Virus record (IMG/VR): IMGVR_UViG_3300042260_000361
Location: 1-55,622 of that record
DNA: 55,622 bases
Strand: one strand, 5' to 3'
Source: a virus
Taxonomy: Duplodnaviria > Caudoviricetes
Part shown: positions 1 to 55,622 of the stretch, piece by piece
Numbering within the stretch: position 1 is the first letter of the stretch
Layout: each line of letters begins with the position of its first letter
Notes under the pieces: generated by a model
Seen by the model: the letters and a program-made list of their open reading frames with translations, nothing else
Told to the model about the DNA's origin: nothing
Database searches by the model: none
Program-made: the position numbers and the translations under genes

Positions 1-1
1 T

Positions 2-586
2 AATGCCAAAATTTCAAAATTACAAAAAGAATTTGGATTAGGAGATACTGCAGGAGTTGCCGAATATCATCAAGCATGGTGGGAAAACTTTGTAGATAAA
101 AAATCACCATTAAAATTAGATAATAATACTAAAATGGGATTAGTTAAAAGATGGGCATTTGGTGAAAAAGGATTTAGAATAGATTCCAAAAATATAACAG
201 ACCCTAAAGTATTAGATTGGGCTACTAAAATTGATAAAGAAGATCAAGGAAAGATTACTAAAGAAAATTTAATGAAATTTGAAGATATTTTCTTAGGAGT
301 TGGTGCAGAAGTTCTTTCATTTACATCATCAGTATTGACGGTTAATCCGGATAAGGCAGTTAGGGATATGAAGAAACGATTAGACCAAACTATTAGTGAT
401 GTTAAGAAATCAGGTGACCCTAAAAAGATTGAAAAATTAAAATTAGAATTAAGAAGATTATCTGCAGTAGGTGGAGTTGATAAGATAGTTCCAATTGAAG
501 GTATTGTATTTGTTTACAATGGTAAAACTTTTAAATTAACGGGAAGTTTCGCATCGTTGAATCAATTATTGGGAATATTTTACTAA
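2..586 (+). CDS. 5'-truncated hypothetical phage protein with a C-terminal EGIVF...KLTG motif (possibly nucleotidyltransferase/ligase-like)
   Basis: The frame is open from position 2 through the ATG at 134 to TAA at 586, so the ORF-track start is probably internal. The fold guess rests on one short motif. Confidence 0.55.
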   Translation, partial: NAKISKLQKEFGLGDTAGVAEYHQAWWENFVDKKSPLKLDNNTKMGLVKRWAFGEKGFRIDSKNITDPKVLDWATKIDKEDQGKITKENLMKFEDIFLGVGAEVLSFTSSVLTVNPDKAVRDMKKRLDQTISDVKKSGDPKKIEKLKLELRRLSAVGGVDKIVPIEGIVFVYNGKTFKLTGSFASLNQLLGIFY

Positions 587-663
587 TTTTTTTAAAAAAA
601 TATTGATTTTTTAGTTTTAATATATGTATATATATTAGAATAAAGAACCTAATATATAAAATT

Positions 664-1323
664 ATGGCAAAGGAGTTTCAAAAAAAATTTATGCACCCAA
701 CTCGTAGAAAGTTGGTTGATATGGTTATGAGTGGGGGTGATTATGATAAAAATACCCAAATAGGATATACACCAGAAACAATTGAACGTAAAGTTGGTGA
801 TGTTTGGGAAGATGGCTATAATCGATATGAGAAAAAAGAAGGATACACCTTAAAGACAGGTAAAAACTCCGAAGCATTTAACGATATTAGAAAATGGTTA
901 AATGACCAAAAAGAATGTAAAAATATTGAATGTAAAAGAGTTAAAAAAAGTAAAACTGATTTAAAACTGATACAAAAAACTGGTTATTGTATTGATTGTT
1001 TAGCAAAAATCGAAACCGATATTAAACTTAAAGGTATTTGGCAAGAATATCAAGATTACAAAGTTTATACTCGTATGATTATTGAAGGTAAAATCAAATT
1101 AGAACAAATCAAACAATCGTTGGATGAAGTTAAACCATTTTATGAATACATCAACGAAGATGGTTCAGTTGAAAAATGGGAATTACCACAATCGGTAGAT
1201 GAAATCAAAAAAGAAATTAAAGAATTTATCGAAAGTGGTGAAATCGAATTAAAAGAAATAGAAGACAAACGAAACGAAGCGTTTGAGGTTATACGAAAAA
1301 ACAATTATGAACATTATTTGTAA
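664..1323 (+). CDS. Hypothetical protein with a Cys cluster (CKNIEC...CIDC, possible Zn binding)
   Basis: 219-aa ORF preceded by an ATATGTATA late-promoter-like motif at 622-630. Confidence 0.6.
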   Translation: MAKEFQKKFMHPTRRKLVDMVMSGGDYDKNTQIGYTPETIERKVGDVWEDGYNRYEKKEGYTLKTGKNSEAFNDIRKWLNDQKECKNIECKRVKKSKTDLKLIQKTGYCIDCLAKIETDIKLKGIWQEYQDYKVYTRMIIEGKIKLEQIKQSLDEVKPFYEYINEDGSVEKWELPQSVDEIKKEIKEFIESGEIELKEIEDKRNEAFEVIRKNNYEHYL

Positions 1324-1336
1324 AAAGGATTAATTT

Positions 1337-1720
1337 ATGAGAGACATTAAATCAACCATTTTACTATTAATCATTATTGGATTAGCCGGATATAATATCT
1401 TTTTCACTAAGCAGTTGAGAACGGATATTGATGGTTACAATTCGAAGATTGATAGTATTCAAACCGAAGTTGACTCGGTTGTATTAGTTAACAAAGAATT
1501 AGATAGACATATCGACAAACTTCATCAAGAAGTATTAATAGTTGATAAGAATGTTACAAGTGTGCAAAATAAAATAACAACAATAAAGGAAAAAACAAAT
1601 GAGAAAGTTAATAACGTTGACAATTATGCTATCCATGACCTTTACCAGTTTTTCTCAAACCGTTACGAAAACGGACTCGATAGTTCCGTTAAAAGTTCCG
1701 GTAGCAAAACTAGTAATTAA
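1337..1720 (+). CDS. Membrane-anchored coiled-coil protein, i-spanin-like
   Basis: N-terminal hydrophobic segment ILLLIIIGLAGYNIFF followed by a heptad coiled coil; overlaps the next gene. Confidence 0.5.
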   Translation: MRDIKSTILLLIIIGLAGYNIFFTKQLRTDIDGYNSKIDSIQTEVDSVVLVNKELDRHIDKLHQEVLIVDKNVTSVQNKITTIKEKTNEKVNNVDNYAIHDLYQFFSNRYENGLDSSVKSSGSKTSN

Positions 1721-2009
1721 GGATATACTTAGAGGTGATGGTGCAATCCAACAATTAGAAGAAACTGAAAAGGTACTTGAATTGACTAATCAAAAATTAG
1801 CATTGAAGGAAAATATATTATCAGTTTTAAATTCTAAAGTAACTAATTTAGATTATATCATTAAACAAAAAGATGAGCAATTTAAATTAGAAAGAAGTAA
1901 ATCGGAAGAATTAATTAAAGAAATTAAACAAGTTAGAAGAAATGCATTTTTCTATAAAGTTGGTTCATTCGTTGGAATCATAACTACTACTTTATTTTTA
2001 TTAAAATAA
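1599..2009 (+). CDS. Secreted coiled-coil protein with C-terminal membrane anchor (putative spanin partner)
   Basis: Signal peptide MRKLITLTIMLSMTFTSFS|Q, coiled coil, C-terminal VGSFVGIITTTLFLL; 122-nt overlap with the upstream gene. Confidence 0.5.
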   Translation: MRKLITLTIMLSMTFTSFSQTVTKTDSIVPLKVPVAKLVIKDILRGDGAIQQLEETEKVLELTNQKLALKENILSVLNSKVTNLDYIIKQKDEQFKLERSKSEELIKEIKQVRRNAFFYKVGSFVGIITTTLFLLK

Positions 2010-2014
2010 ATTAA

Positions 2015-3592
2015 ATGGCTTCTTTAAAAGACATAATTAAATTAGAGTATTCTAAGTGTGCTTCGGATCCTATATACTTTATGAAAAAGTATTGTATGAT
2101 TCAACACCCGGTCCGCGGAAAAATTCCATTTCACTTATTTCCGTTTCAGGACAGAACCTTAGTAGAATTTAAAGACCATAGATATAACATTGTATTAAAA
2201 TCCCGACAAACAGGTATTTCTACTTTGGTTGCGGGATTTTCCCTTTGGAAGATGTTATTTAATCAAGATTACAACGTATTGGTAATTGCAACAAAACAAG
2301 AAGTTGCGAAAAACTTAATTACCAAAATTAGAGTAATGAATCAGTATCTACCAAGTTGGTTAAAACAAGATACGGTAGAAGATAATAAACTTTCACTTAG
2401 ATATGCAAATGGTTCTCAAGCAAAGGCAACTTCATCTTCTGGAGATGCAGGTCGTTCTGAAGCCTTATCTCTATTAGTATTTGACGAGGCTGCGTTTATC
2501 GATAATATTGAGGAAATTTGGATATCTGCACAATCTACGTTATCAACGGGTGGTAGTGCAATTATTCTTTCTACTCCAAATGGTGTGGGTAATTTCTTTC
2601 ACAGAACATGGGTAGGTGCAGAAGAAGGAACAAACGATTTCAATACAATTCGATTACACTGGTCAGTTCATCCAGAACGAGATCAAAGTTGGAGAGATGA
2701 ACAAGCAAGATTATTAGGACCAAAGGGTGCAGCACAAGAATGTGATTGTGACTTCGTAAGTTCCGGTGATACTGTCATCGATCCTGAATTACTTATGTTT
2801 TACAAAGAAACATATGTACAAGAACCAATTGAGAAGACTGGATGGGATTCTAACCTATGGAAATGGGAATATCCAAATTATAATAAAGGATATATGGTTG
2901 TTGCCGACGTTGCCCGTGGTGATGGTGGTGACTACTCTGCATGTCATGTCTTTGATATTGAAACTGCAACACAAGTAGCAGAATATAAAGGAAAAATGGA
3001 TACCAAAGATTTCGGTAATTTCTTAGTTGCATTGGCAACCGAATATAATGAAGCACTTTTAGTAATAGAGAACGCGAATATTGGTTGGGCAGTAATTCAA
3101 CAAGTAATTGATAGAGGATATCGTAATTTATTCTATATGAGTAAGGATTTAAAGTATGTAGATGTTCAACATCAACTACATAATAAATTCAGAGCAGAAG
3201 AAAGAGGTATGGTTGCAGGATTCTCTACTACATCTAAAACTCGTCCTTTGATTATTTCTAAATTAGAGGATTATGTTAGAGAAAAATCAGTTACAATTCG
3301 TTCATCGAGGTTAATAGAAGAACTATTTACATTTATATGGGTTGGTAATCGTGCAGAGGCAATGAGAGGGTATAATGATGACTTGGTGATGTCTTTAGGT
3401 ATTGGATTATGGGTTAGAGATACTGCACTTCGTTTAAGACAAGAGGGAGTTGATTTAACTAAAATGGCAATCGGTGGAATTCAACAACATTCATTCACAT
3501 TAGATGGGTTTGGTGGTAATTCATCATTAGATGAGAACCCTTGGAAAATGAGAGTTGGTGATAGAGATGAAGATTTATCACAATGGTTGTAA
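2015..3592 (+). CDS. terL: Terminase large subunit (T4 gp17-like)
   Basis: Walker A KSRQTGIST, Walker B LLVFDEAAF, coupling motif STPNG, nuclease motifs VVADVARG..DYS and NDDLVMS; upstream of the portal. Confidence 0.95.
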   Translation: MASLKDIIKLEYSKCASDPIYFMKKYCMIQHPVRGKIPFHLFPFQDRTLVEFKDHRYNIVLKSRQTGISTLVAGFSLWKMLFNQDYNVLVIATKQEVAKNLITKIRVMNQYLPSWLKQDTVEDNKLSLRYANGSQAKATSSSGDAGRSEALSLLVFDEAAFIDNIEEIWISAQSTLSTGGSAIILSTPNGVGNFFHRTWVGAEEGTNDFNTIRLHWSVHPERDQSWRDEQARLLGPKGAAQECDCDFVSSGDTVIDPELLMFYKETYVQEPIEKTGWDSNLWKWEYPNYNKGYMVVADVARGDGGDYSACHVFDIETATQVAEYKGKMDTKDFGNFLVALATEYNEALLVIENANIGWAVIQQVIDRGYRNLFYMSKDLKYVDVQHQLHNKFRAEERGMVAGFSTTSKTRPLIISKLEDYVREKSVTIRSSRLIEELFTFIWVGNRAEAMRGYNDDLVMSLGIGLWVRDTALRLRQEGVDLTKMAIGGIQQHSFTLDGFGGNSSLDENPWKMRVGDRDEDLSQWL

Positions 3593-3644
3593 AATAGGTA
3601 ATAAATTAGTTTTATATATTTATAGTATAAAGACGAGGAATATT

Positions 3645-4121
3645 ATGATAAAATTACAATCACTACTTAATGAAGAATCTCCATGTTGGAAAGGATATCA
3701 ACAAGTTGGCATGAAAGAAAAAGATGGAAAACAAGTTCCTAATTGTGTTCCAATATCAAATGAATCATATGAAGATGATTATGATGAATTAGATGTAGAA
3801 GATGATGATGAGGAAGACTTTTTAACTTATCTACAATCATATAAAAACGAATTAAAAGAAGCAAACTGCAATTGTGTAAATGAAGCAGAATATCAAGGTA
3901 GAGATGTTCAATTAGGCAAACCAATGGCAGGTGATGTTAAAAAATTCAAAGTATATGTAAAAAATCCACAAGGAAATGTTGTTAAAGTAAATTTCGGACA
4001 AAAAGGTGTTAAAATTAAAAAGAATAACCCTGAAAGAAGAAAATCATTCAGAGCAAGACATAATTGTGAATCACCAGGACCAAGACATAAGGCAAGATAC
4101 TGGTCATGTAGAAAGTGGTAA
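3645..4121 (+). CDS. Modular putative internal head protein (MIKLQSLLNE leader; PCWKGY...PNCVP module; C-terminal RKSFRARHNC...ARYWSC module)
   Basis: Start revised from 3555 to the ATG at 3645, which has GAGGA upstream and a late motif at 3616-3624; lies between terL and portal. Confidence 0.7.
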   Translation: MIKLQSLLNEESPCWKGYQQVGMKEKDGKQVPNCVPISNESYEDDYDELDVEDDDEEDFLTYLQSYKNELKEANCNCVNEAEYQGRDVQLGKPMAGDVKKFKVYVKNPQGNVVKVNFGQKGVKIKKNNPERRKSFRARHNCESPGPRHKARYWSCRKW

Positions 4122-4161
4122 AAAATAAATAATAAAGGTTATAAATTAAAACAGAAAACAA

Positions 4162-5895
4162 ATGGCGGATACTTCATTTTTCGGTAGATTAACTAAACTT
4201 TTCCAATCTAAGGCAGTTGTGACTGTTGATAAAGATGGTAAAAGAAAAGTTTTTGATGCAGATGAAAGACAGCAAACGAATTTATCATCATTAAGAGATA
4301 GATACACAAAAATTCAAAAATCCTTTTTTGAACAAGCAGGTGGTGCACAATCAATGGCATACCAACAAGTTCGTAGAGAAGTATTTAGAGATTATGATGC
4401 AATGGATTGTGATCCAATCTTAGCATCTGCATTAGATATTTACGCGGATGAATCTACATTAAAAAATGAATTTGGTGATATATTAACCGTTCGTTCCGAT
4501 AATCAAAAAGTACAAGAAGTATTAGATAACTTATTTTACGATATTCTTAACGTTGAATTTAACTTATGGCCATGGGTTCGTAATATGTGTAAGTATGGTG
4601 ATTTTTTCTTAGGTTTAGAGATTGCCGAAGGTAAAGGTATCGTAAATGTAACACCCCATTCAGTATATAACACAGAAAGATTAGAAGGACAAGACCCAAA
4701 TAATCCAAATGTAGTTAAATTTAAAGTAACTGAAGACCCGAATGGTAAAGTAGAATACGAAAACTTTGAAATTGCACACTTTCGTTTATTAGCAGATACA
4801 AACTGGTTACCATATGGTAAGTCAATGATTGAAAATGGTAGAAGATTGTGGAAACAATTGAGTTTAATGGAAGATGCAATGTTAATCCATAGAATCATGA
4901 GAGCACCTGAAAAAAGAGTGTTCAAAATTGATATAGGTAACATTCCACCAACTGAAGTAGATAACTATATGCAAAGAATTATCAACAAAATGAAGAAAGT
5001 TCCTTTCGTTGATAAAAATAGTGGTGATTACAACTTAAAATACAACATGCAGAACTTAACGGAAGATTTCTTCTTACCGGTTAGGGGAGGTGATAGTGGA
5101 ACATCAATTGAAAACCTTGCAGGATTAGATTATGCAGCAATTGATGATATTGAATACTTAAAAGCTAAATTATTTGCTGCTCTTAAAATTCCTAAAGCAT
5201 ATTTGGGATATGATGAGAATGTAAATGGTAAAGCAACACTTGCAGCGGAAGATGTTCGTTTTGCAAGAACAATTGAAAGAATCCAAAGGACAGTAGTTTC
5301 AGAATTAAGTAAAATAGCAATCGTGCATTTATACGCACAAGGTATTACTGATTCAGAAATGACTAACTTTGAATTGCAATTAGTTAATCCATCAACTATA
5401 TACGAACAAGAGAAAGTAAATCTTTGGTCAGAAAAAGTTAGATTAGCACAAGATATGCAAGGATTGAATATGTTAAGTAAAGATTGGATTTATGAAAATA
5501 TCTTCAAAATGGCACAAGGTGATCAAACTCGTGAAAGAGGTAAGATTATTGAAGATATTAAAGATAGATTCCGTTATAGTTCTATTGAAAATCAAGGTAA
5601 TGACCCTGCAGTGGAAAGCGAACCTAATGATGTTGAGGAAAGTTTAGAACAAATCAAAACTGAATTAGCAAATAAAGGTGGAAGGCCAAGAGAAGGTAAT
5701 ACCTATGGTAAAGATAAATCACCATTTGGAAGAGACCCATTAGGTGATAAGGAAAATAAAAATGCACTTAAACACAGAACATCTGAAGAAAGAGCATTAC
5801 AATATATCAATGGAATTGCTTCAAAACGTAAATATTTAGCAGAACAAAAAGGTATGTTAGATGAGACTAATATCATCGATGACACGCAAAATTAA
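4162..5895 (+). CDS. Portal protein (T4 gp20-like)
   Basis: MEDAMLIHRIMRAPEKRVFKIDIGN, EDFFLPVRGG, LFAALKIPK and EDVRFARTIERIQ match the gp20 family. Confidence 0.95.
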   Translation: MADTSFFGRLTKLFQSKAVVTVDKDGKRKVFDADERQQTNLSSLRDRYTKIQKSFFEQAGGAQSMAYQQVRREVFRDYDAMDCDPILASALDIYADESTLKNEFGDILTVRSDNQKVQEVLDNLFYDILNVEFNLWPWVRNMCKYGDFFLGLEIAEGKGIVNVTPHSVYNTERLEGQDPNNPNVVKFKVTEDPNGKVEYENFEIAHFRLLADTNWLPYGKSMIENGRRLWKQLSLMEDAMLIHRIMRAPEKRVFKIDIGNIPPTEVDNYMQRIINKMKKVPFVDKNSGDYNLKYNMQNLTEDFFLPVRGGDSGTSIENLAGLDYAAIDDIEYLKAKLFAALKIPKAYLGYDENVNGKATLAAEDVRFARTIERIQRTVVSELSKIAIVHLYAQGITDSEMTNFELQLVNPSTIYEQEKVNLWSEKVRLAQDMQGLNMLSKDWIYENIFKMAQGDQTRERGKIIEDIKDRFRYSSIENQGNDPAVESEPNDVEESLEQIKTELANKGGRPREGNTYGKDKSPFGRDPLGDKENKNALKHRTSEERALQYINGIASKRKYLAEQKGMLDETNIIDDTQN

Positions 5896-5962
5896 TCAAT
5901 CATAAAAAATTTTATATTTATAATAGAGTTTTTGAGTATATCAAAATAAGGATTTGAGTAAA

Positions 5963-6832
5963 ATGAAAAAAATAAAACATTCAAAATTTAAGAATACGGG
6001 TTTTCTTTTCGAACTATTAACCCGTCAGATAACTTTGGAAATTTTAAATAATTCTCCCGAGAAGGCAAAAAATATCGTATCCGAATTTTTTGGTAACGGA
6101 ACAGAATTGTCTAAAGAACTTCGTTTATTTAATTTATTAATAAATGAGAAGTATAATTCTGAAAATAAAGCAGAGAAATTTATCGATGCTATTTTAGATG
6201 CCAGAACAAAGTTAGATGAACAGAAATTGGCTAAACAAAAATATAGTTTAGTTAAATCGATTAAAGAAAATTTTGAAATAGATTCATTCTTAGCATCGCC
6301 AGTAACTAATTACAAAGTTCTTGCATCAATTCACAAATTATTTGAAGCAAAAGCAACAAATGTATTAGATGTAAAAGATGTATTTGATTCTAAACTTACA
6401 TTAGTAGAACATATATCAACTTCAACTCCATCTTTGAAACAAAAAGAAGATAGATTAGTTGAAGATTATAAGAAACAAGAAAAAGATTTAAGATTACTTA
6501 CTTATAAGATTCTTGTTGAAACTTTCAATAAAAAATATTCTAACTTAAATGATTCTCAAAAATTATTATTGAGAGAATATATCAACAACGTAACCAACAC
6601 TTCTAAATTTGGTGAGTATTATTCCAACGAATTGAAAAAAGTTGTAACCGAATTACATTCCATTTATACATCAATGGACGATACGATTACAAAAATTAAA
6701 TTAAAGGAAACTATTAATGTCTTAAAAAATCAAAAATTTGGTAAAAAAATTACCGATGAACAGGTTTCTGCATTAATGATGGGATTTGAACTTATAAAGG
6801 AAATACAGAATGTTAAGAAGCGAATCTCTTAA
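5963..6832 (+). CDS. Head-module hypothetical protein
   Basis: Helical, Lys-rich ORF right after the portal. ATG at 5963 preferred over TTG at 5954 (AAGGA about 10 nt upstream). Late motif at 5914-5922. Confidence 0.65.
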   Translation: MKKIKHSKFKNTGFLFELLTRQITLEILNNSPEKAKNIVSEFFGNGTELSKELRLFNLLINEKYNSENKAEKFIDAILDARTKLDEQKLAKQKYSLVKSIKENFEIDSFLASPVTNYKVLASIHKLFEAKATNVLDVKDVFDSKLTLVEHISTSTPSLKQKEDRLVEDYKKQEKDLRLLTYKILVETFNKKYSNLNDSQKLLLREYINNVTNTSKFGEYYSNELKKVVTELHSIYTSMDDTITKIKLKETINVLKNQKFGKKITDEQVSALMMGFELIKEIQNVKKRIS

Positions 6833-8228
6833 AAAATATATTGATGAAATCATTTCCGAAGTTGAAAAGGAATTAGATGAGGCAACTACAACCGGTGATA
6901 TTGCTGGTTATGAAACTCCTAATGCGTTTTCCGATGGTAGTGATGCAACAAAAAGACGTAAAAAGAAAATTGCAACTCAATTGGGTATGCAATTAGTTGG
7001 TAAGGTTGAATCAGTAAATGAAGCACACACTTCATTCGTATCAGGTAACTCTGGTAGAACTATAACTCATTTAGATAATAAAAAATATCAATTAACAAAA
7101 GATATAAAAGGTGCACAAATTGGAAACTATCATAGTGTAGTTTTACCAAAAGGAAGTATTATCACAAATCTTCCAGGCGGGGTATTTGCAAGTCATCCAT
7201 CTTTAAAGGATAGATTTTCTGGTATTAAAGAAACTCCAAACTTTGGTTTTAGAGTAACAACAAATCCAGATACCTTAATAGCAATTGAAAAATCTTCAAA
7301 AATATTAGAATCAGTAAATGAAATCATGATAACCGAAAAACAATTCAAAGGTTTAGAAGGTATTCCTGCAAATACATCATTAGAAAAAATTACTAAAGAC
7401 CAAAAATTAAAAATAATTAAAGGTGTTGGTAATATAATTGATTTTATTGTTCCAAAAGGATTAAGTAGAAACTTTTGGCAAGTTATTGGAACTGGTAAGA
7501 TAAAGAAAAACTTATCGGGTGAATACTATTTAGAAGGTAAGATAATCAGTTCACCGATGTTTAAATCTATTGATGATTTAATTGATGGTGTAAAATGGAA
7601 ATCTATGGAAGAAAGACGTAGATTTAACGAATCAGTAAATGAAGAATCTGAAGGTTTGTGGGCAAATATACGAGCTAAAAGAGCTAGAGGTGAAAAACCT
7701 GCACCTAAAAATTCAAAAGCATATAAAGATGCGGTAAAAGCAGGAAAAGAAATAAATAAAAACGAATCTGTTAATGAATATAACTTAAATGATATTATTA
7801 AACAGGTTAAAACTTATGATAACCCAAAAGATGAAAAACTTTTGACAATCAAAGTGATAAATAAACTTAAAGATAGTAGAAATAAATCAAACCCATCTAA
7901 AAAAATCGAAATTCAAAAAATCATCGATACTATTGAGGGTGATTACAAAAAAGGTAAGTATCTTAAATTAGAATCAGTAAATGAAAATCGTTGGTTAGAA
8001 TTGAAAAATGATAATTCTATGCATGCTAATAAAAAACTTGCAATAGGGTTAAAGGAGTTAAAATACCAATTATCTGAAGTTGAAACTTTTTTACGTTGGT
8101 ATAATCAAATCAAAACAATGAATGAATTAGATTCAAATCAATATTGGAAAAGAACAAATTCTCATATTTATAAGATAAAAGAACGAATAATCAATATAGC
8201 AAGAACATTGCAGGAGATAGAAAAATAA
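6810..8228 (+). CDS. Putative internal-head polyprotein with five ESVNE-delimited modules
   Basis: ESVNE at aa 67, 167, 274, 319 and 388; lies between the portal and the prohead protease. Confidence 0.7.
   Translation: MLRSESLKKYIDEIISEVEKELDEATTTGDIAGYETPNAFSDGSDATKRRKKKIATQLGMQLVGKVESVNEAHTSFVSGNSGRTITHLDNKKYQLTKDIKGAQIGNYHSVVLPKGSIITNLPGGVFASHPSLKDRFSGIKETPNFGFRVTTNPDTLIAIEKSSKILESVNEIMITEKQFKGLEGIPANTSLEKITKDQKLKIIKGVGNIIDFIVPKGLSRNFWQVIGTGKIKKNLSGEYYLEGKIISSPMFKSIDDLIDGVKWKSMEERRRFNESVNEESEGLWANIRAKRARGEKPAPKNSKAYKDAVKAGKEINKNESVNEYNLNDIIKQVKTYDNPKDEKLLTIKVINKLKDSRNKSNPSKKIEIQKIIDTIEGDYKKGKYLKLESVNENRWLELKNDNSMHANKKLAIGLKELKYQLSEVETFLRWYNQIKTMNELDSNQYWKRTNSHIYKIKERIINIARTLQEIEK
7008..7985 (+). 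repeat. Five in-frame 15-nt direct repeats GAATCAGTAAATGAA (ESVNE) separated by unrelated spacers of 285, 306, 120 and 192 nt
   Basis: Exact copies at 7008, 7308, 7629 and 7971; synonymous variant GAATCTGTTAATGAA at 7764. Confidence 0.95.
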
Positions 8229-8707
8229 TGAAAATCACAAAAGAACAATTTAAGAAAATCGTTAAAGAGGTTTTAACCGAAGAAAACGAATATCAAGCAT
8301 TCTTTCAAAAAGCGTTAGATAAAGCTGGAAAATCAATTCCATCTATGAGTGATGAGGAAAAGAAAGCATTCTTTGATAAAATCGATGCATCGTGGAATGG
8401 TAGAGGAGAAAAATCTGAAGCATTAGTTGGTGGTCAAAAAGAATTAGATGTGGATGGTGATGGTGATATCTCTGGCGATGATTTAGCAGATTTAAGAGCT
8501 GGTAAAAAAGCAGACGAATCGGTAATAAAAGAAGAAGAAGAGATTAAATGGAATGCAGTTGAAAACGCAATCATTAACTTTCTAAAAATGAACACAAAGA
8601 TTTTAGATAAAAGAGTTAAAGATAAAGACACTGCAGGCGTTAAGGGTGGGTTACAATCAATCATTGATGGTTTAACTAACGCACAACGTAGTTTAAAATT
8701 AAAATAA
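8228..8707 (+). CDS. Modular putative head/internal protein with an EF-hand-like loop (DVDGDGDISGDD)
   Basis: N-terminal ...VKEVLTE segment, DxDxDG loop, DESVIKE junction; GGAG upstream. Confidence 0.6.
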   Translation: MKITKEQFKKIVKEVLTEENEYQAFFQKALDKAGKSIPSMSDEEKKAFFDKIDASWNGRGEKSEALVGGQKELDVDGDGDISGDDLADLRAGKKADESVIKEEEEIKWNAVENAIINFLKMNTKILDKRVKDKDTAGVKGGLQSIIDGLTNAQRSLKLK

Positions 8708-8721
8708 TATAAAGGATAGAT

Positions 8722-9315
8722 ATGAAATCATTATTAATAGAAACTAACCTATTTGAAGGTAAGGTAAATGAGGATGAAGGTGGGAGAACTCTTGTAAAGG
8801 GTATCCTACAACGTGCTGGTGCCGAAAATCAAAATGGTAGAGTATATCCTATGGAAATTCTAAGAAGAGAAGCTCAAAAATACGAGCAACTTATTAAAGA
8901 ACGTAGAGCGTTGGGAGAATTAGACCATCCAGATTCATCTGTAATCAATTTAAAGAACGTTTCTCATAACATTAAGGAAATCCATTGGGAAGGTAATGAT
9001 TTGTGTGGGACAGTTGAAATACTACCAACTCCATCGGGTAATATCTTAAAAGAATTATTAAGAGCGGGAATCCTTTTAGGAATTTCTTCTCGAGGTATGG
9101 GTTCAGTATCACCAATGGGTGAAGGTAAAGTAAAAGTAGGTGAAGATTTTGAATTAATTGGTTGGGATTTTGTTTCTAACCCATCTACACATGGTGCATT
9201 TATGACACCATTACAAGAATCCGTAAATAAACAAATACAAGAACAAGCAGTAGTATGTGGTGATTTCTGTAAGGCACAAGACCTTATGAGAGAAATTATT
9301 ACTGAATTAGCATAA
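8722..9315 (+). CDS. Prohead core protease (T4 gp21-like)
   Basis: NQNGRVYP, ALGELDHP, GISSRGMGS and DFVSNPSTHGA motifs. Confidence 0.95.
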   Translation: MKSLLIETNLFEGKVNEDEGGRTLVKGILQRAGAENQNGRVYPMEILRREAQKYEQLIKERRALGELDHPDSSVINLKNVSHNIKEIHWEGNDLCGTVEILPTPSGNILKELLRAGILLGISSRGMGSVSPMGEGKVKVGEDFELIGWDFVSNPSTHGAFMTPLQESVNKQIQEQAVVCGDFCKAQDLMREIITELA

Positions 9316-9326
9316 GGAATACAACT

Positions 9327-9761
9327 ATGGCATTCTCAATACAAGATTATTTAGAACATAACAAAATCGAATTAGGTAAAATCACTAAAGAAGTTGGTGA
9401 TACTCCATATAAAGGTGGTCATAACGATATTCGTAAAACAAATTACGATGTTAAGATTAAAGAAGATGGTAAGTTAGATTTATATACTCATAAGACAGTA
9501 TTAACTGAATCTACATTAAACGAAGCATCAGAAATTAAAATAAATGAATTAGATTCTACTAAACAAAAACAAGTTCAAGCATTTGTAAAGTTTTTTGGTG
9601 GTAAAGTTATTACAATTTGGGATGGTATTCATGGTAATATCGTTGATATTAAAATGTCTGAATCAAATTGGAGAATGGATACACAAGATTTAAAAGACTT
9701 AATTTCATTGAAAATTAGATGGATAGAATTTGATAAACAAACGGTCTCAATCGGATTTTAA
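9327..9761 (+). CDS. Putative two-module head/internal protein
   Basis: Central LTESTLNE junction; located in the head cluster; AAGGA upstream. Confidence 0.55.
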   Translation: MAFSIQDYLEHNKIELGKITKEVGDTPYKGGHNDIRKTNYDVKIKEDGKLDLYTHKTVLTESTLNEASEIKINELDSTKQKQVQAFVKFFGGKVITIWDGIHGNIVDIKMSESNWRMDTQDLKDLISLKIRWIEFDKQTVSIGF

Positions 9762-9779
9762 AATATAGGAATAATAAAG

Positions 9780-10994
9780 ATGATTAAATTACAACAATTA
9801 CTTAACGAAGAAACTTTTACTGCTACTAATAAAGCAACAGGTAAAACATCGGTTTTCAAATCAAAAGATAGTAGAGATGCTGCAATTAAAGCAGGAACTC
9901 ATGATGAGAAAAAAGATGCCCCAACTGATAAAGGTAATGCAACAAAAGGAAATAAAACCCCAAAAGTAAATATCTTTGATAAACCATCAAAATCAGAACC
10001 AAAATCAGACACACCTAAAGCAACTCCTGCTGATTTAGCAGTTGATAAAGTTGTTTACAATACAAGAACAAAGACAGTTGGTATTGTAAGAATTGCAGAT
10101 GAAAGAGGTGAAACTAAAACTGATGCAGATGGTAATGTAAATTCATCTGAATTAGAACCATACAACCCAATGAAGTATCCACATCAAAAAGATGCTAAAG
10201 TTGCACCATCTACACAAAAAGAAGTAGATAGTAGAGGTTTATGGAATCCATTTGCACAAGATAAAGAAACATCTAAGGAAGAACCTAAATCAGAACCTAA
10301 ACAAAGAAAAGGTGTTCCTGCAGTAAATAAAGCAGTTAGACAACAAGCTCAAAAATTAGGAATTACTCCTGAAAAATTGGGTAAAGATGAATATTTGAAG
10401 AAAATGGCTCAAGCAGCAGTTTCTGCACTTACTGATTCAAACTTCCATCCTGAAGCAAGACAATTAGTTGCTGATTTAGAAGGTAAACCAGAAATGGCAG
10501 AGAAACCTGATTACCCATCAATGAAAGACCCAAAATATAAAGAAAAGATGGATGCTATAAGAGCTAAATACGATTCTGTATATAATACACCTGATAAAGA
10601 TGCAGATGAATTGGGAACTTCGGCATCACAATCTGCTGAGTGGAGTGGTGATACTGCAATCGATGCAATTGCATTTGATTTAAGAATGAACGGATTCCAC
10701 AAAATGGCAGATAAGATACAATCAGTAATCAAAGAAGGTAAAGTTAATAGAACTTCACTTATGAGAATACTGAATGAATCGGAAGCAGAAGAAATTGCCA
10801 ATTTAACTGGATTAAGAACTCAAGCTGTTAAGAAATTTATTGATGATAATAATATTGATGATAGAAAGTTATTAGCATATCTTAAAATAAAAGGACCTAA
10901 GACTTTAAGTAATAGAATGGATATGGCAACTGCAATTGTTGGTAAACCAGGAAACAAATATAGTCAAGGAATCATTAAAGCATTTAGTAAATAG
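9780..10994 (+). CDS. Modular putative internal head protein (MIKLQQLLNE leader)
   Basis: Same leader as the genes at 3645 and 11003; Lys/Pro-rich linkers; IKE and ILNE junctions near the C-terminus. Confidence 0.6.
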   Translation: MIKLQQLLNEETFTATNKATGKTSVFKSKDSRDAAIKAGTHDEKKDAPTDKGNATKGNKTPKVNIFDKPSKSEPKSDTPKATPADLAVDKVVYNTRTKTVGIVRIADERGETKTDADGNVNSSELEPYNPMKYPHQKDAKVAPSTQKEVDSRGLWNPFAQDKETSKEEPKSEPKQRKGVPAVNKAVRQQAQKLGITPEKLGKDEYLKKMAQAAVSALTDSNFHPEARQLVADLEGKPEMAEKPDYPSMKDPKYKEKMDAIRAKYDSVYNTPDKDADELGTSASQSAEWSGDTAIDAIAFDLRMNGFHKMADKIQSVIKEGKVNRTSLMRILNESEAEEIANLTGLRTQAVKKFIDDNNIDDRKLLAYLKIKGPKTLSNRMDMATAIVGKPGNKYSQGIIKAFSK

Positions 10995-11002
10995 GAGAAT
11001 AG

Positions 11003-11467
11003 ATGATTAAATTATCACAAATATTAAAAGAAGGTGAAGAAAGACAACAAAGTCAAATGTCATCTGAATTAAAGAAACATTTTTTAGAAATCGTATCTAC
11101 ATACAACAAGTATCAAGAACAGATGGATAGAAAATCGGATTTAGCAACTATCGCCGAAACATTGGGTGGTATAACTGAAGCAGCCAGAGCACTTGCATTA
11201 AATGAAGGTGATGATTGGTTTGATAAAGTAACCATCAAACGTAATATGAATGAGTTGGAGAAACTTGGTAAAGAATTTGATAAGTGTGCTTCAGAAGCAA
11301 ACTCGTTAGACCAACGTATGGGTGGATTATATGAAGATATGGGACACATTCTTTCTCGTTACTACAAATTAGGTGAAATATCCGAAGAACAAATGAAAAC
11401 AAGATTAGGTATCACAAACGAATCAGTAAAAACATCTAAAGGATGTGATATTTGTGATAAAAAATAA
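11003..11467 (+). CDS. Head-module helical protein (MIKLSQILKE leader)
   Basis: Leader motif, AGGAG upstream, C-terminal TNESVK. Confidence 0.6.
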   Translation: MIKLSQILKEGEERQQSQMSSELKKHFLEIVSTYNKYQEQMDRKSDLATIAETLGGITEAARALALNEGDDWFDKVTIKRNMNELEKLGKEFDKCASEANSLDQRMGGLYEDMGHILSRYYKLGEISEEQMKTRLGITNESVKTSKGCDICDKK

Positions 11468-11512
11468 TTTATATATATTTATACAAAGTTACAAACAATT
11501 TAAATTAAATTA

Positions 11513-11776
11513 ATGAGCGGAATATCAAGATGCACAGTCGAAGTTCGTAATGGTGACATTACAAAGGCTTTGAAAATCTTTAAAAAGAAAGTTATGGAAA
11601 GTGGTCATCTCTTAGAATTAAGAGAACGTAAAGAATACGTTAAACCAACTACTAAACGAAGATTGGTTAAACAGAAGGCAGTAAGAGAAGAACAAAAGAG
11701 AGTTATTCTTGAGAAAATAGCCGATGGTGACCAAAAATTACGTTTTTATACAAAAAAACGTAAGAAAAAGGAATAA
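11513..11776 (+). CDS. rpsU: Phage-encoded 30S ribosomal protein bS21
   Basis: VEVRNGDITKALKIFKKKV..SG.L.ELRERKEYVKPTTKRR fits the bS21 signature; own late motif at 11475-11483. Confidence 0.9.
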   Translation: MSGISRCTVEVRNGDITKALKIFKKKVMESGHLLELRERKEYVKPTTKRRLVKQKAVREEQKRVILEKIADGDQKLRFYTKKRKKKE

Positions 11777-11837
11777 AAATGTAAAATTTATAGAAAAATA
11801 TAGTTTTTTTATAAGTTGTATATATTTATTATCAATT

Positions 11838-11861
11838 AACTCACACTCAATGTGAGTTTTT
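11838..11861 (+). promoter_or_regulatory. Hairpin AACTCACA-CTCAA-TGTGAGTT with short T-tract in the scaffold gene leader
   Basis: Perfect 8-bp inverted repeat just downstream of ATATTTATT at 11822-11830. It could be a terminator or a 5' leader structure. Confidence 0.5.
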
Positions 11862-11981
11862 ATATTAAGTTGGTTAATGAATACCCTTCTATATAAGGTG
11901 TGACCGAACAACCGACCTAACTTTAATCTATATTGGAATTCTCCTAATAATTTCACAGAACAAACACAAGGAAGGTAAAAA

Positions 11982-13034
11982 ATGGCAAATTCAAAATTGT
12001 TAAAAGAAGCAATTGCTGATGCTAAGGCCGTTAGAGAAACTGCAATCGCTAATGCAAAAATCGCATTAGAAGAAGCTTTTACTCCAAGATTACAATCTAT
12101 CTTATCTAAAAAACTTCAATCAGAGATGGAAGGTGAAGAAGAAGAAGCAGATGTAAACGAAGAGTATGGTGTTGAAGACACATCAGATGCTGATTCATCA
12201 GCAATTGGTGATGGTGACAACAAACAACCTGCAGATGACGCTAATGACTCATCAGACATTGCACAATCAAACCCGGATACAGACGTAGAAACTGCAGAAA
12301 CAGGCGAAGAAGATGAAAACATCGAAGTAGTTGCTGAAGCAGAAGAAGACGAAGTTCCAGGAGAAACTCAATCTCGTATCGAAGAAGAAGACGAAGACGA
12401 ATTGGATTTAGAATCAATCATCAGAGAATTGGAAGATGAATTAGGTGGTGAAGAACCAACTGAAGAAGAACCATCTCAAGAAGAATCAGTTTACGAAGAA
12501 GAAGAATCTGAAGAAGCATCAGAAGAACCAGCAGTTGAAGAAGCTGAAGGTGAAGATGAAGAAATCGATTTAGATGAAATCTTACGTGAAATGGGATACG
12601 GAGATGATGAAGAAGCAGTTGAAGAAGGTGAAGAAGAAGCAGATGCAGCTATGGCAGCAAAAGATGCTGAATTGGAAGAAGCTTACAACGTAATCAAATC
12701 TCTAAAATCAACAATCAACGAAGTTAATTTGTTAAATGCAAAATTATTGTACACAAACAAATTATTCCGTTCATACGATTTGACTAATGAGCAAAAACAC
12801 AAAGTTGTTGAAACTTTAGACAGAACTCAAAACGTTAGAGAAGTAAAATTAGTGTTCTCTACTTTGGCAGAATCAATGAAAATTGGTGGAACTGCTAAAA
12901 AAGTAAAAGCACAAACAAAATTAACTGAATCATTTGCTTCTAAGCAAGTTGCTTCAACTGCACCAAAAAGAGAAATCATCGCAGAAAGCAATCAATTAGC
13001 AGACAGATTCAAGCAATTAGCAAATATTAAATAA
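11982..13034 (+). CDS. Prohead scaffolding/core protein (T4 gp22-like position)
   Basis: Very acidic central region with helical ends; immediately upstream of the major capsid gene. Confidence 0.8.
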   Translation: MANSKLLKEAIADAKAVRETAIANAKIALEEAFTPRLQSILSKKLQSEMEGEEEEADVNEEYGVEDTSDADSSAIGDGDNKQPADDANDSSDIAQSNPDTDVETAETGEEDENIEVVAEAEEDEVPGETQSRIEEEDEDELDLESIIRELEDELGGEEPTEEEPSQEESVYEEEESEEASEEPAVEEAEGEDEEIDLDEILREMGYGDDEEAVEEGEEEADAAMAAKDAELEEAYNVIKSLKSTINEVNLLNAKLLYTNKLFRSYDLTNEQKHKVVETLDRTQNVREVKLVFSTLAESMKIGGTAKKVKAQTKLTESFASKQVASTAPKREIIAESNQLADRFKQLANIK

Positions 13035-13060
13035 CAAAACAAACATTAGGAGAAAATAAA

Positions 13061-14689
13061 ATGGCAAATTTCGATTTATCAAAACTAATGGAAGGAAAGA
13101 ACCCACAACAAGTAATGTTGGCTGAAACACGTCAATTACAATCTAAGTGGGAAAAAACTGGACTTCTTGAAGGTTTAAAAAGCAGAGAGCAATCTCAAAT
13201 TGCAGTTCTTTTAGAGAACCAAGCAAAACAATTATTGGATGAAGCAACAGCAACAGGTACTTCTGCAGGTTCAGAAGAGTGGTCTGGTGTAGCACTTCCA
13301 TTAGTAAGACGTATTTTTGGTGAAATCGCAGCGAAAGAATTCGTTTCGGTTCAACCAATGAACTTACCATCAGGTCTAATATTCTTTTTAGATTTTAAAT
13401 ATGGAACAGCACAACCGGGTAACCCATCATACGCTGGAAAATCTTTATTCGGTGGTAACGGAACTTCTGCAGCTAATTCTGACTTCGGTAGAACTAAAGC
13501 AGCAGTAAATGGTCTTTATGGTGAAGGTCGTTTCGGATATTCAATCAACGATCAATCAGTAGCAGTAGCAGCAGGTAACCAATCATTTGCAACTGCATCT
13601 TGGTCAGATGTTGGATTCGATTCAGCATTATCTGCATCAATCGCAGCTTCACAAATCGCTAAGATTTCAGTATCAAAAGCAAACGTATCTGCAGTTTCTG
13701 ACGTAGATGCAGTTCGTTCATTCTACATCTCATCTTCAGTATTCGCAGCAGCAGATTCATTCTACCCAGCGTATTCTCAATTTGATGGTGCAAACTACAC
13801 ATTCTTCGCTAAAGTTGCTAACATTTCTTCAGGTTCAAACTCAACTACTTTGACAGTTAAGTATTCTGAGCAACCTGCAGCTTATGATAGAGGTGATTTC
13901 GAAGATGGTAACCCAACAGAACCGGCTACTGATTTAGGTATCCCAGAAGTTGATTTAGAATTGAAATCAGAGGCTATCGTTGCTAAGACTCGTAAGTTGA
14001 AAGCAGTGTGGACTCCAGAATTGGCTCAAGATTTAAATGCTTACCACTCAATTGATGCTGAAGCAGAATTAACATCTATGTTATCTGAATATATCTCATT
14101 AGAGATTGACTTAGAAATCTTAGATATGTTAAAAGCTAACGCTTTAACAACTGAATATTGGTCAGTAACTTTAGGTGAAGAGTATAATTCAGCAACAGGT
14201 GCATGGTTAGCAGGAACAAACTCTGCAGCATACACTAAAAACACATGGTTCCAGACTTTAGGTGCTAAAATCAACAAAGTATCTAACAAGATTCACCAAT
14301 TAACATTACGTGGTGGTGCTAACTTCATCGTAGCTTCTCCAGACGTATGTACGGTATTGGAATCTATTCCTGGATTCGTAGTAAACGCAGATAAAGATGC
14401 AATGTCATTCGCAGCTGGTGTAACAGCAGTTGGTTCTATGGCAAATCGTTATACGGTTTACAAAAACCCTTATATGACATCTAACGAAATCTTATTAGGT
14501 TTCAAAGGTTCAAACTTCTTGGAGACTGGAGCAGTTTACGCACCATACGTTCCATTGATTATGACACCATTAGTGTACGATCCAACTAACTTCACGCCAA
14601 GACGTGGTGTTATGACTCGTTACGCTAAGAAGATGGTAAGACCAGAATTCTATGGTAAGATTTATGTTAAAGATTTAGCTAATATCTAA
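13061..14689 (+). CDS. Major capsid protein (T4 gp23-like)
   Basis: LLENQ, VSVQPMNLPSGLIF, AKTRKLKAVWTPELAQDLNAYH, YAPYVPL and GVMTRYA motifs. Confidence 0.97.
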   Translation: MANFDLSKLMEGKNPQQVMLAETRQLQSKWEKTGLLEGLKSREQSQIAVLLENQAKQLLDEATATGTSAGSEEWSGVALPLVRRIFGEIAAKEFVSVQPMNLPSGLIFFLDFKYGTAQPGNPSYAGKSLFGGNGTSAANSDFGRTKAAVNGLYGEGRFGYSINDQSVAVAAGNQSFATASWSDVGFDSALSASIAASQIAKISVSKANVSAVSDVDAVRSFYISSSVFAAADSFYPAYSQFDGANYTFFAKVANISSGSNSTTLTVKYSEQPAAYDRGDFEDGNPTEPATDLGIPEVDLELKSEAIVAKTRKLKAVWTPELAQDLNAYHSIDAEAELTSMLSEYISLEIDLEILDMLKANALTTEYWSVTLGEEYNSATGAWLAGTNSAAYTKNTWFQTLGAKINKVSNKIHQLTLRGGANFIVASPDVCTVLESIPGFVVNADKDAMSFAAGVTAVGSMANRYTVYKNPYMTSNEILLGFKGSNFLETGAVYAPYVPLIMTPLVYDPTNFTPRRGVMTRYAKKMVRPEFYGKIYVKDLANI

Positions 14690-14721
14690 TCTTTACGAAT
14701 CTTATAACGATTCAATAATAG

Positions 14722-14751
14722 AAAGAGGGAGAAGAAATTCTCCCTTTTTTT
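14722..14751 (+). terminator. Intrinsic terminator after the capsid gene
   Basis: AGGGAGAA-GAAA-TTCTCCCT followed by a T-tract. Confidence 0.9.
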
Positions 14752-14772
14752 ATGCAAGATATATTTAAATTT

Positions 14773-15516
14773 ATGAAACCAATTAGATTATTTACGTTTG
14801 GATGCAGTTTTACTAATTACAACTGGCCTACATGGGCCGATATAATTGGGAGTAAATATAAACTTCATTATAATTTAGGAAGTAAGGGTGCTGGAAATTA
14901 TTATATTGCATTTAAACTATACGAAACTCACTTAAAATATAACATTACTAAAGATGATAAGGTAATCATTATGTTAAGTAGTGCAAATAGATTTGATATT
15001 TATGATGAACGTATTAATAAATTTAATCTAAATGGAAATATATACAATTCAGAGCATATATTTGGTAAAAAATTTGTAAAAGAAGTGTGGAATGATACTC
15101 ATTCAATTTATAATACGTGGTTTTGCGTTAAAAGTATAAAAACTTTATTAGATACTATTGGATGTCAATATAAAATTGTAGAAGCGTTTGGTTTATTAAA
15201 TACCGATACTGGCAATACTCTAAATACACATGATTCAACTAAAGATTTATTGAATGATTATAAAAATTCGGTATATACTATTCAAAATTTAAATAGATTT
15301 GCATTAAAATGCAATCCATCAACTTATAAATTATCAAATGGAAGACTTGATGGTCATCCAACTATTATGTGTAATCATAATTTTGTAAAAGAACATATAT
15401 CAGAATTTTATGATGATAAAATGTATGAAGTTGCACTAAAATGGGAATCCGAAATACTACCAGATGTAATGGAAACTAAGTTTTCCAAACAATACATCAA
15501 TACATCTTTATTGTAA
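14773..15516 (+). CDS. SGNH/GDSL-hydrolase-like protein
   Basis: FTFGCSFT (block I), GSKGAGN (block II), C-terminal DGHP. Start at 14773 preferred to 14752, which abuts the terminator. Confidence 0.6.
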   Translation: MKPIRLFTFGCSFTNYNWPTWADIIGSKYKLHYNLGSKGAGNYYIAFKLYETHLKYNITKDDKVIIMLSSANRFDIYDERINKFNLNGNIYNSEHIFGKKFVKEVWNDTHSIYNTWFCVKSIKTLLDTIGCQYKIVEAFGLLNTDTGNTLNTHDSTKDLLNDYKNSVYTIQNLNRFALKCNPSTYKLSNGRLDGHPTIMCNHNFVKEHISEFYDDKMYEVALKWESEILPDVMETKFSKQYINTSLL

Positions 15517-15639
15517 TTTAAAATTTCTTGTATCTATAATGGAAACCTTGTGGTTAAACATTCAGTGTCCTATGTGACATTTGAGTTGGAGAAACACCAA
15601 CAAATGAATTTTTAAATACAAACAAAAATAAGGAAAATT

Positions 15640-16470
15640 ATGAAACAATCAGTATGGACAAACTCGTCCAAACCTCAGGCGTTTATTACTCAACGCAAAC
15701 AAAGAGTAAAACAACACAAATCAACCCAACTTTTATTGGATAGTATCATTTATCTAAGCGATGGTGATAATTATGAGATTGAATTATTCAATCCTAAATC
15801 AGTCCACATTCTTGCTAAAATCACAATCGATAAACAACAATTACCCGGTGGTGGTATTGTATTAAGACCCGGCGAGAGAGTGTTTTTAGAACGTTTCTTG
15901 GATTCAAACAATAAGTTTGTATTCAGAACCTATGAAGTGGGTAAAGAGGCAATTAACGTGGGTGCTACGGAGAATAATGGTTTTGTTCAAATCGATTTCT
16001 ACACAGAACAAATTCCATCACCAACTTATTGGAGTGGTAATCAAAATACGTTGAATTTGAATGGAAATATCACTTATACTACACTCCCTAACACTTTTAC
16101 TACAAATACATTAGGAATTAGTGGAATTACCAATACTGCATATTATAGTAGTAATACTGGAACTTTAACATCAGGTATCAATTCGGTAGTATCACCTACA
16201 TCTAATACATTTGAAGGACCGAATATTCGAAATGCAAAAAAGGTAGAAACTGGCACAACTGAAAAAGGTGAATTATCTTCTCAGCAGTTCACTCAATCAT
16301 ATAAAAATTTCAATATGCATAGTTGTGAAGCAGTTGTTTATCAAATTTTACCAAACTCACAAAAACAATATCACAAAGAAGATTTGGGTGTTCTATATTG
16401 TGGTGAATGTGGTGCAAAAAGAAAAAAAGATACACATAAGTTCTGTCCACATTGCGGAACTAAATTTTAA
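15640..16470 (+). CDS. Hypothetical protein with a Thr/Asn-rich linker and C-terminal zinc ribbon
   Basis: YCGECG...FCPHCGTK at the C-terminus; N-domain ELFNP...GIVLRPGERVFLERFLD. Confidence 0.7.
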   Translation: MKQSVWTNSSKPQAFITQRKQRVKQHKSTQLLLDSIIYLSDGDNYEIELFNPKSVHILAKITIDKQQLPGGGIVLRPGERVFLERFLDSNNKFVFRTYEVGKEAINVGATENNGFVQIDFYTEQIPSPTYWSGNQNTLNLNGNITYTTLPNTFTTNTLGISGITNTAYYSSNTGTLTSGINSVVSPTSNTFEGPNIRNAKKVETGTTEKGELSSQQFTQSYKNFNMHSCEAVVYQILPNSQKQYHKEDLGVLYCGECGAKRKKDTHKFCPHCGTKF

Positions 16471-16496
16471 TAAATAAAAATCACAAGGTATTCACT

Positions 16497-16524
16497 AAGG
16501 AGAGCAGAAATGTTCTCCTTTTTT
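16497..16524 (+). terminator. Intrinsic terminator
   Basis: AAGGAGAGCA-GAAA-TGTTCTCCTT plus T-tract. Confidence 0.85.
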
Positions 16525-16589
16525 ATGTCTTAACAATTTCATAATATATAAAATATTTCTTTTTTAAATATAATGAGTTATTTATATAG

Positions 16590-17285
16590 ATGAAGGATAA
16601 ACTTACAATTGTAATACCTTGTAAAAATGAAGGTATTATTATTTATGATTGTGTTCAAACACTTACACATCAGTATAATATAACATCTACCCAAATTGTA
16701 ATAGCAGATTGTTCTGATGAATCTGAATCACTACAATGGTTAGATAAATTACAAGATGATTTTGGTGATAAATTAAAAATAAAAATAATAAAGGGTGGAT
16801 TTCCTGCTAAAGCAAGATTAGAAGGAAGTAAATTGGTAAAAACTCCTTATTTACTATTTTTAGATGCAGATGTAATGTTATATGATAGAACTTTACTATA
16901 TGAATGTATTGAATATAATACAGATTTAGTATCAGTTCCATTCAAAACAGAAAAAAATTGGAATTGGGTATATACTATGTTTGATTTTTTCCAATTTATG
17001 AGTATTATATTAAATAGTCCTTTTGCAGTAGGTGGATTTCAATTATGGAAAACCGAAGAATATTGGAATTGTGGTGGATATAATCCAGAAGAGTTATTTG
17101 CGGAGGATTATTCAATATCATCTAAAGTATCTAAGTTAAAAATACACAAAACCAATGGTGTATGGACTTCTGCTAGAAGATTTAAAAACAAAGGAGTAAT
17201 ATGGATGTTCAAAATAATGATAATGAGTTATTTGAACCGAAACAATTCAGAATTTTTCAAACAGCATCACAACTATTGGACATGA
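16590..17285 (+). CDS. Glycosyltransferase, family 2
   Basis: TIVIPCKNE, IVIAD, LLFLDAD, AED and TSARRF motifs. Confidence 0.9.
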   Translation: MKDKLTIVIPCKNEGIIIYDCVQTLTHQYNITSTQIVIADCSDESESLQWLDKLQDDFGDKLKIKIIKGGFPAKARLEGSKLVKTPYLLFLDADVMLYDRTLLYECIEYNTDLVSVPFKTEKNWNWVYTMFDFFQFMSIILNSPFAVGGFQLWKTEEYWNCGGYNPEELFAEDYSISSKVSKLKIHKTNGVWTSARRFKNKGVIWMFKIMIMSYLNRNNSEFFKQHHNYWT

Positions 17286-18001
17286 AATACGAAGCAATTA
17301 TAGTATCTGATTTACATTTGGGAACAAAAGATTCAAAAACAGAAGAATTTTTAAATTTCATCGAAAAACATCCAACTGATTTATTAATTCTTAATGGAGA
17401 TATAGTTGATGGTTGGGCATTAGAACGTGGTGCAAAATGGAAAAAGAAATATACTAAAGTTATCAATAAATTATTAAAAATATCTAATAAAACTCAAATT
17501 ATTTGGATTAGAGGAAATCACGATGAATTCATAGGAGAATTTATTGGAACTCAATTCGGTAATGTTGAAATTAGAGAAGATTATGTTTTAAAATTAAAAA
17601 ATGATAAAAAATATTACATTTTTCACGGAGATGTAATTGATGTATTTATAACAAAATACAAATGGTTATCAAAAATAGGTTCAATAGGTTATGATTTTGC
17701 ACTTTGGTTAAATAGGGTGTATAATACCTATCGTAGATGGAGAAAATTACCTTATATATCTATATCTCAAAAAATCAAAGGTAAAGTAAAGGCTGCAACT
17801 AATTATATTAACGATTTTGAAACATCTGCACTTTCGATGGCTACTAAAAAGGGATGTGATGGGGTAATATGTGGCCACATACATCATCCAGAAGATATTA
17901 TGATAAATGGCAAACGATATCTTAATAGTGGTGATTGGGTTGAAAATATGAGTGCAATTCTTATAAAGGATGGTAAAATAATACTTAAAAAGGAAATTTA
18001 A
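17282..18001 (+). CDS. Calcineurin-like metallophosphoesterase (UDP-2,3-diacylglucosamine hydrolase-like)
   Basis: SDLHLG, LNGDIVD, RGNHD, FHGD and CGHIH motifs. Start revised to 17282, an ATGA overlap with the GT2 stop. Confidence 0.9.
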   Translation: MKYEAIIVSDLHLGTKDSKTEEFLNFIEKHPTDLLILNGDIVDGWALERGAKWKKKYTKVINKLLKISNKTQIIWIRGNHDEFIGEFIGTQFGNVEIREDYVLKLKNDKKYYIFHGDVIDVFITKYKWLSKIGSIGYDFALWLNRVYNTYRRWRKLPYISISQKIKGKVKAATNYINDFETSALSMATKKGCDGVICGHIHHPEDIMINGKRYLNSGDWVENMSAILIKDGKIILKKEI

Positions 18002-18013
18002 TTTCCTTTTTTT
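17987..18013 (+). terminator. Intrinsic terminator
   Basis: AAAAAGGAAAT-TTA-ATTTCCTTTTT. Confidence 0.65.
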
Positions 18014-18017
18014 ATAC

Positions 18018-18082
18018 AAAATATTTGGAAATGTGAAATATATTTCGTATGTTAGCTTTGTAATAAGAGTTAAACATTAAAA
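18018..18082 (+). promoter_or_regulatory. Early (host-RNAP, Bacteroidota-type) promoter cassette, copy 1
   Basis: TTTG (18024)-N20-TATGTTAG (18048) overlapping TAGCTTTG; near-identical to 52073-52138. Confidence 0.8.
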
Positions 18083-18091
18083 GATAAAAAT

Positions 18092-18319
18092 ATGATTGGT
18101 ATTGGAATCAATAAATTAAAAGAAATTGAAGCTGAGTTTGGTGATTTTGAAATCAAACAAGTATGGGGAGGTTCGAATGATGTTTATCTTCGATTTGGAT
18201 ATTGGCGTAGAGTTGATGTAATTAAATTACAAGAAATTGTTGGTAATGGTATCAAAGTAGTTGAAGATGATGATTACGATGATGATTGTGGTTGGTTATT
18301 TAGTTATAAATTAAAATAA
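18092..18319 (+). CDS. Small hypothetical protein under an early-type promoter
   Basis: 75-aa ORF; A-rich initiation region with no Shine-Dalgarno. Confidence 0.7.
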   Translation: MIGIGINKLKEIEAEFGDFEIKQVWGGSNDVYLRFGYWRRVDVIKLQEIVGNGIKVVEDDDYDDDCGWLFSYKLK

Positions 18320-18366
18320 CTTTTTTTGAAACTTTTCCATATTTATTATTAAATACAAAGTAAATA

Positions 18367-18738
18367 ATGGAACAATTAGCATCAATCTTTTTTCATAGTA
18401 GAACTCAAACACACCAATTTCATACTTTGGTTAGTGGACCGGGTTCACTTGCTATACATTTAGCGTTACAAAATTACTACGAACAAATCATACCATTAAT
18501 GGATGATTTAATAGAAGCATATCAGGGTAAATATGGTATCATAAATTATAAACAAGTAAATGGTAACGATAATGATTCATCAAAGGAAAATATAATTGCA
18601 TACTTCGATAAACTCATAAAATTCTTAGAAACCGAAAGGCAAGCAGAAAAATTAAAAGATAGTTGGATTCAAAACGAATTAGATAACATTGCTAAACTAT
18701 TATATTCTACAAAATACAAATTAGTTAACTTAGGATAA
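18367..18738 (+). CDS. Ferritin/Dps-like four-helix protein
   Basis: HQFH......HLALQNYYE...LMDDLIEAYQG resembles Dps ferroxidase-site spacing. Confidence 0.65.
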   Translation: MEQLASIFFHSRTQTHQFHTLVSGPGSLAIHLALQNYYEQIIPLMDDLIEAYQGKYGIINYKQVNGNDNDSSKENIIAYFDKLIKFLETERQAEKLKDSWIQNELDNIAKLLYSTKYKLVNLG

Positions 18739-18761
18739 TTAAATTTAATACTTATTGAGTT

Positions 18762-18791
18762 AAGGGAGTGATTTTTCACTCCCTTTTTTTA
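18762..18791 (+). terminator. Intrinsic terminator
   Basis: AAGGGAGTGA-TTTT-TCACTCCCTT plus T-tract. Confidence 0.9.
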
Positions 18792-18838
18792 TACGTTATA
18801 TTTATAGGTGTATAATTGTATAAAAGAGGAAAGTATAT

Positions 18839-19990
18839 ATGTCTCAAGCGTTAATTTGGACGGGTTCAGCAACATTTATAACGGGTGCATCAACTCCGTT
18901 TGGTATCTATGATAATGATTCATTATTTCAATCGGATGCTCCGAAGGTTGCATCTTGGTGTGCAAAAAGACTTGGATATCCAATTATCGATATAGAATTA
19001 CAAGGTGAAAACTTCTTCGCTGTATTTGAAGAGGCAGTTAGTGAATATTCTGCACAAGTTAATCAATTCAATATTAGAAATAACTTAGGTTCATTACAAG
19101 GACAACCTATTGGAACAAATTATACAGGTAAATCAGTAAATGGTTCGGAATTAAATAATACAATACAAATATCACAAGCATACGGAACACAAGCGAATGT
19201 TGGTGGTAAAACTGATATTAAAAAGGGTTCAATTGATTTAGTTGATGGCCAACAAGAATACGATTTACAAACATTATGGTCTGATGTTAACGAATCAAGT
19301 CAATCAATATCAGTAACGAGAGTATTTTATGAAGCAACTCCTGCAATTCAACGTTTCTTTGACCCTTATTCTGTAAGTGGACAAGGAACACTTAATTTAA
19401 TTGATGAATTTGGGTTTGGTTCATTCTCTCCTGCAGCACAATTTATCTTAATGCCGATTTATGAAGATATGTTAAGAATTCAAGCAATTGAATTTAATGA
19501 CCAATTCCGTAAATCTGCGTTTACATTCAATATTGTAAATAATAAAATACAAATATTCCCAAAACCAACTCATAATGATAAATTATGGTTTGAATATATC
19601 GTTGATAGTGAATTTACATCAGCATCAGCAATCATCACACCAGATGTAGTATCTGATTATTCAAACATTGGATATGATTTTACACAATATTCAAATATTA
19701 ATGATGTGGGTAAACAATGGATTAGAAAATATACATTAGCATTAGCAAAAGAAATGTTGGGTGCAATTAGAGAGAAGTATTCACAAATACCAATCCCTGG
19801 TTCAGAAGTTTCATTGGATGGTGCAGCATTAAGAGCCGAAGCAATAACCGAAAAGGATGTATTGATGACTCAATTGAGAGAAAATTTAGAAGAAGTTAGT
19901 AGAAAGACTAGAATTGAAAACGAAGCAAACATAGTTGATCAACAACAAAAAATAATTGGTAAAGTGCCATTGGCTATTTACATCGGATAA
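18839..19990 (+). CDS. Neck protein (T4 gp13-like head-tail adaptor)
   Basis: RLGYPIIDIEL, WIRKYTLALAKEMLG..REKY and IPG..V.LDG motifs; gene position. Confidence 0.85.
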   Translation: MSQALIWTGSATFITGASTPFGIYDNDSLFQSDAPKVASWCAKRLGYPIIDIELQGENFFAVFEEAVSEYSAQVNQFNIRNNLGSLQGQPIGTNYTGKSVNGSELNNTIQISQAYGTQANVGGKTDIKKGSIDLVDGQQEYDLQTLWSDVNESSQSISVTRVFYEATPAIQRFFDPYSVSGQGTLNLIDEFGFGSFSPAAQFILMPIYEDMLRIQAIEFNDQFRKSAFTFNIVNNKIQIFPKPTHNDKLWFEYIVDSEFTSASAIITPDVVSDYSNIGYDFTQYSNINDVGKQWIRKYTLALAKEMLGAIREKYSQIPIPGSEVSLDGAALRAEAITEKDVLMTQLRENLEEVSRKTRIENEANIVDQQQKIIGKVPLAIYIG

Positions 19991-20003
19991 TAGGAATTAA
20001 CGT

Positions 20004-20558
20004 ATGCCAAAGTTTTTTAACGCAAGAGATTTGAATTTTATCAAAACAATCGCCGAAGAGGTGGTTGATTATGTGGTAGAACAAACTGTCACCCTATTCA
20101 AAGTATCGGTTGGTGAAACAAAAACCAATCTATATGGCGAATCATTGGGTAAAGTCTGGCATGCACCTGCTAATTTACGAGCAATTGTAGATAGAGAACC
20201 TAAAAATGTTTCATATGAAGGATTTGGTCCAGATGTAACTCAAGCGGTTGAATTTCGTTTTATGAGACATAGATTAAGAACTGAAACTTTACCTATGGTT
20301 AGAGATATTAACGGAACATTTGTACCAGTTGATGCTATTCAGAATTCATTATATGGATATCCTGAAATTGGTGATGTAATATACTTCGATGAAACTTATT
20401 TTGAAATCGATAATATTAGACAAACTCAATTAGTGGGTGGTTCTCCTAAAATGTATAATAAGGAAACTGATGAATTTGAAGATACGAGAATGCAAATTGT
20501 TGCAACGTGTCATATAGTAAGACGTTCACAAGTTCAAATAGAGGATAGAGTAAGATAA
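20004..20558 (+). CDS. Neck/head-closure protein (T4 gp14-like)
   Basis: NLYGE and PEIGDVIYF...FEI motifs; follows the gp13-like gene. Confidence 0.75.
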   Translation: MPKFFNARDLNFIKTIAEEVVDYVVEQTVTLFKVSVGETKTNLYGESLGKVWHAPANLRAIVDREPKNVSYEGFGPDVTQAVEFRFMRHRLRTETLPMVRDINGTFVPVDAIQNSLYGYPEIGDVIYFDETYFEIDNIRQTQLVGGSPKMYNKETDEFEDTRMQIVATCHIVRRSQVQIEDRVR

Positions 20559-21640
20559 TGAGCACAGACCCATTTAAAAAACCTTTAAACAGAGGAACAC
20601 AACTAAAAACCGAACCCAAAAATCAAAGAGGGGTTAAGTTGTATGATATCGATATGGCCATTGCGGAACATATGATAGATACTGTCGTGCCAACGGTTGA
20701 AGCAATGGGTGAAAAAATAAAAATTCCTGTAATGTATGGAAATCCCGAAAGATGGAAATCAGTGCAAAAAGATGGGTATTTAAGAGATAAACAAGGAACG
20801 ATACAAATTCCTCTTATTATGTTTAAACGTAATTCGATTGCTAGAGATGATTCAATGACATCTACAATGAATCGTAATGTGTTTTATCCAACGGTGACAA
20901 AATACTCACAAAAACATAGATATGATTTGTTTTCTCAAATGACGGGAACTAAAAGACCAATTGAACAATACAACGTAACAATGCCGGATTATGTAACGGT
21001 TAGTTATGAGTGTATTATTTGGACAGATTTTACCGAACATATGAATAAAATCGTAGAAGCATTTCAATACGCAACAGATGAATATTGGGGTGATAAAAGT
21101 GGATTTAAATTTAGAGTAAGAATCGATTCATTTGATACAACTGCCGAAGTTGGTGAAGGTTCACAACGTATGGTTCGAACAAATTTTACTATGGCAGTAA
21201 ATGCTTATTTATTACCTGAAAAATTTGATAATCAACCAACTACAATAAAAACACTCTCACCTAAAAAGGTAGTATGGGGTGTTGAAACTGATTTAACTGG
21301 TAATTCACAATCTACTACGAAATTATACAATGAGTATTCGGATGTAATTGATTTTATGACTATTAGAGGTTCAGTTCAGGCTGAATTTATTAGTTCGAAT
21401 TCATTCAAATTAACAAATGTAGAATTACCAAAATTACCACCGGAATTAAGAGGTAGTTTTAATACGGATGATTGGTTTAGAGTTTATGTAAATGGGGTAT
21501 ATGTTCAACCAACAAAATATACTTATTCATTTAATTATAGTTTAAATGAAATTACATTTGAAGTTAATACAACTTCATTAGGTTATATTATTGAAATTAC
21601 TGATGAAATTGGAGTAACTGGTAAATTTATTGAATTATGA
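20558..21640 (+). CDS. Tail terminator/completion protein (T4 gp15-like) with an extra C-terminal beta domain
   Basis: IPVMYGNPERW and MPDYVTVSYE..IWT....MNKIVE motifs; gene position. Confidence 0.7.
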   Translation: MSTDPFKKPLNRGTQLKTEPKNQRGVKLYDIDMAIAEHMIDTVVPTVEAMGEKIKIPVMYGNPERWKSVQKDGYLRDKQGTIQIPLIMFKRNSIARDDSMTSTMNRNVFYPTVTKYSQKHRYDLFSQMTGTKRPIEQYNVTMPDYVTVSYECIIWTDFTEHMNKIVEAFQYATDEYWGDKSGFKFRVRIDSFDTTAEVGEGSQRMVRTNFTMAVNAYLLPEKFDNQPTTIKTLSPKKVVWGVETDLTGNSQSTTKLYNEYSDVIDFMTIRGSVQAEFISSNSFKLTNVELPKLPPELRGSFNTDDWFRVYVNGVYVQPTKYTYSFNYSLNEITFEVNTTSLGYIIEITDEIGVTGKFIEL

Positions 21641-21969
21641 TTAAAGAATTAAATAAAATATTGAGACAAGTGCATGAACCAAATGAATTTAAATTGGTTG
21701 CATACAATATGACGCATCCACTATATTGGATTTGGAAAGTTGAAAATGCACGAATGAAAGATTTAAATTTATTTTTACGTCCATTACGGAACGAACACGC
21801 ACGTTTTGATATATTTATAAACGGGCAGTATATTTTAGAAAAAGATTATTTATTTGAACAATCTGGTAGTGATTTTCATATAAAATTCAAAAAATCTAAT
21901 TTTATTAATGCTTACGATTTATCAACAAATGACGATATTAAATTAGAGGGAGATTTGGAACGAATATAA
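21637..21969 (+). CDS. Small structural protein, paralogous to the C-terminal domain of the upstream gene
   Basis: FDIFINGQY...Y.F...DDIKLEG aligns by eye with FRVYVNGVY...Y.Y...DEIGVTG. Confidence 0.6.
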   Translation: MIKELNKILRQVHEPNEFKLVAYNMTHPLYWIWKVENARMKDLNLFLRPLRNEHARFDIFINGQYILEKDYLFEQSGSDFHIKFKKSNFINAYDLSTNDDIKLEGDLERI

Positions 21970-22331
21970 TGAAAACTAAACCAAATATCGTAACTTCATT
22001 TAATGATAAACAGAGATTTAAAGATTTGGTATTGAATGTAATCGGTGATTCACAGATTTATTCAATAACACCAGATTCAGTATCACTAAATGGTCTATTA
22101 TTTACCCTAACACTTCTTAATAAGAAATTTGTATTTGAAGATTTGAAAGTAGATAATTTAAAAGATTACACAGATGTATATTTGCAGGGAATTAAAAAAC
22201 CTTCAAATTTATACGATGTTATACTGAACGAAACAGATATTATAATTATTTTTAATGACACGATTACTTTAGCACCAAGTGAAATTGTTGCAAGTGATTT
22301 TGTGATAAAAGGAAAGATAGTGAGTAGATAA
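21969..22331 (+). CDS. Small structural protein, probably the same beta-domain family
   Basis: DVYLQG....LY.V...IIF...DFVIKGK pattern. Confidence 0.55.
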   Translation: MKTKPNIVTSFNDKQRFKDLVLNVIGDSQIYSITPDSVSLNGLLFTLTLLNKKFVFEDLKVDNLKDYTDVYLQGIKKPSNLYDVILNETDIIIIFNDTITLAPSEIVASDFVIKGKIVSR

Positions 22332-22333
22332 TT

Positions 22334-22984
22334 ATGGCTACACTTATTCAAAGTAAACAGATTCAAGGTGTTGTTACGGCTTCGGTAATTTCGGGTGATT
22401 TTTCCGTATCCGGTTCACAAACAACAACTGGTGATCACATAGTATCCGGTTCATCCTATGTAACGGGTGAAATGCATGCAGCTGTTTTCGTTGGGGATGG
22501 TAGTCGTTTAAGAGGAGTTGTTGCTGAAAGCACCGGTATTAACCTATTAAGTGGTTCGGTAGATGGTGTTGCAGCTAAAATTCAATTATCGGGTTCTGGA
22601 CTAGCATTAGATATTACAAATGCAACGGCATCTATCTATGTTAAATCCCCATATGAAGTAGGTGGTTTATTTAGAACATATCCAACATTTGAAGATTTAA
22701 CAACTACATCTCCATCATCATTTTCACAAGGACAAATTGTATTAGTAGTTGATACTAACAGATTGTATCAAGCAGATATTGCTTATGCAGATTTTATAAG
22801 TTCATTTACGGATACTATTACTTGGAATGATTATACCTTTACCGATAACCCACTATCATTTGTGGCATCCGATGGTTTAGTTAGTTCATTTTCAAATGGA
22901 GTTACTACTATGATGTTAGATACTGGTTCATTTCATTTTATTGAAGGTGTTCAAAAAATTACAATTGACGGCGGAAATATTTAA
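22334..22984 (+). CDS. Short fibre/adaptor protein ending in IDGGNI
   Basis: SGS-rich, contains FVGDGSRL, C-terminal DGG motif. Confidence 0.6.
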   Translation: MATLIQSKQIQGVVTASVISGDFSVSGSQTTTGDHIVSGSSYVTGEMHAAVFVGDGSRLRGVVAESTGINLLSGSVDGVAAKIQLSGSGLALDITNATASIYVKSPYEVGGLFRTYPTFEDLTTTSPSSFSQGQIVLVVDTNRLYQADIAYADFISSFTDTITWNDYTFTDNPLSFVASDGLVSSFSNGVTTMMLDTGSFHFIEGVQKITIDGGNI

Positions 22985-23117
22985 GATTTTTATACTTATA
23001 TACGAAAACAATGCTATATAGCATTTATTATTAGGCAAATGTCCTGTTTTAACACACGCAATAAAGGTTTTCATCGTAACAAAAATTTAACTTAACAAAC
23101 AAAGGAAAAAACAAACA

Positions 23118-26100
23118 ATGGCACAAATAATTAAACACAGACGTGGTTCGCTAGAATCCATTTCAGGTGCAACCAAAAGAGCTGGTGAATTGTTAGTAGT
23201 TACGGGTTCAACGGGAATTACAGCAGACAACGGAGATTCAATTCTTTTCGTTGGTGTTGACGGTTCTACTGCAACCCCAGCTAACAAAGTTCTTCAAGGT
23301 GCAACAAACCCAGATTTAACTGGTGCATCATACGATACCTCAATTGATGGTATCCCATTCTATAACACTCAAACTGAAAAGTTATACATCTTAAATAAAG
23401 GTGGAAACGTTGAAATTAAAGCAACGGCAAACACAGGTGGTACGGGAATCGTTTCTGGTTCTGCTCAAGTAAAAGAATTATTACCTGCGGGTTCAATTAG
23501 TGGTTCATCACAAGTTGATATTACATCTGCACAAGGATATACTTCATTAGAAAGTAGAGTTTCTACTAACGAAACTAATATCTCAACTAACACATCAGAT
23601 ATTCAATCAATTAATACTACATTAGATGGTATTGCTACTGAGCAAACAAATCAAAATGATAGATTAACTGCTTTAGAAGGTGAAGATACAGCTCAAGCTA
23701 CTATTAACTCATCAGTTGATAGTGATTTAAATGATTTATTCGCAGGACAAACTACTCAAAATGGTAGATTAGATACTTTAGAAGCATTTAGTTCATCTTT
23801 AGATGCAACTTTTGCTACTGATGCATCTGTAACATCAGTATCATCTTCATTAAAAGCAAACGTAGTAGAGTTATTCTCAACTGCTTCTGATCACGAAAGT
23901 AGAATCGATACAATCGAAGCTTCTATCGGTGGTGCATCTGGTATTGGTCAAAGAGTTGGTTCTTTAGAGGCATTCTCAGGATCACAAGAAACTAAGAATT
24001 CTACTTTAGCATCTTACACTGCTTCAGTTGATGCTCATATTTCTGCAATCAATTCATTCTCATCATCTCAAGAATCTAAGGATGCAACTTTAGCATCTTA
24101 TACATCTTCAGTTGATGCTCATATTTCTGCAGTTAATGCATTCTCTGCATCTCAATTAGCAAAAGATTCTACTTTAGCTTCTTACACTGCTTCAGTTGAT
24201 GCTCACATTTCTGCGGTTAACGCGTTTTCTGCATCACAATTATCTAAAGATTCTACATTAGCTTCTTACACTGCTTCAGTTGATTCTCAATTATCATCTA
24301 TTGATACTGCACAAGGTGTTCAAGATGATAGATTAACTGATTTAGAAGGTAGAGCAAATTCAAATGACTTAGATGTTACTGAATTATTTGCTACTGCTTC
24401 TAACCACGAAGGTAGAGTAGATACATTAGAAACATTCAAATCAGATGTTCAAACTGCTATCGCATTAGATGGTCAAAACGTAACAATCAATGGTAATTTC
24501 ACCGTAAGTGGAACACAGACTATTGTTGATTCTACAACGGTTCAAATTGGTGATAACATCATTGAATTAAATGGTTCTTCAGCAGCAAATGGTGGTTTAT
24601 TAGTAAAAGATGCTACTAACCCTAATACCGTTTCAGGTTCATTATTGTGGGATTCTACAAATGACTACTGGAAAGCTGGTGCACAAGGTGCAGAATCTAA
24701 AGTATTAGTTGCAGGTGGTGATTCAGTAGTATCTGGTTCATCTCAAATCAACTTAGCTGATGTAACCGGTAACAATACTGATAACGTATCTGAAGGTGAA
24801 GGAAATCTTTACTATACTGATGCTAGAGTTAAGAGTAAATTAAACGCTGAAGGTGTAATCTCTGGTTCATCTCAAGTAACAATTTCTTCTACAACTGGCT
24901 ACACAGCATTCAGTTCTTCATTAGCAGCAAGTGATGCAGAATTATTCGCATCTGCTTCTGATCATGAGGATAGAATTGATACAATTGAAGCTTCTATTGG
25001 TGGTGCTTCAGGTATCGGCCAAAGAGTTTCTTCTTTAGAAGCATTTAGTGGTTCTCAAGAAACTATGAACGCAACTTTAGCATCTTACACTGCTTCAGTT
25101 GATTCACATATTTCAGCAATCAACGCATTCTCTGCATCACAATTATCTAAAGATTCTACTTTAGCCTCTTACACTGCTTCAGTTGATGCACATATTGCTG
25201 CTGTAAATTCATTCTCTGCATCTCAATTAGCAAAAGATTCTACTTTAGCAACTTACACTGCTTCAGTTGATTCTCAATTATCTGATATTGCATCTGCACA
25301 AGGTGTTCAAGATGGTAGATTAGCTGATTTAGAAGCATTCTCATCTTCATTAGATGCTGGATTCGTAAATGAAACACAATTAACAAATGCAATCAATGGT
25401 GTTAATGATACTATCGATGCATTATCTACTGATAATATCGCAGAAGGTTCAAACCTTTACTATACTGATGCTAGAGTTAAAACTAAGTTAAACGTTGAAG
25501 GTGTAATCTCAGGTTCATCTCAAGTTAACGCTGATTCAATCACAAACTTTGATTCAAACGTTAAAGATAAATTGAACGCAGAAGGTGTAATCTCAGGTTC
25601 AGTACAAGTATTGGGTGGAACTGGTATCATTTCAGGTTCATCTCAATTAGATAATACAACTATCGCTGGTGCAACTTTAACAGGTGTAACTGCAGATGGA
25701 ACATTTACAGGTACATTTAGTGGTGATGGTTCTGCATTGACAGGATTAGTAACTGCATTAGATATCGCTGGTGATACTGGTACTGGTACGGTTGATTTAT
25801 TAACTGATACATTATCTGTTTTAGGTGGTGAAGGTATCGATGTATCCGTTTCAGCTGGAACAATCACAATCGCAGGTGAAGATGCTTCTACATCTAACAA
25901 AGGTGTTGCTTCATTCGATGCTGATGATTTCGCAGTATCTTCTGGTAACGTATCAATCAAAGCTGGTGGTGTAAGAGCTACTAACTTAAACGCTGATGTT
26001 GTTGGTGAAGGTCTTTCATTAGATGGAACTGATAACTCAATCAACGTTGATTATGGTTCTACAGCAGGAACTGCAGTTGAAGGTAATACTTCATTGACAG

Positions 26101-26750
26101 TTAATGGAACTGATGGTGAAATCACAATTTCAGGTGGAAACGTAACTTTAGGTAATGGTGGAACAATTACTATCGGATTACCGGATGATGTAATAATCTC
26201 AAACACATTGACAGTTAATGGTGATGTTGTTTTAGGTAATTCTTCAACTGATTCAGTTACTATCACTGGTAACTTATTCGTACAAGGAACAACTACTACG
26301 GTAGATTCTACAACTATCCAATTAGGTGATAACATCATCGAATTAAATGGTAGTGGTGCTGCTAATGGTGGTTTATTAGTAAAAGATGCTACTAACCCTA
26401 ACACTGCTTCTGGTTCATTATTGTGGGATTCTACAAATGACTTCTGGAAAGCTGGAGCATTAGGATTAGAAAAAGAAGTTGCTAGAATTGATTCATCAAT
26501 TTCTGCTAACACAGTCCTTAAATCAGACGCTAATGGTTTATTAGTAAATACAACTATTACTGATGATGGAACTGACGTATCTATTACAGGTGACTTTACA
26601 ATTGGTGGTTTATCTGCTGCTAATGCATTCTTATATGCAGATGGTAGTAAGACATTACAATCAGTTGCTCCTCAAAACGCTGGTGATATGATTCAATGGA
26701 ATGGTTCTTCATTTGTTGCTTCTAACACAGTCGATGGTGGAACATTCTAA
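23118..26750 (+). CDS. Long fibre protein (1210 aa) with coiled-coil repeats and duplicated modules
   Basis: N-terminal IIKHRRG, 28-aa tandem repeats, two GDNIIELNG..WDSTND.W modules, two EG.NLYYTDARV modules, C-terminal VDGGTF. Confidence 0.8.
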   Translation: MAQIIKHRRGSLESISGATKRAGELLVVTGSTGITADNGDSILFVGVDGSTATPANKVLQGATNPDLTGASYDTSIDGIPFYNTQTEKLYILNKGGNVEIKATANTGGTGIVSGSAQVKELLPAGSISGSSQVDITSAQGYTSLESRVSTNETNISTNTSDIQSINTTLDGIATEQTNQNDRLTALEGEDTAQATINSSVDSDLNDLFAGQTTQNGRLDTLEAFSSSLDATFATDASVTSVSSSLKANVVELFSTASDHESRIDTIEASIGGASGIGQRVGSLEAFSGSQETKNSTLASYTASVDAHISAINSFSSSQESKDATLASYTSSVDAHISAVNAFSASQLAKDSTLASYTASVDAHISAVNAFSASQLSKDSTLASYTASVDSQLSSIDTAQGVQDDRLTDLEGRANSNDLDVTELFATASNHEGRVDTLETFKSDVQTAIALDGQNVTINGNFTVSGTQTIVDSTTVQIGDNIIELNGSSAANGGLLVKDATNPNTVSGSLLWDSTNDYWKAGAQGAESKVLVAGGDSVVSGSSQINLADVTGNNTDNVSEGEGNLYYTDARVKSKLNAEGVISGSSQVTISSTTGYTAFSSSLAASDAELFASASDHEDRIDTIEASIGGASGIGQRVSSLEAFSGSQETMNATLASYTASVDSHISAINAFSASQLSKDSTLASYTASVDAHIAAVNSFSASQLAKDSTLATYTASVDSQLSDIASAQGVQDGRLADLEAFSSSLDAGFVNETQLTNAINGVNDTIDALSTDNIAEGSNLYYTDARVKTKLNVEGVISGSSQVNADSITNFDSNVKDKLNAEGVISGSVQVLGGTGIISGSSQLDNTTIAGATLTGVTADGTFTGTFSGDGSALTGLVTALDIAGDTGTGTVDLLTDTLSVLGGEGIDVSVSAGTITIAGEDASTSNKGVASFDADDFAVSSGNVSIKAGGVRATNLNADVVGEGLSLDGTDNSINVDYGSTAGTAVEGNTSLTVNGTDGEITISGGNVTLGNGGTITIGLPDDVIISNTLTVNGDVVLGNSSTDSVTITGNLFVQGTTTTVDSTTIQLGDNIIELNGSGAANGGLLVKDATNPNTASGSLLWDSTNDFWKAGALGLEKEVARIDSSISANTVLKSDANGLLVNTTITDDGTDVSITGDFTIGGLSAANAFLYADGSKTLQSVAPQNAGDMIQWNGSSFVASNTVDGGTF
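23866..25345 (+). repeat. Duplicated block (about 23866-24350 and 24938-25345), each containing 84-nt tandem repeats
   Basis: ACTTTAGCATCTTA recurs at 24003 and 24087 (84-nt period); the unit encodes STLASYTASVDAHISA.N.FS.SQ..KD. Confidence 0.85.
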
Positions 26751-26771
26751 TAAAAAATTGATTTAATTTTT

Positions 26772-26805
26772 AATCCCTCACCCAAAAGGTGGGGGATTTT
26801 TTTTT
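26772..26805 (+). terminator. Intrinsic terminator
   Basis: AATCCCTCACC-CAAAA-GGTGGGGGATT plus T-tract. Confidence 0.9.
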
Positions 26806-26908
26806 AACTTTTTATTTTCCAATACTTATATACGTGAAGTTATATACTTTAATCCCAATAAATTATTACATACGATATATTTATATAAAATAAATGGAAA
26901 TCTATTAG

Positions 26909-29900
26909 ATGGCTGCAATATTACAATTACGAAGAGGAGATAATTCTCAAACTGGAAGTATTCATTTCGAAGAATCTGAACTTTTTTATAATCAAAGTAA
27001 AGAATCCTTACAAATTGGATACTCATCATCCGCAGAAGAGACTGGAAATTTAAAAACTCTCGTACGATTAGATGATATCAATACAGGTTCATTAAATATT
27101 TCAAATGATATTACTGCTAGTAATTTATCATTGAGTGGTAATGCAACTATTGGTGGAAATATCAATTTAGGTGGAACAATTGTATTAGGTGATGGAAGTG
27201 GTTCAGATCAAATTATAATTAATGCCGGTTTAACCGGTTCGTTGATTCCAAATGTTGATGATAGAGATACATTAGGAACATCGGACTATCGATTTAAAGA
27301 TTTACACGTTGTATCTGCATCAATTGATCATATTTTGTTACCGGGAAGTGGTATTTTATCATCATCAAACGAAAATTTTAGTGGATTTAGTAGTTCAGTA
27401 GATTCTCGTTTAATTGAAGTGTATTCAACTGCATCTAATCATGAAAATCGTTTAGATACAATTGAAACTACATTCTCAACTTCAGTAGATTCTCGATTGG
27501 ATTATTTAGAAGGTGAATTTTCAACTTCGGTAGATTTTAGATTAGATTCTACGGAATTATTTACATCTTCACAAGAAACAAAGAATTCAACTCTTGCAAC
27601 TTATACTGCATCAGTTGATAGTTCTTTATCTCAAATAAATTCATTTACATCTTCGCAAGAAACAAAAAATTCAACTCTTGCAAGTTGGAGTGGTTCAACT
27701 GATTTGGATATTACTGAATTATTTGGAACTGCTTCAAATCACGAAGATAGAATTACATATTTAAGTTCAAGCTTTTCACAATCGGTAGATTTTAGATTAG
27801 ATGAATTAGAATCATTGGGTAGTGGAAGTAATCAACGTTTAGATTCATTAGAATTATTCAGTTCTTCTCAAGAAACTCAAAATTCTACATTAGGAACATA
27901 CACATCATCAAATGATACTAAGTGGAGCACATTAGGAACATACACTGGTTCAAATGATACTAAAAATACAGATCAAGATAATCGTTTATCTTCATTAGAA
28001 ATTGCAAGTGGTTCTGCAATAACTCACTTATCTAATTTAGAAACTGCTAGTTTGTATTTGCTTAATCATACTCATAATTTAGAGTTATATACTCAATCAA
28101 ATGATACTAAATTTAGCACATTACAACTATATACGGCATCAATTGATTTAGATTTATCACAGATACATTCATATACCTCATCACTTAAAACTGCGTTTGA
28201 AACAACTGGTTCGAATGTAGTTGTATTGGGTGATTTAACGGTTAGAGGAACATCAACTTCAATTGATTCTACTCAAGTTAATATCGGTGACAATATTATC
28301 CACTTAAATGGTATGGGAGTATCAAATGGTGGTTTATTAGTAACAGACCCCGTAAATCCTAGTACCGCATCTGGTTCATTATTATGGAATACTGCAAATG
28401 ATTATTGGATGGCAGGACAATGGAGTTCTGAATCAAGAATCTTATTAGCAGATGGTGATAATGTAGTAACTGGTTCTGAGCAAGTTAGAGATTTATTACC
28501 AAATGGAGTAGTAAGTGGTTCTCAACAAATCCCTGCGTTATTACCAAATGGAGTAGTAAGTGGTTCTGATCAAGTAACTTCTTCATTGGATAACAGATAT
28601 TTAGAAATCAATGGTGATTCAGTTGTTAGTGGTTCATCTCAAATTGATTTAACACAAACTACCAATTACACAAGTGGTATTAAAACCAGATTAGATGCAG
28701 AAGGTGTTGTTAGTGGTTCAACTCAAATTACAGATGGTAGTGGATTATTATCATCATCAGTTGATACCTATAACGGATTTAGTTCATCAGTTGATTTAAG
28801 AATTCTTTCATTAAACTCATTCTCATCTTCTCAAGAAAGTAAAGATTCAACACTTGCAATCTACACTGGTTCAATTGATACTAAATTCAATACAATTGGA
28901 TTGGTATCATCATCTTTGAATTCATTTACATCTTCACAAGAAACAAAAAATTCAACTCTTGCAAGTTGGAGTGGTTCGGTTGATATTGCAATAAGTAATT
29001 TAAATTCAACAACTTCATCATTAAACTCATTCAGTTCTTCAATCAATACTACTATTAAAACCAAATTGGATTTAGAAGGTGTTGTAAGTGGTTCTGATCA
29101 AGTAACCTCATCATTGGATACTCGTTATGAGGGAATTGCAAGTTCAACCCATACATTAGTAAGTGGTTCTAACCAAGTAACTGCATCTTTAAATTTATTA
29201 TACGAAGTTAGTGGTTCAGTTTCTGCATTAGTTGGAGAAAGATTCACATCAGGTTCTTTAGGTTCTGCAGCATGGTATCACGTTTCAAATTCAATACAAG
29301 ATGGTAATCCTCAAGTAGTTGGTAACGCTGGTGCAGTAAAAGCATATATTGATTATGCAATGATTGTCGCGGGAGCAGGTGATATTACTGCAGTTCTTGC
29401 AGGAGATGGTATTAGTGGTGGTGCATTAAGTGGTTCTGCAACTATAACATTGGATACTGGTTCTATTCATTTTAATGAGGGTATTAAGAATAAATTAAAT
29501 ACCGAAGGTGTAATATCGGGCTCATCTCAAATTTTGGGTGGTAGTGGTATTTTATCATCATCAAATGAAACATTTAATACATTCTCACAATCAGTTGATA
29601 GTAGAGTAGATGCATTGGAATCATTTTCAGCTTCATTAGAGGCAACGTTTGTAAATCAAAGTGAATTAGCATCTGCTACTGGTGCGTTAGAAATATCAAT
29701 TGCAACCAAACTAAATACAGCATCATTTGAATTATATAGTGGTTCAGTTGATAACTCAATTGGATTATTAAGTGGATTTACATCATCACAAGAAAGTAAA
29801 AATTCAACTCTTAGTTTATATACTGCTTCGATTGATTCTAAATTTACTACATTAGGAACATATACTTCTTCGGTTGATAATTCAATTACTTTATTGAATG

Positions 29901-31123
29901 CAGTTTCACATTCACATTCTAATAAGACTAATTTAGATACTATAAACCAAAACTTAGCAACTACTTCGGATGTTACATTTGGTAGTTTCCATACAACAGG
30001 TACTGGTTCGATTGGAACTAACTTAACTATTTATGGAGATTTAAAAGTATTCGGAACACAATCAATCATTAACTCTGAAAACTTAGCAGTTTCGGATAAT
30101 ATGATTTATTTGAATAATGGTTCGACTGTAACAAATCCTGATTTGGGTATAGTTGGTAATTATAACGATGGGACTTATGCTCATAGTGGTATTTTCTCCG
30201 ATGCATCTGATTCACAAACTTGGAAAGTATTTAAAGGATATACTTTAGAACCATCCGGTTCAATTGATACTTCACATGCTTCATTTGCTTTAGCAGATTT
30301 CAAAGCAGCAAATATAACTGCAACATCATTTAATGGTGTTATTAATGCTACAAATGGTGTATTGAGTGGTTCGGTAGAAAACTACTTACCATCTGGTGTA
30401 GTAAGTGGTTCATCTCAAATAACTTATGCTTCAATCTCATCTATACCTGCTGGTATTGTATCGGGTTCATCACAAGTAGTATATACCTCTCTATCATCAA
30501 TTCCTGCGGGCATAGTGAGTGGTTCATCTCAAATAGATGGTTCTCAATTAGGTTCTAATAAAACTATCACAATTGCAGGAACATCGGTAACATTAGGTGG
30601 GTCTATAACTTTACCAACTATTACTGATGGAAGTGGTATTGTAAGTGGTTCATCTCAAATAACAAAAACATTACAAGATGTAACTACTGCAGGTGCAACC
30701 ACATCAACTGCAATAACAATAACAAACTCAACTGCATCAACGGATACACTAACCGGAGCATTAATTGTATCGGGCGGTATTGGTGTGGGTGGTGATATAA
30801 ATGCAGGTGGTGATATCGTTGCATATGCATCATCAGATAGAAGATTAAAAGATAATATTCAGCCAATTGAAAACGCATTAGGAAAAATAAATCAAATTGG
30901 TGGGTATAGTTTTGACTGGAATGCTGAAAAACAGAATATTTATAAAGGTAAAGATTATGGGGTAATTGCTCAAGAAATTGAAGAAATCCTTCCAGAATTG
31001 GTTGATACCCGAGATAATGGTTACAAAGCAGTTAAATACGATAAGCTAGTATCACTACTTATTGAAGGTATTAAGGATTTATCAAAAGAAGTTGAACAAT
31101 TAAAATCACAATTAAATAAATAG
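26909..31123 (+). CDS. Long fibre protein (1404 aa) with C-terminal intramolecular chaperone (peptidase S74-type)
   Basis: N-terminal ILQLRRG; SQETKNSTL and GVVSGSSQ repeats; C-terminal SSDRRLKDNI...GVIAQEIEEILPELV...KAVKY. Confidence 0.85.
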   Translation: MAAILQLRRGDNSQTGSIHFEESELFYNQSKESLQIGYSSSAEETGNLKTLVRLDDINTGSLNISNDITASNLSLSGNATIGGNINLGGTIVLGDGSGSDQIIINAGLTGSLIPNVDDRDTLGTSDYRFKDLHVVSASIDHILLPGSGILSSSNENFSGFSSSVDSRLIEVYSTASNHENRLDTIETTFSTSVDSRLDYLEGEFSTSVDFRLDSTELFTSSQETKNSTLATYTASVDSSLSQINSFTSSQETKNSTLASWSGSTDLDITELFGTASNHEDRITYLSSSFSQSVDFRLDELESLGSGSNQRLDSLELFSSSQETQNSTLGTYTSSNDTKWSTLGTYTGSNDTKNTDQDNRLSSLEIASGSAITHLSNLETASLYLLNHTHNLELYTQSNDTKFSTLQLYTASIDLDLSQIHSYTSSLKTAFETTGSNVVVLGDLTVRGTSTSIDSTQVNIGDNIIHLNGMGVSNGGLLVTDPVNPSTASGSLLWNTANDYWMAGQWSSESRILLADGDNVVTGSEQVRDLLPNGVVSGSQQIPALLPNGVVSGSDQVTSSLDNRYLEINGDSVVSGSSQIDLTQTTNYTSGIKTRLDAEGVVSGSTQITDGSGLLSSSVDTYNGFSSSVDLRILSLNSFSSSQESKDSTLAIYTGSIDTKFNTIGLVSSSLNSFTSSQETKNSTLASWSGSVDIAISNLNSTTSSLNSFSSSINTTIKTKLDLEGVVSGSDQVTSSLDTRYEGIASSTHTLVSGSNQVTASLNLLYEVSGSVSALVGERFTSGSLGSAAWYHVSNSIQDGNPQVVGNAGAVKAYIDYAMIVAGAGDITAVLAGDGISGGALSGSATITLDTGSIHFNEGIKNKLNTEGVISGSSQILGGSGILSSSNETFNTFSQSVDSRVDALESFSASLEATFVNQSELASATGALEISIATKLNTASFELYSGSVDNSIGLLSGFTSSQESKNSTLSLYTASIDSKFTTLGTYTSSVDNSITLLNAVSHSHSNKTNLDTINQNLATTSDVTFGSFHTTGTGSIGTNLTIYGDLKVFGTQSIINSENLAVSDNMIYLNNGSTVTNPDLGIVGNYNDGTYAHSGIFSDASDSQTWKVFKGYTLEPSGSIDTSHASFALADFKAANITATSFNGVINATNGVLSGSVENYLPSGVVSGSSQITYASISSIPAGIVSGSSQVVYTSLSSIPAGIVSGSSQIDGSQLGSNKTITIAGTSVTLGGSITLPTITDGSGIVSGSSQITKTLQDVTTAGATTSTAITITNSTASTDTLTGALIVSGGIGVGGDINAGGDIVAYASSDRRLKDNIQPIENALGKINQIGGYSFDWNAEKQNIYKGKDYGVIAQEIEEILPELVDTRDNGYKAVKYDKLVSLLIEGIKDLSKEVEQLKSQLNK

Positions 31124-31133
31124 GATATAACAA

Positions 31134-31778
31134 ATGGCACAAATAATCCGTTTAAAGAGGTCAACCACCTCTGGCTCAAAACCGACAATCAGTTCATTAG
31201 AAACTGGAGAAATTGCAGTAAACGTTTATGATGGTAAAGCTTTCATTCGTAAAAGTGGAAGTGTTGATGAAGTAAATGAATTAGTTTCTACCAATACTGA
31301 AACTGCAATTGCAGGTAATATCAATATTGATGGAAGCATTACAGCATCATATTTTTCCGGAGATGGTTCTCAATTAACAAACATTACCGTTGATCAAGCA
31401 TCAACCGTACAAAAATCTTTTTCAAACTCATCTACTTGGGTAATTAACCACAACTTCAATACACCAAATGCAATTGCACAGGTATTTGATGAAGATGGTT
31501 ATCAAGTAATTCCACAAACTTTGAGACATACTAATAGTAATACCGTTACTATTACATTTGAATCGCCAAGAAGTGGTTATGCAGTTGTTGCACGTGGTGG
31601 TCACATTGTTAGTGGTTCTATCGCAGCAAATTCGGTTGAAGGTTTAAGTACAGCAATTACAAACCAAGCTAATTTGTTAGGATTATTTAGTGGTTCTGCA
31701 CAAATAACAATGAGTGGTGATGTAACTGGTACTGCAGCAGGAACGATTATTTCACAAATCGATGGGGGTTCAATTTAA
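31134..31778 (+). CDS. Short fibre/adaptor protein
   Basis: N-terminal IIRLKRS..GE.AVN..DGK, one WVINHNF beta module, C-terminal IDGGSI. Confidence 0.65.
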   Translation: MAQIIRLKRSTTSGSKPTISSLETGEIAVNVYDGKAFIRKSGSVDEVNELVSTNTETAIAGNINIDGSITASYFSGDGSQLTNITVDQASTVQKSFSNSSTWVINHNFNTPNAIAQVFDEDGYQVIPQTLRHTNSNTVTITFESPRSGYAVVARGGHIVSGSIAANSVEGLSTAITNQANLLGLFSGSAQITMSGDVTGTAAGTIISQIDGGSI

Positions 31779-31821
31779 AAAAAATTATATACTTATAATA
31801 TAATAAAAAGGATAAAAAAAG

Positions 31822-33945
31822 ATGATATTACACAGTCCAATAATTTCAGGTTCACTAACCTTTGCCGATGGTTCAACGTTTACGTTGCCAGATAATGGTA
31901 TATATAGTGGTTCGTATAGTGGTTCATTCCAAGGAACAACATATACCGGTGGAACATTCATAGGGAATGGTTCTCAATTAACTTTTGGTGGAACTGGAAT
32001 TGTTTCAGGTTCAACACAACTTACTACTGATTTAGATGCTCGTTACTTAAATGTAGGGGGTGAAGGTGTAGTTAGTGGTTCATCTCAAGTAAGTATTTCA
32101 GCAACCACAGGGTATTCTGATTTTAGTTCTTCATTGGATGGTAGAATTTCTACTGAAAAAGGAAGAATCGATGCTATTTTAGATGCATCTACTGCAGATG
32201 CAGATACTTTTGCAGAAATCGTATCTTTAGTAAATTCAGTTGATACAACTAATGATAATGCTTTTGCAGCATTCTATACTGCAAGTAATGCAGCAGATAC
32301 AGCTCAAAACGCAAGATTAACATCGATTGAATCTGTAACTGGCTCATATGAAACTAAAGGTAGAGGAATCGTTTCAGGTTCATCACAAGTAGTTTATACA
32401 TCGTTATCATCTATTCCTGCAGGTATTGTTTCTGGTTCATCTCAAATTAACTTAGGAAGTGTAAGTGGAAACACAACTTCAAATGTAAATGAAGGAACTA
32501 ATTTATATTATACTGACGCTAGAGTAAAAACTAAATTAAACGCAGAAGGCGTTATTAGTGGTTCAATTCAAGTATTAGGTGGAACTGGAATCGTTTCTGG
32601 ATCATCTCAAGTTAATTTGGCAGATGCAAGTGGAAACACAACATCAAATATATCTGAAGGTTCAAACTTATACTATACTGATGCTAGAGTAAAAACTAAA
32701 TTAGATGCTGAAGGTGTAATCTCTGGTTCATCTCAAGTAACTTACGCTTCAATTTCTGTAATTCCTGCAGGTATTGTAAGTGGTTCTGCACAAGTAACAC
32801 CATTATTACCAGCAGGTTCAGTATCGGGTTCATCTCAAGTAACAATTTCATCTACAACTGGATATACTGCTTTTAGTTCTTCAGTAGATAGTAGAATTAT
32901 TACAGAGAAAGAAAGAGTTGATGCTATTTTAGCTTCTGCAGATGCAAATGCAGATACTTTCGCAGAAATTGTAACATTAATCAATTCAGTTGATACAACT
33001 AATGATAACACATTCGCTTCGTTCTATACTTCTAGTAACAATACGAATGATGCTCAAAATGCAAGATTAACTTCAATCGAATCTGTAACGGGTTCTTATG
33101 AAACTAAAGGTAGAGGAATCGTTTCGGGTTCATCTCAAATAACTTATGCTTCAATCTCATCAATCCCAGCAGGTATTGTTTCAGGTTCTGCACAAGTAAC
33201 TCCATTATTACCAACTGGTACAATTAGTGGTTCATCTCAAGTAACTTATGCATCAATCTCTTCAATTCCATCGGGTATTGTAAGTGGTTCATCTCAAGTA
33301 ACTCCATTATTACCGGTAGGTGTAGTATCTGGTTCATCTCAAATTAACTTAGGAAGTGTGAATGGTAATTCTACTTCAAATGTAACTGAAGGAACTAATT
33401 TATATTACACAGATGCTAGAGTAAAAACTAAATTAAATGCAGAAGGTGTAATTTCAGGTTCAGCTCAACTTACAACTGAATTTGATACAAGATACTTAAA
33501 TACATTAGGTGAAGGAATCGTATCGGGATCATCACAGATAACATTAGCATCCACATCTGGGTTTGGAACTTATATCAACCAAGCAGTATTAACTACATCA
33601 GCAGTAACATTTGCTAGTGTATCTGCAACGGGTGATGTAATCGCATACTCATCTTCAGATAGAAGATTAAAAGATAATATTAAGAACATTGAAAATCCAA
33701 TCGAAAAAGTTCAACAATTAAATGGTGTAACTTGGGAATGGAATTCAAACGCTGATGAATTACAACAATCTTTACCAACGGTAGGGGTAATTGCACAAGA
33801 AGTTGAAGAAGTTCTACCACAATTAGTTCACAATAGAGAAAATGGTTATAAAGGTGTTGATTACGCTAAATTAACTGGTCTTTTAATTGAAGCAATCAAA
33901 GAACAACAAAAACAAATTGACGAATTAAAGTCAAAATTGCAATAA
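31822..33945 (+). CDS. Fibre protein (707 aa) with C-terminal intramolecular chaperone (peptidase S74-type)
   Basis: Many G[IV]VSGSSQ repeats, duplicated DTFAEIV module, three NLYYTDARV modules, C-terminal SSDRRLKDNI. Confidence 0.85.
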   Translation: MILHSPIISGSLTFADGSTFTLPDNGIYSGSYSGSFQGTTYTGGTFIGNGSQLTFGGTGIVSGSTQLTTDLDARYLNVGGEGVVSGSSQVSISATTGYSDFSSSLDGRISTEKGRIDAILDASTADADTFAEIVSLVNSVDTTNDNAFAAFYTASNAADTAQNARLTSIESVTGSYETKGRGIVSGSSQVVYTSLSSIPAGIVSGSSQINLGSVSGNTTSNVNEGTNLYYTDARVKTKLNAEGVISGSIQVLGGTGIVSGSSQVNLADASGNTTSNISEGSNLYYTDARVKTKLDAEGVISGSSQVTYASISVIPAGIVSGSAQVTPLLPAGSVSGSSQVTISSTTGYTAFSSSVDSRIITEKERVDAILASADANADTFAEIVTLINSVDTTNDNTFASFYTSSNNTNDAQNARLTSIESVTGSYETKGRGIVSGSSQITYASISSIPAGIVSGSAQVTPLLPTGTISGSSQVTYASISSIPSGIVSGSSQVTPLLPVGVVSGSSQINLGSVNGNSTSNVTEGTNLYYTDARVKTKLNAEGVISGSAQLTTEFDTRYLNTLGEGIVSGSSQITLASTSGFGTYINQAVLTTSAVTFASVSATGDVIAYSSSDRRLKDNIKNIENPIEKVQQLNGVTWEWNSNADELQQSLPTVGVIAQEVEEVLPQLVHNRENGYKGVDYAKLTGLLIEAIKEQQKQIDELKSKLQ

Positions 33946-33967
33946 AATAATAGAAAAATAAAGGTTA

Positions 33968-33993
33968 AGCCCTTCCTTATATAAGGAGGGGCT
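33968..33993. promoter_or_regulatory. GC-rich inverted repeat AGCCCTTCCTT-ATAT-AAGGAGGGGCT without a T-tract
   Basis: 11-bp stem with one G-U pair in the intergenic region before 34040. Confidence 0.6.
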
Positions 33994-34039
33994 ATTACAT
34001 AACCGAGTAGTTAAATAATGAAAACGGTAAGTCATAAAT

Positions 34040-34882
34040 ATGGCACAAGTAGTAAAGCTAAAAAGAACAGCAGTCGAGGGTAAAATCCCTACAACCGCAA
34101 CTCTTGAATTGGGGGAGTTGGCAATAAATACCTATGATGGTAGGATATTTTTTGAAAAAGATAATGGAACACCAACGGTCCAACAAATAATAACAACTGA
34201 TTCAGTTACTACTGGTTCTATACAACTTACTGGTCTCATATCCGCATCATACTTTTTAGGTAATGGTTCGGAATTATCATTTGGTGGAACAAATCTAGTT
34301 TCATCTTCAGCACAATTAACATCATCATTAGATGAAAGATATTTAAATACCATAGGTGAATTATTCTCAGGTTCGTTTACCGGTGAATATTCGGGTTCAT
34401 TTATAGGAGATGGTTCACAATTAACTAATTTACCATCTGCAGAAATATCACAAGTTGCAACCGTAACTGCATCATTTCAAAATCAATCATCAATTTCGGT
34501 AAATCACAATTTTAATTCAAAAAATGTGATAATATCCGTATATGGTAGTAACGATTCACAAATCATACCCCAATCAGTTGTTTTAACTGATAATAATACC
34601 ACTACAATTGGGTTATCTGGGTTACATAGTGGATATGTAGTAGTTGCTAAGGGTGGTCATTTAATTGCAAATGAAGATTTAACTACTCATAAAGAAATTG
34701 TGAGTGGTAATTCAACTTATACCATTCTTCATAATTTAATCGAAGAATATCCATTAGTTCAAGCATGGAATACTTTCACTAAAAGACAAGAACAACCATC
34801 GATAGTAGAATCTATTGATGAAAATTCTATATCAATTACATTTGCAGGAATATTTAACGGAAAAATTATAATCAAAAAATAA
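34040..34882 (+). CDS. Short fibre protein with two C-terminal beta modules
   Basis: N-terminal VVKLKRT..GELAINTYDGR; VNHNF and ILHNL modules similar to the one in the 31134 gene. Confidence 0.65.
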   Translation: MAQVVKLKRTAVEGKIPTTATLELGELAINTYDGRIFFEKDNGTPTVQQIITTDSVTTGSIQLTGLISASYFLGNGSELSFGGTNLVSSSAQLTSSLDERYLNTIGELFSGSFTGEYSGSFIGDGSQLTNLPSAEISQVATVTASFQNQSSISVNHNFNSKNVIISVYGSNDSQIIPQSVVLTDNNTTTIGLSGLHSGYVVVAKGGHLIANEDLTTHKEIVSGNSTYTILHNLIEEYPLVQAWNTFTKRQEQPSIVESIDENSISITFAGIFNGKIIIKK

Positions 34883-34885
34883 TTT

Positions 34886-35884
34886 ATGGAATATGATGTA
34901 TATTACACTACTGGTGGAGGACCGTGGGTAAATGCTGGTTCTGATACTTGGGTTAATTTATGGATGGAATTGGTTGCACCTAAATTAGATGTAAAACCAA
35001 TACTTTTAATTCATAGAAATAAACCTAAAGGACACGAAGATTATAAATTTCCGATTGAAACTTATTGGCATGGTGATAATATTGAAAAATTCGAAGAACT
35101 ATGTAAAGGTGCAAGAAGAATCAATATCCTACATGGTCATTACACACCAATGAAGTGTATTGTAGATAATAAAGATAAAATACATTCAAACGTTTTACAT
35201 AATTCGGTAGACCATATACTAAAATCACAAATTGGAACTGATGCTTCACTTGCATGGCATCCATATTTAAGTTCTGAATGGGAACAAGAAGTAAATGAAT
35301 GGTCTAAAAACACAATTTGGGTAGGATTGTTTGATATTTTATTTCCTAACACAAATATTCCAAATTTCTACGAATTTAAAAATAACAAAACATTATCAGA
35401 ATCCAATACGATAGGTTTTGCTGCAAGATGTGAAGGTAGAAAGAATCCACATTATTTAGATAGATTGAAATCATACATTTTCACCAATTCCATCGAATTT
35501 AATACAATATGGAAAGATGGTGTAAAAGTAGATACTTCAAAAGCAAAAATATATCACTACAAACCTGAATTTAAAAATATGTTTTATGATATGGATTGGG
35601 GAATCTCACATTCATGTTTTACATCAGAACCATTTGGGTATAGTATATTTGAAGCAGTAGATAATGGTAAATTACCAATAATTCACACACAATGGTGTAG
35701 TGATTTAAAATATCCATACCGAGCTTCATCTAAAAAGGAATTTAATGATATTTATAATAAGTTATTAGAAACGTCATATGATGAAAAAAATCATTGGTTC
35801 AATGAGATTAAATCATATATGATGAATAAATTCACCGATAAAGTTAAATGGGTAGACCAATTACTTTATATTTATAATATATAG
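34886..35884 (+). CDS. Glycosyltransferase, GT-B fold (GT4-like)
   Basis: GFAARCEGRKN and EPFGYSIFEAVDNGKLPI (E-x7-E) motifs. Confidence 0.75.
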   Translation: MEYDVYYTTGGGPWVNAGSDTWVNLWMELVAPKLDVKPILLIHRNKPKGHEDYKFPIETYWHGDNIEKFEELCKGARRINILHGHYTPMKCIVDNKDKIHSNVLHNSVDHILKSQIGTDASLAWHPYLSSEWEQEVNEWSKNTIWVGLFDILFPNTNIPNFYEFKNNKTLSESNTIGFAARCEGRKNPHYLDRLKSYIFTNSIEFNTIWKDGVKVDTSKAKIYHYKPEFKNMFYDMDWGISHSCFTSEPFGYSIFEAVDNGKLPIIHTQWCSDLKYPYRASSKKEFNDIYNKLLETSYDEKNHWFNEIKSYMMNKFTDKVKWVDQLLYIYNI

Positions 35885-35895
35885 GAAACACATCA

Positions 35896-37155
35896 ATGGC
35901 AACATTAACATCAGGACAAACATTAAGTTTAAATGCATTGGCTTCTGCAACGGGTCAAACAGCAAAATCATTATCTGCAGCAAAAGGTAATACAACCGGC
36001 CCAATCGCAATGTCATCATTCGCAATTGATTCAGTTGGTTCAATCACTGGTTATACTTACGCAGTAGAAGGAACATCTGAAGCATATACATTAGGATTTA
36101 ATGGAGCTGGTGGTAATTTTAGTAGAATCAGTAGTAGACCAGGAAACTTTACTTGGAGTGTAGCAGCAGGTTCTTATATTTCATTAACTACAAATAGTGG
36201 TGCATCTGCAACATTTACGGTAGGGACAATGAATCCTCAAGGTGCAGGTTCACAGACATCCTTAATGGGAGTTCAAACTCATACACTTCGTGCAAAGTTT
36301 GCAGATTCATTTAATGATCACGCAACTAATTACAATACTAATATAGATAAGACAGTTTATTCCGTAGATTCATATGATGGAAACTCAACTGCACTTTGTT
36401 TAACGATTGATTCTCCTGTTTTATTAGCAGATGGAACAATTGTAGAAGCAGGTGATTTGAATGAAGGTGATGTATTAAAAGGATTCTCAATCGGTGGATT
36501 GGGAACGGATTCTGATTCAACATTCTTAGATTGGTCATCATCTGATTTATCAAAAACTGAAAAAGATGTAACAATCGTTGGATTAACATATTCATTTGCA
36601 TCTCGTTACTATAACATTAATAATGGTGAAGTTACTGCAACTGCAGAACACCCTATGTTGGTAAAAGATTCAGTTAGTGGTGATTATTCATTTAAAGAAA
36701 TGTTTAACTTAGTAGTTGGTGATAAATTAATCAAAGGTGATGGTAGCGAAGTTAACATCACATCAATTAGTATTGTTGAAAAAACAACTGAAATTGTTTC
36801 AATTGATGTTGAATCTGAAGATACTTATATGGTTAATGGATACATTACTCACAACAAAGGTGGTAATACATTCACAGATTTAGCATCACCGGGTGCACCA
36901 ACATCATTAGCATATGCATCACCATTCGTAAACTGGGTTGCACCATCTTCGGTTGGAACAACTGGTATTACTGCATATGATGTTCAAATAGATAACAATT
37001 CTGATTTCAGTTCTCTTGCATATGATTATTCTGAATGGAGTTCTACATCAATCGAAGTTAATACATTATTAACTGCAGGAACATGGTATATTAGAGTTAG
37101 AGCAATTGATCAAGGATTAAAAGGAACGTGGGCAACTTTAACATTTACTAGATAA
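35896..37155 (+). CDS. Putative virion protein with a central Hint (intein-like) domain and a C-terminal FN3-like domain
   Basis: CLTIDSPVLLADG (block A), TATAEHP (block B), YMVNGYITHN (terminal block); then W.APS....Y.VQ...WYIRVRA. Confidence 0.8.
   Translation: MATLTSGQTLSLNALASATGQTAKSLSAAKGNTTGPIAMSSFAIDSVGSITGYTYAVEGTSEAYTLGFNGAGGNFSRISSRPGNFTWSVAAGSYISLTTNSGASATFTVGTMNPQGAGSQTSLMGVQTHTLRAKFADSFNDHATNYNTNIDKTVYSVDSYDGNSTALCLTIDSPVLLADGTIVEAGDLNEGDVLKGFSIGGLGTDSDSTFLDWSSSDLSKTEKDVTIVGLTYSFASRYYNINNGEVTATAEHPMLVKDSVSGDYSFKEMFNLVVGDKLIKGDGSEVNITSISIVEKTTEIVSIDVESEDTYMVNGYITHNKGGNTFTDLASPGAPTSLAYASPFVNWVAPSSVGTTGITAYDVQIDNNSDFSSLAYDYSEWSSTSIEVNTLLTAGTWYIRVRAIDQGLKGTWATLTFTR
36397..36855 (+). 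other. Hint domain, 153 aa, Cys1 to His-Asn, followed by Lys
   Basis: TGT at 36397, CAC AAC at 36850-36855, next codon AAA; no endonuclease insert. Confidence 0.85.
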
Positions 37156-37221
37156 TATTTTTACGTTTGGGAAAAATCCATATATTTATATATATAGAAA
37201 TACAAACTAACAATATATCAA

Positions 37222-37509
37222 ATGGCAGAACAAATTAAGTTTACGGATGAAGAAATATCACAAATTAACAAATTAAGAGATGATGTTTCCGTAGTTTTTT
37301 TAGAATTAGGACAACTACACTTAGAGAAAAAACGAAAAATAGATGAATTCAATTCGATTGAATCTAATTTATTAGAAACTCATTCTAAATTAGTAGAATT
37401 TGAAACAAATCTTTTTAAATCTCTTAACGAAAAGTATGGCGATGGGAATTATGATCCAGAAACTGGAGTATTCACACCGGTCACAACTGAAACAAATGTT
37501 TCACAATAA
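37222..37509 (+). CDS. Small coiled-coil hypothetical protein
   Basis: 95-aa ORF ending in KYGDGNYDPETGVF; late motif at 37182-37190. Confidence 0.65.
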   Translation: MAEQIKFTDEEISQINKLRDDVSVVFLELGQLHLEKKRKIDEFNSIESNLLETHSKLVEFETNLFKSLNEKYGDGNYDPETGVFTPVTTETNVSQ

Positions 37510-37593
37510 TATAAAAAATAATCTTTACAAAAAGTAGCTAATACTTATATGTGTATCATTACACAACAAAAAATTTAACAGGAGTAATATAAA

Positions 37594-39906
37594 ATGGCAG
37601 AAAAAATTGTATCACCTGGTGTATTTACGAGAGAGAATGACCTTTCTTTTTTATCACAAGGAATCGGAGAAATAGGAGCAGCAATCATAGGACCTTTCGC
37701 TAAAGGACCTGCATTCGTTCCAACGATTGTTAATACACAATCTCAATTTGAATCAATTTTCGGTGTACCTAATGGTGATTACTATACAGGATATGCCGTT
37801 CAAAACTATCTACGTGAAGCAGGGACAGTAACAATTGTTCGTGTTGGTCACGTTGGTGGATATAACCAAATAGAACCAAAAGGTATCGCAGTTAGTGGTT
37901 CTGATGGAACTACATTAGTAGGTGTATTGAAATCTACTGATAAGTGGACAACTGACGGAAATGGTGATATCATCACTGGTTCTATCAACTCACAACCATC
38001 TTCATCAGAATTCAGTATCACATTAAGTGGTTCAGATGCTCAATATAACATTGCAATTTCATCATCAATCCTACCATCTGCTGGAAATGATTTATCAGAT
38101 GTATTTGGTGAATCTGCAAGAGGAACTAAAGGTGCATACGTTTCACAATATTTTGAAAACGCAGCATCTCAATTAACATCTTCTATTGATGCTGGTGCTA
38201 AAATTGTTTTGGTTGATTTAGATGACCAAAGTTTTATAGACCAAGATTGCACATTTGCTTCTACACCATGGATTCAATCACAATTGATTTCAAATGAAAG
38301 AAGTAACTTATTCCGTTTACATACTTTGGGTGATGGTACGAATTACAACAAAGAATATAAAGTTTCAGTATTTAACGTAAAAGCAGCAGGTGAATCAAAT
38401 GCTACTGATTACGCTACGTTCTCTTTATCAATCAGAGCATATTCAGATACAGATAAAAGAAAATCAGTATTAGAAACATATAATAACGTAAACTTAGACC
38501 CTGCATCTCCAAACTACATTTTAAAAGTAATTGGTGATAGAAACGTAACTATCGATGCAAATGGTAAACAAACTGAAAATGGTGATTATGCAAATCGTTC
38601 TAAGATAGTTAGAGTAGAAGTTGCAGCAGAAGGTTCATTCCCAATCATCGCAGGACCATTTGGACACGAAGCATACCAATCTCCAATCGCAGGTAACGAT
38701 TCAATCACACCAGCAGTTGTATTTACATTAGGTTCTGATGATAACACTTCATCATCATCTACTAAATATAGTGGTATTGATTTAGAATCAACTTTAATTA
38801 AAATAGATAACTCACATTTCTTAGCACCAATTCCAAACGGAGCAGGAAATGGAACAAATACTGCATTTGCATTCGATACTGAATTATCATACGAATTGAC
38901 GGGTTCTTCAACTGCAGATGTAAACAAAAGACAATTTATCGTTGGTTTCCAAGGTGGATTTGATGGTGTAACTCCAACAATATCTAATGATAAAGGAAAT
39001 GATATCTCAGCAGGTAACTCTCAAGGGTTTAACTTAGCAACATCTACATCAAATGGTTCAGTTGCATATTTGAAAGCAATTAACTCTGTATCTAATCCAG
39101 ATGATTTTGATATTAACTTAGTAGTTGCACCGGGTATTGTTAGATATCACCATTCATATGTATTTGATAAAATTATTGATATGGTTGAATCTCGTGAAGA
39201 TGCATTCTTCATCGGTGATGTAACTGGTCCTGCAGAAGGTCAAGATATTGCAGTAGAACAGGCACAGTCAATCGATTCTAACTACGTTGGAACATATTAC
39301 CCATGGATGAAAACAATCGATAGAAACACCAACAAATTAACTGCAGTTCCACCATCAGTATTGATGCCAGGAATATACGCAGCGAACGATGCAGTTGCAG
39401 CAGAATGGTTTGCACCAGCAGGTTTGAATAGAGGTGGAATCATCGGAGCAGTTTCAGTATTGGATAGATTAACACATTCAGAAAGAGATTTCTTATATGA
39501 GAACAAAGTAAATCCAATCGCTTCTTTCCCTGGTGAAGGTATCGTGGCATTTGGACAGAAAACTTTACAAGATAAAGCATCTGCATTGGATAGAATCAAT
39601 GTAAGAAGATTATTAATCAAAGTTAAGAAATATATCGCTTCTACATCTCGTTACTTAGTATTCGAACAAAATACTGCAACGACTAGAAACAAATTCTTAA
39701 ATACGGTAAATCCTTATTTAGATGCGATTCAACAAAGACAAGGTTTATATGCATTCAGAGTTGTAATGGATGAATCCAACAACACACCTGATGTAATTGA
39801 TAGAAACATTTTAGCAGGACAGATTTATTTACAACCTACTAAAACTGCTGAATTCATTGTGTTAGATTTCAACATCTTACCAACCGGAGCATCATTTACA
39901 GCATAA
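37594..39906 (+). CDS. Tail sheath protein (T4 gp18-like)
   Basis: SPGVFTREND, GPFAKGP, WFAPAGLNRG, GQKTLQ..SALDRINVRRL and LQPTKTAEFI motifs. Confidence 0.96.
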   Translation: MAEKIVSPGVFTRENDLSFLSQGIGEIGAAIIGPFAKGPAFVPTIVNTQSQFESIFGVPNGDYYTGYAVQNYLREAGTVTIVRVGHVGGYNQIEPKGIAVSGSDGTTLVGVLKSTDKWTTDGNGDIITGSINSQPSSSEFSITLSGSDAQYNIAISSSILPSAGNDLSDVFGESARGTKGAYVSQYFENAASQLTSSIDAGAKIVLVDLDDQSFIDQDCTFASTPWIQSQLISNERSNLFRLHTLGDGTNYNKEYKVSVFNVKAAGESNATDYATFSLSIRAYSDTDKRKSVLETYNNVNLDPASPNYILKVIGDRNVTIDANGKQTENGDYANRSKIVRVEVAAEGSFPIIAGPFGHEAYQSPIAGNDSITPAVVFTLGSDDNTSSSSTKYSGIDLESTLIKIDNSHFLAPIPNGAGNGTNTAFAFDTELSYELTGSSTADVNKRQFIVGFQGGFDGVTPTISNDKGNDISAGNSQGFNLATSTSNGSVAYLKAINSVSNPDDFDINLVVAPGIVRYHHSYVFDKIIDMVESREDAFFIGDVTGPAEGQDIAVEQAQSIDSNYVGTYYPWMKTIDRNTNKLTAVPPSVLMPGIYAANDAVAAEWFAPAGLNRGGIIGAVSVLDRLTHSERDFLYENKVNPIASFPGEGIVAFGQKTLQDKASALDRINVRRLLIKVKKYIASTSRYLVFEQNTATTRNKFLNTVNPYLDAIQQRQGLYAFRVVMDESNNTPDVIDRNILAGQIYLQPTKTAEFIVLDFNILPTGASFTA

Positions 39907-39930
39907 GAATTTAAAAAAAATAATTAATAG

Positions 39931-39958
39931 AAAAAACCACTCAATGAGTGGTTTTTTT
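39931..39958. terminator. Intrinsic terminator, potentially bidirectional
   Basis: AAAAAACCACTC-AAT-GAGTGGTTTTTT. Confidence 0.85.
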
Positions 39959-39996
39959 ATTTTATGGTATTTATATATAAAATAACTCAATAAAGT

Positions 39997-40746
39997 ATGA
40001 CACATTATGTATATAAAATAATTGATAAAACTACAAACGAATATTATTTTGGGAGTCGTTCATGTAATTGTTTAGCAAAAGATGATGTGTATATGGGATC
40101 TATGAAAGTATGGAAACCAAAATCTGATAATCTTATTAAAGAAATACTAAATGACACATTTTCAGATAGAATTTCTGCAATGGAATATGAAAGTAATATT
40201 ATTAAATTACATATTAAAGATTCACTCAATCAAAATTATCATATACCGACAAGTGGATTTCATACTAATGGTAGAAAACAATCTGAATTAGAAAGAACCA
40301 ACCGAAGTAATCATAGAATACAATATGAATTATCAAAAGGTAGTAATAATGCAATGTATAATAAATCACATTCATTGGATAGTATTAAAAAAATGAAAAC
40401 CCAAGCAAAAAATAGATATACTAAAAAATGGTTTATTGAAAAATATGGAGAACAAATTGGTATTCAAAAATACAATGAAAAAGGGAAACTACAAAGTAAT
40501 AAATTAAAAAGTGTTGGCAATCCAATGTTTGGTAAATCACACACACCCACCTCTAAAATAAAAATGAGCGAATCTAAACAAAAAAAAGTGGGTAAATATA
40601 ATATTAAAAACGAAATTATTCATATTTATAGCAGTATAACTGAAGCAGCATCTAAAAACAACATTAGTATAAGTGCAATCAGTTTAGTATGTGATCCAAC
40701 TCGTATTAACAAAACTGCAGGTGGGTTTATATGGAAATTTATTTAA
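39997..40746 (+). CDS. Free-standing GIY-YIG (Seg-like) homing endonuclease with NUMOD3- and NUMOD1-like DNA-binding motifs
   Basis: YVYKI......YYFGSR..Y.GS; NAMYNKSHS and NPMFGKSHT; C-terminal YSSITEAA...ISLVC...KTAGGFIWK. Confidence 0.85.
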   Translation: MTHYVYKIIDKTTNEYYFGSRSCNCLAKDDVYMGSMKVWKPKSDNLIKEILNDTFSDRISAMEYESNIIKLHIKDSLNQNYHIPTSGFHTNGRKQSELERTNRSNHRIQYELSKGSNNAMYNKSHSLDSIKKMKTQAKNRYTKKWFIEKYGEQIGIQKYNEKGKLQSNKLKSVGNPMFGKSHTPTSKIKMSESKQKKVGKYNIKNEIIHIYSSITEAASKNNISISAISLVCDPTRINKTAGGFIWKFI

Positions 40747-40800
40747 AACAAAATAATCTTATATTTATATAAGTAACAATTATACAGGAGAATAATAATT

Positions 40801-41289
40801 ATGGCAGAAGTCCTTGAATTTAACGACATGTTCTATACCAATTTCGAACCAAAAACGAAAAATCGTTTTATCATGGAAATCGGTGGTATCCCTTCATATC
40901 TTATCAAAACAGCTAACAGACCATCGATTCAGTTTGAAACGATTACGTTAGATCATATCAACGTTAACAGAAAGTTGAAAGGTAAAGGAACTTGGCAACC
41001 AATAGAGATTACTCTTTTTGATCCAATCGTTCCAAGTGGTGCTCAAGCAGTAATGGAATGGGTTCGTTTATCACACGAATCATTAACAGGTAGAGATGGA
41101 TATGCAGATTTCTATAAGAAAGATGTTCAAATCTATATGTTAGGACCAGTAGGTGATAAAATTGAACAATGGACATTAAAAGGTGCATTTATCCAATCAG
41201 CAGCATTTAATGATTTGGATTGGTCATCAAACGATGTTTCAGAAATCTCCCTTACTTTAGAATACGATTACGCTATTCTAGAATTCTAA
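40801..41289 (+). CDS. Tail tube protein (T4 gp19-like)
   Basis: W.PIEITLFD, VMEWV, EQWTLKGAF and LDWS..ISLTLEYD motifs; follows the sheath. Confidence 0.92.
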   Translation: MAEVLEFNDMFYTNFEPKTKNRFIMEIGGIPSYLIKTANRPSIQFETITLDHINVNRKLKGKGTWQPIEITLFDPIVPSGAQAVMEWVRLSHESLTGRDGYADFYKKDVQIYMLGPVGDKIEQWTLKGAFIQSAAFNDLDWSSNDVSEISLTLEYDYAILEF

Positions 41290-41311
41290 TCTCACTATAT
41301 ACAAAAAAACT

Positions 41312-41342
41312 AAGGTTCTCTTAACGGAGAACCTTTTTTTTT
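41312..41342 (+). terminator. Intrinsic terminator
   Basis: AAGGTTCTCT-TAAC-GGAGAACCTT plus T-tract. Confidence 0.9.
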
Positions 41343-41392
41343 CAACTTTTTTATAAAAGTATATTTATATATAAATAAAATAAAGGTTAATT

Positions 41393-42160
41393 ATGGCAAA
41401 TTTTGAATTTCCAACGGAAGTAATCACACTTCCATCTAAAGGATTAATATATCCAGAAACAAATCCACTATCTAAGGGTTCAGTAGAAATAAAATATATG
41501 ACAGCAAGAGAAGAAGATATTCTTGCATCACAGAACCTTATCAAAAAAGGAGTGGTATTAGATAAATTATTTGAATCAGTTGTAGTATCCGAAGGAGTTA
41601 ATGTAGGTGATATTTCAGTTGGTGATAAGAACGCTATTCTTTTAGCAACACGTATTTTAGGATATGGTGCTGATTATAACGTAGAAGTAGTTGATCCATT
41701 TACAGGTGAAACTCAAAAAGTAGTAATCGATTTAGCACATATTCAAACTAAAGAAATCGATGATACTATTTTAAATAGAGAAAATCGTTATGAATTTGAA
41801 TTACCAATTAGTAAAAAGAAAATCAAATTTAAATTACTAACACACAAAGATGAAATTGATATCACTGCTGAAATTCAAGCATTAAATAGATTGGTAAAAG
41901 GTGATAATGCAGTTTCACAAGATGTATCTACTCGTTTAAGATATATGATTCAAGATGTAGATGGTAATACCGATAGAGGGTTCATCAACAATTTTGTTAA
42001 AAATAATTTATTAGCAAGAGAAAGTAAAGCATTAAGAGAATATGTTCGAACTATATCTCCTGATTTGGATTTAAAATATCAATTCACATCAGATTTAACA
42101 GGTGAATCGGAGGCACTTGATATACCCTTTGGGGTTGGGTTTTTTTACCCTACCGAGTGA
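41393..42160 (+). CDS. Baseplate hub/tail assembly chaperone (T4 gp26-like)
   Basis: LPSKG, MTAREEDIL, GDKNAIL..RILGYG and C-terminal GFF; between tube and tape measure. Confidence 0.75.
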   Translation: MANFEFPTEVITLPSKGLIYPETNPLSKGSVEIKYMTAREEDILASQNLIKKGVVLDKLFESVVVSEGVNVGDISVGDKNAILLATRILGYGADYNVEVVDPFTGETQKVVIDLAHIQTKEIDDTILNRENRYEFELPISKKKIKFKLLTHKDEIDITAEIQALNRLVKGDNAVSQDVSTRLRYMIQDVDGNTDRGFINNFVKNNLLARESKALREYVRTISPDLDLKYQFTSDLTGESEALDIPFGVGFFYPTE

Positions 42161-42365
42161 TTATAGTATTCAACTACATTCTCAATTATGGGAAATGGTT
42201 AATTACGGAAATGGGTTTACTTGGTCAGAGGTTTATACAATGCCGATTCATATTAGAAGATTCTATTTCAAAAAATTAGTAGATGCTAAGAAAAAAGAAA
42301 AAGAAGAAGTTGATAAAGTAAATAAAAAGGGTGGTAATACTCCCGGTGTAAGAGTGAGGAAATAA
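42102..42365 (+). CDS. gp51-like small chaperone, start uncertain and possibly a frameshift extension
   Basis: FTWSEVYTMPIHIRRFY resembles gp51/GT-type tails; overlaps the upstream gene in the +1 frame. Confidence 0.6.
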   Translation: MNRRHLIYPLGLGFFTLPSDYSIQLHSQLWEMVNYGNGFTWSEVYTMPIHIRRFYFKKLVDAKKKEKEEVDKVNKKGGNTPGVRVRK

Positions 42366-42378
42366 TCCTCACTTTTTT
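42353..42378 (+). terminator. Intrinsic terminator, copy 1
   Basis: AGTGAGGA-AATAA-TCCTCACT plus T-tract. Confidence 0.85.
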
Positions 42379-42407
42379 ATTTAATATGTATAATAAAATA
42401 ATTTAGT

Positions 42408-43145
42408 ATGTTAATAGTGTTTGGGGATTCATTTTCTGCGTTTAGAACCTATTTAAACGATGATAATACATTAGATTCAAATTTACATTGGACATCACTT
42501 ATATGCAATGATATGAAAATTGATGAAGTTGTTAATCATGCTAAACCAGGTGCAACTAATCAGTATATTTTAACTACATTAGTTGAACAACTTCCCAATA
42601 TTAAAAAAAATGATATTGTAATAATAAACACTTCGGGACAAGGTAGAATGCCAGTTGGTGCTAATTATACTAAAACATTTTTTAATGATAGTCCTAATTT
42701 ATTATGTTTATTAACTAATACTAATAGAATTATGGGTGATTTTGAAAAATCTCAAATAACTTGGTATTATGAAAATGTTTTTTTACCTGATATCGTAGAA
42801 TATGATGTAAATGTTTCGAATATCATTAATATTGCAAATTATATCAGTTCGATTGGGGTATGTGTAATATTGTGGAATTTAACTGCATTCGGATTCGATG
42901 GAGTATTAGATGTGAAACTGAATGATAACGTAGAAACAACCCCATCTATACCATTTACAGATTTATGGACACCATCTTCAAATAATGGTAAGAAGGGGTG
43001 GGTAGATATCATAAATGAAAAAAATTTACAAATGGGGTTAGATGATTGTCATCCAAACGTTAAAGGAAATCGATATATTGCAAATGAATTTATGGATACG
43101 ATTAAACGAAAACATCCGTTATATAAAAAAAAGAATATTATTTGA
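42408..43145 (+). CDS. SGNH/GDSL-hydrolase-like protein (inserted moron)
   Basis: VFGDSFS, NHAKPGATN, C-terminal DCHPNVKGN..IA. Confidence 0.7.
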   Translation: MLIVFGDSFSAFRTYLNDDNTLDSNLHWTSLICNDMKIDEVVNHAKPGATNQYILTTLVEQLPNIKKNDIVIINTSGQGRMPVGANYTKTFFNDSPNLLCLLTNTNRIMGDFEKSQITWYYENVFLPDIVEYDVNVSNIINIANYISSIGVCVILWNLTAFGFDGVLDVKLNDNVETTPSIPFTDLWTPSSNNGKKGWVDIINEKNLQMGLDDCHPNVKGNRYIANEFMDTIKRKHPLYKKKNII

Positions 43146-43157
43146 GATGAGTGTAAG

Positions 43158-43186
43158 AGTGAGGAAATAATCCTCACTTTTTTTTT
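43158..43186 (+). terminator. Intrinsic terminator, copy 2
   Basis: Same hairpin as at 42353. Confidence 0.85.
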
Positions 43187-43227
43187 ACCTTATATTTATA
43201 TAAGACTTAAAATATATAGGAGAAACA

Positions 43228-43434
43228 ATGTCCAAATCTAAAGAAGTTAATGAAGGTATAATACTCGCAGCTAAGAAGTTTAGTGATGCGTTTTTCGATG
43301 GGTTAAAACAAAACGCAGTAGATAGAATGCTTAAAAAAGCAGAAGATGCTAATGTTGATCCTGAAGTTTTGAAAACAATGCAACGAATTAAAAAAGATTC
43401 TGAAGAACTTAAAAAGCTACTTAGTATTCGATAA
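43228..43434 (+). CDS. Small hypothetical protein before the tape measure
   Basis: AGGAG upstream, late motif at 43192-43200, N-terminal KEVNE. Confidence 0.65.
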   Translation: MSKSKEVNEGIILAAKKFSDAFFDGLKQNAVDRMLKKAEDANVDPEVLKTMQRIKKDSEELKKLLSIR

Positions 43435-43436
43435 AC

Positions 43437-45839
43437 ATGGCTAACGAATCCAATCGAGAAATACTTGAGATATTAAAAAAACAGGCAGAGATAAAAAAAC
43501 AACTTTTAGCTTATGCCGATAGTATCGATACGCGAACTGCTTCGGAATCAAAGCATATAAAAGAATTACAGACTGAATATAAGAAACTACTTGCCGAAAA
43601 AGGAAAATTAAACGCAGAACAACTACGAGGATTTCAAAATCAAGTAGAAAGTGCATCATCTTTAACTGGTATTTATTCAAATTTGGGTAAATTAGATGAA
43701 GAACGAATCAAAAAAAATCAAAGATATGTAAGTTTAAGTGATGATCAAAATGAAGCGATTAAAAACATTGCATCATTAAACAGAGATTTAGCAAATACAA
43801 CTAGAGATGATAGTTTAGCAAAACAGGTTATTCTAAATCAGATTGAGGCAGAAAAAGGAAAATTAGCCAATATACATCATACTCAACGATCAATAGTTGA
43901 TGATTTAGATAATCAGACATCTGAAGCACAAAAATTAGGAAGTCTTAGTGAAACTCAAAAAGAATTCTTAAATGACCAATTAGCAGTTTATGAGGGTATT
44001 AAGAAAACAATTGGTGGTATATTAGATACCGCCGATATCTTATTATCTACAACTGGTGGTAAAATCGGTGCATTTATTGTTGGTGCAGGATACGCAACCG
44101 AAGCGTTAGGTAAGAATGTAAGAGAAATGGGTGGGTATTTAGGTGATGCATCAATTTCATCTACACTATTAGGAACTACATTTGATTCCGCTACCGATGT
44201 AACTAAAGGATTGGCTAAGGAAATGGGTGGATTAAAAGATGTCACCTTTCAGAACCAATTAAACACCAATCTAATGGCCATGAATATGGGTATTAGTGGT
44301 GATGAAGCCGCATCATTAACTGCAACATTATCAAGATTAAATGGTGGTTCAATTGAAACCGCTCAAAATCTAGCAGAAAGCACAAAACAATTGGCATTAC
44401 AAAATGGATTAGTTCCTGCACAAGTAATGGCCGATGTTGCCAATTCTGCTGAAGAATTTGCATTGTATGGTAAAGATGGTGGTAAAAATATATTAGAAGC
44501 CGCAGTTGCTGCTGGAAAATTGGGTGTTAGTATGGCCTCAATGAGTAAAGTAACTGAAGGTTTATTAGATTTCGAATCATCGATTTCAAAAGAATTAGAA
44601 TTATCTGCAATGTTAGGAAAGAATATCAATCTTAACAAAGCAAGAGCATTGGCATACGATGGTAAAATGGGTGATGCGGTTAAGGAAACTTTATCACAAA
44701 TGGGTGGTATTGATGCATTCAACAAAATGGATGTGTTCCAAAAGAAAGCAGCAGCAGAAGCAGCAGGATTAACCGTTGAAGAATTTCAAAAAATGGCATC
44801 GAATCTTGATAAATTAAATTCAGATGGTTCAGTTCAATTATCTACATTTGATAGTTGGTCACAATCTCTTTCTGCATTTGCATCTGGTCCATTGGGTTCT
44901 TCACTAAAAGGTGTAGGTTCGATGGTCATCGCAGCAGGACAATTTAACACTGGTTTAAGTGCAATGGGTATAAATTTAGGTGGAGTTATAAAGGGAACGG
45001 GAAACGTTCTTAAAAACCTTTATGATATGACTGCAGGTAAATTGACAAGTAAGTTATCGAATGTATTTAGTTCAATCGGTGGTAGTAGAACCCCAACTCC
45101 AACTCCTTCTGCAAATCCTGCAGGTGGTGGTGGTATGATGGATTCAATGAGTAAAGTTAATATGAGTGCAGTTCTTAAAGGAGCAGCAGCAATGGTATTA
45201 GTTGCAGGTGCTGTTTATATTTTAGGAAAGGCATTACAAGAATATACAAAAGTAGGTTTATCTGAAATTGGAATGGCAGCCGCAGGTATGTTATTATTAG
45301 GTGGTGCAGTAATGGGATTAGGATTGATAATGAGTAGTGGGGTTGGTGCAGTTGCAATCTTAGCAGGTGCAGCAGCAATGTTAGTTGTAGCAGCATCAGT
45401 TTACGTTTTAGGTAAGGCACTTCAAGAAATGGGTGCTGGATTTTCTGCATTAGGTCAAATTCAACCAATCGTATCAGGTTTAGTTAGTATGGTAGGTGGG
45501 ATTGGATTGTTGGCTGTAGCATTTACTGGCTTGGCAGGTTCACTTGCATTATTAGGAACTGCAGGTTTACTTGCGTTACCAACTTTAATGGGATTGGGTA
45601 TTGCTGGTGCAGGATTAGGAATGTTAGTAAACGCAGTAGGAGGTGAATCACAATCATCAGGAGTTGAAACTGAAAGTATATCGGAATATCAATCAACTAT
45701 GTTAACTAAAATGGATGATTTGATTAACGCAGTTAAAAGTAATAAAGATGTTTATTTGGATAAAGACAAGGTTACAAATATCGTTATGAATAAAAGTGAA
45801 CGTAGAACAACCAATACATTTGGGATAGCACAAGCTTAA
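43437..45839 (+). CDS. Tape measure protein
   Basis: Long helical Ala/Gly-rich protein with LLDFESSI..ELE...GKNINLNKAR and hydrophobic C-terminal helices; typical position. Confidence 0.85.
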   Translation: MANESNREILEILKKQAEIKKQLLAYADSIDTRTASESKHIKELQTEYKKLLAEKGKLNAEQLRGFQNQVESASSLTGIYSNLGKLDEERIKKNQRYVSLSDDQNEAIKNIASLNRDLANTTRDDSLAKQVILNQIEAEKGKLANIHHTQRSIVDDLDNQTSEAQKLGSLSETQKEFLNDQLAVYEGIKKTIGGILDTADILLSTTGGKIGAFIVGAGYATEALGKNVREMGGYLGDASISSTLLGTTFDSATDVTKGLAKEMGGLKDVTFQNQLNTNLMAMNMGISGDEAASLTATLSRLNGGSIETAQNLAESTKQLALQNGLVPAQVMADVANSAEEFALYGKDGGKNILEAAVAAGKLGVSMASMSKVTEGLLDFESSISKELELSAMLGKNINLNKARALAYDGKMGDAVKETLSQMGGIDAFNKMDVFQKKAAAEAAGLTVEEFQKMASNLDKLNSDGSVQLSTFDSWSQSLSAFASGPLGSSLKGVGSMVIAAGQFNTGLSAMGINLGGVIKGTGNVLKNLYDMTAGKLTSKLSNVFSSIGGSRTPTPTPSANPAGGGGMMDSMSKVNMSAVLKGAAAMVLVAGAVYILGKALQEYTKVGLSEIGMAAAGMLLLGGAVMGLGLIMSSGVGAVAILAGAAAMLVVAASVYVLGKALQEMGAGFSALGQIQPIVSGLVSMVGGIGLLAVAFTGLAGSLALLGTAGLLALPTLMGLGIAGAGLGMLVNAVGGESQSSGVETESISEYQSTMLTKMDDLINAVKSNKDVYLDKDKVTNIVMNKSERRTTNTFGIAQA

Positions 45840-45846
45840 AATATAT

Positions 45847-48153
45847 ATGCCAACAATATTAGAATTATTTCAAGGGTCATCAAATAATATTACTCCATCT
45901 CCATCGGAGTTTTTTCCCGTGCAAAAAAAATTCAAAGGTTCTACTCAAGAAAAAAGTGTTAAATCAAATACTGAAACCTTAATTGAAGAAGAAACTAAAG
46001 GTATAAGAGTAAAAACTGCAGTTGAGTTAAACAACCCACGTTTATATGGTAATGAATCGGTTCGTATTATGAATCGAACTACCAAATCAGTTGAAGATAT
46101 GAAAGGTTCAACTGGTGGAACATCTGCTACCGGTGGGATAATTGGTAAAGGATTAGGTGCATTGACCGGTGGTAAAATTACATCAATATCAGGTGTTAGA
46201 GATTTTGTAAATACCAAATTAGGCATTCCCTCAAACGCAATTCCAACTTATGTTAATAAGACAGGTGAATTACAAAAAGGTAAAGAACAAGATACAATGA
46301 TTACTTTAGCAAAAATTAAAAATGATGCTAAAGGAACGTTGTTAGGTCAATTATTAAAACAAAGTGGTGGGGGAACTCCTGCTACGATTGGAAAACAAAT
46401 ATTAGGTAAAGGAATCTCATTAGGTAAAGAAAAACTTAGAGGTTTCTTATTTGGTCAACCTACTCAAATGGGAACTAATAATTCTAAACCAGCAAATGGT
46501 GGATGGGATTATAGTTCACAATCAAATTATTCAACTCAAATTCGTGAAGCACGTGCACAAAATGAAGCACCAACGGTTGAGGGGGTTGATAAAGCTAAAT
46601 CTGATGCTTTGAAAAAAGCAAATGATATTAAACAAAAAGGTCAAGAAAAATTAGGTAATTTAATTGGTTCTGCAAAAGATAAATTAAAAGGAACATCTAA
46701 ACAAACGGTAGCACCTGCAATTGATCAAGCAGTTGAATCTCAAACACAAACTAAAACAACACCAACATCGGAACTCCCATATACTAAAACATTGGATGGG
46801 TATAAGAATGAAGGTGGTGATGAAAAACTAACTAGAATTGATTTATCATTGGTATCGCCAATCTATGGAGTTGATAGAAAAAGCACAAGTGGTAAATATG
46901 GAACATCGGAATATGCATTTCAGGATGTAAAAAATAATACAGGCGTATATTCACCCTATAATCCAGATAGTTCATATTCATCAACAAAGAAAAATAACTT
47001 AGAAACATATCATGGAATAAAAAATGGCAGTGATATGATAAATCGTAGTAGTAAATCTACGAAAGAAGCTAACGATTACTTAAATGATAGAGATTTAATT
47101 CCATTTTGGATAAGATCAAAATCTACGGGTGATACGATGCACTTTAGATCAATCATAACCGGACTATCCGAAACCGTATCTCCATCTTGGAGCACTAATA
47201 AATTTTTTGGTAATCCATTTAATTTTTATACATTTGATAGTGTTGAACGTAGTGTTTCATTTACATTAACTACATATTGTTTGAATCCAGATGAATTATC
47301 TAAAATGTGGACTAAAATTGAATTCTTAACAGATATCGCATATCCATCAATTAATTCATTAAAAACTAAACAACGATTCGTTACACCGCCTATAATTGAT
47401 TTTAGATTAGGTGATATGTATGATGCAAAAATCGGATTTATTGAATCATTGACATACAATATTCCAGATAATTCTACATGGGAAACCGTAGCAGATGGTG
47501 CGTTATTACCAAAGATAGTTGAAATTAATATTGGTATTAAATTTATTGAAACCGCAGATTCATCTGCTACTAAATATAGTATAGAACGTTCTAAAGATCA
47601 AATAAAACTTATAAATGATAGAAGATCTAAACAAGGTGGTGCGTTCCAAACAGATTCAATATCAACAGATGAAAATACTAAACCATTACCAAAATTAAAT
47701 GCAAAAGGTATTGAACAAACTGAAGCACCAAAGGAAGGTGGTATAAATAAACCACAAACTGATTTAAAAACAAACACACCAACACCAACACCAGCAGCAT
47801 CAGAGAGTCCAACGGTAGCACCAACACAACCGGTAACTAAATTAGATGAAATACAAGCAAAAAATTTGGAAAAACTAAAAAGTAAAGGAATACCGGAAGT
47901 ATTTCACTATGGATTTAGTCAAATTGATGTGAATGTAGATTCAATTAAAAAAATACGAGATGGTGTTTATTATTATGAAACTACATATCATGATGTTGTT
48001 TCTAGGATGGTAGCAGAACAAACTGCAAATGGATATGATTCATCAAATATTGATATATGGATTCCACGATATAATAAAGGAGTTAATCCATTTGCTTCGA
48101 ATCCAAATGAAGGTAGTTCAACTGGTAAATTACAAACCGCATTACCATTTTAA
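45847..48153 (+). CDS. Baseplate/tail-tube initiator-like structural protein
   Basis: FRSIITGLSETVSPSW...YTFDSVERSVSF...PPIIDFRLGD...LPK tube-fold-like segment; follows the tape measure. Confidence 0.6.
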   Translation: MPTILELFQGSSNNITPSPSEFFPVQKKFKGSTQEKSVKSNTETLIEEETKGIRVKTAVELNNPRLYGNESVRIMNRTTKSVEDMKGSTGGTSATGGIIGKGLGALTGGKITSISGVRDFVNTKLGIPSNAIPTYVNKTGELQKGKEQDTMITLAKIKNDAKGTLLGQLLKQSGGGTPATIGKQILGKGISLGKEKLRGFLFGQPTQMGTNNSKPANGGWDYSSQSNYSTQIREARAQNEAPTVEGVDKAKSDALKKANDIKQKGQEKLGNLIGSAKDKLKGTSKQTVAPAIDQAVESQTQTKTTPTSELPYTKTLDGYKNEGGDEKLTRIDLSLVSPIYGVDRKSTSGKYGTSEYAFQDVKNNTGVYSPYNPDSSYSSTKKNNLETYHGIKNGSDMINRSSKSTKEANDYLNDRDLIPFWIRSKSTGDTMHFRSIITGLSETVSPSWSTNKFFGNPFNFYTFDSVERSVSFTLTTYCLNPDELSKMWTKIEFLTDIAYPSINSLKTKQRFVTPPIIDFRLGDMYDAKIGFIESLTYNIPDNSTWETVADGALLPKIVEINIGIKFIETADSSATKYSIERSKDQIKLINDRRSKQGGAFQTDSISTDENTKPLPKLNAKGIEQTEAPKEGGINKPQTDLKTNTPTPTPAASESPTVAPTQPVTKLDEIQAKNLEKLKSKGIPEVFHYGFSQIDVNVDSIKKIRDGVYYYETTYHDVVSRMVAEQTANGYDSSNIDIWIPRYNKGVNPFASNPNEGSSTGKLQTALPF

Positions 48154-48172
48154 TAAAAATAATATTTAAATT

Positions 48173-48460
48173 ATGTCAAGTAGATACGAAAATAATGAAA
48201 TTCAAAAATTAAAAGATGGTAGAGAGGTATATCGTAGTAGAATATATCCAAATATACCATTACAAGATTCGGATTTATATATCGTCACTCAAACGGGTGA
48301 TAGATTAGATACTCTTGCATATCAATATTATGAAGATGCATCACTTTGGTGGATTATAGCAACTGCTAACAATCTACATGATTCTCCATTTGCGTTTGCA
48401 GATGGAACTATATTAAGAATACCAGAAAACTACTTAGAAATTATTAATAACTTCAGATAA
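48173..48460 (+). CDS. LysM-like baseplate wedge protein (gp53/gpX-like)
   Basis: GDRLDTLAYQYY.DASLWWIIA.AN....G..LRIP motif. Confidence 0.85.
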   Translation: MSSRYENNEIQKLKDGREVYRSRIYPNIPLQDSDLYIVTQTGDRLDTLAYQYYEDASLWWIIATANNLHDSPFAFADGTILRIPENYLEIINNFR

Positions 48461-48471
48461 AATACAAAAAT

Positions 48472-50790
48472 ATGTTATTTCCAATGCTTTCCAATTTAGA
48501 CCCTACTTTGTCTGCAAAGATGAAATCTCGTGCGGGTAAAAATGAGTCAGTATCCAAATTAGTTTCTTGGTTAAGAATTTCTGCATCATCTGGCTTAGTA
48601 TTGGAAAGTTTATCGAACGATATGTCATTTGAAAATACATATGGTAATACAACGAAATCCGGTAGAGTAGGAAATACGTTTGCAGGAGAAGCTGTGTTTG
48701 CAGATGGTGAAGATAGAGGATTTCGACCATCACCGATAATTGAATCGGTATCAGTAACGTTCGGTGCAGGTGGTTTAACTAGAAAATGTAATTTTTCAAT
48801 AAAATGTTTTACATTACCCCAGGCAGAAAAAATATGTGAATATTTTTTAGAACCGGCATATACTTGTTTAGTAGAATACGGATATAATACACAAGCATCT
48901 TTACAAGAAAAGATAAAGTTATCTCCATGTGAAATCGCAAAATTTAATTCATATGAACATGTAAAGAAAAAGCAAAAAAAATCAAACTATACATACGATG
49001 GATTTATGGGTTATATTACAGGTGGTGGATTAAAATCGGGTGATAGTGAAACTTTTATTGTTGATTGTGAATTAACTACTATTGGTGAAATACCTGCGTA
49101 TTTACAACAACATAGGGGTGGTGGTGATTCATCCAAACCAATACCTAATGGTGGTAAAAAATATGATGTAGCAGATATTCAAACGGTAGCAGAAAGAGAT
49201 AGTGGTTCTAGAAATGGTAAGGCATTATTTATGCAAATGTATAATCGATTACCGCAGGCAAAGCAAACAAATAAAGTAAAAGCATTATCTGCAGGAGTTG
49301 ATGATGATGGTATTTCATGGAGTGATATTGGTAATTTCATTAATATGGATGATGAGATTAGAAAAAAAATGATGGAAGATTTAACAAATACTAAAGTTGA
49401 ATCTGAATCGGGAGATGCTCAGATACCAGAGGGTGCTCCATTAATTTCTGCACATTCATATATTCGATTGGCATTAGCATTTGAAATTTTAAATAGTTAT
49501 GAAGTAAATTTAGAATCTAAAGAAGCTTCTAATTGCTCCGGTTTATCAACTTTTAGTTATATTATTGATTATAAAAACACAATATGTAGAGCATTTCCAC
49601 TTATATTTTCTACTGATGGTAGTAAATTATTTATCCCTAATCCCAAATTACCTGATTTTGGTTTAATGGATGCACTTAAATCTGAAACTAAAAGTGATTT
49701 TAATATAGTAAGACCGAGTGGGTATGTTAAAACCATAGATGCTAGTCAAAAATTTGAAGGAAACACACATCAGTTCCCACAGCCAATTGATTTAAATTCA
49801 AGTAATTACAAATGGCCAAATGATTCCGTTCCATATAATATTGGTGCACGAAAGTGGGGATATTTAAAAGATGTATATATAAATTTTGAATTTTTCATTG
49901 ATGTATTGGGTAGAGCAAATTATGTCACAAAAGATATTTACTATGAATTATTAAATGGTATATCTACCGCAGTAAACTCAATTTGGCATTTTGAAATAAC
50001 TCAATTACCAAACCCAGATAAAAATGGTGCATATCATTTACAAATTGTTGATATGAATTTATGTGGAACAGATTCTACTGCATTTGAAAAATGTGTTAAA
50101 TTTAGAGCATCTGGAGTAGATAGTCCATTTTTAACTTCTGAATTATCAATGGATATGCCAGGAGCAATGAAAAATATGATAGTTGGAAAACGTAATTCTA
50201 ATAACTTAGATACTGCATCTGAAGGAAACCAACCTATACAATTCAAAACATTATTTGCAAAAAAACAAGATCCTGTAATTAAAATATTGGATAGTTTCAA
50301 AGAAAAAGAGATAGAAGCACCATATGTAGATCCAGATGATATCAATGGAGATAAAGTTGTTGATGAAGATGAAGCTAGAAAAGCTAATTATGAATTGTTC
50401 ATGTCTAAAGCAGTTGTCGTTCCTAATATAAAAGATAGAGTAGCAGATCATGATGCCGCAGAAGGTGCTTGGGCTAATGTATTTAATAATTCTGATGCAA
50501 ACATTGAAGAAATTGCGTTTGTTGCAGCATGGAATGATGTGGATTTATTTAGAAAAATAGATTTAAATAGTAGAGGTGCAGGAGATGCTAATAATTTATT
50601 ATTACCAATTGAATTTAAATTTACAACATTTGGTATATCAGGTATAAAAACCGGTGATATGTTTAGAATTATAGATTTACCAAAGAAATATACAACTACT
50701 ATATTTCAAGTAGTAGAAGTATCACATGAATTATCAAATAATTTATGGCAAACATCGGTAACTGGTAAAATGAGAAATATAGGAGGATAA
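48472..50790 (+). CDS. Putative baseplate hub protein
   Basis: Position after the LysM gene; C-terminal GISGIKTGDMF.I..LP..Y...FQVVEVSHEL...WQT hub-like strand pattern. Confidence 0.6.
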   Translation: MLFPMLSNLDPTLSAKMKSRAGKNESVSKLVSWLRISASSGLVLESLSNDMSFENTYGNTTKSGRVGNTFAGEAVFADGEDRGFRPSPIIESVSVTFGAGGLTRKCNFSIKCFTLPQAEKICEYFLEPAYTCLVEYGYNTQASLQEKIKLSPCEIAKFNSYEHVKKKQKKSNYTYDGFMGYITGGGLKSGDSETFIVDCELTTIGEIPAYLQQHRGGGDSSKPIPNGGKKYDVADIQTVAERDSGSRNGKALFMQMYNRLPQAKQTNKVKALSAGVDDDGISWSDIGNFINMDDEIRKKMMEDLTNTKVESESGDAQIPEGAPLISAHSYIRLALAFEILNSYEVNLESKEASNCSGLSTFSYIIDYKNTICRAFPLIFSTDGSKLFIPNPKLPDFGLMDALKSETKSDFNIVRPSGYVKTIDASQKFEGNTHQFPQPIDLNSSNYKWPNDSVPYNIGARKWGYLKDVYINFEFFIDVLGRANYVTKDIYYELLNGISTAVNSIWHFEITQLPNPDKNGAYHLQIVDMNLCGTDSTAFEKCVKFRASGVDSPFLTSELSMDMPGAMKNMIVGKRNSNNLDTASEGNQPIQFKTLFAKKQDPVIKILDSFKEKEIEAPYVDPDDINGDKVVDEDEARKANYELFMSKAVVVPNIKDRVADHDAAEGAWANVFNNSDANIEEIAFVAAWNDVDLFRKIDLNSRGAGDANNLLLPIEFKFTTFGISGIKTGDMFRIIDLPKKYTTTIFQVVEVSHELSNNLWQTSVTGKMRNIGG

Positions 50791-51179
50791 TGAGTATTTT
50801 AGATTCATATAAAAAATTAACTCAAAATAAATTATTTAGATTGAGAACAAATATTGAAACACATATTCCTACCCCAACCGAGGAAGAATATAAACGTGGC
50901 TGGATAACAAGATATTTTATACAACGAACAAATGATAAAACTTCACCTATATTTGAAGTAAATTCGAATCAGTTTTCAAAATCAATATCAAACGATTTAT
51001 ATACTGCAGTTTCAATACGGTGGAGATTAACTGGCCCTAAAGAAACTATATATGATTCGAATGGTAACCTTAAAGAAAAAAGTGTTTCGGAATCAAATCG
51101 TATTGCAATTCAGTTAGTATATGATAGAATTCCAAATTTAAAATTATATTTACCAAATCTTTTACAATTTTATAAATAA
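50790..51179 (+). CDS. Hypothetical baseplate-region protein
   Basis: PTPTEEEYKRGWITRYF...WRLTG; AGGAGG upstream. Confidence 0.6.
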   Translation: MSILDSYKKLTQNKLFRLRTNIETHIPTPTEEEYKRGWITRYFIQRTNDKTSPIFEVNSNQFSKSISNDLYTAVSIRWRLTGPKETIYDSNGNLKEKSVSESNRIAIQLVYDRIPNLKLYLPNLLQFYK

Positions 51180-51209
51180 TATATATTTATATAAAACAAA
51201 ATAAGTTAT

Positions 51210-51992
51210 ATGAGCAATTTTAAACATCTTACGAGAGAAGAAATTCAACAAATGACGTTCGATTGGCGTTATAGAGGTTGGACAGTATTACAATTACTTA
51301 CTGAAGAAGAGTGTGATGAAATCAACGCAGAATTAGAAAAGTTGAGAGTAGAACGTTCTAAAACCACTAAAGAAGGTGGTGAAGAGTGGGGAGAGTGGGA
51401 CCCGTTTGCATATCCACATAAAATTTCACCAAAATTAGAAAAATTATTTGCACACCCTAAAGTATTAGAGGCGTGTGAATTCTTAATGGAAGGTGATGTA
51501 GTTGGATTACAAACTTGGTCGTATTTTAAACCACCGGGACAATTAGGTAGAGATATGCACCAAAATGCATTCTATACTGGTTGTGGTCATAATGAAATTA
51601 TCAACACTGCATTGGCATTAGATAATCACGACAAAGAAAATGGTGCGGTATGGAACTACGAAGGTTCTCACAGATTACCGGTTTTACCAATCGAAGTTGA
51701 TGAAGAAAGAACACAAACAAATCCTAAATTTTGGAGAAACGAAAGAGGTAAACCTTGTGTAATGCCTGAAGGACATGATTTCCGTAAAATTGAAGGATAT
51801 TTACAAAAAGGACAAGTTGTATTATTACACTCACATTGTGTTCACGGTTCAGAACCAAATGATTCAAATCGTTTCCGTAGAAATTTCTTAGGTGGATATT
51901 TGAAAAAAGGTGCATACTTTAATCAAGGTGGTCATATGAAAAGAGAACCAATTGATATGTATGAATTGAGAAAACAACATTGGGGAGAATAG
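51210..51992 (+). CDS. PhyH-like Fe(II)/2-oxoglutarate dioxygenase
   Basis: FKPPG..G..MHQN, ALD....NG.....GSH and HGSEPN.SNRFRR motifs. Confidence 0.85.
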   Translation: MSNFKHLTREEIQQMTFDWRYRGWTVLQLLTEEECDEINAELEKLRVERSKTTKEGGEEWGEWDPFAYPHKISPKLEKLFAHPKVLEACEFLMEGDVVGLQTWSYFKPPGQLGRDMHQNAFYTGCGHNEIINTALALDNHDKENGAVWNYEGSHRLPVLPIEVDEERTQTNPKFWRNERGKPCVMPEGHDFRKIEGYLQKGQVVLLHSHCVHGSEPNDSNRFRRNFLGGYLKKGAYFNQGGHMKREPIDMYELRKQHWGE

Positions 51993-52013
51993 CCCATTGA
52001 TAATGAATACTTT

Positions 52014-52045
52014 ATAACCCATTGATTTTCAATGGGTTATTTTTT
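52014..52045 (+). terminator. Intrinsic terminator at the late/early boundary
   Basis: ATAACCCATTGA-TTT-TCAATGGGTTAT plus T-tract. Confidence 0.85.
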
Positions 52046-52072
52046 GCGATAAAAAAAGTAAAAATAATTGAT

Positions 52073-52138
52073 AAAATATTTGGAAATGTAAAATATTCTT
52101 CGTATGTTAGCTTTGTAATAAGAGATAAACAATTAAAA
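52073..52138 (+). promoter_or_regulatory. Early promoter cassette, copy 2
   Basis: TTTG (52079)-N20-TATGTTAG (52103), followed by CTTTGTAATAAGAG. Confidence 0.8.
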
Positions 52139-52147
52139 TATAAAAAT

Positions 52148-52390
52148 ATGAAAATTAGAGAATTTTATTTAGAGAATTACCCATCAGATGAGTTAGGTGT
52201 TGAAATTAATAAAGAAGCAACATTCGGTGGATTGTGGGCCGCAATTCGTAGTGGTATTGTGTATGATTACATCGGTGTTTATGATAGTATTGTAAGAGAA
52301 AGATGCTTTGAAAAACTTTCAGAATTATCTGGACATGATTATGAATACATTTACAACGAATGGGTAGTATCCGAATACATTGTATCTTAA
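52148..52390 (+). CDS. Small early hypothetical protein
   Basis: Start revised from 52022 (which overlaps the terminator and promoter) to the ATG at 52148. Confidence 0.7.
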   Translation: MKIREFYLENYPSDELGVEINKEATFGGLWAAIRSGIVYDYIGVYDSIVRERCFEKLSELSGHDYEYIYNEWVVSEYIVS

Positions 52391-52416
52391 ATAATAACCC
52401 TTAAAATATAAAATAT

Positions 52417-52665
52417 ATGAGTTATACAAAGTTTGATAGACATTCTAATATGAGTGGTGAAACGTTAAGTGAATTGATGGATATTCTAAAAGATATCCGT
52501 TGGGAAACAAGTTTCCAACTTAATAATATGATTTACGGATTATTCGATGGTTATTTATATGATGAATTGGTTTCAACGGCAAAATTAGAGGCATCATCGG
52601 AGAATTATAAACGAATAAAAAAAGTTGTAAATATAGTCAAAAATTATCCAAAAATATTTGGATAA
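52417..52665 (+). CDS. Small early hypothetical protein
   Basis: 82-aa ORF with an A-rich initiation region. Confidence 0.65.
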   Translation: MSYTKFDRHSNMSGETLSELMDILKDIRWETSFQLNNMIYGLFDGYLYDELVSTAKLEASSENYKRIKKVVNIVKNYPKIFG

Positions 52666-52715
52666 TTCGAAAAAAATACCTATATTAGCTTTGTAATGAG
52701 AGATAAACATTAAAA
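52651..52715 (+). promoter_or_regulatory. Early promoter cassette, copy 3
   Basis: TTTG (52657)-N20-TATATTAG (52681), followed by CTTTGTAATGAGAG. Confidence 0.8.
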
Positions 52716-52732
52716 CTTTAAAATATAAAATT

Positions 52733-53092
52733 ATGAGCTTACCATTTAGTCTTACTTCCGTTTTAGAAACCGCTTCTCTTATAGAAGGATATGGTGTTAT
52801 TAAAAATGCTTTCCCCGTTAAAGGACAATTTGTTGATAGGATTATTACATATCCAGAAGCAGTGTTCGATGCACTTGCGGAAGTTGCAGAAGATTATCAA
52901 GATTGGCCGGAAGACCAAGGGTTTGGTAGTTCTGATATGACATATGCTCGTAAATCATTTATCGATACGATGATTTCGATTGCTAACCTTAGAGGTTATT
53001 ACGAAACAAAGTTTGACCCTTATCTAAAAGTGGTTGAATATTCAGAAGCAGAATATCATGAAACTATGTTGAGAAGAGAACAAGGACTTTAA
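52733..53092 (+). CDS. Small early hypothetical protein
   Basis: 119-aa ORF directly after the promoter cassette. Confidence 0.65.
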   Translation: MSLPFSLTSVLETASLIEGYGVIKNAFPVKGQFVDRIITYPEAVFDALAEVAEDYQDWPEDQGFGSSDMTYARKSFIDTMISIANLRGYYETKFDPYLKVVEYSEAEYHETMLRREQGL

Positions 53093-53108
53093 TATTAAAA
53101 CATAAACT

Positions 53109-53465
53109 ATGAAAAAAATCAACAAAGACCAGATAATATCTTTTAAATTATCTGATATAAAAAAGATGGAAGGTTATAAGTTCTTTCCAGCAACTAAGGT
53201 AGTAATACCATTTACTAACATTGTATGGTCTGAATCCACTGGATATTGGGCAACCAAAAAAGATTCAATGTGGGATCAAATAGATGAAGATTCAACGAAT
53301 TACATTGTAATCGATAATGAATTATATCGCAAACCTACTATATATCTTTCATTCGCAAGTGGATGGAGAGATGATGTAATAAAATACTTTGATACTAAAG
53401 TAGATGCAGAAAAGTGGATATCTGCTAATGATTTAGATGATAACAATTGGATTAACGTTGATTAA
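53109..53465 (+). CDS. Hypothetical protein
   Basis: 118-aa ORF in a tightly packed operon. Confidence 0.6.
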   Translation: MKKINKDQIISFKLSDIKKMEGYKFFPATKVVIPFTNIVWSESTGYWATKKDSMWDQIDEDSTNYIVIDNELYRKPTIYLSFASGWRDDVIKYFDTKVDAEKWISANDLDDNNWINVD

Positions 53466-53468
53466 GGT

Positions 53469-53792
53469 ATGCGGACACAAACAATAGAATACTTTGATTG
53501 GTTTGATATCGAAAAAGAAATCTGTAAAGAGATGGGTATTGAAGAAAAATACTTTAGAGATTACCATAAGTTAGTTGGCGGTGAATATAAAGACCTATGG
53601 CACTTTTGGTTAGAATACTTTGATTCAGTTCCTAATAACGATACCATTGTATTCAATGATTTGGGTGAAACTATGGAATCGAAAATTGATTGGGTGAAAA
53701 TCAAAGGAGAGGATTGGGGAATCCCGTTTATCGAAGCTGTTTATAGAGTTTGGGATGAATATGAAATCGAATATATAAAATATAGTTGGTAA
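53469..53792 (+). CDS. Hypothetical protein (acidic, Trp-rich)
   Basis: 107-aa ORF in a tightly packed operon. Confidence 0.6.
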   Translation: MRTQTIEYFDWFDIEKEICKEMGIEEKYFRDYHKLVGGEYKDLWHFWLEYFDSVPNNDTIVFNDLGETMESKIDWVKIKGEDWGIPFIEAVYRVWDEYEIEYIKYSW

Positions 53793-53806
53793 TATAATAA
53801 CAAAAT

Positions 53807-54130
53807 ATGAAAGGTTGGTATTGCATATACGAGTGTAGTAAGAATCAATGGTTGATGCATAATCAATGGTGGCAAAAAGATAGAGATTTGAATATTGTGA
53901 ATATTCCCACACAAACTAAATTAGATAGTTATATAAATCATAGTGCTGATATGGAATATCATCTAATTCAGACTAATTACCAAAACGTATTAACACTTGG
54001 AGATACTAAGGTAGGTGCATGGAGTATTTTAACTTTTGAAACACTACAAAATGCAGAAAAATATTTACTCAATGCTGGATTTTCTACAAACGAAGGTCAA
54101 TTCTACTCCATTCGTAAAATATACTTTTAA
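53807..54130 (+). CDS. Hypothetical protein
   Basis: 107-aa ORF in a tightly packed operon. Confidence 0.55.
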   Translation: MKGWYCIYECSKNQWLMHNQWWQKDRDLNIVNIPTQTKLDSYINHSADMEYHLIQTNYQNVLTLGDTKVGAWSILTFETLQNAEKYLLNAGFSTNEGQFYSIRKIYF

Positions 54131-54135
54131 ATAAA

Positions 54136-54167
54136 TTTGGAAATTATAAAAATAATCCGTATCTTTG
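54136..54167 (+). promoter_or_regulatory. Consensus Bacteroidota primary-sigma promoter
   Basis: TTTG (54136-54139)-N20-TATCTTTG (54160-54167). Confidence 0.85.
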
Positions 54168-54171
54168 TAAA

Positions 54172-55473
54172 ATGATTATAGTAGAATCTCAAAATGAGAT
54201 AGATGATTTTTTGAACCAATGGGAAACTCAATCCTCATTGGTTATACCTATTTGGTCTGATTTGGATTGTCATCCAATGAACACTCATTTATCTTTTTTA
54301 TATGTGAGATTTGAAGATGGTAAATATATCATACCATTCAATCACAATGATTGCGAAAATATTCAAATTGATTTATCTCAATCTACACAATCAAAGTGGG
54401 TATGGAATAAGAAAGGTATTTTACAAACTCCACTTAATTTACAAAACATTCGCGATATCCAATCGGAATCATTCTTCATCAATAATAATCTAATCGATTT
54501 AAACACGCAATTAGAACCCCTTACGAACTTTTATACTCGTTTGGGATTACGTGATGAATTAGGTAAATCAATCCCTATAATGAAGTGGATTGAGGTATTA
54601 AATACTATTACAAACGGATGGTCATTTTTACCACTTTTTTCAAATAATGGTAATATTGAGAAAAACTCACTTTTACCACTAAGTTGGGTTGATGAGACGA
54701 TGATTCCCATTCTTTCAGATATCGAGAATATGGGCCTCCGTGTCGATACCGAAAAATTTTTTGATAGATGGCCATCTAATTCCAAACATTTGCGTAACGA
54801 TATCATTTGGACCGAATATAACCCATATACCCTTACCTCACGTCCCTCAAACCGACATGGGGGTATCAACTTTGGTGCACTTAATAAAAAAGATGGATCA
54901 AGAGAAGTCTTCATTCCAAGAGAAAACACAATCTTTTTACAATTCGATTATGATGCATACCACGTACGGATTATTGGTAAGATGATTGGATACGAATTAC
55001 CTACGACTTCCGTCCACCAATGGTTAGCAGACCAATATGGGTGTCCTTATGATGAATCGAAAGGAAGAACGTTTCGAATTCTTTATGGGGGTGTGAGTGA
55101 AGAAGATAAGGAGATTCCGTTTTTTAAGAAGGTTGATGAGTTCATCCAACGGGTCTATACCGAATCCCAACAAAGAGGATACCTCCTAACTCCAAAGGGA
55201 AGGAAGATACCTCTAAATTGGATTGAAGGGTCAAATCCCCAAAAGGTATTTAATTATCTTTTACAAGCAATGGAAACAGAATTTAATATGGAAGTTCTTA
55301 AAAGATTGAAAGTCCAAAATCACCCGTTGCCGATTCTTTATACCTACGACTCATTTTTATTTGAGTATAATTTAAGTTGGGATACTGAAAGGGCAAAGGA
55401 AATTAAGTCCGTTCTTCAAAGTTTTGGATTTCCCGTAAAAGCGAGTTGGGGAACGGATTACTCAAAACTTTAA
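54172..55473 (+). CDS. Short family-A DNA polymerase-like protein
   Basis: TSRPSN, motif A FDYDAYHVR, motif B SKGRTFRILYGG, NYLLQA, motif C YTYDSFLF. Confidence 0.85.
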   Translation: MIIVESQNEIDDFLNQWETQSSLVIPIWSDLDCHPMNTHLSFLYVRFEDGKYIIPFNHNDCENIQIDLSQSTQSKWVWNKKGILQTPLNLQNIRDIQSESFFINNNLIDLNTQLEPLTNFYTRLGLRDELGKSIPIMKWIEVLNTITNGWSFLPLFSNNGNIEKNSLLPLSWVDETMIPILSDIENMGLRVDTEKFFDRWPSNSKHLRNDIIWTEYNPYTLTSRPSNRHGGINFGALNKKDGSREVFIPRENTIFLQFDYDAYHVRIIGKMIGYELPTTSVHQWLADQYGCPYDESKGRTFRILYGGVSEEDKEIPFFKKVDEFIQRVYTESQQRGYLLTPKGRKIPLNWIEGSNPQKVFNYLLQAMETEFNMEVLKRLKVQNHPLPILYTYDSFLFEYNLSWDTERAKEIKSVLQSFGFPVKASWGTDYSKL

Positions 55474-55509
55474 TATTTATATACTAAAGGAAAAAGAATT
55501 TAGTATATT

Positions 55510-55622
55510 ATGAAAAAGTTTTTTACATTAGTTTTAATATTATTTTTTGCGTTCGTATCGTTCGGACAAGATGTGGTGATTTTAAAACATCAAAATTACA
55601 CCTCCCATTTCAGTAAATCAAA
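55510..55622 (+). CDS. 3'-truncated secreted protein, possibly a non-specific endonuclease
   Basis: Signal peptide MKKFFTLVLILFFAFVSFG|Q then DVVILKHQNYTSHFSKS; late motif at 55473-55481. The product guess is weak. Confidence 0.45.
   Translation, partial: MKKFFTLVLILFFAFVSFGQDVVILKHQNYTSHFSKS

Follow-up and report, generated by a model that had tools for sequence, protein, structure and literature searches.

A recurrent ten-residue N-terminal leader and ESVNE linkers suggest T4-type propeptide processing in the head module of an uncultured aquatic phage

We analysed a stretch of 55,622 nucleotides of DNA (the window) from a T4-like myophage that has not been cultured. The head module is of the T4 type, encoding in this order a terminase, a portal protein, core proteins, a serine protease of the gp21 type, a scaffold and a gp23-type capsid protein, which matches the T4 gene order 20-67-68-21-22-23 (Table 1). 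The phage belongs to an uncultured aquatic lineage that carries a gene for ribosomal protein S21. Its nearest isolates, Mel-JY01 (62% identity in the protease) and immuto (55%), are devoid of the MIKL leader reported here, and a search for a cultured phage with this leader found none. A preliminary description of this DNA had read MIKLxxLLxE as the packaging tag of the phage, with about six genes encoding processed internal proteins. The leaders at 3645, 9780 and 11003, the looser starts and the junctions on which it drew are all present in the sequence. The estimate of six genes has to be replaced, since candidate conserved sites occur in about nine genes of the head module.

Table 1. Genes, leaders and linkers of the head module, in coordinates of the window.
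Feature	Position	Strand	Characteristics and basis
Leader protein, 158 aa	3645..4121	+	leader, small module, acidic stretch, CVNE/A, basic C-terminal domain
Leader MIKLQSLLNE, gene 3645-4121	3645..3674	+	six-frame scan, DNA pattern; orthologues start MIKL.. or MISM..LLNE
Polyprotein-like head protein, 472 aa	6810..8228	+	acidic N-propeptide, five exact ESVNE linkers
ESVNE linkers, gene 6810-8228	7008-7022, 7308-7322, 7629-7643, 7764-7778, 7971-7985	+	exact copies
Head protein, 159 aa	8228..8707	+	ESVIKE at 8516-8533
Prohead protease	8722..9315	+	gp21/S77 family; Pfam PF03420, BLASTP to T4 gp21, PDB 5jbl
Two-module protein, 144 aa	9327..9761	+	conserved module of ~60 aa and second module joined at ..LTESTLNE/A (9507-9524)
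Leader protein, basic, 404 aa	9780..10994	+	pI 9.2; candidate site RILNE/S at 10764-10778
Leader MIKLQQLLNE, gene 9780-10994	9780..9809	+	six-frame scan, DNA pattern, homologues
Leader protein, 154 aa	11003..11467	+	highly conserved helical core; NESVK at 11417-11431 ends core
Leader MIKLSQILKE, gene 11003-11467	11003..11032	+	six-frame scan, DNA pattern, alignment
Acidic scaffold-like protein	11982..13034	+	net charge -69; directly upstream of capsid gene
Major capsid protein	13061..14689	+	gp23 family, Pfam PF07068, E 4.4e-77

The protease matched its Pfam family with E 4.6e-27 (95.2 bits versus a cut-off of 27), T4 gp21 in BLASTP with 34% identity (E 3e-26) and the structure 5jbl with E 8.6e-19. 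Its start, MKSLLIE/T (the slash marks the predicted cut), matches the MNEPQLLIE/T of T4 gp21, and the site LLIE/T at 8731-8742 is conserved in relatives. The protease domain ends in the junction ..LQE/SVNK (9217-9231), which is followed by a conserved tail and is kept as [NQK]-E-S-[VIA] in 45 of the 45 distinct C-termini shown. The capsid protein is of the gp23 type and possesses a predicted N-terminal propeptide with an L-x-E/A site homologous to that of T4: the predicted maturation site LLDE/A (13232-13243) is invariant in 15 distinct relatives, and BLASTP aligns L-D-E61/A62 residue for residue with L-T-E65/A66 of T4 gp23. As in T4, where the gene of scaffold gp22 directly precedes the capsid gene, this place is taken by an acidic scaffold-like protein, which features a site LLKE/A at 11997-12008 and the conserved islands DLESIIRELE (12405-12434) and EILRE (12576-12590). 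The starts MKSLLIE, MANSKLLKE and MANFDLSKLME of protease, scaffold and capsid protein had been regarded as looser versions of the tag; they are present, but are counterparts of the T4 gp21, gp22 and gp23 sites rather than copies of a tag.

The pattern M-I-K-L-x-x-[LI]-L-x-E starts exactly three genes of the window, 3645, 9780 and 11003. A six-frame scan of the window with M.KL..[LIVM][LIVM].E returned these three matches and no further ones, all of them gene starts in the head module. The back-translated DNA pattern likewise matched three times, while 100 dinucleotide-preserving shuffles gave a mean of 0.00 and never reached three. Two gene pairs among the 55 called genes agree in six or more of the first nine residues compared, a number reached by 1 of 2000 column shuffles. 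The three genes are otherwise unrelated, as had been claimed: with the leader removed, BLAST of the proteins against each other yielded nothing better than E 0.6. A secretion signal was also considered. Sec, Tat and lipoprotein signals comprise a hydrophobic core of roughly at least seven residues after a basic start, and we rejected this assignment for a leader of ten residues with polar residues at positions 3, 5, 6, 9 and 10 and a mean hydrophobicity of 0.05-0.12. Nor does the leader stand out by its helical hydrophobic moment, which 25% of shuffles reach.

Behind these leaders lie proteins of different build. The product of gene 3645 continues with a small Cys-Trp-Lys-Gly-Tyr module, an acidic stretch (net -13), a candidate CVNE/A site at 3873-3884 and a basic C-terminal domain of pI 10.6 with a weak match to DUF5754, below the Pfam cut-off. 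Its SPCWKGY...PNCVP module stands one or two residues behind the leader in the window and directly behind ESVNE in relatives (L027 and L079). Gene 9780 has homologues in 1188 protein clusters, all unnamed. Ahead of the core encoded by gene 11003, some phages have MIKL and many others a module of about 60 residues, and relatives attach different modules after an [LIM]-x-E/S at the end of this core. An AlphaFold2 model of this protein, of low confidence (pLDDT 57.3), places residues 5-11 in a short helix apart from the body. The product of gene 11003 looks more like a component of the prohead core than like accessory cargo; its own core is very conserved, and it may belong to the essential core proteins.

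In 80 related uncultured contigs and the window, 58 leader matches were found, all on the coding strand and 52 at gene starts, on at least seven protein families; these contigs are kin, so that such context counts do not represent independent events. Orthologue N-termini picked without use of the motif comprised 33 distinct sequences, of which 21 have Glu at position 10 and eight more show a nine-residue form, MKLTxL[LIM]KE. Among the 21, Ile2 is present throughout, Lys3 in 18 and Leu4 in 19; position 7 is Leu (14) or Ile (7), position 8 is Leu or Ile (Leu in 19) and position 9 mostly Asn (11) or Lys (8), with positions 5 and 6 free. The residue after the leader is Glu or Asp in 17 of the 21, unlike the Ala or Gly typical behind ESVNE, which speaks against a common mode of cutting. 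For the best 120 homologues of gene 9780, we observed the strict leader in 33, a relaxed one in 47, a strict one at an internal Met in three and a MIQL..L[LI][NK]E start in 15, while 16 are of a MANISLK type, in which a hydrophobic pair and then E-A stand immediately in front of the conserved body; six fit no leader form, four of these probably being N-terminally truncated. The strict motif is absent from one complete relative of 252 kb, which has MIKLTDLLEAE in the head module and one relaxed match far away at 209.8 kb. Most leader matches in the relatives searched lie in the head module, and one of these relatives, G001, has two relaxed matches outside it. At the DNA level, synonymous variation is free at leader positions 7 and 8 and sequence upstream is not conserved. 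The many synonymous and conservative codons at these two positions indicate that selection acts on the peptide.

The strongest case of an internal junction, gene 6810-8228, had not been part of the preliminary description. Its acidic N-propeptide ends in ELDE/A (6870-6881), and exact ESVNE, present here five times, was found in none of the other 55 gene products of the window. The pieces between the linkers all have a basic pI of 9.4-9.7. The modules at the N- and C-terminus are conserved (70 and 77 matches), those in the middle are rare (1-6 matches each) and, where they recur, stand behind ESVNE, ESISE, ESIKE or ESINE, with the exception of one of the six matches of module m2, which follows EDLNE. 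ES[VI]NE occurs in 125 distinct contexts, with Ala as next residue in 59 and Gly in 24. The linker is also conserved as DNA: the modal 15-mer occupies 64 of 108 distinct sites versus 4.3% expected from codon usage, and four of the five copies in the window are identical. In relatives, the polyproteins begin differently, for example with DUF3008, and are devoid of MIKL. Four further ESV junctions had been listed earlier. Those at 8516, 9217 and 11420 coincide with conserved or module-border sites, ESVIKE at 8516 being a diverged counterpart of ES[VI]NE, which stands there in 8 of 12 distinct relatives with different modules downstream. The fourth, ESVYE at 12483, lies in acidic low-complexity sequence; none of 20 relatives has ESV at this place, and chance is the best explanation for it. 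The LTESTLNE noted earlier in gene 9327 is present as a conserved [LI]-[NK]-E/A joint; many relatives of this gene stop after the first module, and in many relatives an N-module of this type is fused ahead of the gene-11003 core. The protease tail ..NE/SVNK, together with the ..IFE/SVN.. contained in T4 gp22, suggests that the first Glu of ESVNE may also be usable as a cut point.

We consider it probable that these elements form one system, in which propeptides of the T4 type are cut after [LIV]-x-Glu, the leader serves as capsid-targeting tag and linkers of the ESVNE type join modules. Proteins of the prohead core would be made with removable signals and, once the shell is closed, the protease would cut after Glu in [L/I/V]-x-E at sites of three kinds. 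The first would be counterparts of classical T4 sites: LLIE/T and the C-terminal ..NE/S of the protease, LLKE/A of the scaffold and LLDE/A of the capsid protein. The second would be the ten-residue leader M-I-K-L-x-x-[LI]-L-[NK]-E, acting on unrelated proteins like the capsid-targeting sequence (CTS) of T4, with hydrophobic positions 4 and 7 binding the scaffolding core and positions 8 and 10 (L-x-E) forming the cut site. The third would be the linker E-S-[VI]-N-E with Ala or Gly behind it, joining small and for the most part basic modules into polyproteins whose cutting would release separate internal proteins. We observed the sequence patterns, their conservation, their position at the borders of modules and the protease family, and infer cutting, targeting and virion location of the leader proteins. 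The earlier reading of a T4-type tag finds partial support: the protease is of the gp21/S77 family, the capsid-protein site aligns with that of T4 gp23, length and positions 4, 7, 8 and 10 are T4-like, and the carriers are unrelated across the lineage. Most likely, the leader represents a known phage strategy in a new and very widespread lineage.

It is conceivable, if unlikely, that leader and linkers serve solely as cut sites of the protease, the leader being a removable cap, and that entry into the prohead is governed by folded domains, by the N-module of the gene-9327 type or by the conserved ends of gene 6810. Such a cap would fit the polyproteins that begin with modules such as DUF3008 and the alternation of MIKL and the longer module ahead of the gene-11003 core, and a site of the gp21 type needs no more of the leader than its final three residues (PMC9026906). 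However, positions 2-4 and 7 are as conserved as the cut site, which a bare site would not require, and the positions equivalent to 4 and 7 are targeting determinants in T4 (PMC9026906). Retention of the leader in the mature protein, where it would form a short helix at the N-terminus and contact DNA, a membrane or a partner, appears very unlikely to us: the separate helix in the low-confidence model of gene 11003 would agree with it, but the last residues of the leader invariably fit the rule by which this phage's type of protease cuts, leader and ESVNE linker can occupy the same position, and ten residues of such hydrophobicity make neither a membrane anchor nor a signal peptide.

A main role in DNA, with leader and linker as short recombination joints for swapping modules and the peptide likeness as by-product, is highly improbable. 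The conservation of the linker 15-mer and the differing modules on either side of the joints do speak for such exchange, which could coexist with a role of the peptide, but the leader varies synonymously at positions 7 and 8 with no conservation upstream, and both the preference for Ala or Gly behind the linker and the match to the gp21 rule would be left unexplained. Selection for efficient translation initiation, through early codons rich in A/T in late genes with strong expression and without a role of the peptide, is extremely unlikely: although the codons ATG ATT AAA TTA are rich in A/T and the most frequent ones for their residues and a Shine-Dalgarno-like site precedes 29 of 44 leader genes, the leader is missing from the most abundant virion proteins (capsid MANF.., sheath MAEK.., tube MAEV..), positions 7, 8 and 10 are kept as amino acids through many different codons, the leaders are all in the head module in the window and mostly so in relatives (bar the two relaxed matches of G001), and the leader ends at a module border that is marked elsewhere by ESVNE.

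Under the reading of leader and linkers as T4-type targeting and processing signals, a wider picture may tentatively be drawn, which we regard as possible but doubtful. The lineage would practise a plug-and-play loading of the capsid, with three interchangeable entry tickets for one pool of small basic modules: the T4-like tag of ten residues, the carrier domain of about 60 residues and a place as bead between the ends of a core polyprotein. ESVNE would then be protease site and DNA recombination joint at once, reshuffling kits of injected effectors between phages.

If the preferred reading holds, T4 and its near kin are not alone in using a short N-terminal address tag that the head protease takes off, and such a tag would represent an old and conserved way of capsid loading in very common uncultured water phages, the breadth of which is indicated by the homologous clusters of gene 9780 alone. 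Sequence alone would then mark unnamed proteins as likely to be packed in the particle and delivered into the host, and would provide exact predicted mature N-termini for metaproteomics. A portable tag of ten residues could also help to load foreign proteins into capsids, for which the T4 system is already used (PMC9026906). The principle is already known, and the gain lies in breadth and testable detail, not in a new mechanism.

The closest parallel is T4 itself. The window proteins encoded between portal, protease and capsid genes contain several L/I-x-E sites, as do gp22, gp67 and gp68 of the T4 prohead core, proteins that gp21 splits into a number of fragments. We know of no bead-on-a-string arrangement of linkers in T4; unlike in its core proteins, a fixed linker of five residues, ES[VI]NE, here joins unrelated basic modules, is conserved as DNA and has the modules around it swapped. 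T4 gp21 cuts after Glu in L/I-X-E, and the internal proteins, described as 'related basic proteins', carry N-terminal targeting propeptides of 10-19 residues; in IPIII, targeting is governed by residues 4 and 7 and processing by residues 8 and 10 (PMC9026906). The predicted released pieces of gene 6810 are basic as well. As with the CTS of IPI, IPII and IPIII and the propeptide of gp24 (function from PMC9026906 and PMC3012670), a short peptide stands on unrelated proteins, and MKTYQEFIAE of ipII and ipIII and MAKINELLRE of gp24 (NC_000866) resemble the leader in having ten residues, hydrophobic positions 4, 7 and 8 and Glu10. The sequence differs, however (MIKLxxLLxE here versus MKTYQEFIAE), the residue after the predicted cut is mostly acidic here, unlike in the T4 CTS, and the leader genes of the window are part of the head module, while ipII and ipIII are found about 35 kb from the T4 head genes. 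Function of the CTS is established in T4, while the leader of this uncultured aquatic lineage is known from its sequence. In phiKZ and SPN3US, giant phages with processed inner-body and ejection proteins, many head proteins are cut by a diverged homologue of gp21 after a Glu behind a short motif, and propeptides contain several sites (PMC9026906); phage group and motif are different, and the passages of PMC9026906 on these phages describe no common short N-terminal tag. Similar in logic are the variable internal-protein loci of T-even phages, where diverse, poorly conserved proteins display a conserved CTS-like leader, interpreted as a means of loading the capsid with changing proteins (PMC9026906). 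The work on those loci is limited to close relatives of T4, whereas the leader described here occurs in a distant lineage, with a protease only about one-third identical to T4 gp21, and is accompanied by polyprotein linkers.

Three genes in the head module of the window begin with a common ten-residue leader, M-I-K-L-x-x-[LI]-L-x-E. A whole-window scan with M.KL..[LIVM][LIVM].E in six frames returned three matches, one heading each of genes 3645, 9780 and 11003, and all strings quoted in the preliminary description were found in the sequence where it had placed them. As a back-translated DNA pattern the leader has three matches against none expected from 100 dinucleotide-preserving shuffles, and at least six of nine N-terminal residues are common to two gene pairs among the 55 called genes, which was equalled in 1 of 2000 column shuffles. 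The bodies of the three proteins show no similarity once the leader is removed (best E 0.6), the DNA 5' of the three genes is unlike, and resemblance starts at the ATG. For gene 3645 the true start is the ATG and not an upstream TTG, since a TTG start would overlap the terminase gene, GAGGA lies upstream of the ATG and orthologues begin MIKL. All three genes are among the 13 genes spanning 3645 to the capsid gene.

Positions of genes and sites in the window
Feature	Position	Remark
Cut-off ORF	2-586	homologous to the C-terminus of an 1803-aa protein
Large terminase	2015-3592	PF03237
Gene 3645	3645-4121	leader
gp20-type portal	4162-5895	PF07230, E 1.1e-68
Gene 6810	6810-8228	polyprotein-like
ESVIKE	8516
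gp21/S77-type prohead protease	8722-9315	PF03420, E 4.6e-27
ESVNK	9217	within the protease
Gene 9327	9327-9761
LTESTLNE/A	9507	within gene 9327
Gene 9780	9780-10994	leader
Gene 11003	11003-11467	leader
NESVK	11420	within gene 11003
Ribosomal protein S21 gene	11513-11776	Pfam
Very acidic scaffold-like protein	11982-13034	net charge -69
Scaffold island 1	12405-12434	DLE[SA]II[RK]ELE
ESVYE	12483	within the scaffold-like protein
Scaffold island 2	12576-12600	IDLxEIL[RK]EMGYG
gp23-type major capsid protein	13061-14689	PF07068, E 4.4e-77
Large Ser/Gly-rich fibre-like genes	23118; 26909; 31134; 34040	start MAQIIKHRRG; MAAILQLRRG; MAQIIRLKRS; MAQVVKLKRT
419-aa product	35896-37155
249-aa gene	39997-40746	between sheath-like and tube-like genes

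The window comprises one entire viral record of 55.6 kb, is A/T-rich (GC 0.28-0.38) and carries nearly all genes on the + strand. By Pfam, with which PHROGs agrees, a T4-type head module occupies the left part; portal, small core proteins, protease, scaffold and capsid follow one another as in T4 (genes 20-67-68-21-22-23). With T4 gp21 the protease shares 34% identity, and it also matches the solved T4 protease structure 5jbl. Megablast against the phage collection found no close cultured relative, the sole match being a 2% stretch in the capsid gene of Flavobacterium phage immuto; of the isolates, Microcystis phage Mel-JY01 (62%) and immuto (55%) come closest in protease identity. The viral-contig collection gave at least 599 matching stretches, i.e. 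hundreds of relatives, of which the best 80 were analysed (protease identity 81-99%). The window phage also resembles the S21-encoding phages for which Chen et al. predicted Bacteroidetes hosts (PMC9723584); the terms propeptide, cleavage, leader and internal protein are all absent from that paper. In the window the S21 gene lies within the head module on the strand of the structural genes, whereas Chen et al. describe it on the opposite strand. Further to the right, four fibre-like genes have a common N-terminus, which is probably a shared attachment domain. A stretch of the 419-aa product (C..., ending ..THN) looks by eye like what we take to be a Hint/intein-type domain, and the 249-aa gene presumably, again by eye, has a GIY-YIG homing endonuclease-like start.

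Among the relatives, the leader was searched in the relaxed form M.K[LIVM]..[LIVM][LIVM].E. The 80 contigs and the window together yielded 58 matches, every one of them on the coding strand: 52 mark where a gene begins, and six fall within ORFs of 12-31 residues. The proteins concerned belong to at least seven families, comprising those of genes 9780, 3645 and 11003 and further ones with DUF5872-like and DUF5661 domains. To avoid circularity, orthologue N-termini were picked by BLAST to the bodies of the three proteins with the motif unused, which gave 33 distinct sequences. Glu10 is present in 21 of them, and within this set Ile2 is invariant (21/21), Lys3 (18/21) and Leu4 (19/21) are nearly so, position 7 is Leu (14) or Ile (7), position 8 is Leu in 19, position 9 is mostly Asn (11) or Lys (8), and positions 5 and 6 are free. 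Eight of the 33 show a nine-residue form, MKLTxL[LIM]KE, three a longer one, MIKLGGL.TLKP..E, and one is a miscalled start. The codons used at positions 7 and 8 are TTA, CTT, CTA, TTG, CTG, ATA, ATT and ATC, a variety that places the conservation in the peptide and not in the DNA.

In a large protein collection, 1188 clusters are homologous to gene 9780 (E <= 1e-5), none of them named. Within the best 120 of these, 33 carry the strict leader, 47 the relaxed form and three the strict form at an internal Met, while 15 begin MIQL..L[LI][NK]E and 16 have MANISLK-type starts (MANISLK.., MANITLK.., MVNISLK.., MASIKLK..), in which a hydrophobic pair precedes E-A. The remaining six fit no leader class: four seem to lack their N-terminal end, one belongs to the long MIKLGGL form and the last starts differently. 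Common to all leader-like forms is a hydrophobic pair, then x-Glu, just before the conserved body, with Glu-Ala in place of x-Glu in most MANISLK-type forms.

In longer genomes the leader is found chiefly, though not exclusively, in the head module. The search, which covered the long relatives other than L010 and L014, found three strict matches in a near-identical 91-kb relative, on the same three genes, one in a 123-kb relative, in its head module, and none in the complete 252-kb relative; the reversed-pattern control gave no match in any long record searched. The absence of strict matches from the 252-kb genome rules out the strict motif as a genome-wide marker. With relaxed matches placed on rough gene calls, the 123-kb relative has four, three of them in the head module and the fourth heading an 1803-residue enzyme a little upstream of that module, and the 252-kb relative has two, at 133 kb and 209.8 kb, neither of them in the head module, within which a variant MIKLTDLLEAE occurs. 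In T4, ipII and ipIII likewise lie about 35 kb from the head genes. The 1803-aa protein (L103:2379-7787 in a relative) combines domains of cytidylyltransferase-like and poly(A)-polymerase-head type and begins MNKLSQFLVE, which conforms to the relaxed leader; the cut-off ORF at the left edge of the window is 73% identical to its C-terminus. This may be a case of a large enzyme carried into the capsid, or the leader match may be chance.

No cultured relative with the leader was found: Mel-JY01 and immuto are without it, and tblastn with the gene-11003 product returned two records at 34-35% identity. Three genes near the head module of immuto (960-2260 and 8570-8797) begin MADNFNLRSFLTENKL, MENFDLKKFLVENKL and MENNFDIHKWQAKFLKE. 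Immuto may have a shared leader of its own, which, if true, would make this cultured phage a possible experimental system.

The second recurrent element is the internal linker ES[VI]NE. Its clearest case is gene 6810, with five exact copies of ESVNE, which occurs in no other window product. The family of this gene has a conserved acidic N-propeptide always ending [KQT]-E-L-[DE]-E, followed by A-T-T-T-G, which resembles the window capsid site LLDE/ATATG. The C-terminal module is conserved (77 matches) and the middle modules are rare (1-6 matches each); those that recur are preceded by ESVNE, ESISE, ESIKE or ESINE, with one exception, EDLNE, in one of six matches of module m2. The pieces between linkers are all basic (pI 9.4-9.7). 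In related contigs, ES[VI]NE occurs in 125 distinct 25-residue contexts, which are not independent events as the contigs are kin; preceding residues vary, and the following residue is most often Ala (59) or Gly (24), then Asp (10) or Glu (7). The residue following the leader, unlike that after the linker, is acidic in 17 of the 21 Glu10 N-termini. The Ala/Gly preference points to the second Glu of ESVNE as the putative cut site; by analogy, the protease tail site and T4 gp22, which in the T4 record has an internal ..IFE/SVN.., point to the first Glu as a candidate site, alone or as well.

At the DNA level, four of the five window copies read GAATCAGTAAATGAA. The modal linker 15-mer is found at 64 of 108 distinct, non-independent sites in relatives (4.3% expected), and linker Val codons are GTA in 97% of cases against 47% overall. 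The linker is hence conserved as DNA beyond codon bias, and it may double as a recombination joint.

The preliminary description had also named individual ESV-type sites as Glu junctions. Of these, ESVYE recurs in none of 20 relatives and is taken as chance. ESVIKE stands, in diverged form, where 8 of 12 distinct relatives have a canonical ES[VI]NE, with differing downstream modules. ESVNK lies where the protease domain ends, in a conserved [MLV]-[NQK]-E-S-V that is followed by a conserved tail, and is within three or four residues of ..KEITE/S in T4 gp21, a protein that PMC9026906 describes as C-terminally processed. NESVK ends the conserved core of the gene-11003 family, most relatives having [LIM]-x-E-S and then different modules. 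LTESTLNE/A is a conserved [LI]-[NK]-E/A joint of a module of about 60 residues to a variable second module. In the scaffold-like protein the N-terminal LLKE/A is nearly invariant among relatives, and two invariant islands in the variable acidic middle are candidate protease or binding sites.

Leader and linker meet at one module. In gene 3645, SPCWKGY..G.QVPNCVP starts one or two residues behind the leader, and in the related contigs L027 and L079 it starts one or two residues behind ESVNE (12 pairs, involving four leader-bearing proteins), so that the final Glu of leader and linker alike marks one and the same module border. This border is the best internal evidence and suggests, at the level of sequence, that one process reads both. 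In many relatives, the roughly 60-residue gene-9327-type module replaces the leader before the gene-11003 core. In relatives this module (also at L073:7599-8183) starts M..(N)FD[IL]..[YL][LMV]..NK, e.g. MSKFDLEKYLKENK, and resembles the capsid protein start MANFDLSKLMEGKN (13061-13100). The module could serve as another type of carrier, or the capsid resemblance could be chance.

A reading of the leader as a signal peptide was rejected, since its ten residues include polar ones at positions 3, 5, 6, 9 and 10 and average 0.05-0.12 in hydrophobicity, and an argument from an amphipathic helix was dropped, as its hydrophobic moment (0.34-0.46) is equalled by 25.5% of shuffles. The AlphaFold2 model of the gene-11003 family is of low confidence (mean pLDDT 57.3, pTM 0.33), and genes 9780 and 3645 have no sequence relatives in the PDB. 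As to cargo function, Pfam gave only DUF5754 (weak), DUF5872, DUF5661 and DUF3008, PHROGs solely families of unknown function, and Atlas only unnamed viral clusters at a score of 0.89, below the level at which the tool counts a match as more than a lead. Literature on these DUFs was confined to algal-virus work, that on cleavage motifs or CTS-like sequences in cyanophages or T4-like phages to T4 and giant phages, and no listed mention of ESVNE was about phages.

We propose a model in which leader-bearing proteins would bind the assembling scaffolding core via the hydrophobic face of the leader and become enclosed by the shell, upon which the protease would cut after [LIV]-x-Glu and free the mature proteins. 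Polyproteins would be cut at ES[VI]NE into small basic proteins remaining with the DNA, and the protease would also degrade the scaffold and trim the capsid protein and itself. The earlier interpretation of the leader as a packaging tag and of the ESV-type sites as protease junctions is partly supported, being probably right in kind with several details corrected.

The principle is textbook T4 biology; for the leader and the ESVNE linker themselves, no description was found in the literature searched, in which subscription journals are sparsely represented. According to Kuhn and Thomas (PMC9026906), T4 gp21 cuts after Glu in L/I-X-E, and T4 internal proteins carry N-terminal propeptides of 10-19 residues that target them to the core. 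For IPIII the first ten residues are enough, positions 4 and 7 mainly governing targeting and 8 and 10 processing, and gp21 itself has LIE at position 9. Among diverse T4 internal proteins only the targeting sequence is conserved, as stated in PMC3012670. In the T4 record, ipII and ipIII start MKTYQEFIAE/A, gp24 MAKINELLRE/S, gp21 MNEPQLLIE/T and gp67 MEGLIE/A. The window leader MIKLQQLLNE/E equals those of ipII, ipIII and gp24 in length, in hydrophobic positions 4, 7 and 8 and in Glu 10, and is identical to the gp24 propeptide in six of ten residues. The window protease start MKSLLIE/T likewise corresponds to that of gp21, and L-D-E61/A62 of the window capsid protein aligns over L-T-E65/A66 of T4 gp23.

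Follow-up and report, generated by a model that had tools for sequence, protein, structure and literature searches.

The virus sequence analysed here encodes a ribosomal protein bS21 in which an arginine occupies the position of the tyrosine known as Tyr54 in Flavobacterium johnsoniae bS21, and the same sequence divides its genes by their use of Shine-Dalgarno (SD) motifs: genes behind host-type promoters carry none, whereas about half of the others, including those for major virion proteins, carry one. Three findings are solid: the identity of the gene, the replacement of Tyr by Arg, and the split in SD use between late and early genes. As the best explanation, we tentatively propose that the phage bS21, made late in infection, unmasks the anti-SD sequence of the host ribosome and favours the SD-led mRNAs of virion proteins. 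Among ribosomal proteins, bS21 is the one that phages carry most often.

The Window and Its Complete Relative

The window, by which we mean the whole stretch of 55,622 bp, is a linear IMG/VR virus record with an estimated completeness of 29%, a GC content of 32% and every credible gene on the plus strand. Annotation with PHROGs names TerL (2015), portal (4162), prohead protease (8722) and major capsid protein (13061) on the head side and, further along, a head-tail adaptor (18839), tail fibre and baseplate proteins, the tail sheath (37594) and the tail tube (40801). No tRNA genes were found within the 55,622-bp window. We identified a complete relative (G001; 288,673 bp with direct terminal repeats, 31.2% GC), whose nucleotide sequence aligns collinearly with that of the window at 84-94% identity, for the most part 87-91%, and which encodes a bS21 that is 99% identical. 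Because this genome is complete and collinear, the window corresponds to roughly one fifth of the ~289-kb genome of a jumbo myophage. All sequencing runs with the window sequence came from freshwater.

The rpsU Gene and Its Late-Type Context

The elements in and around the bS21 gene (rpsU) are the following.

11474-11483, plus strand: TATATTTATA motif, a late-type promoter-like element 30 nt upstream of rpsU, shared with many virion genes
11484-11512, plus strand: rpsU leader, A/T-rich and SD-less, with no AGGA, GGAG or GAGG at -17 to -4
11513-11776, plus strand: rpsU, encoding bS21 (87 aa, pI 10.3; PF01165, TIGR00030, phrog_21469)
11838-11868, plus strand: terminator-like hairpin (11838-11858) with an 8-bp stem and a T-run, 62 nt past the rpsU stop codon (-10.5 kcal/mol, z -2.9)

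The rpsU product matches PF01165 with an E-value of 2.2e-14 (53.3 bits, cut-off 27) and TIGR00030 with 47.3 bits (cut-off 28.95), and the identical protein is found on 22 contigs, the longest of 191,134 bp. The gene resides within the TerL-portal-protease-capsid block defined by the PHROGs annotation, between the protease gene and an acidic scaffold-like gene (11982) followed by the capsid gene, on the same strand as the head genes. An rpsU feature had originally been placed from 11475; the gene stands, and its start moves to 11513, the earlier feature having included 38 nt of leader.

The original prediction listed rpsU beside the early-promoter genes for its A/T-rich leader; its promoter-like element at 11474-11483, however, is the late-type TATATTTATA motif, a putative late promoter, and not the host-type element. 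Transcription of rpsU thus appears to accompany that of the late genes and not to precede it. Since rpsU shares this motif with the very genes it is supposed to help, it would have no head start over them, which counts against the unmasking idea. The absence of an SD is a general feature of the phage bS21 genes, as none of 100 related loci with a phage bS21 has an SD before it.

Contigs of relatives with at least 90% likeness cover rpsU in four out of four RNA libraries, which come from four studies. Three of them span the whole gene (X15, 10974-13354; X16, 11224-12013; X18, 11335-11912) and a fourth (X19) only its first part. RNA libraries can contain DNA, and their contigs give neither transcript starts nor timing; they are therefore consistent with transcription of rpsU alongside the head genes and with nothing more. 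Contigs from the RNA libraries also cross the hairpin at 11838-11868, so that it may not always act as a full terminator.

Arginine in Place of Tyr54

Two parts of the coding region matter for the comparison with host bS21.

11684-11686, plus strand: codon AGA for Arg58, at the Tyr54 position of F. johnsoniae bS21 (ungapped alignment)
11723-11773, plus strand: C-terminal extension past the length of host bS21, with a conserved LRFYTKK and a lysine-rich end (alignment A1)

Counted without gaps from the conserved Lys-Pro pair, K44-P45 and R58 of the phage protein correspond to K40-P41 and Y54 of the F. johnsoniae protein, the chain of which (7jil_z, residues 8-59) ends in KPSVVKRAQIQKAAY(54)IQTLK. 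Arg58 falls into the Tyr54 column also in the HMMER alignment (query residues 10-58 to chain residues 5-54), in a MAFFT alignment of 151 representatives and in the HMM alignment, and it is invariant in all 22 family members of alignment A1. The neighbouring Glu59 takes the position of Ile55. The reading of KQKAVR in the phage against KAxY in the host, which had been made by eye, is thus confirmed by an ungapped alignment, and the tyrosine that stacks at the anti-SD, whose conservation would have spoken against the unmasking idea, is replaced. Arg or Lys is what this column holds most often, as the MAFFT alignment of the 151 representatives has Arg in 67, Lys in 24 and Tyr in 12 (Arg or Lys in 91/151). 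Among solved structures, the best match is E. coli bS21 (E 8.5e-6), followed by that of F. johnsoniae (5e-4).

A basic C-terminal extension, as predicted, is present as well. The phage protein has 87 residues compared with 64 in the host protein, and the 41 residues after T46 have a pI of 10.6 and a net charge of +11; the tails of Tyr-type phage bS21 proteins show similar values of pI and charge. The C-terminal domain of Bacteroidia-type bS21 has been described as far less basic than that of other phyla (PMC7797042, PMC9976891). In an AF2 model with a mean pLDDT of 78.7, helices are predicted for residues 16-30, 32-38 and 48-70, the last one including Arg58, and residues 71-87 are unstructured. 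A Foldseek search of the PDB with this model gave nothing at E <=0.001, and the weak top rows were mitoribosomal bS21; the isolated model of a protein lying extended on rRNA is a poor query for such a search. The conserved Phe-Tyr pair within the LRFYTKK tail could be a candidate stand-in for Tyr54, which counts against the unmasking idea. When one genome for each prokaryote species was scanned with signature peptides of the family, no cellular relative was found, and therefore no donor lineage can be named.

SD Motifs and Promoter-Like Sites in the Window

We counted as SD-like any AGGA, GGAG or GAGG at -17 to -4. Such a motif precedes 23 of the 56 window genes (binomial P 5e-13). As background, it is found at 6.8% of all positions and before 5.3% of 1176 other ATGs, and the reverse-complement motif precedes only one of the 56. 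GGA and ATG are 5-12 nt apart, and most of the words are AAAGGA and TAGGAG. Energies of pairing with a 12-nt 3' tail proved too noisy, since A-rich leaders pair with its UUUCU end, and these motif counts were used instead. The sites of four virion genes are listed here.

11969-11972, plus strand: SD CAAGGAAG / CAAGGAAGGT of the acidic scaffold-like gene (11982-13034)
13048-13052, plus strand: SD TTAGGAGAA of the major capsid gene (13061-14689)
37580-37584, plus strand: SD ACAGGAGTA of the tail sheath gene (37594-39906)
40786-40790, plus strand: SD ACAGGAGAA of the tail tube gene (40801-41289)

Every SD site named in the original prediction is present, namely those of the capsid, scaffold, sheath and tube genes and of genes 8722, 11003, 18839, 23118, 43228 and 50790, and the early genes named with them (18092, 52148, 52417, 52733, 53109 and 53807) lack an SD, as does rpsU. 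The statement that most late genes have an SD was too generous, as the motif precedes 23 of the 47 non-early genes, about half, and is missing from TerL, portal and several tail genes.

A TTG at -33 is part of the host-type promoter. TAnnTTTG has been reported as the sigma-A -7 box of Flavobacterium psychrophilum (PMC9723704). The early genes do follow promoter-like blocks of this host type, in agreement with the prediction, at 18024, 52079 and 52657 and with an exact site at 54137.

18024-18060, plus strand: host-type (Bacteroidota sigma-A-like) promoter block TTTGGAAAT...TTCGTATGTTAGCTTTG, before the SD-less genes 18092 and 18367
52079-52115, plus strand: second, near-identical copy of the host-type block, before the SD-less genes 52148 and 52417
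52657-52693, plus strand: third near-identical copy, before the SD-less genes 52733-54130
54137-54167, plus strand: exact TTG-N20-TATCTTTG site, whose end lies 4 nt upstream of the start codon of gene 54172-55473

The homologue of gene 54172-55473 in a second complete genome (G003) shows the same arrangement of the site. The TATTTATA motif occurs 21 times on the plus strand of the window. Divided by class, none of the nine genes behind host-type promoters has an SD, compared with 23 of the 47 others (P 0.007, with classes set post hoc).

The SD Split Across the Complete Relative

The split extends over the whole of G001, where 60 of the 395 ORFs given by a simple ORF caller are preceded by an SD. 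In bins of 10 kb, the SD fraction is 0-10% in most of the genome and rises to 40-73% at 130-170 kb, where the head and tail genes are located; two further blocks at 25-41% contain baseplate and endolysin genes. The host-type pattern TTG-N20-TAnnTTTG occurs 27 times on the coding strand, 22 of them intergenic, and six times on the other strand, and the same pattern read backwards as a control occurs two and nine times, respectively. ATATTTAT, a member of the TATATTTATA motif family, is the most enriched 8-mer of the intergenic regions (40/153).

The first gene behind a host-type motif has an SD in none of 18 cases, compared with 15 of 33 behind TATTTATA (P 3.6e-4); for genes with neither motif the count is 45/344. 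With a slightly changed promoter pattern, the two counts become 0/19 and 17/35. The SD difference between gene classes, which was predicted for the window, is therefore found in the complete relative as well. Annotation gives the same picture, with an SD on 3/46 non-structural and 10/19 structural or lysis genes (P 9e-5) among the PHROG-annotated genes, a count that leaves out unannotated ORFs, 13 ORFs crossing locus boundaries and the last 63 ORFs (~260-289 kb), which follow L097:16820-18919.

SD Use and Phage bS21 Types

Phage bS21 proteins clustered at 90% identity into 64 clusters, 62 of which have at least eight neighbour genes, and we typed them by the residue in the Tyr54 column. Two single Tyr-type proteins served as queries, because the alignment of the 12 Tyr-type representatives was too diverse for searching. 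Tyr-type clusters have SD fractions of 0-0.23 among their neighbour genes, and none of the ten reaches 0.3, compared with 35 of the 52 non-Tyr clusters at or above 0.3 (Fisher P 8e-5, Mann-Whitney P 4e-5, with kinship ignored). Pooled, SD-led neighbours number 24/271 for the Tyr-type and 659/1606 for the Arg-type, again with kinship ignored, and none of 15 head-gene homologues of window genes beside a Tyr-type bS21 has an SD. The correlation breaks down in two places. In all five Phe-type clusters, where the residue aligned with Tyr54 is still aromatic, the SD fraction lies at 0.20-0.53, and the capsid gene is SD-led in five of five. In addition, 14 of the 38 Arg-type clusters have an SD fraction below 0.3.

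Within the Arg-type loci, the SD is kept gene by gene: on the capsid gene in 53/53, the protease gene in 42/43, w8228 in 41/42, w11003 in 46/47, w18839 in 39/40 and w20004 in 38/39, and it is rare on TerL (2/28) and w21637 (2/34). In the 73 Arg-type loci, bS21 is encoded on the strand of nearly all neighbour genes. G003 is a complete genome of the Arg-type with few SDs (28/317 ORFs) and with bS21 far from the head genes; its capsid gene is SD-less, and its protease, sheath and tube genes are SD-led.

We also sampled loci by capsid alignment, independently of a nearby bS21. Out of 80 loci, 12 had no called capsid ORF and 26 had less than 5 kb upstream, leaving 42 usable ones, in which the capsid gene is SD-led in 18 of the 24 with bS21 and in 13 of the 18 without bS21 within 8 kb. 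The presence of bS21 was scored by a six-frame search, which included copies in at least L162, L205 and L210 that are absent from the ORF-based search. When ten whole records of capsid relatives were searched, three contained bS21: in one, a complete genome, the gene lies away from the locus, and in two it lies inside. In the other seven, which are 15-34% complete, none was found.

Flavobacterium Phage Immuto, Mel-JY01 and the Host

Two cultured relatives bear on the host. Flavobacterium phage immuto, which infects Flavobacterium sp. LMO8, has the gene order TerL, portal, protease, scaffold-like and capsid, the same head module as the window. No bS21 was found in its whole record of 160,410 bp, and SDs are scarce (1/46 annotated genes, 7/213 genome-wide), the capsid gene being without one. 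The capsid identity to immuto (52-55%) is no better than that to Microcystis phage Mel-JY01 (54%; GenBank PP395634.1), a cultured phage of 190 kb whose recorded host, Microcystis elabens, is a cyanobacterium; a literature search found no paper describing it. Mel-JY01 resembles the window phage in encoding bS21 on the same strand between the protease and capsid genes, in having a non-aromatic residue (Lys or Arg) at the Tyr54 position, in its SD-led capsid, sheath and tube genes and in the same two promoter-like motifs. It differs in its recorded cyanobacterial host, and it has SDs also on 10 of the 17 genes behind early-type sites and on rpsU. In total, an SD precedes 12/21 of its head-region genes, including rpsU, and 68/235 ORFs genome-wide. 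The pattern TTG-N20-TAnnTTTG occurs 24 times on its coding strand and four times on the other strand, and the spacing variant TTG-N19-TAnnTTTG is not enriched in Mel-JY01. Its recorded host is doubtful because these promoter-like sites are of the host (Bacteroidota) type.

The host of the window phage is probably a member of the Bacteroidota, most likely a freshwater one, to judge from the promoter architecture, the SD-less early genes, the relative infecting Flavobacterium and the freshwater source. This assignment is weakened by the capsid identity to immuto, which does not exceed that to Mel-JY01, and by the cyanobacterium recorded for the latter. The Bacteroidota host presumed in the original prediction is thus likely from the 27 versus six promoter-like sites in the complete relative and the Flavobacterium-infecting relative.

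A Possible Unmasking of the Anti-SD and Its Alternatives

In F. johnsoniae, the 16S tail bends towards bS18 and bS6 at A1534, the nucleotide on which Tyr54 of bS21 stacks; Ile55 is a further contact of the 3' tail (PMC7797042). On a strong-SD template in vitro, ribosomes with the Y54A substitution make 3-fold more protein and those with the C-terminal deletion (delta-C, residues 43-64) 5-fold more; in vivo, translation from a strong SD rises by 70% with Y54A and over 2-fold with delta-C (PMC9976891). The tail is held by bS18 and bS6 as well, and the effect of Y54A is modest (PMC7797042, PMC9976891).

We infer the identity of the host, the incorporation of the phage protein into ribosomes, the release of the anti-SD and the gain in translation, which would combine as follows. 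In ribosomes of the Bacteroidota, bS21, through Tyr54 and its C-terminal part, holds the 16S 3' tail together with bS18 and bS6, leaving SD sites unread. A functional phage bS21 would be made late in infection from an SD-less mRNA readable by such unmodified ribosomes. It appears to keep the ribosome-binding core of bS21 and would bring Arg for Tyr54, Glu for Ile55 and a longer basic tail to the bS21 site of new or exchanging 30S subunits. There, it would presumably grip the 3' tail less, by analogy with the Y54A and C-terminal-deletion mutants. Ribosomes of this kind would perform better on the SD-led virion mRNAs (capsid, scaffold, protease, sheath and tube) and no better, or worse, on the SD-less mRNAs of the host and the early genes. 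A more far-reaching and more speculative version of the proposal is that a Tyr-less bS21 turns the SD-blind ribosomes of Bacteroidota into SD readers, the SD serving as a private late code for virion genes.

The idea that the phage bS21 replaces the host protein and frees the anti-SD has partial support: it agrees with how the F. johnsoniae mutants behave biochemically and with the contrast to both the SD-poor Tyr-type loci and the SD-poor immuto. Three observations had been set out in advance as refuting it, namely no SD difference between gene classes, a conserved tyrosine and a host outside the Bacteroidota; all three points were examined and none of them refuted it. However, the SD-rich Phe-type and the SD-poor Arg-type lineages contradict its simplest form, SD-led capsid genes also occur in loci without bS21, and the SDs on the early genes of Mel-JY01 weaken it further.

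Another possibility is that the phage bS21 serves a different purpose, whether keeping ribosomes complete late in infection or capturing them through other surfaces. Chen et al. proposed such a capture for phage mRNAs by the N-terminal helix of phage bS21 (PMC9723584). The late SDs would then be an independent trait, read by ribosomes with a free anti-SD, e.g., a bS21-free subpopulation, or tuning initiation in some other way. The pool of bS21-free ribosomes that reads strong SDs in F. johnsoniae (PMC9976891) provides a precedent, and the near-equal share of SD-led capsid genes in loci without and with a nearby bS21 (13/18 and 18/24), the Arg-type genome with few SDs (G003, 28/317) and the Phe-type bS21 alongside SD-rich genes all agree with it. 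We consider it somewhat less probable than the unmasking: Tyr-type bS21 is never accompanied by SD-rich neighbours (0/10 clusters), immuto has neither bS21 nor, almost, SDs, and the invariant Arg58 and the loss of both residues that contact the tail would be left unexplained. The loci without bS21 are moreover fragments, so that the gene may sit elsewhere.

Alternatively, the host might read SDs natively, being non-Bacteroidia or atypical, in which case the protein would be an ordinary Arg/Lys-type bS21 such as most bacteria have and the SDs would mark highly expressed virion genes. The closer match to E. coli than to F. johnsoniae bS21 (8.5e-6 and 5e-4), Arg or Lys as the commonest residues at the Tyr54 column (91/151 representatives), the family signature motifs found in no bacterial genome scanned (one per prokaryote species) and the cultured Mel-JY01, recorded on Microcystis elabens with SDs throughout (68/235), would suit such a host. 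It is improbable in view of the 27 strand-specific TTG-N20-TAnnTTTG sites in G001 and the genes behind them (SD 0/18 or 0/19), as a native SD reader would have no need for SD-less early genes, and the Flavobacterium phage immuto has the same head module; the host of Mel-JY01 is itself doubtful with its 24 versus four such sites by strand. Several of the AGGA-type motifs lie a few bases downstream of TATTTATA, which might suggest signals for late transcription, RNA processing or stability instead of ribosome-binding sites. We regard this as very improbable, because the motifs keep a constant 5-12 nt from the start codon, they also occur inside operons at gaps of 10-20 nt with no promoter motif (8228, 8722, 9327, 9780 and 11003), and they are complementary to the anti-SD core, the reverse complement preceding only 1/56 genes.

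Comparison with Known Systems

The unmasking that we tentatively favour would have its nearest counterpart in F. johnsoniae. Losing Tyr54 or the C-terminal part of bS21 there frees the anti-SD and moves ribosomes towards SD-led mRNA. The Y54A and C-terminal-deletion mutants share the loss of Tyr54 with the phage bS21, which has lost Ile55 as well. They are laboratory mutants and the bS21-free ribosomes are a natural pool, whereas a foreign bS21 would impose the state here (PMC7797042, PMC9976891). The natural pool serves rpsU autoregulation, the host rpsU having a very strong SD (PMC9976891), unlike the SD-less phage rpsU. The phage gene might therefore mirror the host circuit: the SD-led host rpsU would be read by bS21-free ribosomes and the SD-less phage rpsU by bS21-replete ones, and synthesis of the phage protein would limit itself as the ribosomes are converted. 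In 2023, McNutt et al. speculated upon an exchange for phage bS21, but not upon SD-led phage genes (PMC9976891).

Phage-encoded bS21 is also known from Pelagibacter phage HTVC008M and other marine phages (Mizuno et al. 2019, PMC6375957), a group that infects another host phylum, in which the problem of anti-SD sequestration is not known to arise. The window bS21 is 36-38% identical to relatives of this group (Mosig, Melnitz).

In the one detailed study of Bacteroidota phages, Chen et al. concluded that phage bS21 has a host-like action, with Tyr54 kept (PMC9723584). The present family combines Tyr-less phage bS21 proteins with SD-led virion genes, in a probable SD-blind host group. Such a link was found nowhere in the literature searched; the supplementary alignments of Chen et al. 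could hold Arg-type members. The late-gene SD split gives the phage bS21 a testable job without proving it; if true, this would be a natural re-specification of start-site choice by a virus through the swap of one ribosomal protein, and a clear example of specialised ribosomes.

The closest described phages are clades a-e of Chen et al. 2022 (PMC9723584), with genomes of 293-331 kb and 31-33.7% GC, similar to the complete relative of the window (288.7 kb, 31.2%). As in the window phage, their bS21 lies among the TerL, portal, prohead protease and capsid genes, and they share a freshwater origin, a predicted Bacteroidota host and late or structural-gene expression. Their bS21 is encoded on the strand opposite the head genes, unlike in the window phage, and has Tyr54 or another aromatic residue in all 61 members described, where the window family has Arg. 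Two loci with the reverse-strand layout of these clades (L100 and L115) have an SD on 0/14 and 3/13 neighbour genes, and the closest relatives of the window phage have one on 12/13 to 16/22. Chen et al. concluded that phage bS21 blocks the anti-SD as host bS21 does (PMC9723584); the Tyr-type proteins of their phages would thus represent a different strategy, in which the host mode of translation is kept.

Promoter-Like Blocks and a Putative Regulator

Three near-identical 50-nt blocks resembling host-type (Bacteroidota sigma-A-like) promoters occur in the window, and one of them lies upstream of an ORF with a PHROG match:

18024-18075, 52079-52130 and 52657-52708: promoter blocks, TTTGGAAAT...TAGCTTTGTAATAAGAGnTAAACA
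18367-18738: ORF with a host-type promoter block upstream, phrog_858 match

With the N20 spacing in register, the -7 box reads TATGTTAG, and TAGCTTTG overlaps it 5 nt downstream. The early or middle units behind these blocks may make up a small regulon, both within and next to the structural region. The ORF at 18367-18738 matches the "starvation-inducible transcriptional regulator" family (E 5e-14), and it is SD-less in the window, yet SD-led in 14 of 20 relatives carrying the Arg-type bS21.

Segments Absent From the Complete Relative

Comparison of the window with G001, the complete and collinear relative, revealed two segments that G001 lacks:

39921-40785: 865-bp insert separating the sheath gene from the tube gene
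14766-15526: 761-bp stretch 3' of the capsid gene's terminator

G001 has 26 bp in place of the sheath-tube insert, which contains a homing-endonuclease-like ORF (39997-40746, phrog_314 match). The post-capsid stretch has no counterpart in G001. It harbors an SD-less ORF of 254 residues (14752-15516), for which the PHROG search returned no match, and the homologues of this ORF at nine related loci are all SD-less.

AGGAGA at the rpsU Start

At three loci of Arg-type relatives (L025, L027, and L030), AGGAGA abuts the called rpsU ATG with a spacer of 0-1 nt, which is too short for a usual SD. The motif falls outside the interval scored for SDs (-17..-4).

Translation Genes and Other Phages Encoding bS21

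G001 carries further genes related to translation:

L085:19030-19404: tmRNA gene, tag AEEKSSFTFADAMAFVGADLAVAA
L085:19787 to L086:10272: array of about 26 tRNA genes, representing nearly all amino acids

Together with the peptide deformylase, GroEL, and GroES also encoded by G001, they indicate a phage lineage heavily invested in translation.

A bS21 gene is also found in an uncultured 484-kb GenBank phage, with 41% GC around the locus:

LR756508.1:169722-173517 (L229): bS21 and capsid locus

There, bS21 lies about 2 kb upstream of the capsid gene, whose product is 55% identical to that of the window. For the cultured Microcystis phage Mel-JY01 (PP395634.1; L228 and L230-L239), our literature search found no paper. 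Its sequence contains 24 TTG-N20-TAnnTTTG sites on the coding strand versus four on the other, whereas the reversed control pattern gave four and four. This Bacteroidota promoter type is therefore at odds with the recorded cyanobacterial host.
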